Assembly: GCF_004365815.1 (NCBI RefSeq)
Contig: NZ_SODD01000010.1
Coordinates: 29,127 to 61,126 of the forward strand
Length of the DNA stretch: 32,000 bases
Origin: Breznakia blatticola
GTDB taxonomy: Bacteria; Bacillota_I; Bacilli_A; Erysipelotrichales; Erysipelotrichaceae
Direction of reading: 5' to 3'
The notes under the pieces are model-generated. The model was not told the DNA's origin. It worked only from the letters and a program-made list of their open reading frames with translations, and did not search any database. Below, in pieces: positions 1 to 32,000 of this stretch (position 1 is its first letter; each line of letters starts with the position of its first letter). A program made the position numbers and the translations under genes.

Positions 1-350
1 TCGGGAAATACCTCTTTTCGTTCTTTATACATGATGAGTGGATACAACAGTATCGAAAGTTACTTGTTTTGGAACAGTTTCATAATAGAGATATTGCACA
101 GCATTATACGAATCAGTATTTCAAGGATCCACTTAATTATTTGGAGTCATTATTTTCATCAATGATGGATAACAATCAAATGCATGTATATAATGCAAAA
201 ATTATTGCTATGCATTTTTATGCACCTATAAAACAGTTAATTGATCTATGCGATTCAGATGCTCAATTTGAAAATGAAGCGCTTGTATTACTAGAACAAC
301 ACTTACAACAGTTCAATGCGTTATATAGAGTAGAGGAGCATCAATTATGA
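1..350 (+). CDS. Hypothetical protein, 5'-truncated by the window edge. Possibly the C-terminal ligand-binding half of a TetR-family regulator.
   Basis: The frame of the tracked ORF 69..350 stays open back to nt 3 (GKYLFSFFIHDEWIQQYRKLLV...), so the TTG at 69 is not the real start. The sequence looks helical and non-membrane. The stop overlaps the next gene's ATG (ATGA at 347). The TetR assignment is a weak impression only. Confidence 0.35.
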   Translation, partial: GKYLFSFFIHDEWIQQYRKLLVLEQFHNRDIAQHYTNQYFKDPLNYLESLFSSMMDNNQMHVYNAKIIAMHFYAPIKQLIDLCDSDAQFENEALVLLEQHLQQFNALYRVEEHQL

Positions 351-997
351 AACGTAGAAGAATTCAATATTTTGGGCTTATGGGTATTGTGAGTTTTATA
401 GCGTATGTTATGACAATTACATGTTCAACTTTTGCTTATCCTAATTATAATTGGATGTCACAAGCAGTAAGCGATTTATTTGCATTAGATTCTCCTGCTC
501 TTGGTTTGTGGAATCAACTAACCATTGTATATATGGCAAGTGGAATTGTTAGTATCACACTTGTTTATGTGTATATAGAAAATAAGTTAAATCAATGGAT
601 TCAATTAGGTATCGGATTATTCACTTTAATGAATTGGATTTCTTGTATAGGCTATCAATTATTTCCATTATCACAAAAAGGATATGCAGGTACATTTACG
701 GACTTCATGCATACATATGTAGTTACACTACTTGTTGTTTTATTGTCTATTACGTCGTTGATATGTATTATCATAGGTGGATATAAAGATAAAACCTATA
801 TCAATTTATCTAGATGGGCTGCTACTTCGCTACTATTTATGACGTTTGGAGCAATCGGAGTAGGTATTGTCCCTTCAGAATTCTTTGGAATTCCTGAACG
901 GTTCAGCGTTTTATCAGCGACTTTTTTTAATGCTGTACTTGGATATTATTTATATAGAGGGTTTCAATTTCCAACTAAAAAGCAACGGGTATTATAA
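347..997 (+). CDS. Polytopic membrane protein, DUF998-like
   Basis: 216 aa with about 6 hydrophobic segments. The N-terminus (RRRIQYFGLMGIVSFIAYV ... MSQAVSDL) resembles DUF998 proteins. It is translationally coupled to the upstream ORF. Confidence 0.55.
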   Translation: MKRRRIQYFGLMGIVSFIAYVMTITCSTFAYPNYNWMSQAVSDLFALDSPALGLWNQLTIVYMASGIVSITLVYVYIENKLNQWIQLGIGLFTLMNWISCIGYQLFPLSQKGYAGTFTDFMHTYVVTLLVVLLSITSLICIIIGGYKDKTYINLSRWAATSLLFMTFGAIGVGIVPSEFFGIPERFSVLSATFFNAVLGYYLYRGFQFPTKKQRVL

Positions 998-1462
998 CTC
1001 GTTGCTTTTGTTTTTCATTAGTTTTTGTAGCAATGCTTCACAACCAATAACGACATCTACGTAGGTTGTCTCATAATCACCAGTATACCAGGGATCAGCA
1101 ATACCTCGTTTTAATGACGTTAAATCTAATAGTTTGAAAACACGATCATCTTTAAGATTTAACATCCGTTTTGTGTTATTCACATTTGCATCATCCATAC
1201 ATATAAAATAATCATATGCTTGTGCATCTGAAGCTATGAGACGGGTTGCTTGATGTCTAGTGTATGGTATATCTTTTGCATTTAAAATGCGTTTGGTCCC
1301 AGGGTGCATATCATTTCCAATTTCCTCATTGCTAGTAGCTCTTGAAACAATTGTATAACCTTCAAGGTTTGCTTTTTTCACCATGTCTTTAAATACATAT
1401 TCAGCCATTGGTGAACGACAAATATTGCCATGACATACAAAACAAATTCTTTTTTTATCCAT
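992..1462 (-). CDS. Low-molecular-weight protein-tyrosine phosphatase
   Basis: It carries the P-loop CFVCHGNICRSPMAE (CX5R-S) and a general-acid motif in IADPWYTGD. I moved the start to the internal ATG at 1462 because a GGAG lies 6 nt upstream of it on the minus strand (aaaaaGGAGttcataATG). The tracked start at 1486 has no SD. Confidence 0.85.
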   Translation of the reverse strand: MDKKRICFVCHGNICRSPMAEYVFKDMVKKANLEGYTIVSRATSNEEIGNDMHPGTKRILNAKDIPYTRHQATRLIASDAQAYDYFICMDDANVNNTKRMLNLKDDRVFKLLDLTSLKRGIADPWYTGDYETTYVDVVIGCEALLQKLMKNKSNEL

Positions 1463-1572
1463 TATGAACTCCTTTTTATCATTCATATTTTAACACGAAA
1501 TTCATCAAGTAATCGCTTACTATCTATACAATTTCGCATTTGCTATAATAGAGATATAAAAGCCTATGTAAT

Positions 1573-1596
1573 TTTGTCACTAAAGGGTGTGACAAA
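1573..1596 (+). promoter_or_regulatory. Inverted repeat TTTGTCAC-N8-GTGACAAA, candidate MtlR operator
   Basis: The arms are perfect 8-bp repeats at 1573..1580 and 1589..1596. The centre lies about 63 bp upstream of the predicted +1 of the PTS operon. It resembles the TTGnCAC...GTGnCAA repeats I recall for Bacillus/Geobacillus MtlR sites (from memory). Confidence 0.45.
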
Positions 1597-1612
1597 CATG
1601 ATTTTCGTTTTA

Positions 1613-1641
1613 TTGATAGATGGATAAGCCTCTTTTACAAT
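1613..1641 (+). promoter_or_regulatory. Sigma-A-type promoter of the PTS operon (-35 TTGATA, 17-bp spacer, -10 TACAAT)
   Basis: TTGATA lies at 1613..1618 and TACAAT at 1636..1641, with a spacer of exactly 17 nt. The SD AGAGGAG and the ATG at 1685 lie downstream. Confidence 0.55.
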
Positions 1642-1684
1642 GAAAGTGTCAAAGGAAGTCTTAGACAGAAAAGAGGAGATTTAA

Positions 1685-3073
1685 ATGAAAGAAGGTATTC
1701 AAAAGTTTGGTCGATTCCTGAGTGGAATGGTAATGCCAAACATCGCAGCATTTATTGCTTGGGGTTTAATCACTGCTTTATTTATTGAAACTGGTTGGTT
1801 ACCAAATGCGAAGTTTGCAGCTTTAGTTGGTCCGATGCTGACATACTTGCTTCCAATTCTAATTGGTTATACAGGTGGTCATATGATCTACAAACAGCGT
1901 GGTGGTGTTGTAGCAGCTATTGCATCACTTGGTGTTATTGGTGGTGGACTTAACTTATTAGGGGAAGGTCAAAACGTAACGATGTTCTTAGGTGTTATGA
2001 TTATTGCACCAATTGCTGGTTACTTGACTAAGAAAATGGATGCAATGCTAGATGGACATGTCAAAGGTGGTTTTGAGATGTTGGTAAACAACTTCTCAGC
2101 TGGTATTCTTGGATTTATTCTAGCATTAATTGGAATGGTTGTAATTGGTCCAGTAAGTTTAGCAATCAATGATTTTCTAGGAGCAGCAGTTGATGTATTG
2201 GTAGAAAATAATATGTTACCGTTAACATCAATCTTCGTTGAACCTGCAAAAGTTTTATTCTTAAACAATGCAATTAATCATGGTATTTTCACCCCAATGG
2301 GAGCAGAACAAGTACTAGAAACAGGAAAATCAATTTTCTATTTAATTGAAGCAAACCCTGGTCCAGGTCTTGGATTATTGCTTGTATATTCTATCTTTGG
2401 AAAAGGTATGGCAAAAGCAAGTGCACCAGGAGCGGCAATCATCCACTTCTTTGGTGGAATTCACGAAATTTACTTTCCATACGTTATGATGAATCCATTG
2501 TTAATTGTTGCAATGATGGCAGGAGGAGCTAGTGGAGTATTCATTAATGTGATTTTCAACAGTGGATTAACTGGTCCAGCAAGCCCAGGAAGTATTATTG
2601 CAATAATGGGTATGGCTGAAAAAGGTAGCTTCTTAGGTGTTGCATTAAGTGTTGTTGTAAGTTGCGTAGTTACATTTGTGGTAGGAGCATTTATCTTAAA
2701 ACTAACTAATGGAAAAGATGTTGACTTAGAAGATGCACAAGCACAAGTGAATGACCGTAAAGCTGAATCAAAAGGGATTCAACAAGCATCAACGACAATT
2801 ACAAAAGTTGTATTTGCATGTGATGCAGGAATGGGATCTAGTGCAATGGGAGCAACCACACTAACAAAGAAACTAAAAGATGCAGGAATGGATTTAAAAG
2901 TAGAACATTACGCGATTGAAGAAATTCCTAAAGATGCACAAATCATTGTGACACATCAAAGTTTAGCAGATAGAGTACGTTCAACTGTACCAAGTGCGAC
3001 AGTAATGGAAATCACCAACTTTATGGGTGGAGAAGAATACGATCGCATTGTTGAAGAAATAGCAAAACGATAA
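1685..3073 (+). CDS. mtlA: PTS mannitol-family transporter subunit EIICB
   Basis: 462 aa. The N-terminus is a typical MtlA EIIC (MKEGIQKFGRFLSGMVMPNIAAFIAWG...). The C-terminus is an EIIB-Mtl domain with the phospho-Cys motif VVFACDAGMGSSAMGAT. There is no EIIA domain. Confidence 0.9.
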   Translation: MKEGIQKFGRFLSGMVMPNIAAFIAWGLITALFIETGWLPNAKFAALVGPMLTYLLPILIGYTGGHMIYKQRGGVVAAIASLGVIGGGLNLLGEGQNVTMFLGVMIIAPIAGYLTKKMDAMLDGHVKGGFEMLVNNFSAGILGFILALIGMVVIGPVSLAINDFLGAAVDVLVENNMLPLTSIFVEPAKVLFLNNAINHGIFTPMGAEQVLETGKSIFYLIEANPGPGLGLLLVYSIFGKGMAKASAPGAAIIHFFGGIHEIYFPYVMMNPLLIVAMMAGGASGVFINVIFNSGLTGPASPGSIIAIMGMAEKGSFLGVALSVVVSCVVTFVVGAFILKLTNGKDVDLEDAQAQVNDRKAESKGIQQASTTITKVVFACDAGMGSSAMGATTLTKKLKDAGMDLKVEHYAIEEIPKDAQIIVTHQSLADRVRSTVPSATVMEITNFMGGEEYDRIVEEIAKR

Positions 3074-3093
3074 CATAAGAAGGGAGAAGGCAC

Positions 3094-5184
3094 ATGATTG
3101 TATCACCAAGATTAAGCAAAATTCTACAGTTGTGTTTGGAACAAGATACTGATGAATTTATGAGCATGGATGAGCTTTCTTCCTTACTTAAAATAAGTAA
3201 ACGAACTTTATTTCGCGAGATTCAAGATATTGCATATGTCCTAGAACCATTTCAATTACAAATGATTTCAAAAACTGGTTTGGGACTACAAATTGTAGGT
3301 GAAAAAGAAAACAAAGAACAATTATATCAACAACTACAAAGCCAAAAACATAGTTATCTAATTAAAGAAGATCGAAGAAAGCTTTTAATACTTGAAATCT
3401 TACGCGCAAATGAAGTTCAAAAATTATACTATTATGCAGATGTATTCCAAGTTTCTCAAGCAACCATTCGTAATGATTTAGATTGTATCGAATCATGGTT
3501 TGAAAACTTTAACTTACAAATCCATCGTACACCTGGATTAGGTATTGAACTTGTAGGTGATGAGTTGAATTATCGTAAAGCGCTCACGGCTATTTTAAAC
3601 GAATCACTTGCAAGTAAACATGATACACAAGTAGATATGTACAATTCGCAAAGTCTACTAAATGAGGTGTTTACTCAAGATGAAGGTATTTTTGGATTAC
3701 TAAATCAAGAGATTCTTACGAAAGTCTTAGCAATATTTGAAACACACGGAGAACAACTTGGTTTAATTCAATACGCACAAAGTTCGTATATTGGTTTGAT
3801 GATACATTTAGTTGTTGCTATTGATCGTATTCAAAAGCATGAAGAAATTAAAGAGAACACATATGTAGTTGAAATGATGGTGCATGATCCATCATATCAA
3901 CAAGCAAAGAAATTTAAGCAAATTATAGATGAAACCTTTGCGATTCAAATGCCTGAAGCAGAAGTTGCTTTTATTGCAATGCATATGAAAGCTGCAAAAC
4001 TAACAAAGAGACAGGTCAGCGAACCAAATGAATTATTATCTTATTACAGTGAAGAAGAATTATTAACACTTATTGATCAGATGATTATGCATTTGCCAAA
4101 ACCATATGATGTATTGCTTAAAGATGATGATGAATTGCTTACAGGCTTAATTGCGCATTTACGTCCAACACTTATTCGATTAAAACATCAAATGTCGATT
4201 TATAATCCATTACTTGATGACGTAAAAAAACAATATGCAACCATCTATGAATATGCAAGAAAAGCAGGAAGGGTTCTTGAAAAAAAATATGAATATACAC
4301 TTCCTGAAGATGAAATTGCATACATTGCAATGCATATAGGTGCTGCAATTGAAAGAAGTAAACGTGCGAAGCCAATGTTTAAAGAGATTCATGTTGGAAT
4401 TGTATGTGCATCAGGAATCGGTGTTTCTGCTTTATTACAAGCAAAACTAGCAAAAATTGTAGATAGTCATGTACATTTAGAAACATTAAGTATGGATCAA
4501 GTACATGCTCAGGATTACACATGTGAGTTGTTACTGACAACTATGGCGTTACCTGATACGACAAAGGCAATACTAATTAATCCATTATTGCCACCTGAAG
4601 ATGAAATCAAAGTAAAAGATGCAATCAGCAAAACGAGAATGACGACACGTTATAAAAGTCAAACAAGAAAAGAAGGTAGTCCAATTGATAAACTAGCAAA
4701 TACGGTACTTGATGTTCTAGAAAGTTTTAGTATTGAAGTTGTAGATTATCGCTCAAGCAAACAAGATGTAATGCATGTATGTGCAACGCTTGTAAGTGAT
4801 GATGTAAGTAAGCAACAAGAAGTCATAAAGCAACTACAAAAACGTGAAGAAATGAATACGACGGTATTCTCAGATTTAGGACTTGCATTATTTCATGGAC
4901 AAGGAAGTTATGTTGATCGCGGATTGGTGAAGTTGATTCGCCCCAATCATGAAGCATTTATTCATGAAGAACTGAGTAATATTTACTTTGTATTAGTTAT
5001 GTATCTACCTGAAAACAGCAGTAAAGAACAAATGAAAATGTTAAGCATGCTATCACGAAAATTGATGGAAGATGATTTGTTCTATCAAGCATGTATGGGT
5101 GAATCGTATGCAAATGTATATCAAAAACTGGAAATGATTTTAAAAGAATACGTATTTGAAGTCATAAGTGAAAGTAGGAAATAA
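3094..5184 (+). CDS. mtlR: MtlR-type PRD-containing transcriptional activator (HTH, Mga-like HTH, PRD1, PRD2, EIIB-Gat-like, EIIA-Mtl-like)
   Basis: 696 aa. It has an N-terminal HTH (LSSLLKISKRTLFREIQDI) and duplicated PRD-type segments (AFIAMHMKAAK and AYIAMHIGAAIER). It also has an EIIB-like GIVCASGIGVSALL motif and a C-terminal EIIA-like LALFHGQ. It sits directly after mtlA, preceded by the SD GGGAGAAGG. Confidence 0.85.
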   Translation: MIVSPRLSKILQLCLEQDTDEFMSMDELSSLLKISKRTLFREIQDIAYVLEPFQLQMISKTGLGLQIVGEKENKEQLYQQLQSQKHSYLIKEDRRKLLILEILRANEVQKLYYYADVFQVSQATIRNDLDCIESWFENFNLQIHRTPGLGIELVGDELNYRKALTAILNESLASKHDTQVDMYNSQSLLNEVFTQDEGIFGLLNQEILTKVLAIFETHGEQLGLIQYAQSSYIGLMIHLVVAIDRIQKHEEIKENTYVVEMMVHDPSYQQAKKFKQIIDETFAIQMPEAEVAFIAMHMKAAKLTKRQVSEPNELLSYYSEEELLTLIDQMIMHLPKPYDVLLKDDDELLTGLIAHLRPTLIRLKHQMSIYNPLLDDVKKQYATIYEYARKAGRVLEKKYEYTLPEDEIAYIAMHIGAAIERSKRAKPMFKEIHVGIVCASGIGVSALLQAKLAKIVDSHVHLETLSMDQVHAQDYTCELLLTTMALPDTTKAILINPLLPPEDEIKVKDAISKTRMTTRYKSQTRKEGSPIDKLANTVLDVLESFSIEVVDYRSSKQDVMHVCATLVSDDVSKQQEVIKQLQKREEMNTTVFSDLGLALFHGQGSYVDRGLVKLIRPNHEAFIHEELSNIYFVLVMYLPENSSKEQMKMLSMLSRKLMEDDLFYQACMGESYANVYQKLEMILKEYVFEVISESRK

Positions 5185-5186
5185 TA

Positions 5187-5900
5187 ATGATGGATTTGAA
5201 TATATTTGTTGTGTGCGATGCAGGGATGGGTAGTAGTGCACTTGGAGCATCACTCATTCAAAAGAAATTAAAGGAACAAAATATTAATTTGCGAATACAA
5301 AATTGCAGTATTGCAGAAGTACCAAATGATGCACATATACTTATTACGCATCGTATGTTCTACAATCAATTGCAAGAAACATACACAAATGCAAAGGTGA
5401 TTACGTTTATCTCATTCACCGAAAAGCAAACCTATGAACGGATTGTTCGAGAAATTATGGAGGAATTGAAAAGACATATGATATTACATAAAGACTGTAT
5501 TGAAATAAATTGTAAAAAAGTGGATCGTAAACAAGCGATTGATGATATTGGACAAACTTTGCTTGAAGCAGGTTTTATTGAAGCAGAATATATTGAAGGA
5601 ATGCATAAAAGAGATGAATCATTAACGACGTTTATTGGAAATGATATTGCAATTCCACATGGGGAATATGAAGTGAAGCCTTTTGTAAAGCAAACGGGAC
5701 TTGCGGTTAAAATTTATCCAGAACCAATTGATTGGAATGGAAACCCAGTACGTGTTGTTATTGGAATTGCAGCCAAAGATAGTGACCATATTGAAATATT
5801 AAGTAACATTGCAATGAAATTAGGAGATATGCGTGAAGTTGAAGAATTGGTAAATTCTTGTGATATTGAGTATATTCATTCCACGCTAACAAAAGCATGA
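5187..5900 (+). CDS. PTS EIIB(Mtl)-EIIA(Mtl) fusion protein
   Basis: 237 aa. Residues 1-95 form a second EIIB-Mtl domain (IFVVCDAGMGSSALGAS) that aligns with the C-terminus of the EIICB. Residues from about 100 onward are a mannitol/fructose-type EIIA with the DIAIPHG phospho-His motif. The start could be the ATG at 5187 or 5190. Confidence 0.8.
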   Translation: MMDLNIFVVCDAGMGSSALGASLIQKKLKEQNINLRIQNCSIAEVPNDAHILITHRMFYNQLQETYTNAKVITFISFTEKQTYERIVREIMEELKRHMILHKDCIEINCKKVDRKQAIDDIGQTLLEAGFIEAEYIEGMHKRDESLTTFIGNDIAIPHGEYEVKPFVKQTGLAVKIYPEPIDWNGNPVRVVIGIAAKDSDHIEILSNIAMKLGDMREVEELVNSCDIEYIHSTLTKA

Positions 5901-6832
5901 TTTATACATTGACATGTAATCCAGCTATCGATAAAACTGCAAGCTTACAAAGTTTGCAAGTTGGAGCATTAAATCGTTTAGAAAATGTTGTAATCTCAGC
6001 AGCTGGAAAAGGTATTAATGTAAGTAAAACCTTACATACCCTCCAACAAGAAAGTGTTGTATTTGCATATTTAGCTGGAAACACTGGACAGTATATAGAA
6101 CAATCGTTGCTTGAGATGCAACTAGAAACAAAGGCTGTTTGGGTAGAGGGTAGTACACGTACAAATCTTAAGGTGATGGATGCAAATACACACCTAACAG
6201 AGTTAAATGAGCGTGGACCACATATTGATAGTGAAAAGCAATTAGAGATGCAAGCATTATTAGATGCAAATATTCAGTGTTCTGATTTACTAGTCCTTGC
6301 TGGTAGTTTATCAACAGGTATGGATAGTGATTATTATGCAAAACTAATTTCACATTTTGCCAAGAAAGGTGTAAAAGTGATTCTTGATGCAGATGGAAAT
6401 TCCTTTAAACATGCCATTAAGGAAGTTCCATTTCTAATCAAACCGAATGCATTTGAACTTTGCCAGTACATGAATGTAAAGGAAACAAATGATCCAATTA
6501 CACTTGCAAAAATGGCAAAAGAATTAATGGCTACTGGAATTGCTATGGTAGTAATTTCAATGGGAAAAGATGGTGCATTGTTTATGTATGAAGATCAAGT
6601 GATTTATGCAAAAGGACTACAGGTTGATGTGAAATCTACAGTAGGTGCAGGAGATGCAATGGTTGCAGCACTTGCATATGCAATTGAAAATAAACTTTCT
6701 TTAGAGCAAGTAGCTATACAAGCAATGGCAATTAGTGCAGGGGCATGTACAACAAGTGGTACAGAACCGGCAAGTAAAGAAATGATAGATACATTAGTAC
6801 AACAAGTCGTACTAGAAAAGATAGAGGTATAA
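5897..6832 (+). CDS. 1-phosphofructokinase family sugar-phosphate kinase (FruK/LacC/PfkB type)
   Basis: 311 aa with the N-terminus MIYTLTCNPAIDKT and a C-terminal PfkB signature VKSTVGAGDAMVAAL. An ATGA overlap couples it to the upstream gene. Confidence 0.8.
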   Translation: MIYTLTCNPAIDKTASLQSLQVGALNRLENVVISAAGKGINVSKTLHTLQQESVVFAYLAGNTGQYIEQSLLEMQLETKAVWVEGSTRTNLKVMDANTHLTELNERGPHIDSEKQLEMQALLDANIQCSDLLVLAGSLSTGMDSDYYAKLISHFAKKGVKVILDADGNSFKHAIKEVPFLIKPNAFELCQYMNVKETNDPITLAKMAKELMATGIAMVVISMGKDGALFMYEDQVIYAKGLQVDVKSTVGAGDAMVAALAYAIENKLSLEQVAIQAMAISAGACTTSGTEPASKEMIDTLVQQVVLEKIEV

Positions 6833-6833
6833 A

Positions 6834-8102
6834 ATGAAAACCAGAGCAGTTAGACTGTATGGAGTAGATGATCTTCGTTTAGAAGAATTCGAACTTCCAG
6901 AAATTAAAGATGATGAAATACTCGTACGAGTAGTAAGTGATAGTATTTGTATGTCAACATACAAAACAGTAAAACAAGGAAAAAACCACAAACGTGTTCC
7001 AGATGATGTAGATAAAAATCCAATCATTATTGGACATGAATTTGCTGGAGATATTGTAAAAGTTGGAAAGAAGTGGCAAGACCAATTTAAAGCAGGTCAA
7101 CGCTTTGCTCAACAACCAGCACTAAACTATAAAGGTAGTTTAGCTTCACCTGGGTACTCATATCCATATTTTGGTGGAGATTGTACGTACTGTATTATTC
7201 CACCTGAAGTAATGGAACTAGGATGTTTGATGGTGTATGAGGGAGATAGCTATTATAGTGCAAGTCTAGGTGAACCGATGTCTTGTATCATTGGTGGATA
7301 TCGAGCGAATTATCATACAAACAAACAAAACTATGTACATGACATGGGAATTAAAGAAGGTGGAAATCTATTAATCATGGGTGGAACGGGTCCAATGGGA
7401 CTTGGAGCGATTGATTATGCAGCTGCTGGTGATAAGAAACCAAAACGAGTTGTAGTGACGGATTTGAGTGAACAAAGAATCGAACGGGCTAGACGCGTAT
7501 TATCAGAAGCAAGTATGAAGGAAAAAGGAATTGAATTGATTTATTTCAATCCAAATAATTTTGAAGATGATACACAAGCATTACTCGATATCAGTGAAGG
7601 TAAAGGATATGATGATATCTTTGTATATGTTCCTGTTGAAAGTCTTGCGCAACAAGCAAGTAAACTATTAGCTTTTGATGGATGTATGAATATCTTTGCC
7701 GGTCCAACTGACAAGAACTTCTCTGCAATGGTGAATTTATATGATGTACACTACACAAGTACACACATCATGGGAACTACCGGAGGAACAAATGATGATT
7801 TACTTGAAGCACTTCGTTTATCTGAACAAGGTAAGATCAATCCATCTTTAATGGTTACACATATTGGTGGTTTGGATAGTGTGGTTGATACAACCATTAA
7901 CTTACCAGATATCCCAGGAGGGAAGAAGTTAATTTATACACAAATTGATCTTCCATTAACTGCGATTGATGATTTTGAATCACTAGCAAAAGAGGATCCA
8001 TTATTTGCGAAATTACATGAAAGCTGTGAGGCACATAATGGATTGTGGAATGTACAAGCCGAACAAATTTTACTTAATCATTTTAACGTCAACCAACTGT
8101 AA
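6834..8102 (+). CDS. Zinc-type medium-chain dehydrogenase, L-sorbose-1-phosphate reductase (SorE)-like
   Basis: 422 aa. The N-terminus MKTRAVRLYGVDDLRLEEFELPEIKDDEILVRVVSDSICMS...IIGHEFAG closely matches my memory of enteric SorE. It has a Rossmann motif LIMGGTGPMGLGA. The SD AGAGGT lies 1 nt after the kinase stop. Confidence 0.7.
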   Translation: MKTRAVRLYGVDDLRLEEFELPEIKDDEILVRVVSDSICMSTYKTVKQGKNHKRVPDDVDKNPIIIGHEFAGDIVKVGKKWQDQFKAGQRFAQQPALNYKGSLASPGYSYPYFGGDCTYCIIPPEVMELGCLMVYEGDSYYSASLGEPMSCIIGGYRANYHTNKQNYVHDMGIKEGGNLLIMGGTGPMGLGAIDYAAAGDKKPKRVVVTDLSEQRIERARRVLSEASMKEKGIELIYFNPNNFEDDTQALLDISEGKGYDDIFVYVPVESLAQQASKLLAFDGCMNIFAGPTDKNFSAMVNLYDVHYTSTHIMGTTGGTNDDLLEALRLSEQGKINPSLMVTHIGGLDSVVDTTINLPDIPGGKKLIYTQIDLPLTAIDDFESLAKEDPLFAKLHESCEAHNGLWNVQAEQILLNHFNVNQL

Positions 8103-8118
8103 TACAGTTGGTTTTCTT
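8091..8118 (+). terminator. Rho-independent terminator of the PTS operon
   Basis: The stem AACCAACTG (8091..8099) pairs with CAGTTGGTT (8105..8113) around the loop TAATA, followed by TTCTT. It overlaps the stop codon. Confidence 0.7.
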
Positions 8119-8142
8119 AACGTAATAAGTCAGTCACTTTCG

Positions 8143-8171
8143 TTGACTATTAATACAAAAGGAAATAAGAT
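8143..8171 (+). promoter_or_regulatory. Candidate promoter of the MarR gene (-35 TTGACT, 17 nt, -10 TAAGAT)
   Basis: TTGACT lies at 8143..8148 and TAAGAT at 8166..8171. The SD AGGAGG and the ATG at 8216 lie downstream. Confidence 0.35.
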
Positions 8172-8215
8172 AACTATGTTAATATAAGTAATATATAACA
8201 GATAGGAGGATTATT

Positions 8216-8683
8216 ATGATCCAATGGGAAGTAATTAGAGAATCGGAGAAATTGAAATCCGAAATCAGTGCTGTAAGTCAACAAATCTTACAACCATTTT
8301 ATGAAAAATTTAGAACTAATGCATTACAGTTAGCAATTCTAAATGAGGCGGAATCAAATCCAAATTTAACATTAAATTCGCTTGCTGCAACTTTAAATAG
8401 AGCAGCTACAAATTTATCAGTTAAAGTAACTGCAATGGTAAAAGATGATTTACTAAAGAAAGTGGTCGCAAATCATGACCGTCGTATTATTTACATCCAA
8501 CCAACAGCGAAAGGATTGGATTTAATCCGTAAATCACGTAGTTTCATTATTAAGCGTTATGAAATGGTTGATGAAGATGATACAGATATTCAAAACTTAG
8601 TAACAGCATCAACGATTTATTTAGATAAACTATTAGAGGCAAAACGTAAACCAGTTACACAAGAATTATTTGATAGTTTATAA
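8216..8683 (+). CDS. MarR-family transcriptional regulator
   Basis: 155 aa with a winged-helix core: LQLAILNEAESNPNLTLNSLAATLNRAATNLSVKVTAMVKDDLLKKVVANHDRRIIYIQPTAKG. Confidence 0.8.
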   Translation: MIQWEVIRESEKLKSEISAVSQQILQPFYEKFRTNALQLAILNEAESNPNLTLNSLAATLNRAATNLSVKVTAMVKDDLLKKVVANHDRRIIYIQPTAKGLDLIRKSRSFIIKRYEMVDEDDTDIQNLVTASTIYLDKLLEAKRKPVTQELFDSL

Positions 8684-8783
8684 AACAAGGAAGTCATCCG
8701 TTAAATTATAAAATATAATTAAAATCCTTTTCATATACATGCAGATATGATTTAATACAAGTATAGGTATTTGGGAGGATGGG

Positions 8784-8963
8784 ATGATCATTAAATTATT
8801 GATAAAGTCAGTAATGTATATCGGTATTTGTCTAGTTATGTTATACATGCAACAAGTGCAAGTACATGCACCGACATTGTCAAAAAAAGAATTGCAACAT
8901 CAAGTATATGACTTTACGATGCATGTAAGTATGTATTCTATGACAAACTTATATTGTAGTTAG
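8784..8963 (+). CDS. Small ORF (59 codons, below the track cut-off), predicted secreted or membrane peptide
   Basis: GGGAGG at 8773..8778 lies 5 nt before the ATG at 8784. My translation is MIIKLLIKSVMYIGICLVMLYMQQVQVHAPTLSKKELQHQVYDFTMHVSMYSMTNLYCS. It has a hydrophobic signal-like N-terminus with a possible VHA/P cleavage site. A terminator follows 23 nt after the TAG. Confidence 0.35.
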   Translation: MIIKLLIKSVMYIGICLVMLYMQQVQVHAPTLSKKELQHQVYDFTMHVSMYSMTNLYCS

Positions 8964-8985
8964 TTGTATATGTGCATAAATTTTT

Positions 8986-9018
8986 ACATCTACTTGCGTA
9001 TAGTAGATGTTTTTTATT
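8986..9018 (+). terminator. Rho-independent terminator
   Basis: The stem ACATCTACT (8986..8994) pairs with AGTAGATGT (9002..9010) around a 7-nt loop, followed by TTTTTA. Confidence 0.6.
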
Positions 9019-9039
9019 TGTTTATTGTATAATAAGCAT

Positions 9040-9552
9040 ATGATAGAAATTGTGAGAGTAGAAAAAGAGCAAGTAGAATTGCTTAGAGACATTGCCATTC
9101 AAACTTTATATGAAACATTTTATACAGAAGAAAAAACGGAGGTATTACAAGCTTACGTAGATGAGGCATATACAAAAGAGGAATTGTTGCAATCACTTGA
9201 TGATGTTTCATCAACTACGTATTTTGCATATTATGATAATGCACTGGCAGGGTATTTAAAAGTAAATATGTATGATAGTCAAACAGAAGATATGGGTGAT
9301 GAAGGATTTGAAGTGCAAAGGATTTATGTTTCAAAAAAGTTTAAAGGATTACGTATAGGTTCACTTTTTATGGATTTTGCGATTGCACTTGCAAAAGCAA
9401 ATAAACGTTCATTTATGTGGTTAGGTGTTTGGGAGCATAACTATGCAGCACAAGCATTTTATAAAAAGTATGGATACTATCGAGTTGGGGAACATGACTT
9501 TACGATGGGTGATTTAATCGAGACAGATTGGATCCTACGTAAAGATTTATAG
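9040..9552 (+). CDS. GNAT-family N-acetyltransferase
   Basis: It has an acetyl-CoA-binding core (QRIYVSKKFKGLRIGSLFMDFAI) and AQAFYKKYGY. I moved the start to the ATG at 9040 because the tracked TTG at 9007 lies inside the upstream terminator hairpin. Confidence 0.8.
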   Translation: MIEIVRVEKEQVELLRDIAIQTLYETFYTEEKTEVLQAYVDEAYTKEELLQSLDDVSSTTYFAYYDNALAGYLKVNMYDSQTEDMGDEGFEVQRIYVSKKFKGLRIGSLFMDFAIALAKANKRSFMWLGVWEHNYAAQAFYKKYGYYRVGEHDFTMGDLIETDWILRKDL

Positions 9553-9583
9553 ATAGGATAAAAGGAAGAAGGAAGGGACAAAG

Positions 9584-10342
9584 ATGATTTTTTATTTTAG
9601 TGGTACTGGAAATAGTACGTTTGTTGCGGAGCATTTAGCAAAAGCATATGATCATGAAGCGATTCGTGTAGACGAATGGTTACATACAGGGCGTATCAAT
9701 TTCAATATTGATGATCAAGATCGTATTGGATTTGTATTTCCTGTATATTTTTATGGATTACCACACATCGTGGAACAATTCTTATTGGAATTATCCATCA
9801 CCTTTGAAAAGAAACCATATGTATATTACATTGCAACATGTGGTGGACAACAAGGACAATCCATTAAGAAAGCAAATGCAATCTTGCAAAAAAAGGGATT
9901 GGGGATTGATGCAGCTTTTGACTTATTGATGCCTGATAACTATACACGGATGTATGATGTAAATGATGAACAAAAGATTATGCAAATAAATCAACATGCG
10001 ATTATTGAGTTAAAAGAGATTATGCATAAAATTGAACAAAAAGAGGTTGGTCATTTTGCCAAAACGGGTTTTCCACGTATACTTAGTGCACCAGTAACTT
10101 TGTTTGGTCAAACCTTTTTAACTAAAACCAAAGGTTTTCATGTACTTGATTCTTGTATACACTGTGCTTTATGTGAAAGAAAGTGTCCAGTACATGCGAT
10201 TGAATTAATTGATGGAAAACCAGTATGGCAAAAAAAGAAATGTGAGATGTGCTTACGTTGTTTGCATCATTGTCCAAAGTTTGCCATTCAATATAAAAAT
10301 CAAACACAAGAAAATGGACAATATCACCATCCTGTAATATAG
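9584..10342 (+). CDS. Flavodoxin-like domain fused to a 2x[4Fe-4S] ferredoxin domain (EFR1-type)
   Basis: The N-terminus is MIFYFSGTGNSTFVAEHLA. Two cysteine motifs are present: CIHCALCERKCP and CEMCLRCLHHCP. The SD is AAGGAAGAAGGAAGGG. Confidence 0.75.
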   Translation: MIFYFSGTGNSTFVAEHLAKAYDHEAIRVDEWLHTGRINFNIDDQDRIGFVFPVYFYGLPHIVEQFLLELSITFEKKPYVYYIATCGGQQGQSIKKANAILQKKGLGIDAAFDLLMPDNYTRMYDVNDEQKIMQINQHAIIELKEIMHKIEQKEVGHFAKTGFPRILSAPVTLFGQTFLTKTKGFHVLDSCIHCALCERKCPVHAIELIDGKPVWQKKKCEMCLRCLHHCPKFAIQYKNQTQENGQYHHPVI

Positions 10343-10356
10343 CAAGTAAAAAGTAG

Positions 10357-10385
10357 TGGCAATTATATACAGTTATGGTACAATA
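10357..10385 (+). promoter_or_regulatory. Candidate promoter of the lysine operon (extended -10 TGgTACAAT, weak -35 TGGCAA)
   Basis: TG lies at 10377..10378, TACAAT at 10380..10385 and TGGCAA at 10357..10362 (17-nt spacer). The promoter sits about 25 nt upstream of riboswitch helix P1. Confidence 0.4.
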
Positions 10386-10409
10386 AATAAAACATGAATA
10401 TAAATAGAT

Positions 10410-10616
10410 GATAGAGGCGCGATTTGTTATTATGGTATGTATAGAAGGCATTCGTTTGACACTTACCAGAGGAATAGTCGCCGAATAGAGCTGTTGGCAA
10501 ACAGTATCTATGGGCTTTAGGAGAATATCTTAAGGACTGTCTACGCAAGTAGTTGTGCTATCTTAATGAACCAGAAATTGGTCAATAAGAGTACAATCTT
10601 GTTGACCTTTTATTTA
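10410..10616 (+). promoter_or_regulatory. Lysine riboswitch (L-box) with terminator expression platform
   Basis: Conserved L-box blocks are present: GATAGAGGCGCG (5' side of P1), AGTCGCCGAA, CTATGG and AGGACTGTC. P1 closes GATAG (10410..10414) with CTATC (10558..10562). The terminator stem GGTCAATAAG (10580..10589) pairs with CTTGTTGACC (10598..10607), followed by TTTTATTT. It lies directly upstream of lysA. Confidence 0.85.
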
Positions 10617-10636
10617 TACAAGATGGGGGTAAAGTT

Positions 10637-11899
10637 ATGTTTAAAATTTCTGGAGTAGCATGTGATACATTATTAGAAACTTGTGGAAGTCCACTTGTTG
10701 TCTATGATGAAAATAAAATTGATGAGCAAATTCGCTCATATGTAAATAACTTTAAAAGTAATGTATTTGATACGGAAGTAGTTTATGCTTCTAAGGCATT
10801 TACTTGTACAGCAATGTTAGAAAAACTAGAACAGGAAAGTGCAAGTATTGATGTTGTAAGTGGTGGGGAATTGTATGTTGCTATTCAAGCCAACTTTCCT
10901 GCAAATCGTATATATTTTCATGGAAACAATAAATTAGATGAAGAAATCGAAATGGCTCTTTCCTATCATGTACAAACAATTGTTATTGATAATATGCATG
11001 AAGTAGAACGTGTAGTTGCTCTTGCAGATAAATTAAAACAACCAGTTGATGTACTTATTCGCATCAATCCAAAAGTTGAAGCACATACACATGAATTTAT
11101 TGCAACTGCAACACCAGATTCAAAATTTGGTATCTCAATGGATCTTGTCGATGAAATCAAAGATATGATTGCTAAAATTGATGCATGTACATATGTAACA
11201 TTTAAAGGATTTCATTCACATATTGGATCTCAAATTCTAGCAACTGAAGGATTTATGGCAGCAATTGATAAAATGGTTGGTTTTATCAAAGATATCAATG
11301 TTGATGTATCTATTTTAAATATTGGTGGTGGATTTGGAGTGCGTTATACAAAAGAAGATCAACCAGTCCCAACAGATATTATGTGTCAAACACTAATTGA
11401 GGCATTAGAAAATGCACTAGCTCAAGCACAAATACAAGTGGATAAAGTATGTATGGAACCAGGACGTAGTATTGTTGGTGAAGCAGGATATTCATTATAT
11501 ACAGTCGGTTTTACAAAACAAACGCAAAATAAAACGTTTGTATTTATTGATGGTGGTATGGCAGATAACATTCGGCCAGCATTATATGATGCAAAGTATG
11601 AATGTATCATTGCAAATAAAGACCAACAACCGGCAGTTAGAACTTATGAAATTGCTGGAAAGTGTTGTGAAAGTGGAGATATATTAATTCACGATGCATT
11701 ATTACCAGAAGTAGAAGCAAATGATATTCTTGTGATGTTTACAACAGGTGCCTATGGTTATTCCATGGCAAGTAATTACAACCGTTTGAATCGTCCAGCT
11801 GTCATTTTTGTAAAAGATGGAAAAGCAAGACAAGTGATTGCTAGAGAAACATTTGAAACACAAATGATATTGGATGTACAAAAGGACATTGAACTATGA
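10637..11899 (+). CDS. lysA: Diaminopimelate decarboxylase
   Basis: 420 aa of fold-type III PLP decarboxylase type (YASKAF, HSHIGSQ, EPGRSIVG, CESGD). It is the first gene after the L-box. Confidence 0.9.
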   Translation: MFKISGVACDTLLETCGSPLVVYDENKIDEQIRSYVNNFKSNVFDTEVVYASKAFTCTAMLEKLEQESASIDVVSGGELYVAIQANFPANRIYFHGNNKLDEEIEMALSYHVQTIVIDNMHEVERVVALADKLKQPVDVLIRINPKVEAHTHEFIATATPDSKFGISMDLVDEIKDMIAKIDACTYVTFKGFHSHIGSQILATEGFMAAIDKMVGFIKDINVDVSILNIGGGFGVRYTKEDQPVPTDIMCQTLIEALENALAQAQIQVDKVCMEPGRSIVGEAGYSLYTVGFTKQTQNKTFVFIDGGMADNIRPALYDAKYECIIANKDQQPAVRTYEIAGKCCESGDILIHDALLPEVEANDILVMFTTGAYGYSMASNYNRLNRPAVIFVKDGKARQVIARETFETQMILDVQKDIEL

Positions 11900-12705
11900 T
11901 TCCTTTTTGTAAATATCATGGATGTGGAAATAGCTTTGTAATTGTAAATCAACAAGATGTAAAGATGTATAATTATACAACACTGGCAAAAAAATTATGT
12001 TCAAAGGATATCGGTATAGGTGCAGACGGACTTATTATCGTAGCCACAAATCCACTGGAAATGATATTTTATAATCAAGATGGCTCACAAGCACCAATGT
12101 GTGGAAATGGAATACGTTGTTTTAGTGCATATGTTTTAGATCAACATTTAGTAGATACAGACAGTTTCGATGTAGTAACTGGAGCAGGTATCTTACATGT
12201 TGATTCAAAGTATGACACATATGAAATAGCGATGGGAAAACCAAAATTTGATCATACATTACTACACATGGAAACATCTATTGATTTGTTGTCGTATCGC
12301 ATTGATGCATATGAATTAGCATCTGTGTTTCTAGGAACCATTCATACAGTTATGTTTGTGGATGATGTGGACCATTACGATGTGGAAAGTGTTGGTAAAT
12401 ATATATGTAACCATCCAACATTTCAAGAAAAAACGAATGTGAATTTTGTGCAAGTAGTTGATAAACGTACACTAAAAGTTGTGACATATGAGCGTGGAGT
12501 AGGAATTACGCTTGCTTGTGGAACTGGATGTTGTGCAAGTTTTGCAATTGCAAGTAAAAAAGGATATGTAGATCATTGTGTGGATGTTCAGTTACAGTTA
12601 GGTACACTGCATCTTCACGATAAAGATAATGAAATTATGATGAGAGGGCCGGCTACCTTTATTGCCAAAGGTGAAGTCGAACTAAAGGAGGAAATGGCAT
12701 GTTAG
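11896..12705 (+). CDS. dapF: Diaminopimelate epimerase
   Basis: 269 aa with the N-terminus KYHGCGNSFVIV and both catalytic Cys motifs (MCGNGIRC and ACGTGCCA). An ATGA overlap couples it to lysA. Confidence 0.9.
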   Translation: MIPFCKYHGCGNSFVIVNQQDVKMYNYTTLAKKLCSKDIGIGADGLIIVATNPLEMIFYNQDGSQAPMCGNGIRCFSAYVLDQHLVDTDSFDVVTGAGILHVDSKYDTYEIAMGKPKFDHTLLHMETSIDLLSYRIDAYELASVFLGTIHTVMFVDDVDHYDVESVGKYICNHPTFQEKTNVNFVQVVDKRTLKVVTYERGVGITLACGTGCCASFAIASKKGYVDHCVDVQLQLGTLHLHDKDNEIMMRGPATFIAKGEVELKEEMAC

Positions 12706-13574
12706 TACAAGGAAGTATTGTTGCTTTAATTACACCGTTTAATGAAAACGGAAGTGTGAATTTTAATAAACTAGGAGAATTGATTGAGTTTCATGTAGCT
12801 AATCAAACCGATGCGATATTGGTGTTAGGAACAACTGGAGAAACACCTACATTAACACACGATGAAGATGATTCCGTTGTAAAATATACAATTGAAAAAG
12901 TTGCAAAGCGTTTACCGGTATATGTAGGAGCTGGTTCAAACTCGACAAAAACACAAGTAACATATGCAAAAAAATACGCAGATATGGGAGCGGATGCTTT
13001 ACTTGTAATTGCTCCTTACTACAACAAAGCAAATGAAGAAGGTATGTATTTACACTTTGAAATGGTTGCTAATGCAGTAGATATTCCATTAATTATTTAT
13101 AACGTGCCAGGTAGAACTGGTTGTACTATTCCAGTGAGTGTTGTAAAACGTCTAGCAAAACTTGAAAATGTTGCCGCAATCAAAGAAGCAAGTGGTGATA
13201 TTAGCTATTTTGCTAAAGTATGTGCACTTGCAAGTGATGACTTCCAAGTATATTCAGGAAATGATGATATGATTGTTCCTGCGATGTCACTAGGAGCTAG
13301 TGGTGTTATTTCAGTAGTTGCAAATATTCTTCCACAAGAAACACATGATATGGTGGCAAGTTATTTAGCTGGTAATATTCATACATCACGTAATTTACAA
13401 TTAAAATATTTAGATTTTATTAATGCGCTATTTATTGAAACCAATCCAATTCCAATTAAAGAAGCAATGAATTTACGTGGAATGGAAGTTGGTGGATATC
13501 GCTTACCATTAACTTTTATGAGTGAGGAAAATCGCATGAAACTCATTGAGCAAATGAAAGTGATTGGTCAGTAA
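12699..13574 (+). CDS. dapA: 4-hydroxy-tetrahydrodipicolinate synthase
   Basis: 291 aa with GSIVALITPF, GTTGE, YYNK and AAIKEASGD (Schiff-base Lys region). It overlaps the dapF stop. Confidence 0.9.
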   Translation: MLVQGSIVALITPFNENGSVNFNKLGELIEFHVANQTDAILVLGTTGETPTLTHDEDDSVVKYTIEKVAKRLPVYVGAGSNSTKTQVTYAKKYADMGADALLVIAPYYNKANEEGMYLHFEMVANAVDIPLIIYNVPGRTGCTIPVSVVKRLAKLENVAAIKEASGDISYFAKVCALASDDFQVYSGNDDMIVPAMSLGASGVISVVANILPQETHDMVASYLAGNIHTSRNLQLKYLDFINALFIETNPIPIKEAMNLRGMEVGGYRLPLTFMSEENRMKLIEQMKVIGQ

Positions 13575-13575
13575 T

Positions 13576-14289
13576 ATGAGAGTAGCGTTAATTGGATATG
13601 GGATGATGGGAAAAATCATCGAACAAAAGTTATTAGCGAAAGGACATGAAATTGCTGGCATTGTAAGTATGGATCGGTTACAAAGTATCAATGATATTCG
13701 TGATCCATTCGATGTAATTATTGATTTTTCGCATCCAGACAATTTAGAAAGTTTATTAGCGTATGTTGAAATTCATCATACACCGATAGTTATTTCAACA
13801 ACTGGATTTACAAGTGAACAAGTTGCTGCGATTAAGCATGCTGCTTTACGTTCGCCAGTTGTATATACCGCAAACTTCTCGCTTGGAATTACTGTAATGC
13901 AAGAAGTACTACGTTTAATTACACCAATTTTAGAAGATTCATTCGATATGGAAGTGATTGAAAAGCATCATAATAAAAAATTAGATGCACCAAGTGGTAC
14001 CGCAAAAATGTTAGTGGAAACATTAAATCCAGATGGCATTTATGCAGAAGTTTATGGACGTGAAGGAAACGGGAAACGTCAAAAAGAAATTGGGATTCAC
14101 GCAGTACGTGGTGGAAGTATTGTTGGTGAACACAGTGTAATTTACGCTGGTGAAGATGAAGTGCTTGAAATTAAGCATGAAGCACACTCAAAGCATGTGT
14201 TTGCTAATGGAGCAATTAAAGCTGCAGAATTCTTAGTAGGAAAACCTGCGGGATTATATGACATGCATGACGTGTTATTTCGTAAGTAG
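13576..14289 (+). CDS. dapB: 4-hydroxy-tetrahydrodipicolinate reductase
   Basis: It has [13 protein letters not shown] (NAD(P) fold) and [16 protein letters not shown] set the start at the ATG at 13576, 1 nt after the dapA stop. The tracked TTG at 13564 lies inside dapA. Confidence 0.9.
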
Positions 14290-14291
14290 GA

Positions 14292-15008
14292 ATGGGGAAG
14301 ATGAATATGAATGCACAAGAAATTATTAAGTATATACGAGATGCTAAAAAGAAAACAAATGTCAAAGTGTATATCAATACAACAAAAGATGTAAGTTTTC
14401 ATGATTGCCAAGCATTTGGTTTACCAGTAAGTCAAACGCTTATTGGACAGTGGGATGTGATTGAACCACAATTAGAAGCAATAAAGGATTTCATTTGCGA
14501 TATACATATTGAGAATGAAGGACGAAATTCAGCCATACCTTTATTAGATACAAAAAATCTTAATGCTCGTATTGAACCAGGTGCATATATTCGTGAACAT
14601 GTAGAAATTAAAGATCGTGCAGTCATCATGATGGGTGCGATTATTAATATTGGTGCAATCGTTGGAGAGGACACAATGATTGATATGGGAGCCATTCTTG
14701 GAGGACGTGCCATTGTTGGTGATCGATGCCATATCGGTGCAGGAACGGTTCTTGCTGGCGTTGTAGAGCCAGCTAGTGCAACACCAGTCGTTGTTGAAGA
14801 TGATGTGCTCATTGGAGCAAATGCTGTCGTTGTAGAAGGTGTACGTATTGGAAAAGGTGCCGTTGTTGCTGCGGGAAGTGTTGTATTACATGATGTTGAA
14901 CCAGGAATGATGGTTGCGGGAACACCTGCTAAAGTAATCAAAGCAGTCGATGCAAAAACTGCTAGCAAAACAGGTTTGGAAGATGCACTTCGCACATTAA
15001 ATGATTAG
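14292..15008 (+). CDS. dapH: 2,3,4,5-tetrahydropyridine-2,6-dicarboxylate N-acetyltransferase (acetylase branch)
   Basis: The N-terminus is [21 protein letters not shown], followed by left-handed beta-helix hexapeptide repeats ([13 protein letters not shown]..., [14 protein letters not shown]). The true start may be the ATG at 14301 or 14307. Confidence 0.85.
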
Positions 15009-15040
15009 ACAGAATCACTGATGATTTTGTCTTTTTTTAT
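15008..15040 (+). terminator. Rho-independent terminator of the lys/dap operon
   Basis: The stem GACAGAATC (15008..15016) pairs with GATTTTGTC (15023..15031, one G-U pair), followed by TTTTTTT. Confidence 0.7.
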
Positions 15041-15184
15041 ACATAATTTATAACATAGGTGATGTTAAGAACATTTAATGTATAGTTCATGACAACAATG
15101 AATTTATCGATACATGAGAAGCTATAATAGATTCACTAAACTTGAATTTATGGGAGGTGAATCATTATTGATCGAGATGAAACA

Positions 15185-15736
15185 ATGACATTAGTTAGTC
15201 AAGTAAAGGCAGGAGATGAATTGGCATTTAATCAATTGTATGAGAATTTTAATGAAAATGTATACTACTGGGCATACTATTACTTTACAGATAGGGAACA
15301 AGCATTTGATGTGATTCAAGATGTGTTTACCATTGTTTGGGAGAAAATTGATACAATAAAAGATGAACGTGCCTTTTACTCTTGGTTGCGTTCCATTACC
15401 TTAAATGTATGTCATCGTTTACAGCGTGCGAAAAAATTAGACATAATGGAACTTTATGAACAAAGTATTGAACAATTTGCATGCGTAACTTACACCAAAG
15501 AGAAATTGGATTATGAGTTTTTTATGGATACCTTACAGATGTTGATTTTAAGTCTTCAAGATAGTTTGCGGACCACTGCATTTCTTCATTATATTCAAGA
15601 ATATGAACCAATTGAGATCAGTAAATTGTTACATGTGCCACTAGGAACTATTCATTCACGTTTATATCGAATTCGGTTGGACTTATCATACCAACTGCAT
15701 AAACATGGATATAGTATGAATCGCAATGATGCATAA
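15185..15736 (+). CDS. Sigma-70 family (ECF-like) RNA polymerase sigma factor
   Basis: Region 2 is FDVIQDVFTIVWEKID...AFYSWLRSITLNV. Region 4 is PIEISKLLHVPLGTIHSRLYRIRLDL. The ATG at 15185 lacks an SD. A strong GGGAGGTG (15152..15159) precedes in-frame ATT codons at 15164 and 15167, so the start is uncertain. Confidence 0.8.
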   Translation: MTLVSQVKAGDELAFNQLYENFNENVYYWAYYYFTDREQAFDVIQDVFTIVWEKIDTIKDERAFYSWLRSITLNVCHRLQRAKKLDIMELYEQSIEQFACVTYTKEKLDYEFFMDTLQMLILSLQDSLRTTAFLHYIQEYEPIEISKLLHVPLGTIHSRLYRIRLDLSYQLHKHGYSMNRNDA

Positions 15737-15769
15737 AAAAACAACTACGCCTGCGTAGTTGCTTTTTTT
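15734..15769. terminator. Bidirectional terminator between the convergent sigma and RNase J genes
   Basis: An A7 run is followed by the stem CAACTACG (15742..15749) pairing with CGTAGTTG (15754..15761) around the loop CCTG, then C and T7. The hairpin overlaps the last codons of the RNase J gene. Confidence 0.6.
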
Positions 15770-17568
15770 GTTGGTTGTTTGCGTTTCGGTTTTGGATTCT
15801 TATTACGATTTTGCATCTCTTCAATTGCTTCTACCGAGTTCAAAATAACTGGGATTACAATTGGATTACGATGTGTTTTTTCATATAAGAATGGTTCAAG
15901 AGTACGACGTACCGTATTCTTAATTCCACCAAAGCTTACTTTTCCTTGCATATATTCTTTTAAAGCTTCATATACAACTTGTTCAGCTTCTTTTAGTAAA
16001 GACTGTGAATCTTTAATGAAGACAAAACCACGAGTAACTAGTACTGGTTTTGAGATGATTTTGTTTTTACGTGAATCAATTGGAATGATAACAGAAACAA
16101 GTCCACTATCACCAAGGATTTGACGGTCTTTTAAGACAGCTGTAGAAATACCAGAACTATCATTACCATCAACGTAAATATCATCTGCATCAAAGCGTAA
16201 AGAACTTCTAAACATCTTGTGATCACGTAAGACAAGAACATCACCGTTTGCACATATAAAGATGTTTTCTTTAGGAATACCTGTTTCCATTGCACTAGCA
16301 GCATGTTGTTTTAACATTTTGTATTCACCATGTGCAGGCATAAAGTATTTTGGTTTCATCAATTGAAGCATTAATTTTTGTTCTTCACTTGATGCGTGAC
16401 CTGTAGTATGTAAGTTATTTAAAATTGAATTTGTCAGTACATTTGCACCATGACGATACAATTTATTAATTACTGTATTAACACTTTGGTTGTTTCCAGG
16501 AATTGGACTACTTGAGAAAATAATCGTGTCGCTTGGTTGCAAGCGAATGTGTCGATGTGTTCCTGCAGCAATTCTTGATAAAGCAGCAAGAGGTTCTCCT
16601 TGTGATCCAGTACAAACAATACATGTTTTACTTGCGGGGTAGTGATTGAGTTGATCAGGTGATAACAAGTTTGCATCTTTGATTTTGATCTTTCCTTGTT
16701 TACGTGCAACTTCTAACACATTTTCCATCGAGCGACCAAATACAGCAACTTTACGTCCGCATGCGATAGCAGCTTCTAATATTTGTGCTAAACGGTAAAC
16801 GTTTGAAGCAAATGTCGCTACAATGATACGTCCATCAGTTTTCTTAAAGATGTCTAAGATTTGACCAGCAACCTTCTTTTCTGAGATTGAAAATCCTTCA
16901 ACTCCAGAGTTTGTAGAATCACTAAGTAATAAATCTACACCGATTTGTCCGATGTATGCCATCTTTTGATATTCTGAGTTCGTACCGACAGGTGTTAAGT
17001 CAAATTTAAAGTCTCCTGTAGTAACAATTCTTCCGTTATCCGTATTTACGATAATTCCAAGTGAATCTGGAATCGAGTGAGTCGTATCAAAGAAGCCAGC
17101 AGTAAAGTGTTTTGTCTTTACTTTTGAATCACTATTGATATGACGTATTTTCACATTTCGCAATTTTCTTTCATCAAGTTTCTTTTGAATTAAAGCACTT
17201 GCAAATAGTGGTGCGTATATTGCATCAATTTGCACATGCTGTAATAAATAGGGAATTCCACCAATGTGGTCTTCATGACCATGGGTGATAATTAAATATT
17301 TCTTTTTCTTATTGTTTTCGACTAAGTGTTGAAAGTCAGGGATGACAGCATCCACTCCTAACAACTCTTCATCTGGAAAACGCACTCCAGCATCGATAAT
17401 CAAGATTTCATTACCTTGTTCGATACAGTACATATTCTTTCCAACCTCGCCTAAACCCCCTAGTGCGTACACTAAGGTGTCAGTATTTCTAATCTTATGA
17501 AACCTATTATCGTTTTGTTGGTTTGTTTGTTTGGATTGCGTTTTCGGTGTTTGTTTCTTTTCGTTCAT
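15745..17568 (-). CDS. rnj: Ribonuclease J
   Basis: 607 aa with a metallo-beta-lactamase motif (ITHGHEDHIGG) and a beta-CASP architecture. The N-terminal core is YALGGLGEVGKNMY. The SD AAGGAGAAG precedes the ATG. Confidence 0.9.
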   Translation of the reverse strand: MNEKKQTPKTQSKQTNQQNDNRFHKIRNTDTLVYALGGLGEVGKNMYCIEQGNEILIIDAGVRFPDEELLGVDAVIPDFQHLVENNKKKKYLIITHGHEDHIGGIPYLLQHVQIDAIYAPLFASALIQKKLDERKLRNVKIRHINSDSKVKTKHFTAGFFDTTHSIPDSLGIIVNTDNGRIVTTGDFKFDLTPVGTNSEYQKMAYIGQIGVDLLLSDSTNSGVEGFSISEKKVAGQILDIFKKTDGRIIVATFASNVYRLAQILEAAIACGRKVAVFGRSMENVLEVARKQGKIKIKDANLLSPDQLNHYPASKTCIVCTGSQGEPLAALSRIAAGTHRHIRLQPSDTIIFSSSPIPGNNQSVNTVINKLYRHGANVLTNSILNNLHTTGHASSEEQKLMLQLMKPKYFMPAHGEYKMLKQHAASAMETGIPKENIFICANGDVLVLRDHKMFRSSLRFDADDIYVDGNDSSGISTAVLKDRQILGDSGLVSVIIPIDSRKNKIISKPVLVTRGFVFIKDSQSLLKEAEQVVYEALKEYMQGKVSFGGIKNTVRRTLEPFLYEKTHRNPIVIPVILNSVEAIEEMQNRNKNPKPKRKQPTKKATTQA

Positions 17569-17602
17569 TTACTTCTCCTTCTAACACCTTTTGACTTCAT
17601 GT

Positions 17603-17611
17603 ATTATAGCA
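17603..17611 (-). promoter_or_regulatory. Candidate extended -10 (TGcTATAAT) for rnj
   Basis: The minus strand reads TGCTATAAT about 35 nt upstream of the rnj start. A TTGACA lies only 8 nt upstream, too close to act as its -35. Confidence 0.3.
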
Positions 17612-17651
17612 TACTCTGTCAAATTGCACATGATTTTCGCCTAATTTTGCG

Positions 17652-17683
17652 TAAAAAAAGCATAAGTTTTCTAGCTCATGCTT
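17652..17683 (-). terminator. Candidate terminator downstream of def (minus strand)
   Basis: On the minus strand, AAGCATGAG pairs with CTTATGCTT (9 bp, one G-U pair) around an 8-nt loop, followed by T6-7. Confidence 0.5.
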
Positions 17684-17695
17684 TATATTGTTGAT

Positions 17696-18256
17696 TTATT
17701 CAATCACAATTGGATCATGTAACGTTTCTGGACCTTGATTTTCTTTGATGTGATCATAGAATAGGGTACCATCCAAGTGATCCATTTCATGTTGAAGTAC
17801 GATAGCTGTATAACCACGTGCGCGAATACGAACATCCTTTTTTTGTAGATAATCGTATGCTTCGATGGTGATACGTGCATGTCTTGGGACAATTCCTTGA
17901 TGTACTTCTTCAACGGATAAACATCCTTCACCGTTTGCTAGGTAGCTATCTTGTTCTGAATGGCTGATTAATTTTGGATTGATCAGTGCATATTGTTCCA
18001 CAATTTCATCTTCTTCACCTCGAAGTACGACAGCTAACATACGCTTTTTTTGTGCAACTTGGATTGCAGCTAATCCAACTGCTGGTTTAAATCCCTCATT
18101 TTCTATCTTTTCTTCATCTGTAGATTCACATACATATTGGTAAAGTGCTTGAATTAGCGCTTCATCTTCTTTTGATAAAGGGAAACTGACTTCTTCAGAC
18201 ACCTCACGGATTCGTGGATCTGAATCAAGTATAATATCTTTTATTGTTAATCGCAT
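17696..18256 (-). CDS. def: Peptide deformylase
   Basis: 186 aa with the three PDF motifs: GLAAIQV, EGCLSV and QHEMDHLDG. Confidence 0.9.
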   Translation of the reverse strand: MRLTIKDIILDSDPRIREVSEEVSFPLSKEDEALIQALYQYVCESTDEEKIENEGFKPAVGLAAIQVAQKKRMLAVVLRGEEDEIVEQYALINPKLISHSEQDSYLANGEGCLSVEEVHQGIVPRHARITIEAYDYLQKKDVRIRARGYTAIVLQHEMDHLDGTLFYDHIKENQGPETLHDPIVIE

Positions 18257-18370
18257 ATAATATTTCTCCTACTGTTGTATTTTACGCAATTCTTTAAAAT
18301 TTGCAAAGCATTTTGACATATTAATTTAAAAATATGTATTTATAGTGTAAAATGTAGTGCAGGTGATAAA

Positions 18371-19582
18371 GTGAAAAAATTAGGAAAGTTATTTAGTCTT
18401 AAGATGCCGCCTATGTATGATCGATGGATCCATGCGGCTGTTATTATATTAATCTTCTTTGGAAGTATCATGGTCGTTTCAACAAGTGTTGGGATGAGTG
18501 CACAATCTCCCAATATTGTAAGAAACACGATTATTAAACAAGTGCTATTTTTAATTATCTCATATTTTGCGATGGTAAAAGTAGCTAGAGTTTTTCAAGT
18601 ATGGCTACGAAATAAGAATTTCTTACAAGTACTTGATGTTATTGGTGTACTAGTTGCAGCACTTTTGGTGTTTGTTGTACTATTTTCTACACCAGTAAAT
18701 GGAGCGAAGTCATGGATTCAACTACCTGGAGGATTGGGTACAATTCAACCGAGTGAGTTTGCTAAAGCTTTTTTAATCGTGTATATGGGAGTAAATATCT
18801 ATCATATTGGACCACAAAGAAAAACGCTTATGCAAATTATTTTTCGACCAACATTTTTCTTTATCGTGTTTGCATTATTAATTATTGCGCAACCTGACTT
18901 TGGTACAATTGTTGTATTAACAATGATTTTCTTGATTTGTAATATTGTACCAAGCCACTTTAAACTAAGTGGCATTCAAACCTTATGTAAAATTGCACTA
19001 GGATGTATTGTTGTTGGTCTTGCTTTCAGTATGACGCATTTTGGTATTACCGTATTAGAGAAATTACTAGGTGCAGATAACTATCAACTTGCGCGTTTTA
19101 TTAATGCGGATAATCCATTTACGCAAATCTTTGGAACTGGATATAACTTAACCTATAGTTTGTATGCGATTGCCAATGGGGGAATCACTGGTTTAGGTCT
19201 AGGACAAAGTGCACAAAAATATGGATATTTACCAGAAGCAGAAACGGACTTCATTTTACCAGTAACAATCGAAGAACTTGGACTTTTTGGTTTACTAGTC
19301 ATTGTGATTGGATATGGGATTATACTATATCGTCTTTTCTATTTTGCAAAACGTGCAGCAGATGATGGAACACGAATGATTTTAGTTGGTACTGCTGTGT
19401 ACTTATCAATTCACTTTATTTTAAATGTTGGAGGTGTAAGTGCGTTCTTACCACTAACCGGAGTTCCACTCTTATTTATTTCAAGTGGAGGTAGTTCACT
19501 TCTATCTATTATGGTATTAATGGGTGTGTGCCAGTCGATTATTTCACTGATACGACGTCAAAGAAAGAGGGTATTACGATAA
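18371..19582 (+). CDS. SEDS-family peptidoglycan polymerase/cell-division protein (FtsW/RodA/SpoVE)
   Basis: 403 aa with about 10 TM segments and SEDS motifs (IQPSEFAK, PDFGT, LPEAETDFI, PLTGVPLLFISSGGSS). The start is a GTG at 18371 after AGGTGA. The ATG at 18404 is an alternative. Confidence 0.8.
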   Translation: MKKLGKLFSLKMPPMYDRWIHAAVIILIFFGSIMVVSTSVGMSAQSPNIVRNTIIKQVLFLIISYFAMVKVARVFQVWLRNKNFLQVLDVIGVLVAALLVFVVLFSTPVNGAKSWIQLPGGLGTIQPSEFAKAFLIVYMGVNIYHIGPQRKTLMQIIFRPTFFFIVFALLIIAQPDFGTIVVLTMIFLICNIVPSHFKLSGIQTLCKIALGCIVVGLAFSMTHFGITVLEKLLGADNYQLARFINADNPFTQIFGTGYNLTYSLYAIANGGITGLGLGQSAQKYGYLPEAETDFILPVTIEELGLFGLLVIVIGYGIILYRLFYFAKRAADDGTRMILVGTAVYLSIHFILNVGGVSAFLPLTGVPLLFISSGGSSLLSIMVLMGVCQSIISLIRRQRKRVLR

Positions 19583-20133
19583 TGCGAGTATGTGCGGGGA
19601 AACATGGCTCAAGACGTTTAGAGTCTTTAAAAGGAGATCTTACTAGACCTACGGGTGATAAGGTTAAAGAAGCAATCTTTTCAAGTATTGGACCATACTT
19701 TGATGGTGGAGTTATGCTTGATTTATTTGGTGGTAGTGGGGGAATGGCACTGGAAGCTATATCACGAGGAATGGATTATGCATTTATTTGTGATAAGAAT
19801 AAAGCAGCTATCCAAGTAATTAAAAAGAATATAGAAATCTTACATGAACAAGCCAATACAAGTGTTATGCAAGCAGACTATCACAAAGTATTGCCTTGCT
19901 TAAAAAACGAAAGGTTTCGTTTGGTTTATTTAGACCCTCCATATGCAATGCATGTATATGAAGAAATTATGAAGTATCTACAAGAAAATAAAATGTTAAC
20001 AGATGATGCATATGTCATTTGTGAAAGCGATAGTAAAGTTGATTTACCAGTGCGTATAGGTACATTAGAAAAATACAAAGAAAAAGTATATGGTAAATCA
20101 AAAATACATATGTATAAAGGAGTAAGTGAATGA
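19582..20133 (+). CDS. rsmD: 16S rRNA (guanine966-N2)-methyltransferase
   Basis: It has RPTGDKVKEAIFSSIG, a SAM motif (LDLFGGSGGMALEAISRG) and DPPY. I set the start at the ATG at 19582, which overlaps the upstream TAA (TAATG) and follows AAGAAAGAGGG. The tracked start at 19528 lies inside the SEDS gene. Confidence 0.85.
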   Translation: MRVCAGKHGSRRLESLKGDLTRPTGDKVKEAIFSSIGPYFDGGVMLDLFGGSGGMALEAISRGMDYAFICDKNKAAIQVIKKNIEILHEQANTSVMQADYHKVLPCLKNERFRLVYLDPPYAMHVYEEIMKYLQENKMLTDDAYVICESDSKVDLPVRIGTLEKYKEKVYGKSKIHMYKGVSE

Positions 20134-20621
20134 AAAAAGCAATTTATCCAGGAAGCTTCGATCCGATAACAAAGGGGCATTACGATATTATTGAACGTTC
20201 TAGTAAAGTGTTTGATGAAGTCGTGATTGTCTTAATGAAAAACCCGGATAAAAAGGCATTGTTCACAATTGAAGAACGAATTGAAATGATTAAGCAAACG
20301 TGTGCAAATCTTCCTAATGTTACAGTTGATGTTGGAGAAGGATTGACTGTACACTATGCAAAAAAACAAAATGCTAAAGTTATGATTCGTGGAATACGTG
20401 CTGTACAAGATTATGAATATGAACTTCGTAATGCTACTGCAAACATGTGGTTAGATGCGGATGTTGAAACATGTTTCTTTATGGCTAAACCTGAATATTC
20501 TTTTTTATCAAGTAGCTCAGTTAAAGAAATTGCTAGCTTTGGTGGAGATGTCAGTAAGTTTGTCGATCCATATGTAATAACGAAGCTAAAAGAAAAGTTT
20601 GATACTAAGAACTCTAAGTAG
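20130..20621 (+). CDS. coaD: Phosphopantetheine adenylyltransferase
   Basis: 163 aa with AIYPGSFDPITKGHYDIIERS and a C-terminal ISSSSVKEI-type motif. An ATGA overlap couples it to rsmD. Confidence 0.92.
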   Translation: MKKAIYPGSFDPITKGHYDIIERSSKVFDEVVIVLMKNPDKKALFTIEERIEMIKQTCANLPNVTVDVGEGLTVHYAKKQNAKVMIRGIRAVQDYEYELRNATANMWLDADVETCFFMAKPEYSFLSSSSVKEIASFGGDVSKFVDPYVITKLKEKFDTKNSK

Positions 20622-20634
20622 TTCTTTTTCTTTA
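20607..20634 (+). terminator. Candidate terminator after coaD
   Basis: The stem AAGAACT (20607..20613) pairs with AGTTCTT (20620..20626) around a 6-nt loop, followed by TTTCTTT. It overlaps the coaD stop. Confidence 0.5.
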
Positions 20635-20713
20635 CCTCACATTTAATTTAATGTAACATAAATGATGTAACAATCTTGTATATACTCTAGGTAAATACAA
20701 GGAGGAACTAAAA

Positions 20714-21073
20714 ATGAAAGATACATTATTAGCAAAAGAATTATTAAATGGAGTATGGGATGTAGATCACGCTGCTGTTAAACGCGCACTTACATATGGT
20801 GCAGATGCCAACTGGATTTTTAATGGATATCCAATTTTGGTTCATGCCGTTTACACAAGAGATTTAGAAATGGTGGAATTATTGATTTCTCATGGTGCAA
20901 GTCAAGTTGGTGAAGCCCTTGGTTTTGCCTTAGAGTTTGGACTAGGAGAAATGGTAGAACCACTGGCATATCAAGGAATTGTACCTAAAGCAATTAAAGT
21001 AGATGAACGCTTTGGTACACATCCAGAACGTTTTAGTTTACCAAGACATACCTTACAAAGTATGCAAGCATAA
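20714..21073 (+). CDS. Small ankyrin-repeat-like protein
   Basis: 119 aa. GADANWIFNGYPILVHAVYTRDLEMVELLISHGAS fits the ankyrin repeat consensus (G-xP-L-hA-...-V-LL-GA). The SD AAGGAGG precedes the ATG. Confidence 0.6.
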   Translation: MKDTLLAKELLNGVWDVDHAAVKRALTYGADANWIFNGYPILVHAVYTRDLEMVELLISHGASQVGEALGFALEFGLGEMVEPLAYQGIVPKAIKVDERFGTHPERFSLPRHTLQSMQA

Positions 21074-21094
21074 ATATAATTAAGGAGAATAGCT

Positions 21095-22039
21095 ATGAAT
21101 CGAAGCGCACTTGTTATCAAAATGTTAAATTACTTAAAAGCAAACGATGTAGTTTCGCGTGATGAAATTGCAAGTTATTTAGAGACGAATAAACGAAATA
21201 TCTCCGAATTTAAAAAAGAATTAGAAGTCGCAGGATATGTCATTGAAAGTATTACAGGTAAAGATGGGGGATACCGACTAGATGAAACAAGTCTAGTTCC
21301 CACCATTGCCTTAACTGATAAAGAAATAGAATCTCTACATGATGCAGGTGCCTTCTTACAAATGTATAATTACAATCAATTGACTTGTTACAACGATGCA
21401 CTAATGAAAATCAAAAATGCATTACATGAACCTAACCAAAGTAAGAATATTCATTATCTGTGGAGTGGACAAACTACTCATACGGAACATAAAATGATTT
21501 CATTATTTCAAGAAGCTCGAGATAAACGTATGCATGTTCGCTTTTTGTATCGCTCTTTACAAGCAACAACATTTGATGAACGATATGTGCAACCATATGA
21601 ACTTATCGTTTCTGAAGACGGAAATTATGTTCTAGCTTATGATCGTACAGAAGGAAAGCGTCCAGGATATAAATCATTCAAACTATCCGATGTACGTATG
21701 AAACGAGTTGAAATTGCCTCGATTCGTTTTGCACGTGATCCAGATTTTAAAATTGATGAACATGTTGGAAAACAAAATCTGATTGCTGAAGCATATTGCG
21801 TGAAAATTAAAGTAACTGGATTACATGCAATCTTACTAGAAGAGCGGAGTATTGGTTTACTTGAAAGCAAGGAAAAAGTTGATGATGGTTTGCTTATTGA
21901 ATTCACGATGGAAAACAAAGCAAAGATCTTAGAATTTCTTCGTTCCCTTGGTCCAGATTGTATCTTACTTGAACCGAGTGAACTAAAAGATGAATTAATT
22001 GACAGTTTACAACAAAGTCTGAGTCAATATATGCTATAA
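21095..22039 (+). CDS. HTH-WYL-WCX transcriptional regulator (YafY/BrxR/CapW-like architecture)
   Basis: 314 aa. It has an N-terminal DeoR/HTH_11-like wHTH (ALVIKMLNYLKANDVVSRDEIASYLETNKRNISEFKKELEVAGYVIES). It has a WYL-type domain (HVRFLYRSLQATTFDERYVQPYELIVSEDGNYVLAYDRTEG...YKSFKLSDVRM). The C-terminus ends in CILLEPSELKDEL, which looks like a WCX domain. Confidence 0.8.
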   Translation: MNRSALVIKMLNYLKANDVVSRDEIASYLETNKRNISEFKKELEVAGYVIESITGKDGGYRLDETSLVPTIALTDKEIESLHDAGAFLQMYNYNQLTCYNDALMKIKNALHEPNQSKNIHYLWSGQTTHTEHKMISLFQEARDKRMHVRFLYRSLQATTFDERYVQPYELIVSEDGNYVLAYDRTEGKRPGYKSFKLSDVRMKRVEIASIRFARDPDFKIDEHVGKQNLIAEAYCVKIKVTGLHAILLEERSIGLLESKEKVDDGLLIEFTMENKAKILEFLRSLGPDCILLEPSELKDELIDSLQQSLSQYML

Positions 22040-22053
22040 TTGAAAAGCGAATT

Positions 22054-23514
22054 ATGAAACATTTATCAGATATTAATAAATTACAGCGCTGTGATCGTCT
22101 ATTGTGGCTTTCAAAAAAGCAACCACAAGCGTTTCAACGATATGTAATGTTCAATGAAAATATATACGAATTAACCTTGCGTTTATTTGGCATGAAGGAA
22201 TATTTTAAAGGAGCTCCTCATGATACAAATGAGCGCTTCTTTAGCAACATAGATGCGTACGATGTATTTGTTAGTGTACGTTTGGAATATAATGATTTAC
22301 GTATTAAAATGCCAATCATGCGTAAAGTGCATGATGGTTTTGTATTGTATTATCCATATGCAAATTGTTATCCAAAAGAACATGAAGCACAAACGTATGC
22401 AGATCAAGAATGGGTTTTAGATCATTTAGGTATTCGCGTAGTCGATCGCTTTATTGTGCGATTAAATCCAGAATATGTCCGACAAGGAGAACTAGATTTA
22501 GAACAATTGCTACTTGTTGAAAAGAAATTGTATAACGACAAAAATAAAGCAAAACATAGTATTGGCAAATTAGTCAATGAAAGAAAACGTGATCTTACAC
22601 CATTCCTCGAAGCTATTGATACAGTAATGGAGGAGGAACCAGAACGTAAAATTCGTACCAATATATGTACACGTAAAGGGAAATGTGAATACTTTGATGT
22701 ATGTTTCCCAAATCAAAAAGATGTGAGTATTTTAAATCTAGTCTCTTCATCAAAGAAATTTGAATTGCATGACATTCAAGGAATTGAAACAATCTCACAA
22801 ATCGACTTTGCTGATGTAGAGGGAACACGACATCAATATGCACAGTACATGGCCGCAAAAACAGGAACTCTGTTTTTTGATGCAGTTGCTGTCTCGCATT
22901 TTTTTAGAGATGTCACATATCCAATCAGTTATTTGGATTTTGAATGGGAAACATTTGCCTTTCCACCTTTTGATGGAATGAAGCCATATGATGTACTTAC
23001 ATTTCAGTATTCATTACATATTGAAGATGCTAAGCATAATGTACGTCACAAAGAGTTTTTAGGACGTAAAGACTGTCGTGAAGATTTCATTAAACAGTTA
23101 ATTGAAGATATTCCAAAAACTGGATCTGTCATGTGTTTTAATGTAGAAGGTGCTGAAAAGTTACGCTTAAAGCAACTAGCTGCGCAATTTCCAAAATATC
23201 ATGATGCACTTGAACAAATTTGGCAGCGTATGGTTGATTTAGCAATTCCTTTCTCAAGTGGTTTAATTTATGACAATAAGATGGCAGGAATGTACTCATT
23301 AAAGAAACTCGTTAAAATATTTACTAATAAATCGTATGATGAATTAGCGATTGGTGATGGAATTACTGCTATGCAATCCTATGCAAAGTTAGATGAAGCT
23401 GATGAAGAAACTATCAAGAATTTATTGAAGTATTGTGCAATGGATACATATTCAATGATTTTGGTATATCACTGGGTACTACGACAACTGGCAAAACGAA
23501 AGAAAAACAAATAG
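22054..23514 (+). CDS. DUF2779-like protein: N-terminal Cas4/RecB-like (Fe-S cysteine pattern) half plus C-terminal RNase H/DEDD-like half
   Basis: 486 aa. The N-terminus LSDINKLQRCDRLLWL resembles the DUF2779 signature LSKS..f..CP..LWL. Cys13 plus CTRKGKCEYFDVC gives a 1+3 cysteine pattern like Cas4/AddB clusters. The C-terminal half has YLDFEWETFAFPP...KPYDVLTFQYSLH (DxE), MCFNVEGAEKLRL and YCAMDTYSM. The family call is from memory of its motifs. Confidence 0.6.
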   Translation: MKHLSDINKLQRCDRLLWLSKKQPQAFQRYVMFNENIYELTLRLFGMKEYFKGAPHDTNERFFSNIDAYDVFVSVRLEYNDLRIKMPIMRKVHDGFVLYYPYANCYPKEHEAQTYADQEWVLDHLGIRVVDRFIVRLNPEYVRQGELDLEQLLLVEKKLYNDKNKAKHSIGKLVNERKRDLTPFLEAIDTVMEEEPERKIRTNICTRKGKCEYFDVCFPNQKDVSILNLVSSSKKFELHDIQGIETISQIDFADVEGTRHQYAQYMAAKTGTLFFDAVAVSHFFRDVTYPISYLDFEWETFAFPPFDGMKPYDVLTFQYSLHIEDAKHNVRHKEFLGRKDCREDFIKQLIEDIPKTGSVMCFNVEGAEKLRLKQLAAQFPKYHDALEQIWQRMVDLAIPFSSGLIYDNKMAGMYSLKKLVKIFTNKSYDELAIGDGITAMQSYAKLDEADEETIKNLLKYCAMDTYSMILVYHWVLRQLAKRKKNK

Positions 23515-23550
23515 TTTTGTGATACACTATTCATATCAAGAGGTGAATGT

Positions 23551-24525
23551 ATGCCAAATTTAATTACACACAACATCTTCTGTGAAGAAGTATTAAAAGA
23601 CATAAACAATAAGAAATATAGAGACATTATCACAAGTCATATGGAAGAGTATCGAATTGGTAGTAATGGACCTGATTTCTTATTTTTTCATGGAGTTTTT
23701 CCGTTGTATAAAACACCAGATGTACATATATCTAAAATTGGTACGAAGTTGCATCGAGGAAAAGTAAATGCCTTTTATAAAAGTGCGATTGAAACGTACT
23801 TGAATTATCCAAATAATAAAATTAAGAAAGCCATGGCTAGTTATATTATTGGACACTATTTACACTGGCAACTAGATTCTGTAATGCATCCATATGTTGT
23901 ATACAATACTGGTTTTAAAAGTGAATATGCAACACTGTATCACCATCGTTTTGAATCAATGATGGATACGATTAATTTAAAGAACTATCGAAATACAACG
24001 ATTCGCTCATTTAAAACGTATGAAATTACAAATCGTGGAAAATATACAGATCGTGCCATAGCTGAAGTTTATATTCCTGCAGTATATGCTTGTTTTTCTA
24101 CAGAGATTACAAGTGATGAAATTATACAAGCATTACGTGATTGGCAAAAAGCACAAAAGTATTTATATGATCCACATAAAATGAAATATCGGTTATTACG
24201 AAGTTATGAACGTATAGCGCGTAAACCTGGACTAAGTGGAAATGTGGTGCTCCCTGATATTGATACACGCTATGATGTCATGAATGTGAAAAAACGAACA
24301 TGGTTACATCCAACAACCGGTCAACCAAGCAATGAAAGTGAAGATGAAGTATTTATTCGCGCAATGAACGATGCAAAGATTGGATTACCTTTACTTTTTG
24401 ATGCACTTGATGGTAAAGATATGAAACCGTTTTTGAAATTCTTAGGTGATAAAACTTACAATAATGGAGTGAAACCTAGTGAAGCAACACGTTTATATAA
24501 AGATCCTATTTACGATCGCAAGTAA
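23551..24525 (+). CDS. Zinc-dependent phospholipase C / P1-nuclease-fold family protein (cytoplasmic)
   Basis: 324 aa. Motifs MPNLITHNIF, GSNGPDFLFFHG and IGHYLHWQLDSVMHPYV are typical of Zn_dep_PLPC-family proteins in Firmicutes. There is no signal peptide. The SD AGAGGTG lies 36 nt after the upstream stop. Confidence 0.65.
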   Translation: MPNLITHNIFCEEVLKDINNKKYRDIITSHMEEYRIGSNGPDFLFFHGVFPLYKTPDVHISKIGTKLHRGKVNAFYKSAIETYLNYPNNKIKKAMASYIIGHYLHWQLDSVMHPYVVYNTGFKSEYATLYHHRFESMMDTINLKNYRNTTIRSFKTYEITNRGKYTDRAIAEVYIPAVYACFSTEITSDEIIQALRDWQKAQKYLYDPHKMKYRLLRSYERIARKPGLSGNVVLPDIDTRYDVMNVKKRTWLHPTTGQPSNESEDEVFIRAMNDAKIGLPLLFDALDGKDMKPFLKFLGDKTYNNGVKPSEATRLYKDPIYDRK

Positions 24526-24633
24526 ATCGTAAAATACTATTGCATTTGTATGAAAAACTACATAGCATTTATAGGAAAAAAGCGTACGATATAGATAAGA
24601 AGAACGTTACGAATACGTGAAAAGGAGAAATTG

Positions 24634-25809
24634 ATGGAAAATTTTAGTTTTTATGCTCCAACCTATTTTGCCTTTGGTAAAGAAAGTGAAAATGAAGTTG
24701 GAAAGCTTGTAAAGCGCTTTGGTGGAACAAAGGTTTTGATTCACTATGGTGGAGGAAGTGTAGTTCGCTCTGGACTACTTGATCGCGTAAAGAAAAGTTT
24801 AGATGAACAAGAAATTTCATATATGGAACTTGGGGGAGTGAAACCAAATCCAAGAAGTGGACTTGTTTATGAAGGAATTGATATTTGTAAGGACAATGCC
24901 ATTGATTTTATTCTAGCTGTTGGTGGTGGTAGTGTTATTGACTCAGCAAAAGCAATTGCCGCTGGTGCAATCTATGATGGTGATTTCTGGGATTACTATA
25001 CAGGAAAACGCGTCAACCAAGCTTTACCAATAGGAACTGTTCTTACAATTGCTGCCGCTGGTAGTGAAGGTTCACCTGATTCTGTAATTACAAATGAAGA
25101 TGGAATGTATAAACGAGGAAGTTCAGGAGAAGGCTTACGTCCTAAATTTTCTGTATTAAATCCAGAACTTACACAAACATTACCGGCTTATCAAAGTGCT
25201 GCGGGAATTACCGATATTATGGCACATTTGATGGAACGCTATATGACAAATACAACAGATGTAGAAGTAACCGATCGAATGATTGAAGGTTTATTAAAAA
25301 CAATGATTCATGAGGGTCCTAAAGTTATTGAAAATCCAAATAACTATCAAGCAAGAGCAAATATTATGTGGGCTGGTATGATGGCACATAATAACTCATG
25401 TGGAGTAGGGCGCAGTCAAGACTGGGCAAGTCATGATATTGAGCATGAATTAAGTGCAACTTATGATGTAACACACGGAGCTGGATTGGCTGTTGTTATG
25501 CCCCAAGTGATGCGTTATAACATGAATCATGATTTGATGCGATTTGTACAACTTGCACATCGTGTATGGAATGTCGAAATTGACTTTACCGATTTAGAAA
25601 CAACGGCAAATAAAGGAATTGATGCATTCCAACAATATTTAGCATCCATTGGAATGCCAACGACATTTGCACAAATCGGAGCTAAAGAAGAAGATATTCC
25701 TGCAATGGCACACAGTGCATGCTATGGAAATAAGCGTACTGGTACAATTGGTGGCTTTGTTTCGTTAAACGAAGAAGATGTTATCAACATTTATAAAATG
25801 TGTTTATAG
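24634..25809 (+). CDS. Iron-containing (group III) alcohol dehydrogenase, butanol dehydrogenase/YqhD-like
   Basis: It has GGGSVIDSAKAIA plus metal-binding His motifs (HDIEHELSATYDVTHGAGLA). I set the start at the ATG at 24634, 6 nt after AGGAG. The tracked TTG at 24631 is too close to the SD. Confidence 0.85.
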   Translation: MENFSFYAPTYFAFGKESENEVGKLVKRFGGTKVLIHYGGGSVVRSGLLDRVKKSLDEQEISYMELGGVKPNPRSGLVYEGIDICKDNAIDFILAVGGGSVIDSAKAIAAGAIYDGDFWDYYTGKRVNQALPIGTVLTIAAAGSEGSPDSVITNEDGMYKRGSSGEGLRPKFSVLNPELTQTLPAYQSAAGITDIMAHLMERYMTNTTDVEVTDRMIEGLLKTMIHEGPKVIENPNNYQARANIMWAGMMAHNNSCGVGRSQDWASHDIEHELSATYDVTHGAGLAVVMPQVMRYNMNHDLMRFVQLAHRVWNVEIDFTDLETTANKGIDAFQQYLASIGMPTTFAQIGAKEEDIPAMAHSACYGNKRTGTIGGFVSLNEEDVINIYKMCL

Positions 25810-25818
25810 AAAATGAAG

Positions 25819-25845
25819 ACTGGAATGATGTTTCCAGTTTTTTCT
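25819..25845 (+). terminator. Rho-independent terminator after the alcohol dehydrogenase gene
   Basis: The stem ACTGGAA (25819..25825) pairs with TTCCAGT (25832..25838) around a 6-nt loop, followed by TTTTTT. Confidence 0.7.
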
Positions 25846-25846
25846 A

Positions 25847-25855
25847 TGCTACAAT
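25847..25855 (+). promoter_or_regulatory. Extended -10 promoter (TGcTACAAT) placed for a leaderless Nudix transcript
   Basis: TG lies at 25847..25848 and TACAAT at 25850..25855. The A of the ATG (25862) is exactly 7 nt after the last base of the -10. No SD lies between them. Confidence 0.45.
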
Positions 25856-25861
25856 AGAAAC

Positions 25862-26521
25862 ATGAACGAAAAACAAATCAGAAAATTAAGAAATACTTTA
25901 TATGAACAAACTAGATATAGTGGAATTGAAGATTACTTTTATGCTTCAGTTTTGCTTCCGCTAATCTATATTGATGGAAGCTTGCATGTTTTGTTTGAAA
26001 AACGAACGGATACAATTCGTCAGCCAGGAGAAATTAGTTTTCCAGGTGGGGGAATTGAAAAAGATGATCCTTCACCACTAGATACAGCAATTCGAGAAAC
26101 GGTAGAGGAACTTGGCTGTAGTATAAAGGATATTGAAGTCATAGCTAAATTAAATACCCTTATACTTGCTAGTGGTATGGTCATTCATGCATATGCTGGT
26201 TTTTTACATACATCAATGGAGTCATTGCAGTATAACAAAGCGGAAGTGGATCATCTATTTACCATTCCATTGGATTACTTTTATAAACACGAACCAAAAG
26301 CGTATTACTGCAATGTTGAAATTCAACCATATACATTTGATGAGCACGGAAATAAAGTGCAGCTACTACCAACAGCAGAACTAGGATTGCCTGAATCTTA
26401 TCAACAACCGTGGGGAAATGCGAAACAAGTAGTTTATTTTTATCAAACAAGTGATGCTTTAATATGGGGGTTAACAGCAAATATCATGTACGATTTCACA
26501 AGAAAAAGTAGAGAAGATTAA
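25862..26521 (+). CDS. Nudix hydrolase, CoA pyrophosphatase-type
   Basis: The Nudix box is GGGIEKDDPSPLDTAIRETVEELG. It is preceded by the NuCoA-like motif LFEKRTDTIRQPGEISFPGG. Confidence 0.85.
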   Translation: MNEKQIRKLRNTLYEQTRYSGIEDYFYASVLLPLIYIDGSLHVLFEKRTDTIRQPGEISFPGGGIEKDDPSPLDTAIRETVEELGCSIKDIEVIAKLNTLILASGMVIHAYAGFLHTSMESLQYNKAEVDHLFTIPLDYFYKHEPKAYYCNVEIQPYTFDEHGNKVQLLPTAELGLPESYQQPWGNAKQVVYFYQTSDALIWGLTANIMYDFTRKSRED

Positions 26522-26662
26522 CTTTTTATCCGTTTTCTATTTTTTATTTACAATTGATGAACCAATTCTTCCACTTTTCATATAGTTTTCACTCGTTAGG
26601 AATGCGTTCATCACATAAATAGGCTATAATAACAGTAACAAAAGAATAGGAGGTACTTGCAT

Positions 26663-27196
26663 ATGAAAGTACAAATTTATGGAAAAAACGTAACCGTAAC
26701 ACCGGCTATCGCCGAGAAGATTGAGACGAAACTCAATTTCTTGAAGAAGTATTTCATCATAGATGATGATGTTACAGCAAACGTGGTCATCCGAGTGTAT
26801 CCTGTTGGACAAAAAATTGAAGTTACAATACCAACAAAGTTTGCAGTTTTAAGGGCTGAGGTTGTCGATGATGATCTATATGCTGCAATCGACTTGGTTA
26901 TCGATAAACTAGAAGACCAAATTCGTAGACAAAAAACAAGATTACAAAGAAATAAAGGAAGAGATAGTTTAGCAATGGCATTCATTGAAGAAGATATTCC
27001 TGAAGATGATGTAATTGATGAAGAAGTTGTAAGAACGAAAACCATCATTCCAGATGAAATGGATATCGATGAAGCAATTATGAGAATGGAAATGTTAGGG
27101 CACTCATTCTTCGTATATAAAGATAATGAAACACAAGATGTAGCAGTTGTTTACCGTCGTCAAAACGGTGGATACGGTTGTATCGAAACCGAATAA
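26663..27196 (+). CDS. hpf: Ribosome hibernation-promoting factor, long form
   Basis: The N-terminus is MKVQIYGKNVTVTPAIAEKIETKL. The C-terminal dimerisation domain includes PDEMDIDEAIMRMEMLGHSFFVYKD...AVVYRRQNGGYGCIE. I set the start at the ATG at 26663, 9 nt after AGGAGG. The tracked TTG at 26657 was rejected. Confidence 0.9.
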   Translation: MKVQIYGKNVTVTPAIAEKIETKLNFLKKYFIIDDDVTANVVIRVYPVGQKIEVTIPTKFAVLRAEVVDDDLYAAIDLVIDKLEDQIRRQKTRLQRNKGRDSLAMAFIEEDIPEDDVIDEEVVRTKTIIPDEMDIDEAIMRMEMLGHSFFVYKDNETQDVAVVYRRQNGGYGCIETE

Positions 27197-27206
27197 TTCA
27201 GATATA

Positions 27207-27236
27207 AAGCAATCCAAAATAGGGTTGCTTTTTTAT
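27207..27236 (+). terminator. Rho-independent terminator after hpf
   Basis: The stem AAGCAATCC (27207..27215) pairs with GGGTTGCTT (27222..27230, one G-U pair), followed by TTTTAT. Confidence 0.65.
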
Positions 27237-27303
27237 ATTTAAAACAAGTAAATAAATATGTATATATAATTAATATATTTTATATAATTTGCAATAAATT
27301 GAC

Positions 27304-27341
27304 TGAAAGCGCTTGCAAACAAAAAAGCAAAGTGCTACTAT
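27304..27341 (+). promoter_or_regulatory. cre-like site (TGAAAGCGCTTGCA) overlapping a promoter (-35 TTGCAA, 17 nt, -10 TACTAT)
   Basis: The sequence at 27304..27317 matches the CcpA cre consensus TGWAANCGNTNWCA with one mismatch. TTGCAA lies at 27313..27318 and TACTAT at 27336..27341. The same architecture recurs at 30581..30618. Confidence 0.55.
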
Positions 27342-27351
27342 TGTGGCAACA

Positions 27352-27435
27352 GGATAGTGATTGCAAAAGCAAGCTAAACCTATGTATAACAAAATTCTCA
27401 TTTTGAGGATGCATATGCATAGGTTTTTCTTTTTG
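27352..27435 (+). promoter_or_regulatory. RAT-like element overlapping an intrinsic terminator (BglG/LicT/SacY-type antitermination leader)
   Basis: GGATAGTGATTGCAAAAGCAAGCTAAACCTATGTA (27352..27386) compares well with the Bacillus RAT GGATTGTGACTGGTAAAGCAGGCAAGACCTAAAAT (from memory). The terminator stem AAACCTATGTATA (27376..27388) pairs with TATGCATAGGTTT (27414..27426), followed by TTCTTTTT. The 3' end of the RAT overlaps the 5' arm of the terminator, as in classical systems. Confidence 0.7.
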
Positions 27436-27536
27436 TAATGCACTTTTCAAGGAGGTGAGTGGAAAAATAGGACGAAGCATGTGGGGATTATTACTAAGGG
27501 AGAAATATGAGCATGTAAGCGAAAGAGGGACGAAAC

Positions 27537-30449
27537 ATGAAAAATAAAATATTAAATCTTGCTTTGGTCGGAGTGTGTGCTGTGGGAGCATTCAATGTAA
27601 CGCCTGTAAAAGCAAATGACACAAATCTTACTTATACTGTAGACGTAAAGGATATTCATGCAATTGAAAATAGTGTTGCAAAAACAATTAAAGTTGATTT
27701 TGTAACGAACCCTAATAATGGGCCAACACTTGGTTTATTGCATAATGTTGATGGAAGTGGAAACAATCCATACATTTTATCCGAAACTGACGGAGAGTAT
27801 ACGTATGCATTTAAAGATATGAACCGAAATGGTCAACTGGATGATTACGAAGATTGGCGTTTATCTACTGATGAAAGAGCAGAAGATCTTGCTGATTATT
27901 TAGTAAATGAAACAGATGACCAAGGAAATAAAACTGGAATTAAAAAAATTGCTGGATTGATGTTATTTAGTTCACACGAAGGAAATAGTGCAGCTGGATT
28001 AACAGAAAGCCAGAAACAATATTTAACGGATTCGTATGTTCGTAACATTACGGATTCAGCTGACAATAATGTAGAAAACGCAGTTGGTTGGACAAACCAA
28101 ATGCAAGCATTCGTTGAAGAAAGTGACTTCAACGTGCCTGTAGACTTTAGTTCGGATCCACGTTCTACTGCAGGTTCTGGAGACTTATATTCAAGTGCTG
28201 CAGAAAATAGTGATATTTCATCTTGGCCATCAAATTTAGGTATGGCTGCAACATTTGATGAAGATCACATGTACAATTTTGCAAAAGCAACATCTGCAGA
28301 ATATCGTGCACTTGGTATTGTTACTGCACTTGGACCACAAATTGATTTAGCTACGGATCCACGTTGGTTACGTAATGGTGGTACATTTGGAGAAGATACA
28401 GAATTAGCTACAATGATGGCACAAGCATATGTAGATGGAACACAATCTACATATGCAGCTGATGGAACTGACTTAGGTTGGGGATTATCATCAGTAAATG
28501 CAATGATTAAACACTTCCCAGGAGATGGTGCTGGTGAAGGTGGACGTGAATCACATACAGCAGCAGGTAAATACGCAGTGTATCCTGGAAATAACTATGA
28601 AGAACACCTAAAACCATTCGTTGATGGTGGATTCAACTTAAAAGGACTTACAAAAAGTGCTGCTGCAGTAATGACAAGTTACTCAATTGGGGTAAACTCT
28701 GATGGAACTGCACTTGGTGGTGAATATGTTGGTTCAGCATATAGTGCATTTAAAATGGACTTGCTTCGTAAAGTACAAGGATTTGATGGAGTTGTTTGTA
28801 CAGACTGGGGAGTTACAAGTTATGGATTCTTCGGAATGGCATGGGGAATGGAAAATGCTTCAACAACTGAACGTCACTATGCGATTTTAGAAAATGGAAC
28901 TGATATGTTTGGTGGAAACAATGATGCAACACCAATCGTAGAATCATATGAACAAATGGTAGCAGAAGATGGTGAAGCAGCTGCAAATGCACGCTTTGCT
29001 GAAAGTGCAACACGTTTATTAAAACTTACAATGAACCCTGGTTTATTTGAAAACCCATATCAAGATTTAACTGATGCTAAAGCAATTGCTGGTTCTAGTG
29101 ATAAAGTAGAAGCAGGATACAATGCACAACTTGATTCAATTGTTATGGTGAAAAATGCAGATAACACAATTCAAGAAGCTTCATTAAATGCAAAAGATCC
29201 AAAAGATATGACAGTGTATATTCCAATGGTTTACACAGAAGAACAACCTGGAATTTTCTCAAGTACACCAGCTGGATGGAGTTCATCAATGAACCTTGAT
29301 GTTGCAAAATCTGTATATGGAACAGTACTTACAGATATTGAAGGTGTAGATGATGAAGGAAATACAACATATACAACACCTGATTTAACAAATGTTGATA
29401 AAGTAATCGTTGGAATGCGTTCACCTATGAATGGTGGATTGTTCGCAAATACTGGACGTTACACAAAAGATGATGGATCATTTGGATACTACCCATTATC
29501 ATTACAATATGGTACATATGTTGCAGATGGTGAAAATGTAAGAAAAACATCAATTGCTGGTGATACATTAGCAGATGGAACTAAAGAAAACCGTTCATAC
29601 TATGGTGAAGAATCAAGACTTATCAATGGTCATGATTTAACAATCGTATTAAATGCAGTAGCTGCAGTTGAAGCAACTGGAAAAGACATTCCAATCGTTG
29701 TTTCTATGAATGCTAGTGGACCTGCAATCATGGCAGAATTTGAAGATAAAGTAGATGCAATCGTGGTGGGATTCTCAGTAAGTGATAAAGCAATTTATGA
29801 TGTAATTGAAGGTAACCACGAACCTAGAGGTTTATTACCAATGCAATTCCCAGCAAACATGGATACAGTTGAAGCGAACTATGAAGATGTTGCTTTAGAC
29901 TTAGATTGCTATGTTGATTCTCAAGGAAATACATACGACTTCGCATATGGATTAAACTGGACAGGTGTAATCAATGACGAACGTGTAAAACAATACGGAC
30001 ACAACAATAATGAAGAAGTTGTAAGTGAATTACAACTTAGTGCAACTGACTTTACATTAACTTACGATGAAGCAAAAAAAGCAGATGCAAAAGCCGTATT
30101 AGCAAAAGCAAACGCTTCAGCAAAATGGAGTGTTGATCTTGCTACTAACGAAGATATCACACTAGAAGTAAGTGCTGCTAGTTTAGATGCACTTAAAGCA
30201 GTTGGTAAAGATGGAGCAACAGTTGAAGTTACAATTGAAGCAAAAACAGCAACAAAAACAAAATCAGTTGTTGTTAAAGCATCAGTGGACAAACAAAAAA
30301 CAGTTTCTGATCCATCAACATCACCAAATACAAGCAATCCAGTAGATACATCAGATACGACAAACCAAGGAGTGTTAATTGCACTTGCTGGTGGGGCATT
30401 ACTTGTATTATTACGTGCTGTTTACCAAAGAAAAATAAATAAATCATAA
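27537..30449 (+). CDS. Secreted, C-terminally anchored glycoside hydrolase family 3 enzyme
   Basis: 970 aa with a signal peptide (MKNKILNLALVGVCAVGAFNVTPVKA). GH3 motifs are present: KHFPGDGAGEGGRE and the nucleophile region GFDGVVCTDWGV. The C-terminus has an Ala/Lys/Thr-rich linker, a hydrophobic helix and a basic tail (VLIALAGGALLVLLRAVYQRKINKS). Confidence 0.85.
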   Translation: MKNKILNLALVGVCAVGAFNVTPVKANDTNLTYTVDVKDIHAIENSVAKTIKVDFVTNPNNGPTLGLLHNVDGSGNNPYILSETDGEYTYAFKDMNRNGQLDDYEDWRLSTDERAEDLADYLVNETDDQGNKTGIKKIAGLMLFSSHEGNSAAGLTESQKQYLTDSYVRNITDSADNNVENAVGWTNQMQAFVEESDFNVPVDFSSDPRSTAGSGDLYSSAAENSDISSWPSNLGMAATFDEDHMYNFAKATSAEYRALGIVTALGPQIDLATDPRWLRNGGTFGEDTELATMMAQAYVDGTQSTYAADGTDLGWGLSSVNAMIKHFPGDGAGEGGRESHTAAGKYAVYPGNNYEEHLKPFVDGGFNLKGLTKSAAAVMTSYSIGVNSDGTALGGEYVGSAYSAFKMDLLRKVQGFDGVVCTDWGVTSYGFFGMAWGMENASTTERHYAILENGTDMFGGNNDATPIVESYEQMVAEDGEAAANARFAESATRLLKLTMNPGLFENPYQDLTDAKAIAGSSDKVEAGYNAQLDSIVMVKNADNTIQEASLNAKDPKDMTVYIPMVYTEEQPGIFSSTPAGWSSSMNLDVAKSVYGTVLTDIEGVDDEGNTTYTTPDLTNVDKVIVGMRSPMNGGLFANTGRYTKDDGSFGYYPLSLQYGTYVADGENVRKTSIAGDTLADGTKENRSYYGEESRLINGHDLTIVLNAVAAVEATGKDIPIVVSMNASGPAIMAEFEDKVDAIVVGFSVSDKAIYDVIEGNHEPRGLLPMQFPANMDTVEANYEDVALDLDCYVDSQGNTYDFAYGLNWTGVINDERVKQYGHNNNEEVVSELQLSATDFTLTYDEAKKADAKAVLAKANASAKWSVDLATNEDITLEVSAASLDALKAVGKDGATVEVTIEAKTATKTKSVVVKASVDKQKTVSDPSTSPNTSNPVDTSDTTNQGVLIALAGGALLVLLRAVYQRKINKS

Positions 30450-30510
30450 TACGATTCTATACATAGGGGTTATGAATCGTAGATTATAAAATCGAGACAG
30501 ACTTTTATAC

Positions 30511-30561
30511 ATGGTGTATGTTAGTAAGTTTTAAACTTATAAAACATGCACCATTTTTTTA
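30511..30561 (+). terminator. Strong rho-independent terminator after the GH3 gene
   Basis: The stem ATGGTGTATGTT (30511..30522) pairs with AACATGCACCAT (30543..30554, one G-U pair), followed by T7. Confidence 0.75.
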
Positions 30562-30580
30562 AAATGATGTGATTTTTATG

Positions 30581-30618
30581 TGAAAGCGCTTGCAATAAAC
30601 TTAGATAAATGCTATCCT
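30581..30618 (+). promoter_or_regulatory. Second copy of the cre-like site (TGAAAGCGCTTGCA) plus promoter (-35 TTGCAA, 17 nt, -10 TATCCT)
   Basis: The cre-like 14-mer at 30581..30594 is identical to the one at 27304..27317. TTGCAA lies at 30590..30595 and TATCCT at 30613..30618. Confidence 0.5.
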
Positions 30619-30625
30619 AAAACCA

Positions 30626-30706
30626 GGATAGTTATTGCATAACGTGAGCTAAACCTATGTACCAATGTTTATTTTTTGAGCAATTGGTAGATAGGTTTTT
30701 CTTTTG
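30626..30706 (+). promoter_or_regulatory. Second RAT-like element plus terminator
   Basis: GGATAGTTATTGCATAACGTGAGCTAAACCTATGT (30626..30660) shares both flanks with the copy at 27352. The terminator stem AAACCTATGTACCAAT (30651..30666) pairs with ATTGGTAGATAGGTTT (30683..30698, one mismatch), followed by TTCTTTT. Confidence 0.65.
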
Positions 30707-30860
30707 CAATGTATTTAAGGAGGTGTAAAGGGGTATATTGTGTTTTGAAGAGGTGTATTCATAATAGAGGGATAGAATACAACTACCAAAAAAAGTACGA
30801 AAAAGTGTATGTGTTGCTAAGCAACCAAAGTTTTATTCATGAGAAGACAGAAATTTAACT

Positions 30861-30893
30861 GGATAGTTACATTGAGTTGGCTAAACCTTAATT
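30861..30893 (+). promoter_or_regulatory. Third, more diverged RAT-like sequence, just upstream of the SD of the next gene
   Basis: GGATAGTTACATTGAGTTGGCTAAACCTTAATT keeps the GGATAGTTA and GCTAAACCT flanks. CCTTAA (30886..30891) can pair with TTAAGG (30907..30912), which overlaps the SD AAGGAG (30909..30914). Confidence 0.35.
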
Positions 30894-30920
30894 TACAAAC
30901 AGAAAGTTAAGGAGAGAATT

Positions 30921-32000
30921 ATGTTTAGAAAAATTGGAATTACATTACTTACATGTTTTACATTATTTGGGACAACAGGACTTACAGAATCTATTACAAG
31001 TCATGTTGATACAGTGGAAGCACCTGCAGAAACATTATCAAATTATAATGTTGCGACGAGTGATATGACTTGGAAATATTTGGATGATAATACAGATCCA
31101 AATAAAGGTACTTGGTATGAAGGATGGAATAAGCGTAACGGTTGGGCGTACCCAATTGGTTGGTTAGACCATGGAGCAATTGACATGGAGTTCGATGATG
31201 CTGCTTGGCCTACTTATGATGGTACTACGTTCACAACTACAAACGATGGAAGTGGACAAGTGTTAAAAACTAATGATGATGGTACAACATACAGTACATA
31301 CTATTTACGTCACACATTCCGTTTAACACAAAAACAAGTAGATAGCATTTATGCAATCTCAGGAAAAGTTAAGTACAATGATGCAATGATTATGTACATC
31401 AACGGAAAACCAGTTGGAAATTTCTTCAATATTCCAACAAGCAACTACAAGAAGAATACAGAATATGGTAGTCAAGTAAAGGTTGATGGGTATATCGAAG
31501 AAGAATTCTTAGTAGAGGATGTATCAAGTTTAGCTGATGGTTATGTTCCTGGTACATATAAAACTGAATACAGTGAATCGTTTAAACAAGATGTATTAGT
31601 TTTAGATCAACCAGAAACTGATGCATTCGGGAATACATTTATGGATATCACAATTGCAGTGGAACTTCACACATATGATGAAGTGGACGAAGATGCATTA
31701 TTTGAATTAGTTGAATTTAACATCAACCCTGCTGGTGATAAATTGCCAGATAGTGATGCAGTAAAAAATGTATCATTAAACGTAGGTAGTGATGAAAGTT
31801 CATTAAACCTTGCTTGGTTTGCGACTTCTGAAAATGCAGGAGCACTTCAAATCATGGAAGGTAATGATGTAAGTGTATTTGATGAAGCAAAAGCAACAAC
31901 AATACCTGCTAAATCAACAGAAAAAGCATATACAAAATTTACAGATACACACTACTACTCAAATAAAGTAGATTACAATGGAATTGAACCAGGTAAAAAC
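30921..32000 (+). CDS. Secreted protein, 3'-truncated by the window: signal peptide, jelly-roll/CBM-like domain, then a purple-acid-phosphatase N-terminal-like domain (probable metallophosphoesterase)
   Basis: This ORF is not in the track because it runs off the window end. I translated 360 codons with no stop: MFRKIGITLLTCFTLFGTTGLTESITSHV...TWKYLDDNTDP...FDDAAWP...SLNLAWFATSENAGALQI...YYSNKVDYNGIEPGKN. The SD AAGGAG lies 6 nt before the ATG. The function call rests on a motif impression only. Confidence 0.6.
   Translation, partial: MFRKIGITLLTCFTLFGTTGLTESITSHVDTVEAPAETLSNYNVATSDMTWKYLDDNTDPNKGTWYEGWNKRNGWAYPIGWLDHGAIDMEFDDAAWPTYDGTTFTTTNDGSGQVLKTNDDGTTYSTYYLRHTFRLTQKQVDSIYAISGKVKYNDAMIMYINGKPVGNFFNIPTSNYKKNTEYGSQVKVDGYIEEEFLVEDVSSLADGYVPGTYKTEYSESFKQDVLVLDQPETDAFGNTFMDITIAVELHTYDEVDEDALFELVEFNINPAGDKLPDSDAVKNVSLNVGSDESSLNLAWFATSENAGALQIMEGNDVSVFDEAKATTIPAKSTEKAYTKFTDTHYYSNKVDYNGIEPGKN

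Follow-up and report, generated by a model that had tools for sequence, protein, structure and literature searches.

A mannitol-type PTS operon carrying a FruK-family kinase and a YggP/SorE-family dehydrogenase in place of MtlD, and a predicted route through fructose-1-phosphate

Genes and control elements of the operon

The window, a stretch of 32,000 nucleotides from Breznakia blatticola, contains at positions 1573-8118 five tightly coupled genes. They code for a mannitol-family PTS transporter (EIICB), an MtlR-type regulator, a soluble EIIB-EIIA protein, a 1-phosphofructokinase and a zinc dehydrogenase (Table 1). From the first junction to the last, the ORFs are separated by 20 nt and 2 nt, overlap in an ATGA, and are again separated by 1 nt. 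This five-gene operon had been described in the first-pass annotation, and all five ORFs were found where it had placed them; the ATGA coupling of the kinase gene to its upstream neighbour was also confirmed by reading the sequence.

Table 1 Genes and candidate control elements of the operon, with positions in the window.
Feature	Position	Strand	Remarks
Candidate MtlR box, perfect inverted repeat TTTGTCAC-N8-GTGACAAA (TTGTCA-N10-TGACAA)	1573-1596	.	17 bp upstream of -35
Sigma-A-type promoter-like site, TTGATA-17-TACAAT	1613-1641	+	10/12 matches; best plus-strand site of the region
PTS EIICB, mannitol family, 462 aa	1685-3073	+	Pfam PTS_EIIC and PTS_IIB
MtlR-type PRD regulator, 696 aa	3094-5184	+	Pfam HTH_11/Mga, two PRD domains, EIIA_2 (MtlR architecture)
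Soluble EIIB-EIIA(Mtl) fusion, 237 aa	5187-5900	+	PTS_IIB residues 5-84, PTS_EIIA_2 residues 98-236
1-phosphofructokinase-family kinase, 311 aa	5897-6832	+	TIGR03828; ATGA overlap with upstream gene
YggP/SorE-family zinc MDR dehydrogenase, 422 aa	6834-8102	+	Pfam ADH_N and ADH_zinc_N
Terminator-like hairpin, 10-bp stem, 3-nt loop, then UUUUCUU	8091-8119	+	Begins 12 nt before stop codon

The five genes had been claimed to be bracketed by an operator, a promoter and a terminator, and candidate sites for all three were located. The palindrome TGTCAC-N8-GTGACA (1575-1594) within the putative operator occurs once in the window, compared to 0.02 expected occurrences. The half-sites of this operator match those of EMSA-tested Bacillus MtlR boxes, which have the form TTGTCA-spacer-TGCCAA and tolerate variable spacers (PMC10992428), and they are also found upstream of EIICB in three other loci (L008, L039, L064). 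Promoter-like sites are no more common in the region than expected by chance (25 found, 32.8 expected), so that the promoter call is based on the position and quality of the site. The terminator-like hairpin has a stability of -12.9 kcal/mol (z = -4.2) which was not reached by any of 200 shuffled sequences; it is not listed by a consensus scan because its T-run is short.

The EIICB, which is the sole Mtl-type EIIC of the genome, exceeds the cut-offs of TIGR00851 (mtlA, 486 vs 468) and NF011663 (626 vs 589). The regulator shows 30-35% identity to MtlR from operons of the same order, whether MtlD-type or YggP-type, and EIIB-EIIA fusions of 232-251 aa also occur in MtlD-type operons of that order. 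A Mtl-family EIICB, a PRD-type MtlR and EIIA(Mtl), in this order and with a candidate MtlR box upstream, are the features of a Firmicute mtl operon. As had been pointed out before, mtlD is absent from the operon and its last position is occupied by FruK and the zinc MDR dehydrogenase. The source organism is a gut-type Firmicute, and its mannitol uptake operon is normal except that MtlD has been replaced.

A genome-wide profile search gave a single Mannitol_dh_C match, a divergent 352-aa protein from another PTS cluster, which scores at most 131 bits and is below every mtlD cut-off (269-719).

A dehydrogenase of the YggP/SorE family

The 422-aa dehydrogenase is 53% identical to YggP from E. coli, 49% to SorE from the genuine sor operon of K. 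pneumoniae and 44-45% to the SorE-like protein from L. plantarum, with these YggP/SorE identities covering 98-100% of its length; identity to GatD is 23%. It has a C-terminal extension of about 70 residues and an HK(R/K)VP loop, both of which are gapped in GatD. The aligned sequences show no variation at the Zn ligands (C39, H68, E69, E147), at G186-G189 of the Rossmann GxGxxG motif or at D210. The AF2 model (pLDDT 91) shows a Zn-MDR fold, and its top PDB matches are Zn-MDR polyol and threonine dehydrogenases. The first-pass annotation had restricted the resemblance to SorE to the N-terminus. The family resemblance is real, but it extends over the full length of the protein.

When placed phylogenetically with GatD as outgroup, the protein falls inside a 95* clade of Mtl-PTS-linked (YggP) enzymes, while the SorE sequences form a separate 100* clade outside of it. 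The identity as SorE proper was rejected, as the protein lies outside the clade of the sor-operon enzymes. The context differs as well, since the gene follows a Mtl-family PTS and FruK; the sor-type context, with a mannose-family sorbose PTS and an SDR glucitol-6-P dehydrogenase, was seen in only two loci (L133, L134).

In the SorE reaction, L-sorbose-1-P is reduced at its C2 keto group and, to our knowledge, the only characterised member of the SorE/YggP family acts on the carbon adjoining the phosphorylated C1. L-sorbose and D-fructose are epimers at C5, so that D-glucitol-6-P and D-mannitol-1-P have the same configuration at the three carbons closest to the phosphate. We predict that the 422-aa protein is a mannitol-1-phosphate 2-dehydrogenase which forms fructose-1-phosphate. 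A point against the proposal is that the YggP clade, for which this chemistry is predicted, lies apart from that of SorE. A literature search gave no functional assignment for yggP.

A kinase of the FruK family

The kinase had been assigned to the FruK family, and this assignment holds: it scores 303.1 against TIGR03828, narrowly above the cut-off of 292, while the models for the sister specificities LacC (155-165, cut-offs 409-469) and PfkB (132, cut-off 353) remain far below theirs. It is the only 1-PFK-family gene of the genome above cut-off. Kinases from operons with the gene order of the window form their own 98* clade, and the kinase of the window belongs to a subclade seen solely beside YggP. 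This separate position and the narrow margin to the FruK equivalog cut-off (303 vs 292) are points against the proposed route.

FruK adjoins YggP in 30 of the 67 Mtl-PTS-linked loci, and about half of the operons are without it. FruKs that are joined to YggP occur in three gene orders and belong to two kinase clades, one of which includes fruA-linked housekeeping FruKs. That of F. paucivorans is placed beside the window-type kinase clade and three other fruA-linked FruKs in the other clade, in a tree with uncertain rooting, as its reference sequences are on long branches. Each of five examined genomes that lack FruK in the operon has FruK elsewhere.

Distribution of MtlD, YggP and FruK

From the same order, 251 genomes were surveyed, 64 of which have a Mtl-type EIIC. 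The YggP-type enzyme alone is present in 45 of these and MtlD alone in 17, with both found in two and neither in none, counts which overstate independence because the sampled genomes are related. The YggP-type enzyme substitutes almost perfectly for MtlD across genomes with a Mtl-type PTS. FruK occurs in 221 of the 251 genomes, including all 48 YggP-type genomes of the order, and YggP is found in none of the 30 FruK-less genomes; 5 of the 17 MtlD-only genomes are devoid of FruK. When 30 further genomes with a YggP operon, from several Firmicute classes, were analyzed, MtlD was over cut-off in only one.

Some genomes have both systems. They occur side by side in Catenisphaera (L056/L159, G204), several MtlD-like genes are present in Breznakia, and in Anaerostipes a real MtlD accompanies three YggP paralogues. 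This hints that some YggP-linked systems use another substrate.

An exchange in situ is seen in one genus (g19), where the same EIICB-MtlR-EIIBA module ends in FruK-YggP in one genome (G164) and in MtlD in three congeners. EIICBs with either tail are 73-79% identical, MtlR and EIIBA are also common to both, and two of the MtlD-type members have no FruK anywhere in the genome. One genome (G161) carries FruK beside a MtlD-type operon that lacks YggP. In the transporter tree, AU tests reject a single clade of MtlD-linked EIICs (p = 2e-7) as well as a single clade of YggP-linked EIICs (p = 6e-64), and MtlA from E. coli groups among the YggP-linked EIICs.

Megasphaera massiliensis NP3 and M. elsdenii are reported to be mannitol-positive, and M. 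massiliensis also sorbitol- and arabitol-positive (PMC3910696); these are weak data, from API strips in a genome announcement. Each of the two has one Mtl-type EIIC, which adjoins YggP. MtlD was not found in either genome, where the only matches to the MtlD superfamily are tagaturonate/fructuronate reductases. The tail swap in genus g19, the MtlR-box-like operator and the existence of a mannitol-positive species with only this type of operon narrow the predicted substrate towards mannitol.

Proposed pathway and alternative explanations

We propose, with a probability of roughly 60%, that this operon serves the use of mannitol and that two enzymes have taken the place of MtlD in it. Mannitol would be taken up and phosphorylated to mannitol-1-phosphate by the Mtl-family PTS (EIICB and soluble EIIB-EIIA). 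The zinc dehydrogenase would use NAD+ to oxidise C2, adjoining the phosphate, and the resulting fructose-1-phosphate would be converted to fructose-1,6-bisphosphate by the FruK of the operon, bypassing fructose-6-phosphate and PfkA. The MtlR-type PRD activator may bind to the TTGTCA-N10-TGACAA box and turn the operon on while the PTS drains phosphate into its substrate. A route via a ketose-1-phosphate had already been suggested in the first-pass annotation. It is supported by membership in the SorE/YggP family, substitution for MtlD, recruitment of FruK and the lack of any FruK-less carrier; all comparative tests that were run agree, the evidence being genomic.

The same logic, from a hexitol phosphate via a ketose-1-phosphate to a ketose-1,6-bisphosphate, might serve another polyol, such as C1-phosphorylated D-glucitol or a rarer hexitol, with mannitol as a side substrate at most. 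The MtlD-type operon retained beside the YggP-type one in Catenisphaera, the three paralogues in Anaerostipes, two different EIICs in several operons (L011, L037-L039, L158) and the additional polyols reported for M. massiliensis would fit such a substrate. However, 62 of the 64 Mtl-PTS genomes have just one of the two enzymes and none has neither, the EIICs are not sorted by the downstream enzyme, with E. coli MtlA amid the YggP-linked ones, and the transporter was retained in the swap within a genus. Furthermore, if the stereospecificity of SorE is kept, fructose-1-P pairs with mannitol-1-P and not with glucitol-1-P, as reasoned from the configurations. We consider a different polyol unlikely.

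It seems quite unlikely that the MDR enzyme acts in direct analogy to MtlD and forms fructose-6-phosphate by oxidising the far carbon, FruK having another role such as the processing of fructose-1-P from fructose taken up by this or another PTS. GatD exemplifies a zinc MDR able to oxidise a hexitol phosphate at its far end, which counts against the proposed route, and FruK is absent from about half of the operons, is common in the order regardless, and adjoins a MtlD-type operon without YggP in one genome (G161). Against this stand the much higher identity to SorE than to GatD, the association of YggP with FruKs of two lineages in three gene orders, and the absence of YggP from every FruK-less genome. 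In genus g19, moreover, MtlD is exchanged for a unit of FruK and YggP, and two of the MtlD-type members manage without FruK. A true L-sorbose system, in which the Mtl-family PTS imports L-sorbose and a SorE-like enzyme converts L-sorbose-1-P to glucitol-6-P for oxidation elsewhere, is very improbable. Relatives of the dehydrogenase are named 'L-sorbose 1-phosphate reductase' in databases and an SDR sorbitol-6-P dehydrogenase is encoded on another contig of the genome, but this SDR is part of a different PTS operon, while genuine SorE forms its own clade and shares an operon with the mannose-family sorbose PTS and SDR. An L-sorbose system would also leave FruK without a role, and it is MtlD, not the sor genes, with which the enzyme trades off across genomes.

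Comparison with known systems

We consider it probable that the operon represents a third, undescribed bacterial mannitol route, consisting of the PTS, a YggP/SorE-family mannitol-1-phosphate 2-dehydrogenase and FruK, which has repeatedly displaced MtlD, is the majority solution among the Mtl-PTS carriers of at least this order (45 of 64 genomes) and is widespread in the Lachnospiraceae, the Negativicutes and further gut anaerobes as well. A literature search revealed no paper on a route from mannitol-1-P via fructose-1-P and FruK.

The operon resembles the Bacillus/Geobacillus-type mtlA-mtlR-mtlF-mtlD operon in its EIICB, MtlR-type activator, MtlR-box-like operator and EIIA, and in the order of the first three genes. 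The canonical-type mtl modules of genus g19 are directly homologous to the one with the FruK-YggP tail. It differs in that MtlD, a member of the long-chain mannitol dehydrogenase family which produces fructose-6-P, is replaced by FruK and an unrelated zinc MDR. Mannitol is a polyol that is common in the diet and in plants or algae, and the PTS/MtlD pathway is a textbook example. If our proposal is correct, the main mannitol route of many gut anaerobes is missed by pathway databases and genome-based predictions because these require mtlD.

In the 'cryptic mannitol' cluster of E. coli K-12 (cmtB-cmtA-yggP-yggF(glpX2)-fumE(yggD)-yggC), a Mtl-family PTS is likewise directly followed by a YggP-type dehydrogenase, from the same tree clade as that of the window, and MtlD is absent from the cluster. 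Unlike the operon of the window, the cluster has neither a PRD-type MtlR nor FruK and instead codes for a class II FBPase paralogue, a MtlR-like/FumE protein and a P-loop kinase. In addition, a normal mtlADR operon is retained in E. coli. The same chemistry would provide a testable function for this long-'cryptic' cmtBA-yggP cluster.

With SorE, the enzyme has in common the length class with a C-terminal extension, the Zn ligands and the HK(R/K) loop and, as predicted, the interconversion of a C2 keto group beside a C1 phosphate with the alditol phosphate. SorE, however, has genomic links to a mannose-family PTS and an SDR glucitol-6-P dehydrogenase but never to a Mtl-type PTS or FruK, and it works reductively, its substrate being the C5 epimer of fructose-1-P. 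The proposed function would give a better name to thousands of genes that are called 'L-sorbose 1-phosphate reductase' or 'zinc-binding dehydrogenase'.

In its predicted final step and in the family of its kinase, the route corresponds to the fruA-fruK fructose PTS pathway (fructose to fructose-1-P to FBP), but fructose-1-P would originate from the oxidation of a hexitol phosphate within the cell and not from PTS uptake of fructose. Fructose-1-phosphate is a known regulatory signal for FruR/Cra-type regulators, and through the proposed route this signal would report mannitol too.

Gene content and flanking signals

The ORF listing and the profile scans yield five plus-strand genes within 1685-8102. 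Their junctions are tight (20 nt, 2 nt, an ATGA overlap and 1 nt, in order), which bears out the five-gene Mtl-type operon of the first-pass annotation as well as the ATGA overlap between the kinase gene and its upstream neighbour. The flanking genes are unrelated to the operon.

Table. Genes of the operon and of its flanks (window positions).
Feature	Position	Strand	Characteristics
DUF998 membrane protein	347-997		flanking gene
Low-molecular-weight phosphotyrosine phosphatase	992-1486	minus	flanking gene, convergent
EIICB	1685-3073	plus	operon gene 1; Mtl family; TIGR00851 486 bits vs cut-off 468
Regulator, 696 aa	3094-5184	plus	operon gene 2; MtlR architecture: HTH/Mga, two PRD domains, EIIA_2
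EIIB-EIIA fusion, 237 aa	5187-5900	plus	domain profiles
Kinase, 311 aa	5897-6832	plus	1-phosphofructokinase equivalog model 303 vs cut-off 292
Zinc MDR dehydrogenase, 422 aa	6834-8102	plus	domain profiles
MarR/SarA-like regulator	8216-8683		flanking gene

Upstream of the operon is a perfect inverted repeat (TTGTCA-N10-TGACAA), which occurs once in the window against 0.02 expected copies, and a promoter-like site (TTGATA-17-TACAAT) is located 17 bp downstream of it. The last stop codon is overlapped by a hairpin (-12.9 kcal/mol, z = -4.2) with a short U-run. The candidate operator, promoter and terminator that were said to bracket the five genes thus exist as sequence features. The half-sites of the candidate operator match those of the Bacillus MtlR boxes, which bind MtlR by EMSA and have variable spacers (PMC10992428); they also occur upstream of EIICB at three other loci.

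Soluble EIIB-EIIA fusions (232-251 aa) are also encoded in MtlD-type operons from the same order (L145-L148, L150, L152-L154). The fusion is a lineage trait of these Erysipelotrichales and is independent of the YggP-type tail.

Affiliation of the dehydrogenase

More than 8000 database proteins match the dehydrogenase, with 68-80% identity among the best 120 listed. Not all of them are named; names in use are 'zinc-binding dehydrogenase', 'threonine dehydrogenase-like Zn-dependent dehydrogenase' and 'L-sorbose 1-phosphate reductase'. The gene is 94% identical to its counterpart in Erysipelotrichaceae isolate MTC7. A translated search against annotated records of plasmids and chromosomes gave three named anchors. 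YggP from E. coli (53% identity) is encoded immediately behind the 'cryptic mannitol' PTS genes cmtB-cmtA. SorE from Klebsiella pneumoniae (49%) comes from a complete sor operon that also encodes a mannose-family PTS and an SDR. The third anchor is a SorE-like protein from a Lactiplantibacillus plasmid (45%) in a similar sor-type context. The similarity to these anchors spans the full length. It extends to an HK(R/K)VP loop and to a C-terminal extension, both of which are missing in GatD. The previously noted resemblance to SorE is thus a true family likeness, but it is not limited to the N-terminus.

The zinc ligands and the Asp ending the second Rossmann strand are invariant in the alignment, and there are conserved basic residues (H52/K53/R54, K364/K365). 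An AF2 model (pLDDT 91) matches generic polyol and threonine dehydrogenases; the best match in the PDB is at most 22% identical, and no solved structure from this family was found there.

In a tree of 96 rows, rooted with GatD, the two SorE proteins form a separate clade, while the window's dehydrogenase belongs to a 75-row clade with E. coli YggP, the members of which nearly always adjoin an Mtl-family PTS. Between the two clades are rows from about 15 PTS-less loci (L066-L086; e.g. L066, L074, L075, L082), the most basal on the YggP side of the family. At these loci the gene adjoins FGGY kinases, SDRs, an aldolase II-SDR fusion and regulators of the DeoR/PucR type, a setting suggestive of other ketose-1-phosphate pathways.

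Probable replacement of MtlD

The absence of mtlD from the operon extends to the genome (2.46 Mb, 97% complete, one Mtl-type EIIC), in which no MtlD above cut-off was found; the sole Mannitol_dh_C match is a divergent 352-aa protein on another contig.

On that contig, C61 (L131:89-6592), a mannose-family PTS (IIA, IIB, IIC, IID) is encoded divergently from a PRD regulator. The PTS genes are followed by those for an SDR sorbitol-6-P dehydrogenase (NF004817, 341 vs 304) and for the 352-aa MtlD-family protein, which scores under every mtlD cut-off. The arrangement resembles a sor-type operon in which an MtlD-family enzyme takes the position of SorE, a mirror image of the main operon.

Four queries (EIIC, YggP, MtlD, FruK) were run against 251 genomes from this order. 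As the genomes, here and in the second sample below, are mutually related, the counts are descriptive and do not amount to a statistical test. An Mtl-type EIIC is encoded in 64 genomes, 45 of which have only the YggP-type enzyme and 17 only MtlD, while two have both and none has neither. Outside these 64 genomes, a YggP-type gene was found once. The two tails alternate even inside genera (g19, g4, g63). A second sample covered 30 genomes with YggP-type operons from Lachnospiraceae, Negativicutes, Fusibacteraceae, Eubacteriaceae and others. Fourteen are devoid of any Mannitol_dh_C domain, most others have only tagaturonate or fructuronate reductases, and MtlD exceeds its cut-off only in Anaerostipes butyraticus.

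Exchange of the operon tail

In genus g19, one genome (G164) has the order EIICB-MtlR-EIIBA-FruK-YggP, while three congeners have EIICB-MtlR-EIIBA-MtlD. The EIICB of G164 shows 73-79% identity to the MtlD-linked EIICBs of its congeners (76-86% among themselves) but only 55-63% to the remaining YggP-linked EIICBs in the comparison. The pattern is the same for MtlR and EIIBA, and it recurs in g63 (71% identity). The 85-row EIIC tree requires six label changes for the MtlD-linked rows, and AU tests reject holding as one group either the MtlD-linked (p = 2e-7) or the YggP-linked EIICs (p = 6e-64). The reference mannitol transporter, MtlA from E. coli, has YggP-linked EIICs as its nearest neighbours. 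These identities and the tree indicate that the tail was swapped repeatedly while the uptake and regulation module stayed conserved, which is the pattern expected if the PTS product handled by the two tails is the same. The transporter comparison thus bears on the substrate, and the operator half-sites agree with mannitol as the predicted one.

Phenotypes of other carriers fit this reading, if weakly, being API-strip data. Megasphaera massiliensis NP3 ferments D-mannitol according to its genome paper, where M. elsdenii is listed as mannitol-positive (PMC3910696). Each has a single Mtl-type EIIC, in an mtlR-EIICB-EIIA-YggP locus, and FruK beside fruA; a Mannitol_dh_C profile search found no MtlD in either genome. 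In Vibrio parahaemolyticus, consecutive genes for 'L-sorbose 1-phosphate reductase', Mtl IICB and Mtl IIA co-vary in an RNA-seq table (PMC7756092). Defluviitalea phaphyphila grows on mannitol, and a pathway figure legend names MPDH and FRUK, the text giving no gene-level detail (PMC4818487); this is only a lead.

The kinase and the predicted product

The kinase passes the 1-phosphofructokinase model and is far under the LacC and PfkB cut-offs, as expected from its earlier assignment to the FruK family. It is the sole 1-PFK-family gene of the genome. Of the 67 loci linked to an Mtl PTS, 30 have FruK adjoining YggP. Three gene orders occur (EIIA-FruK-YggP, FruK-EIICBA-YggP, and divergent FruK/YggP), and the presence of FruK flips many times across the tree. 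The linked kinases come from two clades, one of which includes fruA-linked housekeeping FruKs. Each of the 48 YggP genomes of the order encodes a FruK-family kinase, and YggP is missing from all 30 genomes that lack FruK; FruK is absent from five of the 17 MtlD-only genomes. Within g19, two MtlD-type members lack FruK, while the YggP-type member has it inside the operon. Five genomes with a FruK-less YggP operon were examined, and each has a strong FruK elsewhere, in four clearly beside fruA.

SorE acts on a C2 keto group adjacent to a C1 phosphate. D-Fructose and L-sorbose are epimers at C5, and D-glucitol-6-P and D-mannitol-1-P have the same C2-C4 configuration when read from the phosphorylated end, so that the SorE reaction, moved onto mannitol-1-P, would yield fructose-1-P. 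SorE may also accept fructose-1-P, which is not used as evidence here. Family chemistry, FruK linkage and FruK dependence all point to fructose-1-P as the probable product. The YggP-type dehydrogenase would oxidise mannitol-1-P to fructose-1-P, and FruK would continue. The ketose-1-phosphate route proposed on first reading is thus favoured by comparative genomics (MtlD substitution, FruK linkage, tail swap).

The genome's only fructose-family EIIC is encoded on contig C6 (L130:2909-8216, minus strand) with IIB, IIA, a 466-aa GatZ/KbaZ-like protein and a PRD regulator; this cluster contains no fruK. In Fusibacter paucivorans, a 92-aa open frame (G009:C33:86419-86592; L042 region 9546-10001) lies between EIIBA and the YggP gene and matches solely the last 58 FruK positions. 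It appears to be a decayed operon kinase; a fruA-linked FruK occurs elsewhere in that genome.

Alternative substrates and products

Galactitol with tagatose-6-P, an alternative in the first-pass annotation, is rejected as the main reading on the kinase's scores, far under the LacC cut-offs, and on the aldolase contexts. Three class II ketose-bisphosphate aldolase genes are present (the third being that of C36), and the two looked at occur in unrelated clusters, one with an ascorbate-type PTS and one with a hydroxy-acid reductase. A missing PfkA as motive for the bypass is ruled out, PFK-family genes being present in the genome. GatD is a zinc MDR enzyme able to oxidise the far end of a hexitol phosphate, and this precedent weakens the fructose-1-P reading, as does the kinase of this gene order, a separate subclade barely over the FruK cut-off. 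A few genomes retain both systems (Catenisphaera, side by side; G204; Breznakia; Anaerostipes) and several YggP-type operons have two EIICs, so that some family members probably use substrates other than mannitol-1-P. Odd intermediates also weaken the mannitol/fructose-1-P reading: G161 (L152 and L169) has EIICB-MtlR-EIIBA-MtlD followed by a duplicated EIICB and FruK, with YggP absent, and G033 (L150/L170, L151) has EIICB-MtlR-EIIBA-FruK with the dehydrogenase gene 1.6 Mb distant.

Contig C24 (L167:3403-9924, minus strand) carries an ascorbate-family EIIC, a PRD/EIIA regulator, a class II aldolase (TIGR00167, 280 vs 216) and a ribokinase-like kinase, a further putative sugar-phosphate cluster which is uncharacterised. 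Anaerostipes has three tandem YggP-family paralogues (L063:5684-13523 and L065:8620-12705; 47-61% identical to the window's protein). They adjoin an MtlR-like gene and a single Mtl-type EIICB, and the locus is probably a diversified one for polyol phosphates. The bona fide MtlD of A. butyraticus lies elsewhere.

Comparison with known pathways

No mannitol routes other than those via MtlD or via mannitol 2-dehydrogenase and fructokinase are known to be listed in pathway databases. Within the literature searched in full text, we found neither a mannitol-1-phosphate 2-dehydrogenase nor a fructose-1-phosphate reductase described, no function assigned to yggP, and no functional study of sorE with mtlA/fruK or of yggP/cmtA/cmtB. 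Gene content and distribution support well that the operon would encode a PTS hexitol pathway in which the last step is replaced by a non-orthologous two-enzyme pair. Such a pathway is undescribed in this literature, though the YggP-type operon is very common.

Follow-up and report, generated by a model that had tools for sequence, protein, structure and literature searches.

Gene cluster of Breznakia blatticola

We analyzed a 32,000-nucleotide stretch of Breznakia blatticola DNA (the window), in which four genes lie on the same (+) strand at positions 20714-24525. The features of the locus are:

20607-20633, + strand: weak hairpin (AAGAACU/AGUUCUU) with a U-run, overlapping the coaD stop codon (from folding and recurrence in relatives)
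20650-20674, no strand assigned: 25-bp palindromic candidate operator, AATGTAACAT-AAATG-ATGTAACAAT (weight matrix, 30.3 bits)
20681-20686, + strand: -10-like hexamer, TATACT, placed exactly 6 nt downstream of the operator
20714-21073, + strand: gene for an ankyrin-repeat protein, 119 aa, first of the operon
21095-22039, + strand: gene for a wHTH-WYL-WCX transcription regulator, 314 aa
22054-23514, + strand: gene for a DUF2779 protein, 486 aa
23551-24525, + strand: gene for a cytoplasmic Zn_dep_PLPC-family metallohydrolase (PLC-like), 324 aa

The four genes are real: numerous homologues, 35-90% identical, exist for each protein. ORF coordinates give intergenic gaps of 21, 14 and 36 nt, then 105 nt to the next gene, confirming the packing described in an earlier sequence-only reading, which had seen here a tight same-strand cluster headed by a WYL regulator and including a two-domain nuclease-type protein. 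Its four domain predictions (WYL, DUF2779, Zn_dep_PLPC and Ank) were all borne out by Pfam. Of the Shine-Dalgarno sequences it had assigned to every gene, three are good, and that of the DUF2779 gene in the window is weak (GAAAAGCG). The terminator it had placed after coaD stands in part: the 7-bp, A/U-rich hairpin folds at -5.2 kcal/mol (z = -0.3), is not significant alone, and was not picked up by a terminator scan of the window, but many relatives also have a hairpin with a T-run right ahead of the operator. This element is likely the end of the rsmD-coaD transcription unit. A promoter-like site at 21052-21080, within the end of the ankyrin gene, could allow operator-independent expression. 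The G+C content of the cluster is the same as that of its flanks.

An old operon of Erysipelotrichales

DUF2779 occupies one fixed chromosomal site in about 80 Erysipelotrichales species, usually upstream of hpf, its constant downstream neighbor. In 54 of 82 non-redundant loci, from more than 20 genera, the ankyrin and WYL genes directly precede it in the same orientation, with a median gap of 13 nt between ankyrin and WYL and of 16.5 nt between WYL and DUF2779 (14-20 nt in 46/54). In eight loci an insertion of 0.35-1 kb separates WYL from DUF2779. Three of them (L011, L013 and L014) have as insert an opposite-strand gene for a LexA/CI-type HTH_3+Peptidase_S24 repressor, divergent and in front of DUF2779; co-transcription of WYL and DUF2779 is therefore not universal. 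DUF2779 is kept after loss of ankyrin and WYL in at least six independent lineages, and thus is not dependent on the regulator, while the ankyrin gene was met only together with WYL among the loci scanned.

Locus relatedness tracks taxonomy, and Dielma fastidiosa contigs from many samples show a single common neighborhood. We found no mobility genes and no composition shift at the locus, and a search of IMG/VR returned no relative of the window-type DUF2779. The ankyrin-WYL-DUF2779 unit is a chromosomal operon of long standing in the order Erysipelotrichales, passed on vertically, and not a variable island. The adjacency is not confined to the Breznakia lineage: it was recovered across the whole order, and WYL genes also accompany 9/110 distant DUF2779 genes. 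Placement in a variable island, which the sequence-only reading had listed as a point to check, does not hold; the fixed vertical descent, flank-like G+C and absence of window-type DUF2779 from IMG/VR are largely those of a core-genome block.

A palindrome in a promoter without a -35 box

The palindrome has the 25-bp pattern ATTGTnACAT-N5-ATGTnACAAT, with the family consensus ATTGTGACAT-AAATA-ATGTCACAAT. In a weight-matrix scan, strong sites (at least 18 bits) occur at the same position in 44/54 WYL-positive loci and weak ones in six more, against 0/28 WYL-negative loci. The window contains a single copy of the core pattern, compared with 0.04 expected. A TATNNT hexamer starts at +6 from the operator in 32 of the 44 strong-site loci, and in most of the remainder this place is likewise taken by one. 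We found no -35 box in these 44 promoters, where the best match averages 3.0/6; the position expected for it falls in the operator center. Co-occurrence and position mark the palindrome as a candidate target of the WYL regulator. A site over the -35 region suits a repressor as well as an activator. Second operator copies precede an AI-2E transporter gene in three loci (L050, L059 and L083) and spoIIGA-sigE in Merdibacter; the WYL regulon is therefore not limited to the ankyrin-WYL-DUF2779 operon.

Regulator and ankyrin protein

The regulator matches Pfam WYL at 32.2 bits (cut-off 21.8), WCX at 32.8 bits (cut-off 23.9) and the generic WYL model of PADLOC at 94 bits. A PDB profile search ranked PafB (2e-10), PafBC (4e-9) and DriD (3e-5) ahead of BrxR (1e-3) and CapW (0.06); by this measure, the ssDNA-sensing activators PafB/PafBC and DriD are its nearest matches of solved structure. 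The ssDNA-contact residues of DriD (PMC10853764), Y168, R176/R178, Y192, R204 and R207, align with Y152, R163, Y178, K193 and K196, and as judged from this alignment the regulator keeps DriD-type ssDNA-pocket residues. The RWHVR motif of BrxR/CapW is absent from the aligned regulator, which has NYVLA at that place. All characterized wHTH-WYL-WCX regulators sense ssDNA (PMC10853764, PMC11804915, PMC10693628, PMC11662680).

The nearest described counterparts include SiwR of Mycobacterium smegmatis (PMC10693628), a lone wHTH-WYL-WCX protein that forms homodimers and controls adjacent genes. An ssDNA binder, it acts immediately ahead of the -10, in the -26 region; the -26 element of SiwR and PafBC promoters is comparable to the window operator. 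It turns on metal-dependent enzymes under genotoxic stress (PMC10693628). Its targets are DinB/YfiT-like proteins rather than a DUF2779 exonuclease, it has no ankyrin partner, and it belongs to another phylum and uses another operator sequence. DriD of Caulobacter crescentus (PMC10853764, PMC13004042) shares the domain order, the conserved ssDNA-pocket residues and a palindromic target with an AT-rich center, and acts on its own gene; its promoters likewise have the site over the missing -35 place at a fixed distance to the -10 (PMC13004042). Unlike the window regulator, DriD globally controls many damage genes, including didA, bapE, recJ and dnaG; similarity between the two is only E = 3e-5 to 1e-4, and the half-sites are AT-rich in the window (TTGTnACAT) and CG-rich for DriD.

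PafBC of mycobacteria (PMC6789036, PMC11804915), the best profile match among solved structures, is an ssDNA-triggered activator at promoters that, like the one in the window, have no -35 box. It is a heterodimer or two-WYL fusion controlling most of the damage regulon, whereas the window has one 314-aa gene and a palindromic site, which implies a homodimer. BrxR and CapW (PMC9122601, PMC9122589, PMC11662680) are alike in architecture, in heading the genes they control and in a palindromic promoter operator, and CapW senses ssDNA (PMC11662680) and was shown not to bind ssRNA. They differ in their variable defense islands and RWHVR motif, as against a fixed chromosomal block and NYVLA, and in a much weaker profile match (E = 1e-3 to 0.06).

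The ankyrin protein scores 25.6 bits against Ank_2, slightly below the 27.3 cut-off; 34/40 members of its family, which has a mean column identity of 48%, match Ank_2, with a best E-value of 1.8e-8. It may interact, as a protein partner, with the regulator or the exonuclease.

DUF2779 protein

The third protein matches DUF2779 at 133 bits, RNase_H_2 at 26 bits and, weakly, the Cas4 C-terminus (Pfam). In Foldseek, its structure model (pLDDT 92.7) matched Cas4 (4r5q) and a PolB exonuclease domain (5mdn), both with probability 1.0, and profile-profile alignment agrees on the two halves. The N-terminal Cas4-like domain keeps cysteines C13, C205, C211 and C217 but has lost the PD-(D/E)XK active-site residues. 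Of 82 sequences, 0 retain the catalytic D/E/K, and 82 retain the four cysteines together with seven conserved residues of the exonuclease half. The DEDDy 3'-5' exonuclease residues of the C-terminal half (D295, E297, E368, D395, Y460 and D464) are intact, and in Foldseek this half best matches proofreading domains of DNA polymerases and a TREX1-like DNase. Judged by its residues, the Cas4/RecB-like half is catalytically dead. The Cas4/RecB-like Fe-S cysteine pattern joined to a DEDD/RNase H-like half, as first described, is retained in both halves and all four cysteines, minus the Cas4-like nuclease site.

The MMSYN1_0389/UU173-type proteins of Mollicutes (PMC13621843) belong to the same Pfam family, combine a Cas4-like with a DEDD(y) half in which tyrosine replaces histidine, and are chromosomal in the sister lineage of Erysipelotrichales; the window protein scores 32 bits against the UU173 model (cut-off 225). 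The Mycoplasma protein is reported to keep the D/E/K triad and only two cysteines (PMC13621843), whereas the window protein has lost the triad and has four. A WYL link exists for the window DUF2779, with none described for the Mycoplasma proteins.

WYL-WCX genes lie within 3 kb of 9/110 distant DUF2779 genes and are about 20% identical to the window regulator; in other phyla and on IMG/VR contigs, distant DUF2779 genes have WYL regulators of unrelated subfamilies as immediate neighbors. Further neighbors of distant DUF2779 genes include OLD-TOPRIM/AAA_15, AbiEii, Abi_2, a type I restriction R subunit, SIR2, PvuRts1I and SRA. Thirty distant relatives are on IMG/VR contigs, and distant genes with intact nuclease motifs are often found on such contigs and among defense-type genes. 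A defense ancestry of DUF2779 is conceivable.

PLC-like neighbor

The fourth protein matches Zn_dep_PLPC at 36 bits (cut-off 26.8). Residues P2, N3, H7, D42, H68, H102, H105, D109, H113, H131 and E135 are invariant in its family, and its all-alpha model (pLDDT 95.9) found no significant neighbor in structure searches, which lend no support to the S1/P1-nuclease fold once suggested for it. With the zinc phospholipases C (Clostridial alpha-toxin, Bacillus PC-PLC; PF00882) it shares the above-cut-off Pfam match, an all-alpha make-up, and the His/Asp/Glu zinc ligands and extreme N-terminus. It differs in having no signal peptide and about 160 extra C-terminal residues, and Foldseek against alpha-toxin gives a probability of only 0.1-0.2 and a TM-score of 0.24-0.27.

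The gene adjoins DUF2779 in 27 loci and lies 1-6 kb away in 18, where it is usually paired with a Peptidase_M19 gene and lacks a separate operator. Its retention or loss does not follow that of ankyrin and WYL, and it never stands beside the distant DUF2779 genes (110 loci). Although probably co-transcribed in the window, the PLC-like gene is a syntenic neighbor, not an obligate part of the module, and the four-gene unit of the sequence-only reading falls apart accordingly.

Proposed mechanism and alternatives

Our preferred reading, to which we give a probability of roughly 0.55, is an ancient ankyrin-WYL-DUF2779 operon in which the WYL protein senses ssDNA at a -35-less promoter and induces the DUF2779 exonuclease. 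The module is probably an ssDNA- or DNA-damage-responsive local regulon (SiwR/DriD-like) rather than a defense island. A regulator dimer would bind the 25-bp palindrome, which stands where a -35 box would be and keeps a constant 6-nt distance to the -10. From the homology of the regulator to PafBC, DriD, SiwR and CapW, we infer that its WYL domain binds ssDNA built up after DNA damage or other DNA stress, which would turn the operon promoter on, most likely by -35-independent activation of RNA polymerase and less likely by repressor release. Induction would supply more regulator, ankyrin partner and DUF2779 enzyme. The catalysis-less Cas4-like iron-sulfur domain probably only holds DNA ends or ssDNA, and the DEDDy domain would then degrade DNA 3'-5'. 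The PLC-like zinc hydrolase gene, predicted to be read through in Breznakia and Holdemanella and to be independent elsewhere, would stay outside this mechanism.

If synteny were all that joins these genes, the WYL protein would control itself and the ankyrin gene or distant genes, with DUF2779 and the PLC-like gene as unrelated housekeeping neighbors in one order. The close adjacency data do all come from a single order, where gene order is expected to persist; DUF2779 outlasts ankyrin and WYL, eight loci have WYL-DUF2779 insertions, and second operator copies precede other genes (AI-2E transporter; spoIIGA-sigE region). We consider this explanation unlikely: the 14-20 nt WYL-DUF2779 gaps are too short to accommodate another promoter or a terminator, distant DUF2779 genes in other phyla and on IMG/VR contigs again have WYL regulators from unrelated subfamilies beside them, and a second kind of damage-responsive regulator, the S24 type, is inserted at the same spot.

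It is quite unlikely that the cluster is an undescribed anti-phage or anti-plasmid system, in which a BrxR/CapW-type repressor would be freed on infection and DUF2779, perhaps with the PLC-like hydrolase, would degrade the invader. WYL regulators commonly head defense systems (PMC9122601, PMC11662680), distant DUF2779 genes neighbor defense-type genes (AbiEii, Abi_2, SIR2 and others) or sit on IMG/VR contigs, and the operator overlaps the promoter as a repressor's would. PADLOC matched no system model to the cluster, only its generic WYL and Cas4 models, in keeping with the earlier statement that no named defense system has this composition, and in PHROGs only the WYL protein was matched. Also against defense stand a chromosomal location shared by about 80 species, with vertical descent and neither composition shift nor mobility genes, the one Dielma fastidiosa neighborhood, the absence of window-type DUF2779 from IMG/VR, the dead Cas4-like site, a PLC-like gene unlinked to the regulator, and a regulator closer to the activators PafBC/DriD than to BrxR/CapW and devoid of RWHVR.

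Least probable of the three alternatives is that DUF2779 is an RNA-processing or turnover exonuclease under a WYL protein whose signal would be an RNA or a nucleotide. RNA binding is known for some WYL domains, such as that of the Cas13d accessory protein WYL1, and the adjoining, constant hpf encodes a ribosome hibernation factor. Many DEDD exonucleases are RNases (PMC3985635), and DUF2779 is quasi-essential in minimal Mycoplasma (PMC13621843), suiting a housekeeping role. Yet the window regulator keeps the pocket residues of a class whose characterized members all sense ssDNA; the exonuclease half best resembles DNA proofreading domains and a TREX1-like DNase, and the N-terminal half has a Cas4/RecB-type DNA-end-binding fold.

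The S24-type insertions in L011, L013 and L014 and the WYL neighbors of distant DUF2779 genes are independent links between DUF2779 and DNA-stress regulators.

Gene cluster and genomic setting

The cluster comprises four same-strand genes with gaps of 21, 14 and 36 nt, preceded by a palindromic candidate operator and separated by 105 nt from a downstream iron-type alcohol dehydrogenase gene:

20650-20674, candidate operator, 25-bp palindrome (30.3 bits, weight-matrix scan)
20714-21073, +, ankyrin gene, 119-aa ORF
21095-22039, +, WYL regulator gene, 314-aa ORF
22054-23514, +, DUF2779 gene, 486-aa ORF
23551-24525, +, PLC-like gene, 324-aa ORF

The deposited Breznakia blatticola proteins are 100% identical to the 486-aa and 324-aa products. 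Profile searches bore out the domains predicted from the sequence alone, with matches to WYL and WCX, DUF2779 and Zn_dep_PLPC, and with ankyrin models that fell just below threshold and were backed by relatives. The window's ankyrin protein scores 25.6 bits against the 27.3 cut-off of Ank_2, which is matched by 34 of 40 family members (Ank by 22 of 40), and the repeat signature GADPNW..NGYPILLHAV is seen in the family alignment. On these family-wide matches, the protein belongs to an ankyrin-repeat family. Two details of the sequence-only reading needed minor correction. What it had read as a terminator behind coaD is a 7-bp hairpin followed by a U-run, weak and, on folding, not distinguishable from shuffled sequence; the terminator scan did not pick it up. 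Hairpin and T-run elements were found again at the post-coaD spot in relatives. It had also credited each gene with its own SD, and that of the DUF2779 gene is poor.

The stretch from the PLC-like gene to hpf contains the alcohol dehydrogenase gene and a NUDIX gene (24634-26521) in just two cases, the window and strain MTC7 (L055), whose DUF2779 protein is 90% identical to that of the window. In other Breznakia species the PLC-like gene is followed directly by hpf, and the two genes are a recent local insertion. No tRNA and no CRISPR-type repeat array was found in the window. Elsewhere in the window, and unrelated to the cluster, lies a lysine riboswitch aptamer (10404-10568, +; Rfam RF00168, 60.6 bits, E = 1e-13).

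The WYL regulator and its candidate operator

WYL regulators form an emerging group of ssDNA sensors, and to our knowledge all characterised members come from Actinobacteria and Proteobacteria. The regulator of the cluster matches WYL (PF13280, 32.2 bits; cut-off 21.8) and WCX (PF25583, 32.8 bits; cut-off 23.9). Residues 4–64, where an N-terminal winged helix-turn-helix DNA-binding domain would be expected, give sub-cut-off matches to Rrf2 (27.4 bits), HTH_11, HTH_34 and HTH_PafC, and form the best-conserved part of the regulator family, with T31, N32, R34, N35 and E38 invariant. Comparison of the family profile with solved structures returned the PafB and PafC proteins, followed by DriD, BrxR and CapW.

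Matches of the regulator family profile to solved structures
PafB, E = 2e-10
PafBC, E = 4e-9
PafC, E = 2.5e-7
DriD, E = 3e-5 to 1e-4
BrxR, E = 1e-3 to 4e-3
CapW, E = 0.06

DriD contacts ssDNA through Y168, R176/R178, Y192 (in a degenerate NYL motif), R204 and R207 (PMC10853764). Regulator residues Y152, R163, Y178 (NYVL), K193 and K196 align with these contacts, most of them invariant or nearly so, and R201 likewise aligns with a DriD contact position. On residue conservation, the WYL pocket is predicted to bind ssDNA. The RWHVR motif carried by the CapW/BrxR repressors (PMC11662680) is absent from the regulator. Together, the ranking of the structures, the conserved DriD pocket residues and the absence of RWHVR favour a putative DriD/SiwR-type activator. 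Whether as activator or as repressor, the regulator would be expected, from the characterised family members, to respond to ssDNA by induction.

The palindrome has the consensus ATTGTGACAT-AAATA-ATGTCACAAT and is present in every lineage ahead of the first gene, which is the ankyrin gene or, where that is absent, the WYL gene. A weight-matrix search through 1.25 Mb of related loci found strong sites (>=18 bits) at the conserved position in 44 of the 54 WYL-positive loci and weaker ones in 6 more; it found none in the 28 WYL-negative loci and none ahead of displaced PLC-like genes. The core pattern occurs once in the 32-kb window, against 0.04 expected. A TATNNT box begins exactly 6 nt past the operator in 32 of the 44 loci, and most others also have one there; the intervening bases are not conserved. 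The expected place of the -35 element coincides with the palindrome centre, where the mean match to TTGACA is 3.0 of 6 positions. An extended -10 (TGn), considered as a substitute for the missing -35, proved not to be conserved when the aligned promoter sequences were inspected by eye. In its position the operator resembles the -26 element of PafBC and SiwR (PMC10693628). A palindromic target at the promoter of the regulated genes, which are usually adjacent, is a trait of wHTH-WYL-WCX regulators, and the candidate operator appears to be such a target. A WYL dimer would bind the palindrome at a promoter that lacks a -35 box, and would thereby control its own gene, its ankyrin partner and the DUF2779 exonuclease. 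The same promoter geometry may fit a repressor too.

Additional operator copies and local rearrangements were seen at individual loci. In the Merdibacter group, second copies (20–24 bits; L040:14232, L042:15086, L044:14226 and L056:14308) lie ~70 nt past the hpf stop codon and 340–630 nt upstream of a SpoIIGA gene (PF03419), after which comes what looks from its sequence like a sigE-type sigma factor gene. These copies hint that the regulon may reach sporulation genes. In three Holdemanella-like genomes, second copies (19–26 bits; L050:5392, L059:5391 and L083:66) stand ahead of a gene for an AI-2E family transporter (PF01594), whose next neighbour is the ankyrin gene. The type genome of Massilicoli timonensis has an IS110-family transposase gene (L003:3475-4659, minus) inserted between the ankyrin and WYL genes, which parts the latter from the operator; a metagenomic contig encoding an identical DUF2779 protein (L004) is free of the insertion. 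Within the window, a promoter-like site (CTTACA, 17-nt spacer, TATAAT; 21052-21080, +) sits at the 3' end of the ankyrin gene, directly ahead of the WYL start codon, and was returned by a scan whose total number of sites was no more than expected by chance. This site could provide operator-independent basal expression of the WYL and DUF2779 genes.

DUF2779 protein

The 486-aa protein matches DUF2779 (PF11074) at 133 bits against a cut-off of 23.3, and also matches RNase_H_2 and, weakly, a Cas4 C-terminal model. The family is large, with 4196 representative clusters at 50% identity. In a distant subgroup (25–28% identity), the PD-(D/E)XK residues E93, D106, E119 and K121 are invariant. In the window clade, the residues aligned with these positions, by MAFFT and by profile-profile alignment, are N/S, P, F/Y and Y. 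None of the 82 Erysipelotrichales sequences retains the catalytic D, E or K. All 82 keep the cysteines C13, C205, C211 and C217, as well as D295, E297, N363, E368, D395, Y460 and D464 of the exonuclease half. The predicted model (pLDDT 92.7) is matched by Foldseek to Cas4 (4r5q, the top match) and to the proofreading domain of a family B polymerase, both with probability 1.0; the sequence profile found no match in the PDB. Taken together, the lost D/E/K residues, the retained cysteines and the retained DEDDy residues indicate a predicted catalytically dead Cas4-like iron-sulphur module joined to an intact DEDDy exonuclease.

RecC provides a precedent for a nuclease domain turned into a DNA-binding module, and the Cas4-type domain, having lost its active site and kept its cysteines, is a probable module of this kind. 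No cas genes were found among the neighbours in ~80 loci that would tie the Cas4-like half to CRISPR adaptation. The Mycoplasma homologue MMSYN1_0389 has the same two halves, and its catalytic triad has been described as conserved family-wide (PMC13621843). With the triad lost in 82 of 82 aligned sequences, this generalisation fails for the Erysipelotrichales.

PLC-like protein

The PLC-like protein matches Zn_dep_PLPC (PF00882) at 36 bits against a cut-off of 26.8. Its N-terminus (MPN..H7) and its zinc-ligand-type residues H7, D42, H68, H102, H105, D109, H113, H131 and E135 are invariant among 53 sequences. The all-alpha model (pLDDT 95.9) has no significant structural neighbour in the PDB or BFVD by Foldseek, alpha-toxin aligning with a probability of 0.1–0.2 and a TM-score of 0.24–0.27. 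The sole match of the sequence profile in the PDB is an unrelated methylase (E = 1). A P1-nuclease fold had been proposed for this protein and finds no backing: there is no P1/S1 entry among the best 50 Foldseek matches listed or in the PDB profile search, and no Pfam S1-P1 nuclease match. The protein is probably an active zinc phosphoesterase, and none of these results ties it to nucleic acids.

Distribution and inheritance

A scan of one genome per species, run with a close DUF2779 set and therefore yielding genome loci from one order, returned 178 relatives; ORFs of related loci were annotated with HMMs built from homologue sets. The best 80 of the 178 were taken, and all belong to the Erysipelotrichales: Breznakia, Dielma, Massilicoli, Longicatena, Amedibacillus, Merdibacter, Holdemanella, Holdemania, Anaerorhabdus, Faecalitalea, Floccifex, Dubosiella, Absicoccus and others. 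DUF2779 occupies one chromosomal site throughout the order, usually with hpf, the gene for the ribosome hibernation factor, next downstream. In 54 of 82 non-redundant loci, DUF2779 is immediately preceded, in the same orientation, by the ankyrin and WYL genes, with median gaps of 13 nt and 16.5 nt.

The DUF2779 tree shows at least six losses of the ankyrin–WYL pair in lineages that kept DUF2779, among them the Holdemania/Anaerorhabdus clade, Dubosiella and Copranaerobaculum, and the ankyrin gene alone is absent from several lineages. The PLC-like gene was lost independently of the ankyrin–WYL pair: one locus (L061) has the pair and has lost the PLC-like gene, and the opposite holds in L045 and Dubosiella. 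The PLC-like gene is immediately downstream of DUF2779 in 27 species, lies 1–6 kb away in 18, with unrelated genes for FtsX and peptidoglycan-binding proteins in between, and overlaps a Peptidase_M19 gene in 13. In the lineage of the window it is probably a passenger.

Relatedness of the loci tracks taxonomy, the locus keeps a fixed place beside hpf throughout the order, and contigs of Dielma fastidiosa from many different samples have the same neighbourhood. G+C is flat over the region, the locus being like its flanks, and no relative of the window-type DUF2779 was found in IMG/VR. The idea that the genes lie in a variable island is thus contradicted by position, taxonomy, base composition and viral sequence alike; the locus is a vertically inherited core block and not a mobile island. 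Two bins labelled Bacteroidaceae and Segatella copri (L050 and L059) carry a typical Erysipelotrichaceae ankyrin–WYL–DUF2779–PLC locus and cluster with Faecalitalea, Faecalicoccus and Absicoccus on the DUF2779 tree; they are probably mis-binned contigs.

Interpretation

The best reading of the cluster is a local ssDNA-responsive regulon. Three other readings were weighed against it. One is phage defence, and the cluster had been put forward as an undescribed defence system. Generic WYL, Cas3c-WYL and Cas4 models and a weak ankyrin match are all that PADLOC returned, with no system-specific model, and PHROGs phage families match the WYL protein alone. The cluster is probably a variation on the known WYL-regulator theme, and not a new system type; nor should it be numbered among new defence systems.

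Mere synteny, in which the genes would be neighbours in a conserved block with no shared function, draws on close adjacency within a single order and faces the short gaps between WYL and DUF2779 and the regulators found beside distant DUF2779 genes. A role directed at RNA would be in keeping with the many RNases among DEDD exonucleases (PMC3985635); against it, Foldseek pairs the DUF2779 model with a TREX1-like DNase as well as with polymerase proofreading. A bolder version of the regulon reading, which we consider possible but rather unlikely (roughly three chances in ten), is that ankyrin–WYL–DUF2779 is central to an ssDNA-triggered response to DNA damage in Erysipelotrichales that does not depend on LexA. 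In it the dead, iron-sulphur Cas4-like domain would grip DNA ends for the DEDDy exonuclease, making a new kind of repair exonuclease. On this version the exonuclease might, in addition, clear away the ssDNA signal and thereby feed back on the regulator that controls it.

A literature search for the ankyrin–WYL pairing or for DUF2779 with WYL returned nothing relevant. The locus offers a clean, order-wide Firmicutes example of a WYL regulator with a defined operator, promoter geometry and target gene, and a regulatory link with the sensing of DNA damage offers a concrete hypothesis of what DUF2779 does. The minimal synthetic Mycoplasma JCVI-syn3.0 has a quasi-essential DUF2779 gene with no assigned function (PMC13621843). 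If true, the bolder version above would give a first functional handle on the family, that gene included.

Regulators beside other DUF2779 genes

Distant DUF2779 members with an intact nuclease motif were drawn from metagenome and IMG/VR scans (80 and 30 loci, respectively). Among these 110, a genuine WYL-WCX regulator, ~20% identical to that of the window, lies within 3 kb of nine DUF2779 genes, five or six of them directly adjacent. No PLC-like gene or small ankyrin protein was found beside DUF2779 in the metagenomic loci, the IMG/VR loci having been scanned for WYL and S24 genes alone. Other neighbours are highly mixed, with many defence-type genes: OLD-TOPRIM/AAA_15, AbiEii, Abi_2, a type I R subunit, SIR2, PvuRts1I, SRA, PDDEXK_4 and HD were observed (L090-L199), 30 of the loci being on IMG/VR contigs. 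The intact-motif branch may be a stand-alone defence or mobile-element nuclease.

Three related uncultured Erysipelotrichaceae that have no ankyrin gene carry an HTH_3 and Peptidase_S24 gene between WYL and DUF2779 (L011:6979-7608, L013:3999-4652 and L014:6939-7613, minus). This gene, which points away from DUF2779, codes for a self-cleaving repressor of the LexA/CI type, and no S24 repressor was found near DUF2779 genes outside these three loci. With WYL-WCX regulators and an S24 repressor both seen beside DUF2779, two unrelated DNA-stress regulator classes adjoin this gene. The ~1-kb spacers between WYL and DUF2779 were considered as one shared hidden gene or RNA and turned out to be three unrelated insertions. 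In Dielma (L001:5050-5883 and L019:7166-7925), the spacer consists of ~800 nt of AT-rich sequence (29% G+C) with a 42–44-nt inverted repeat and no ORF longer than 54 aa.
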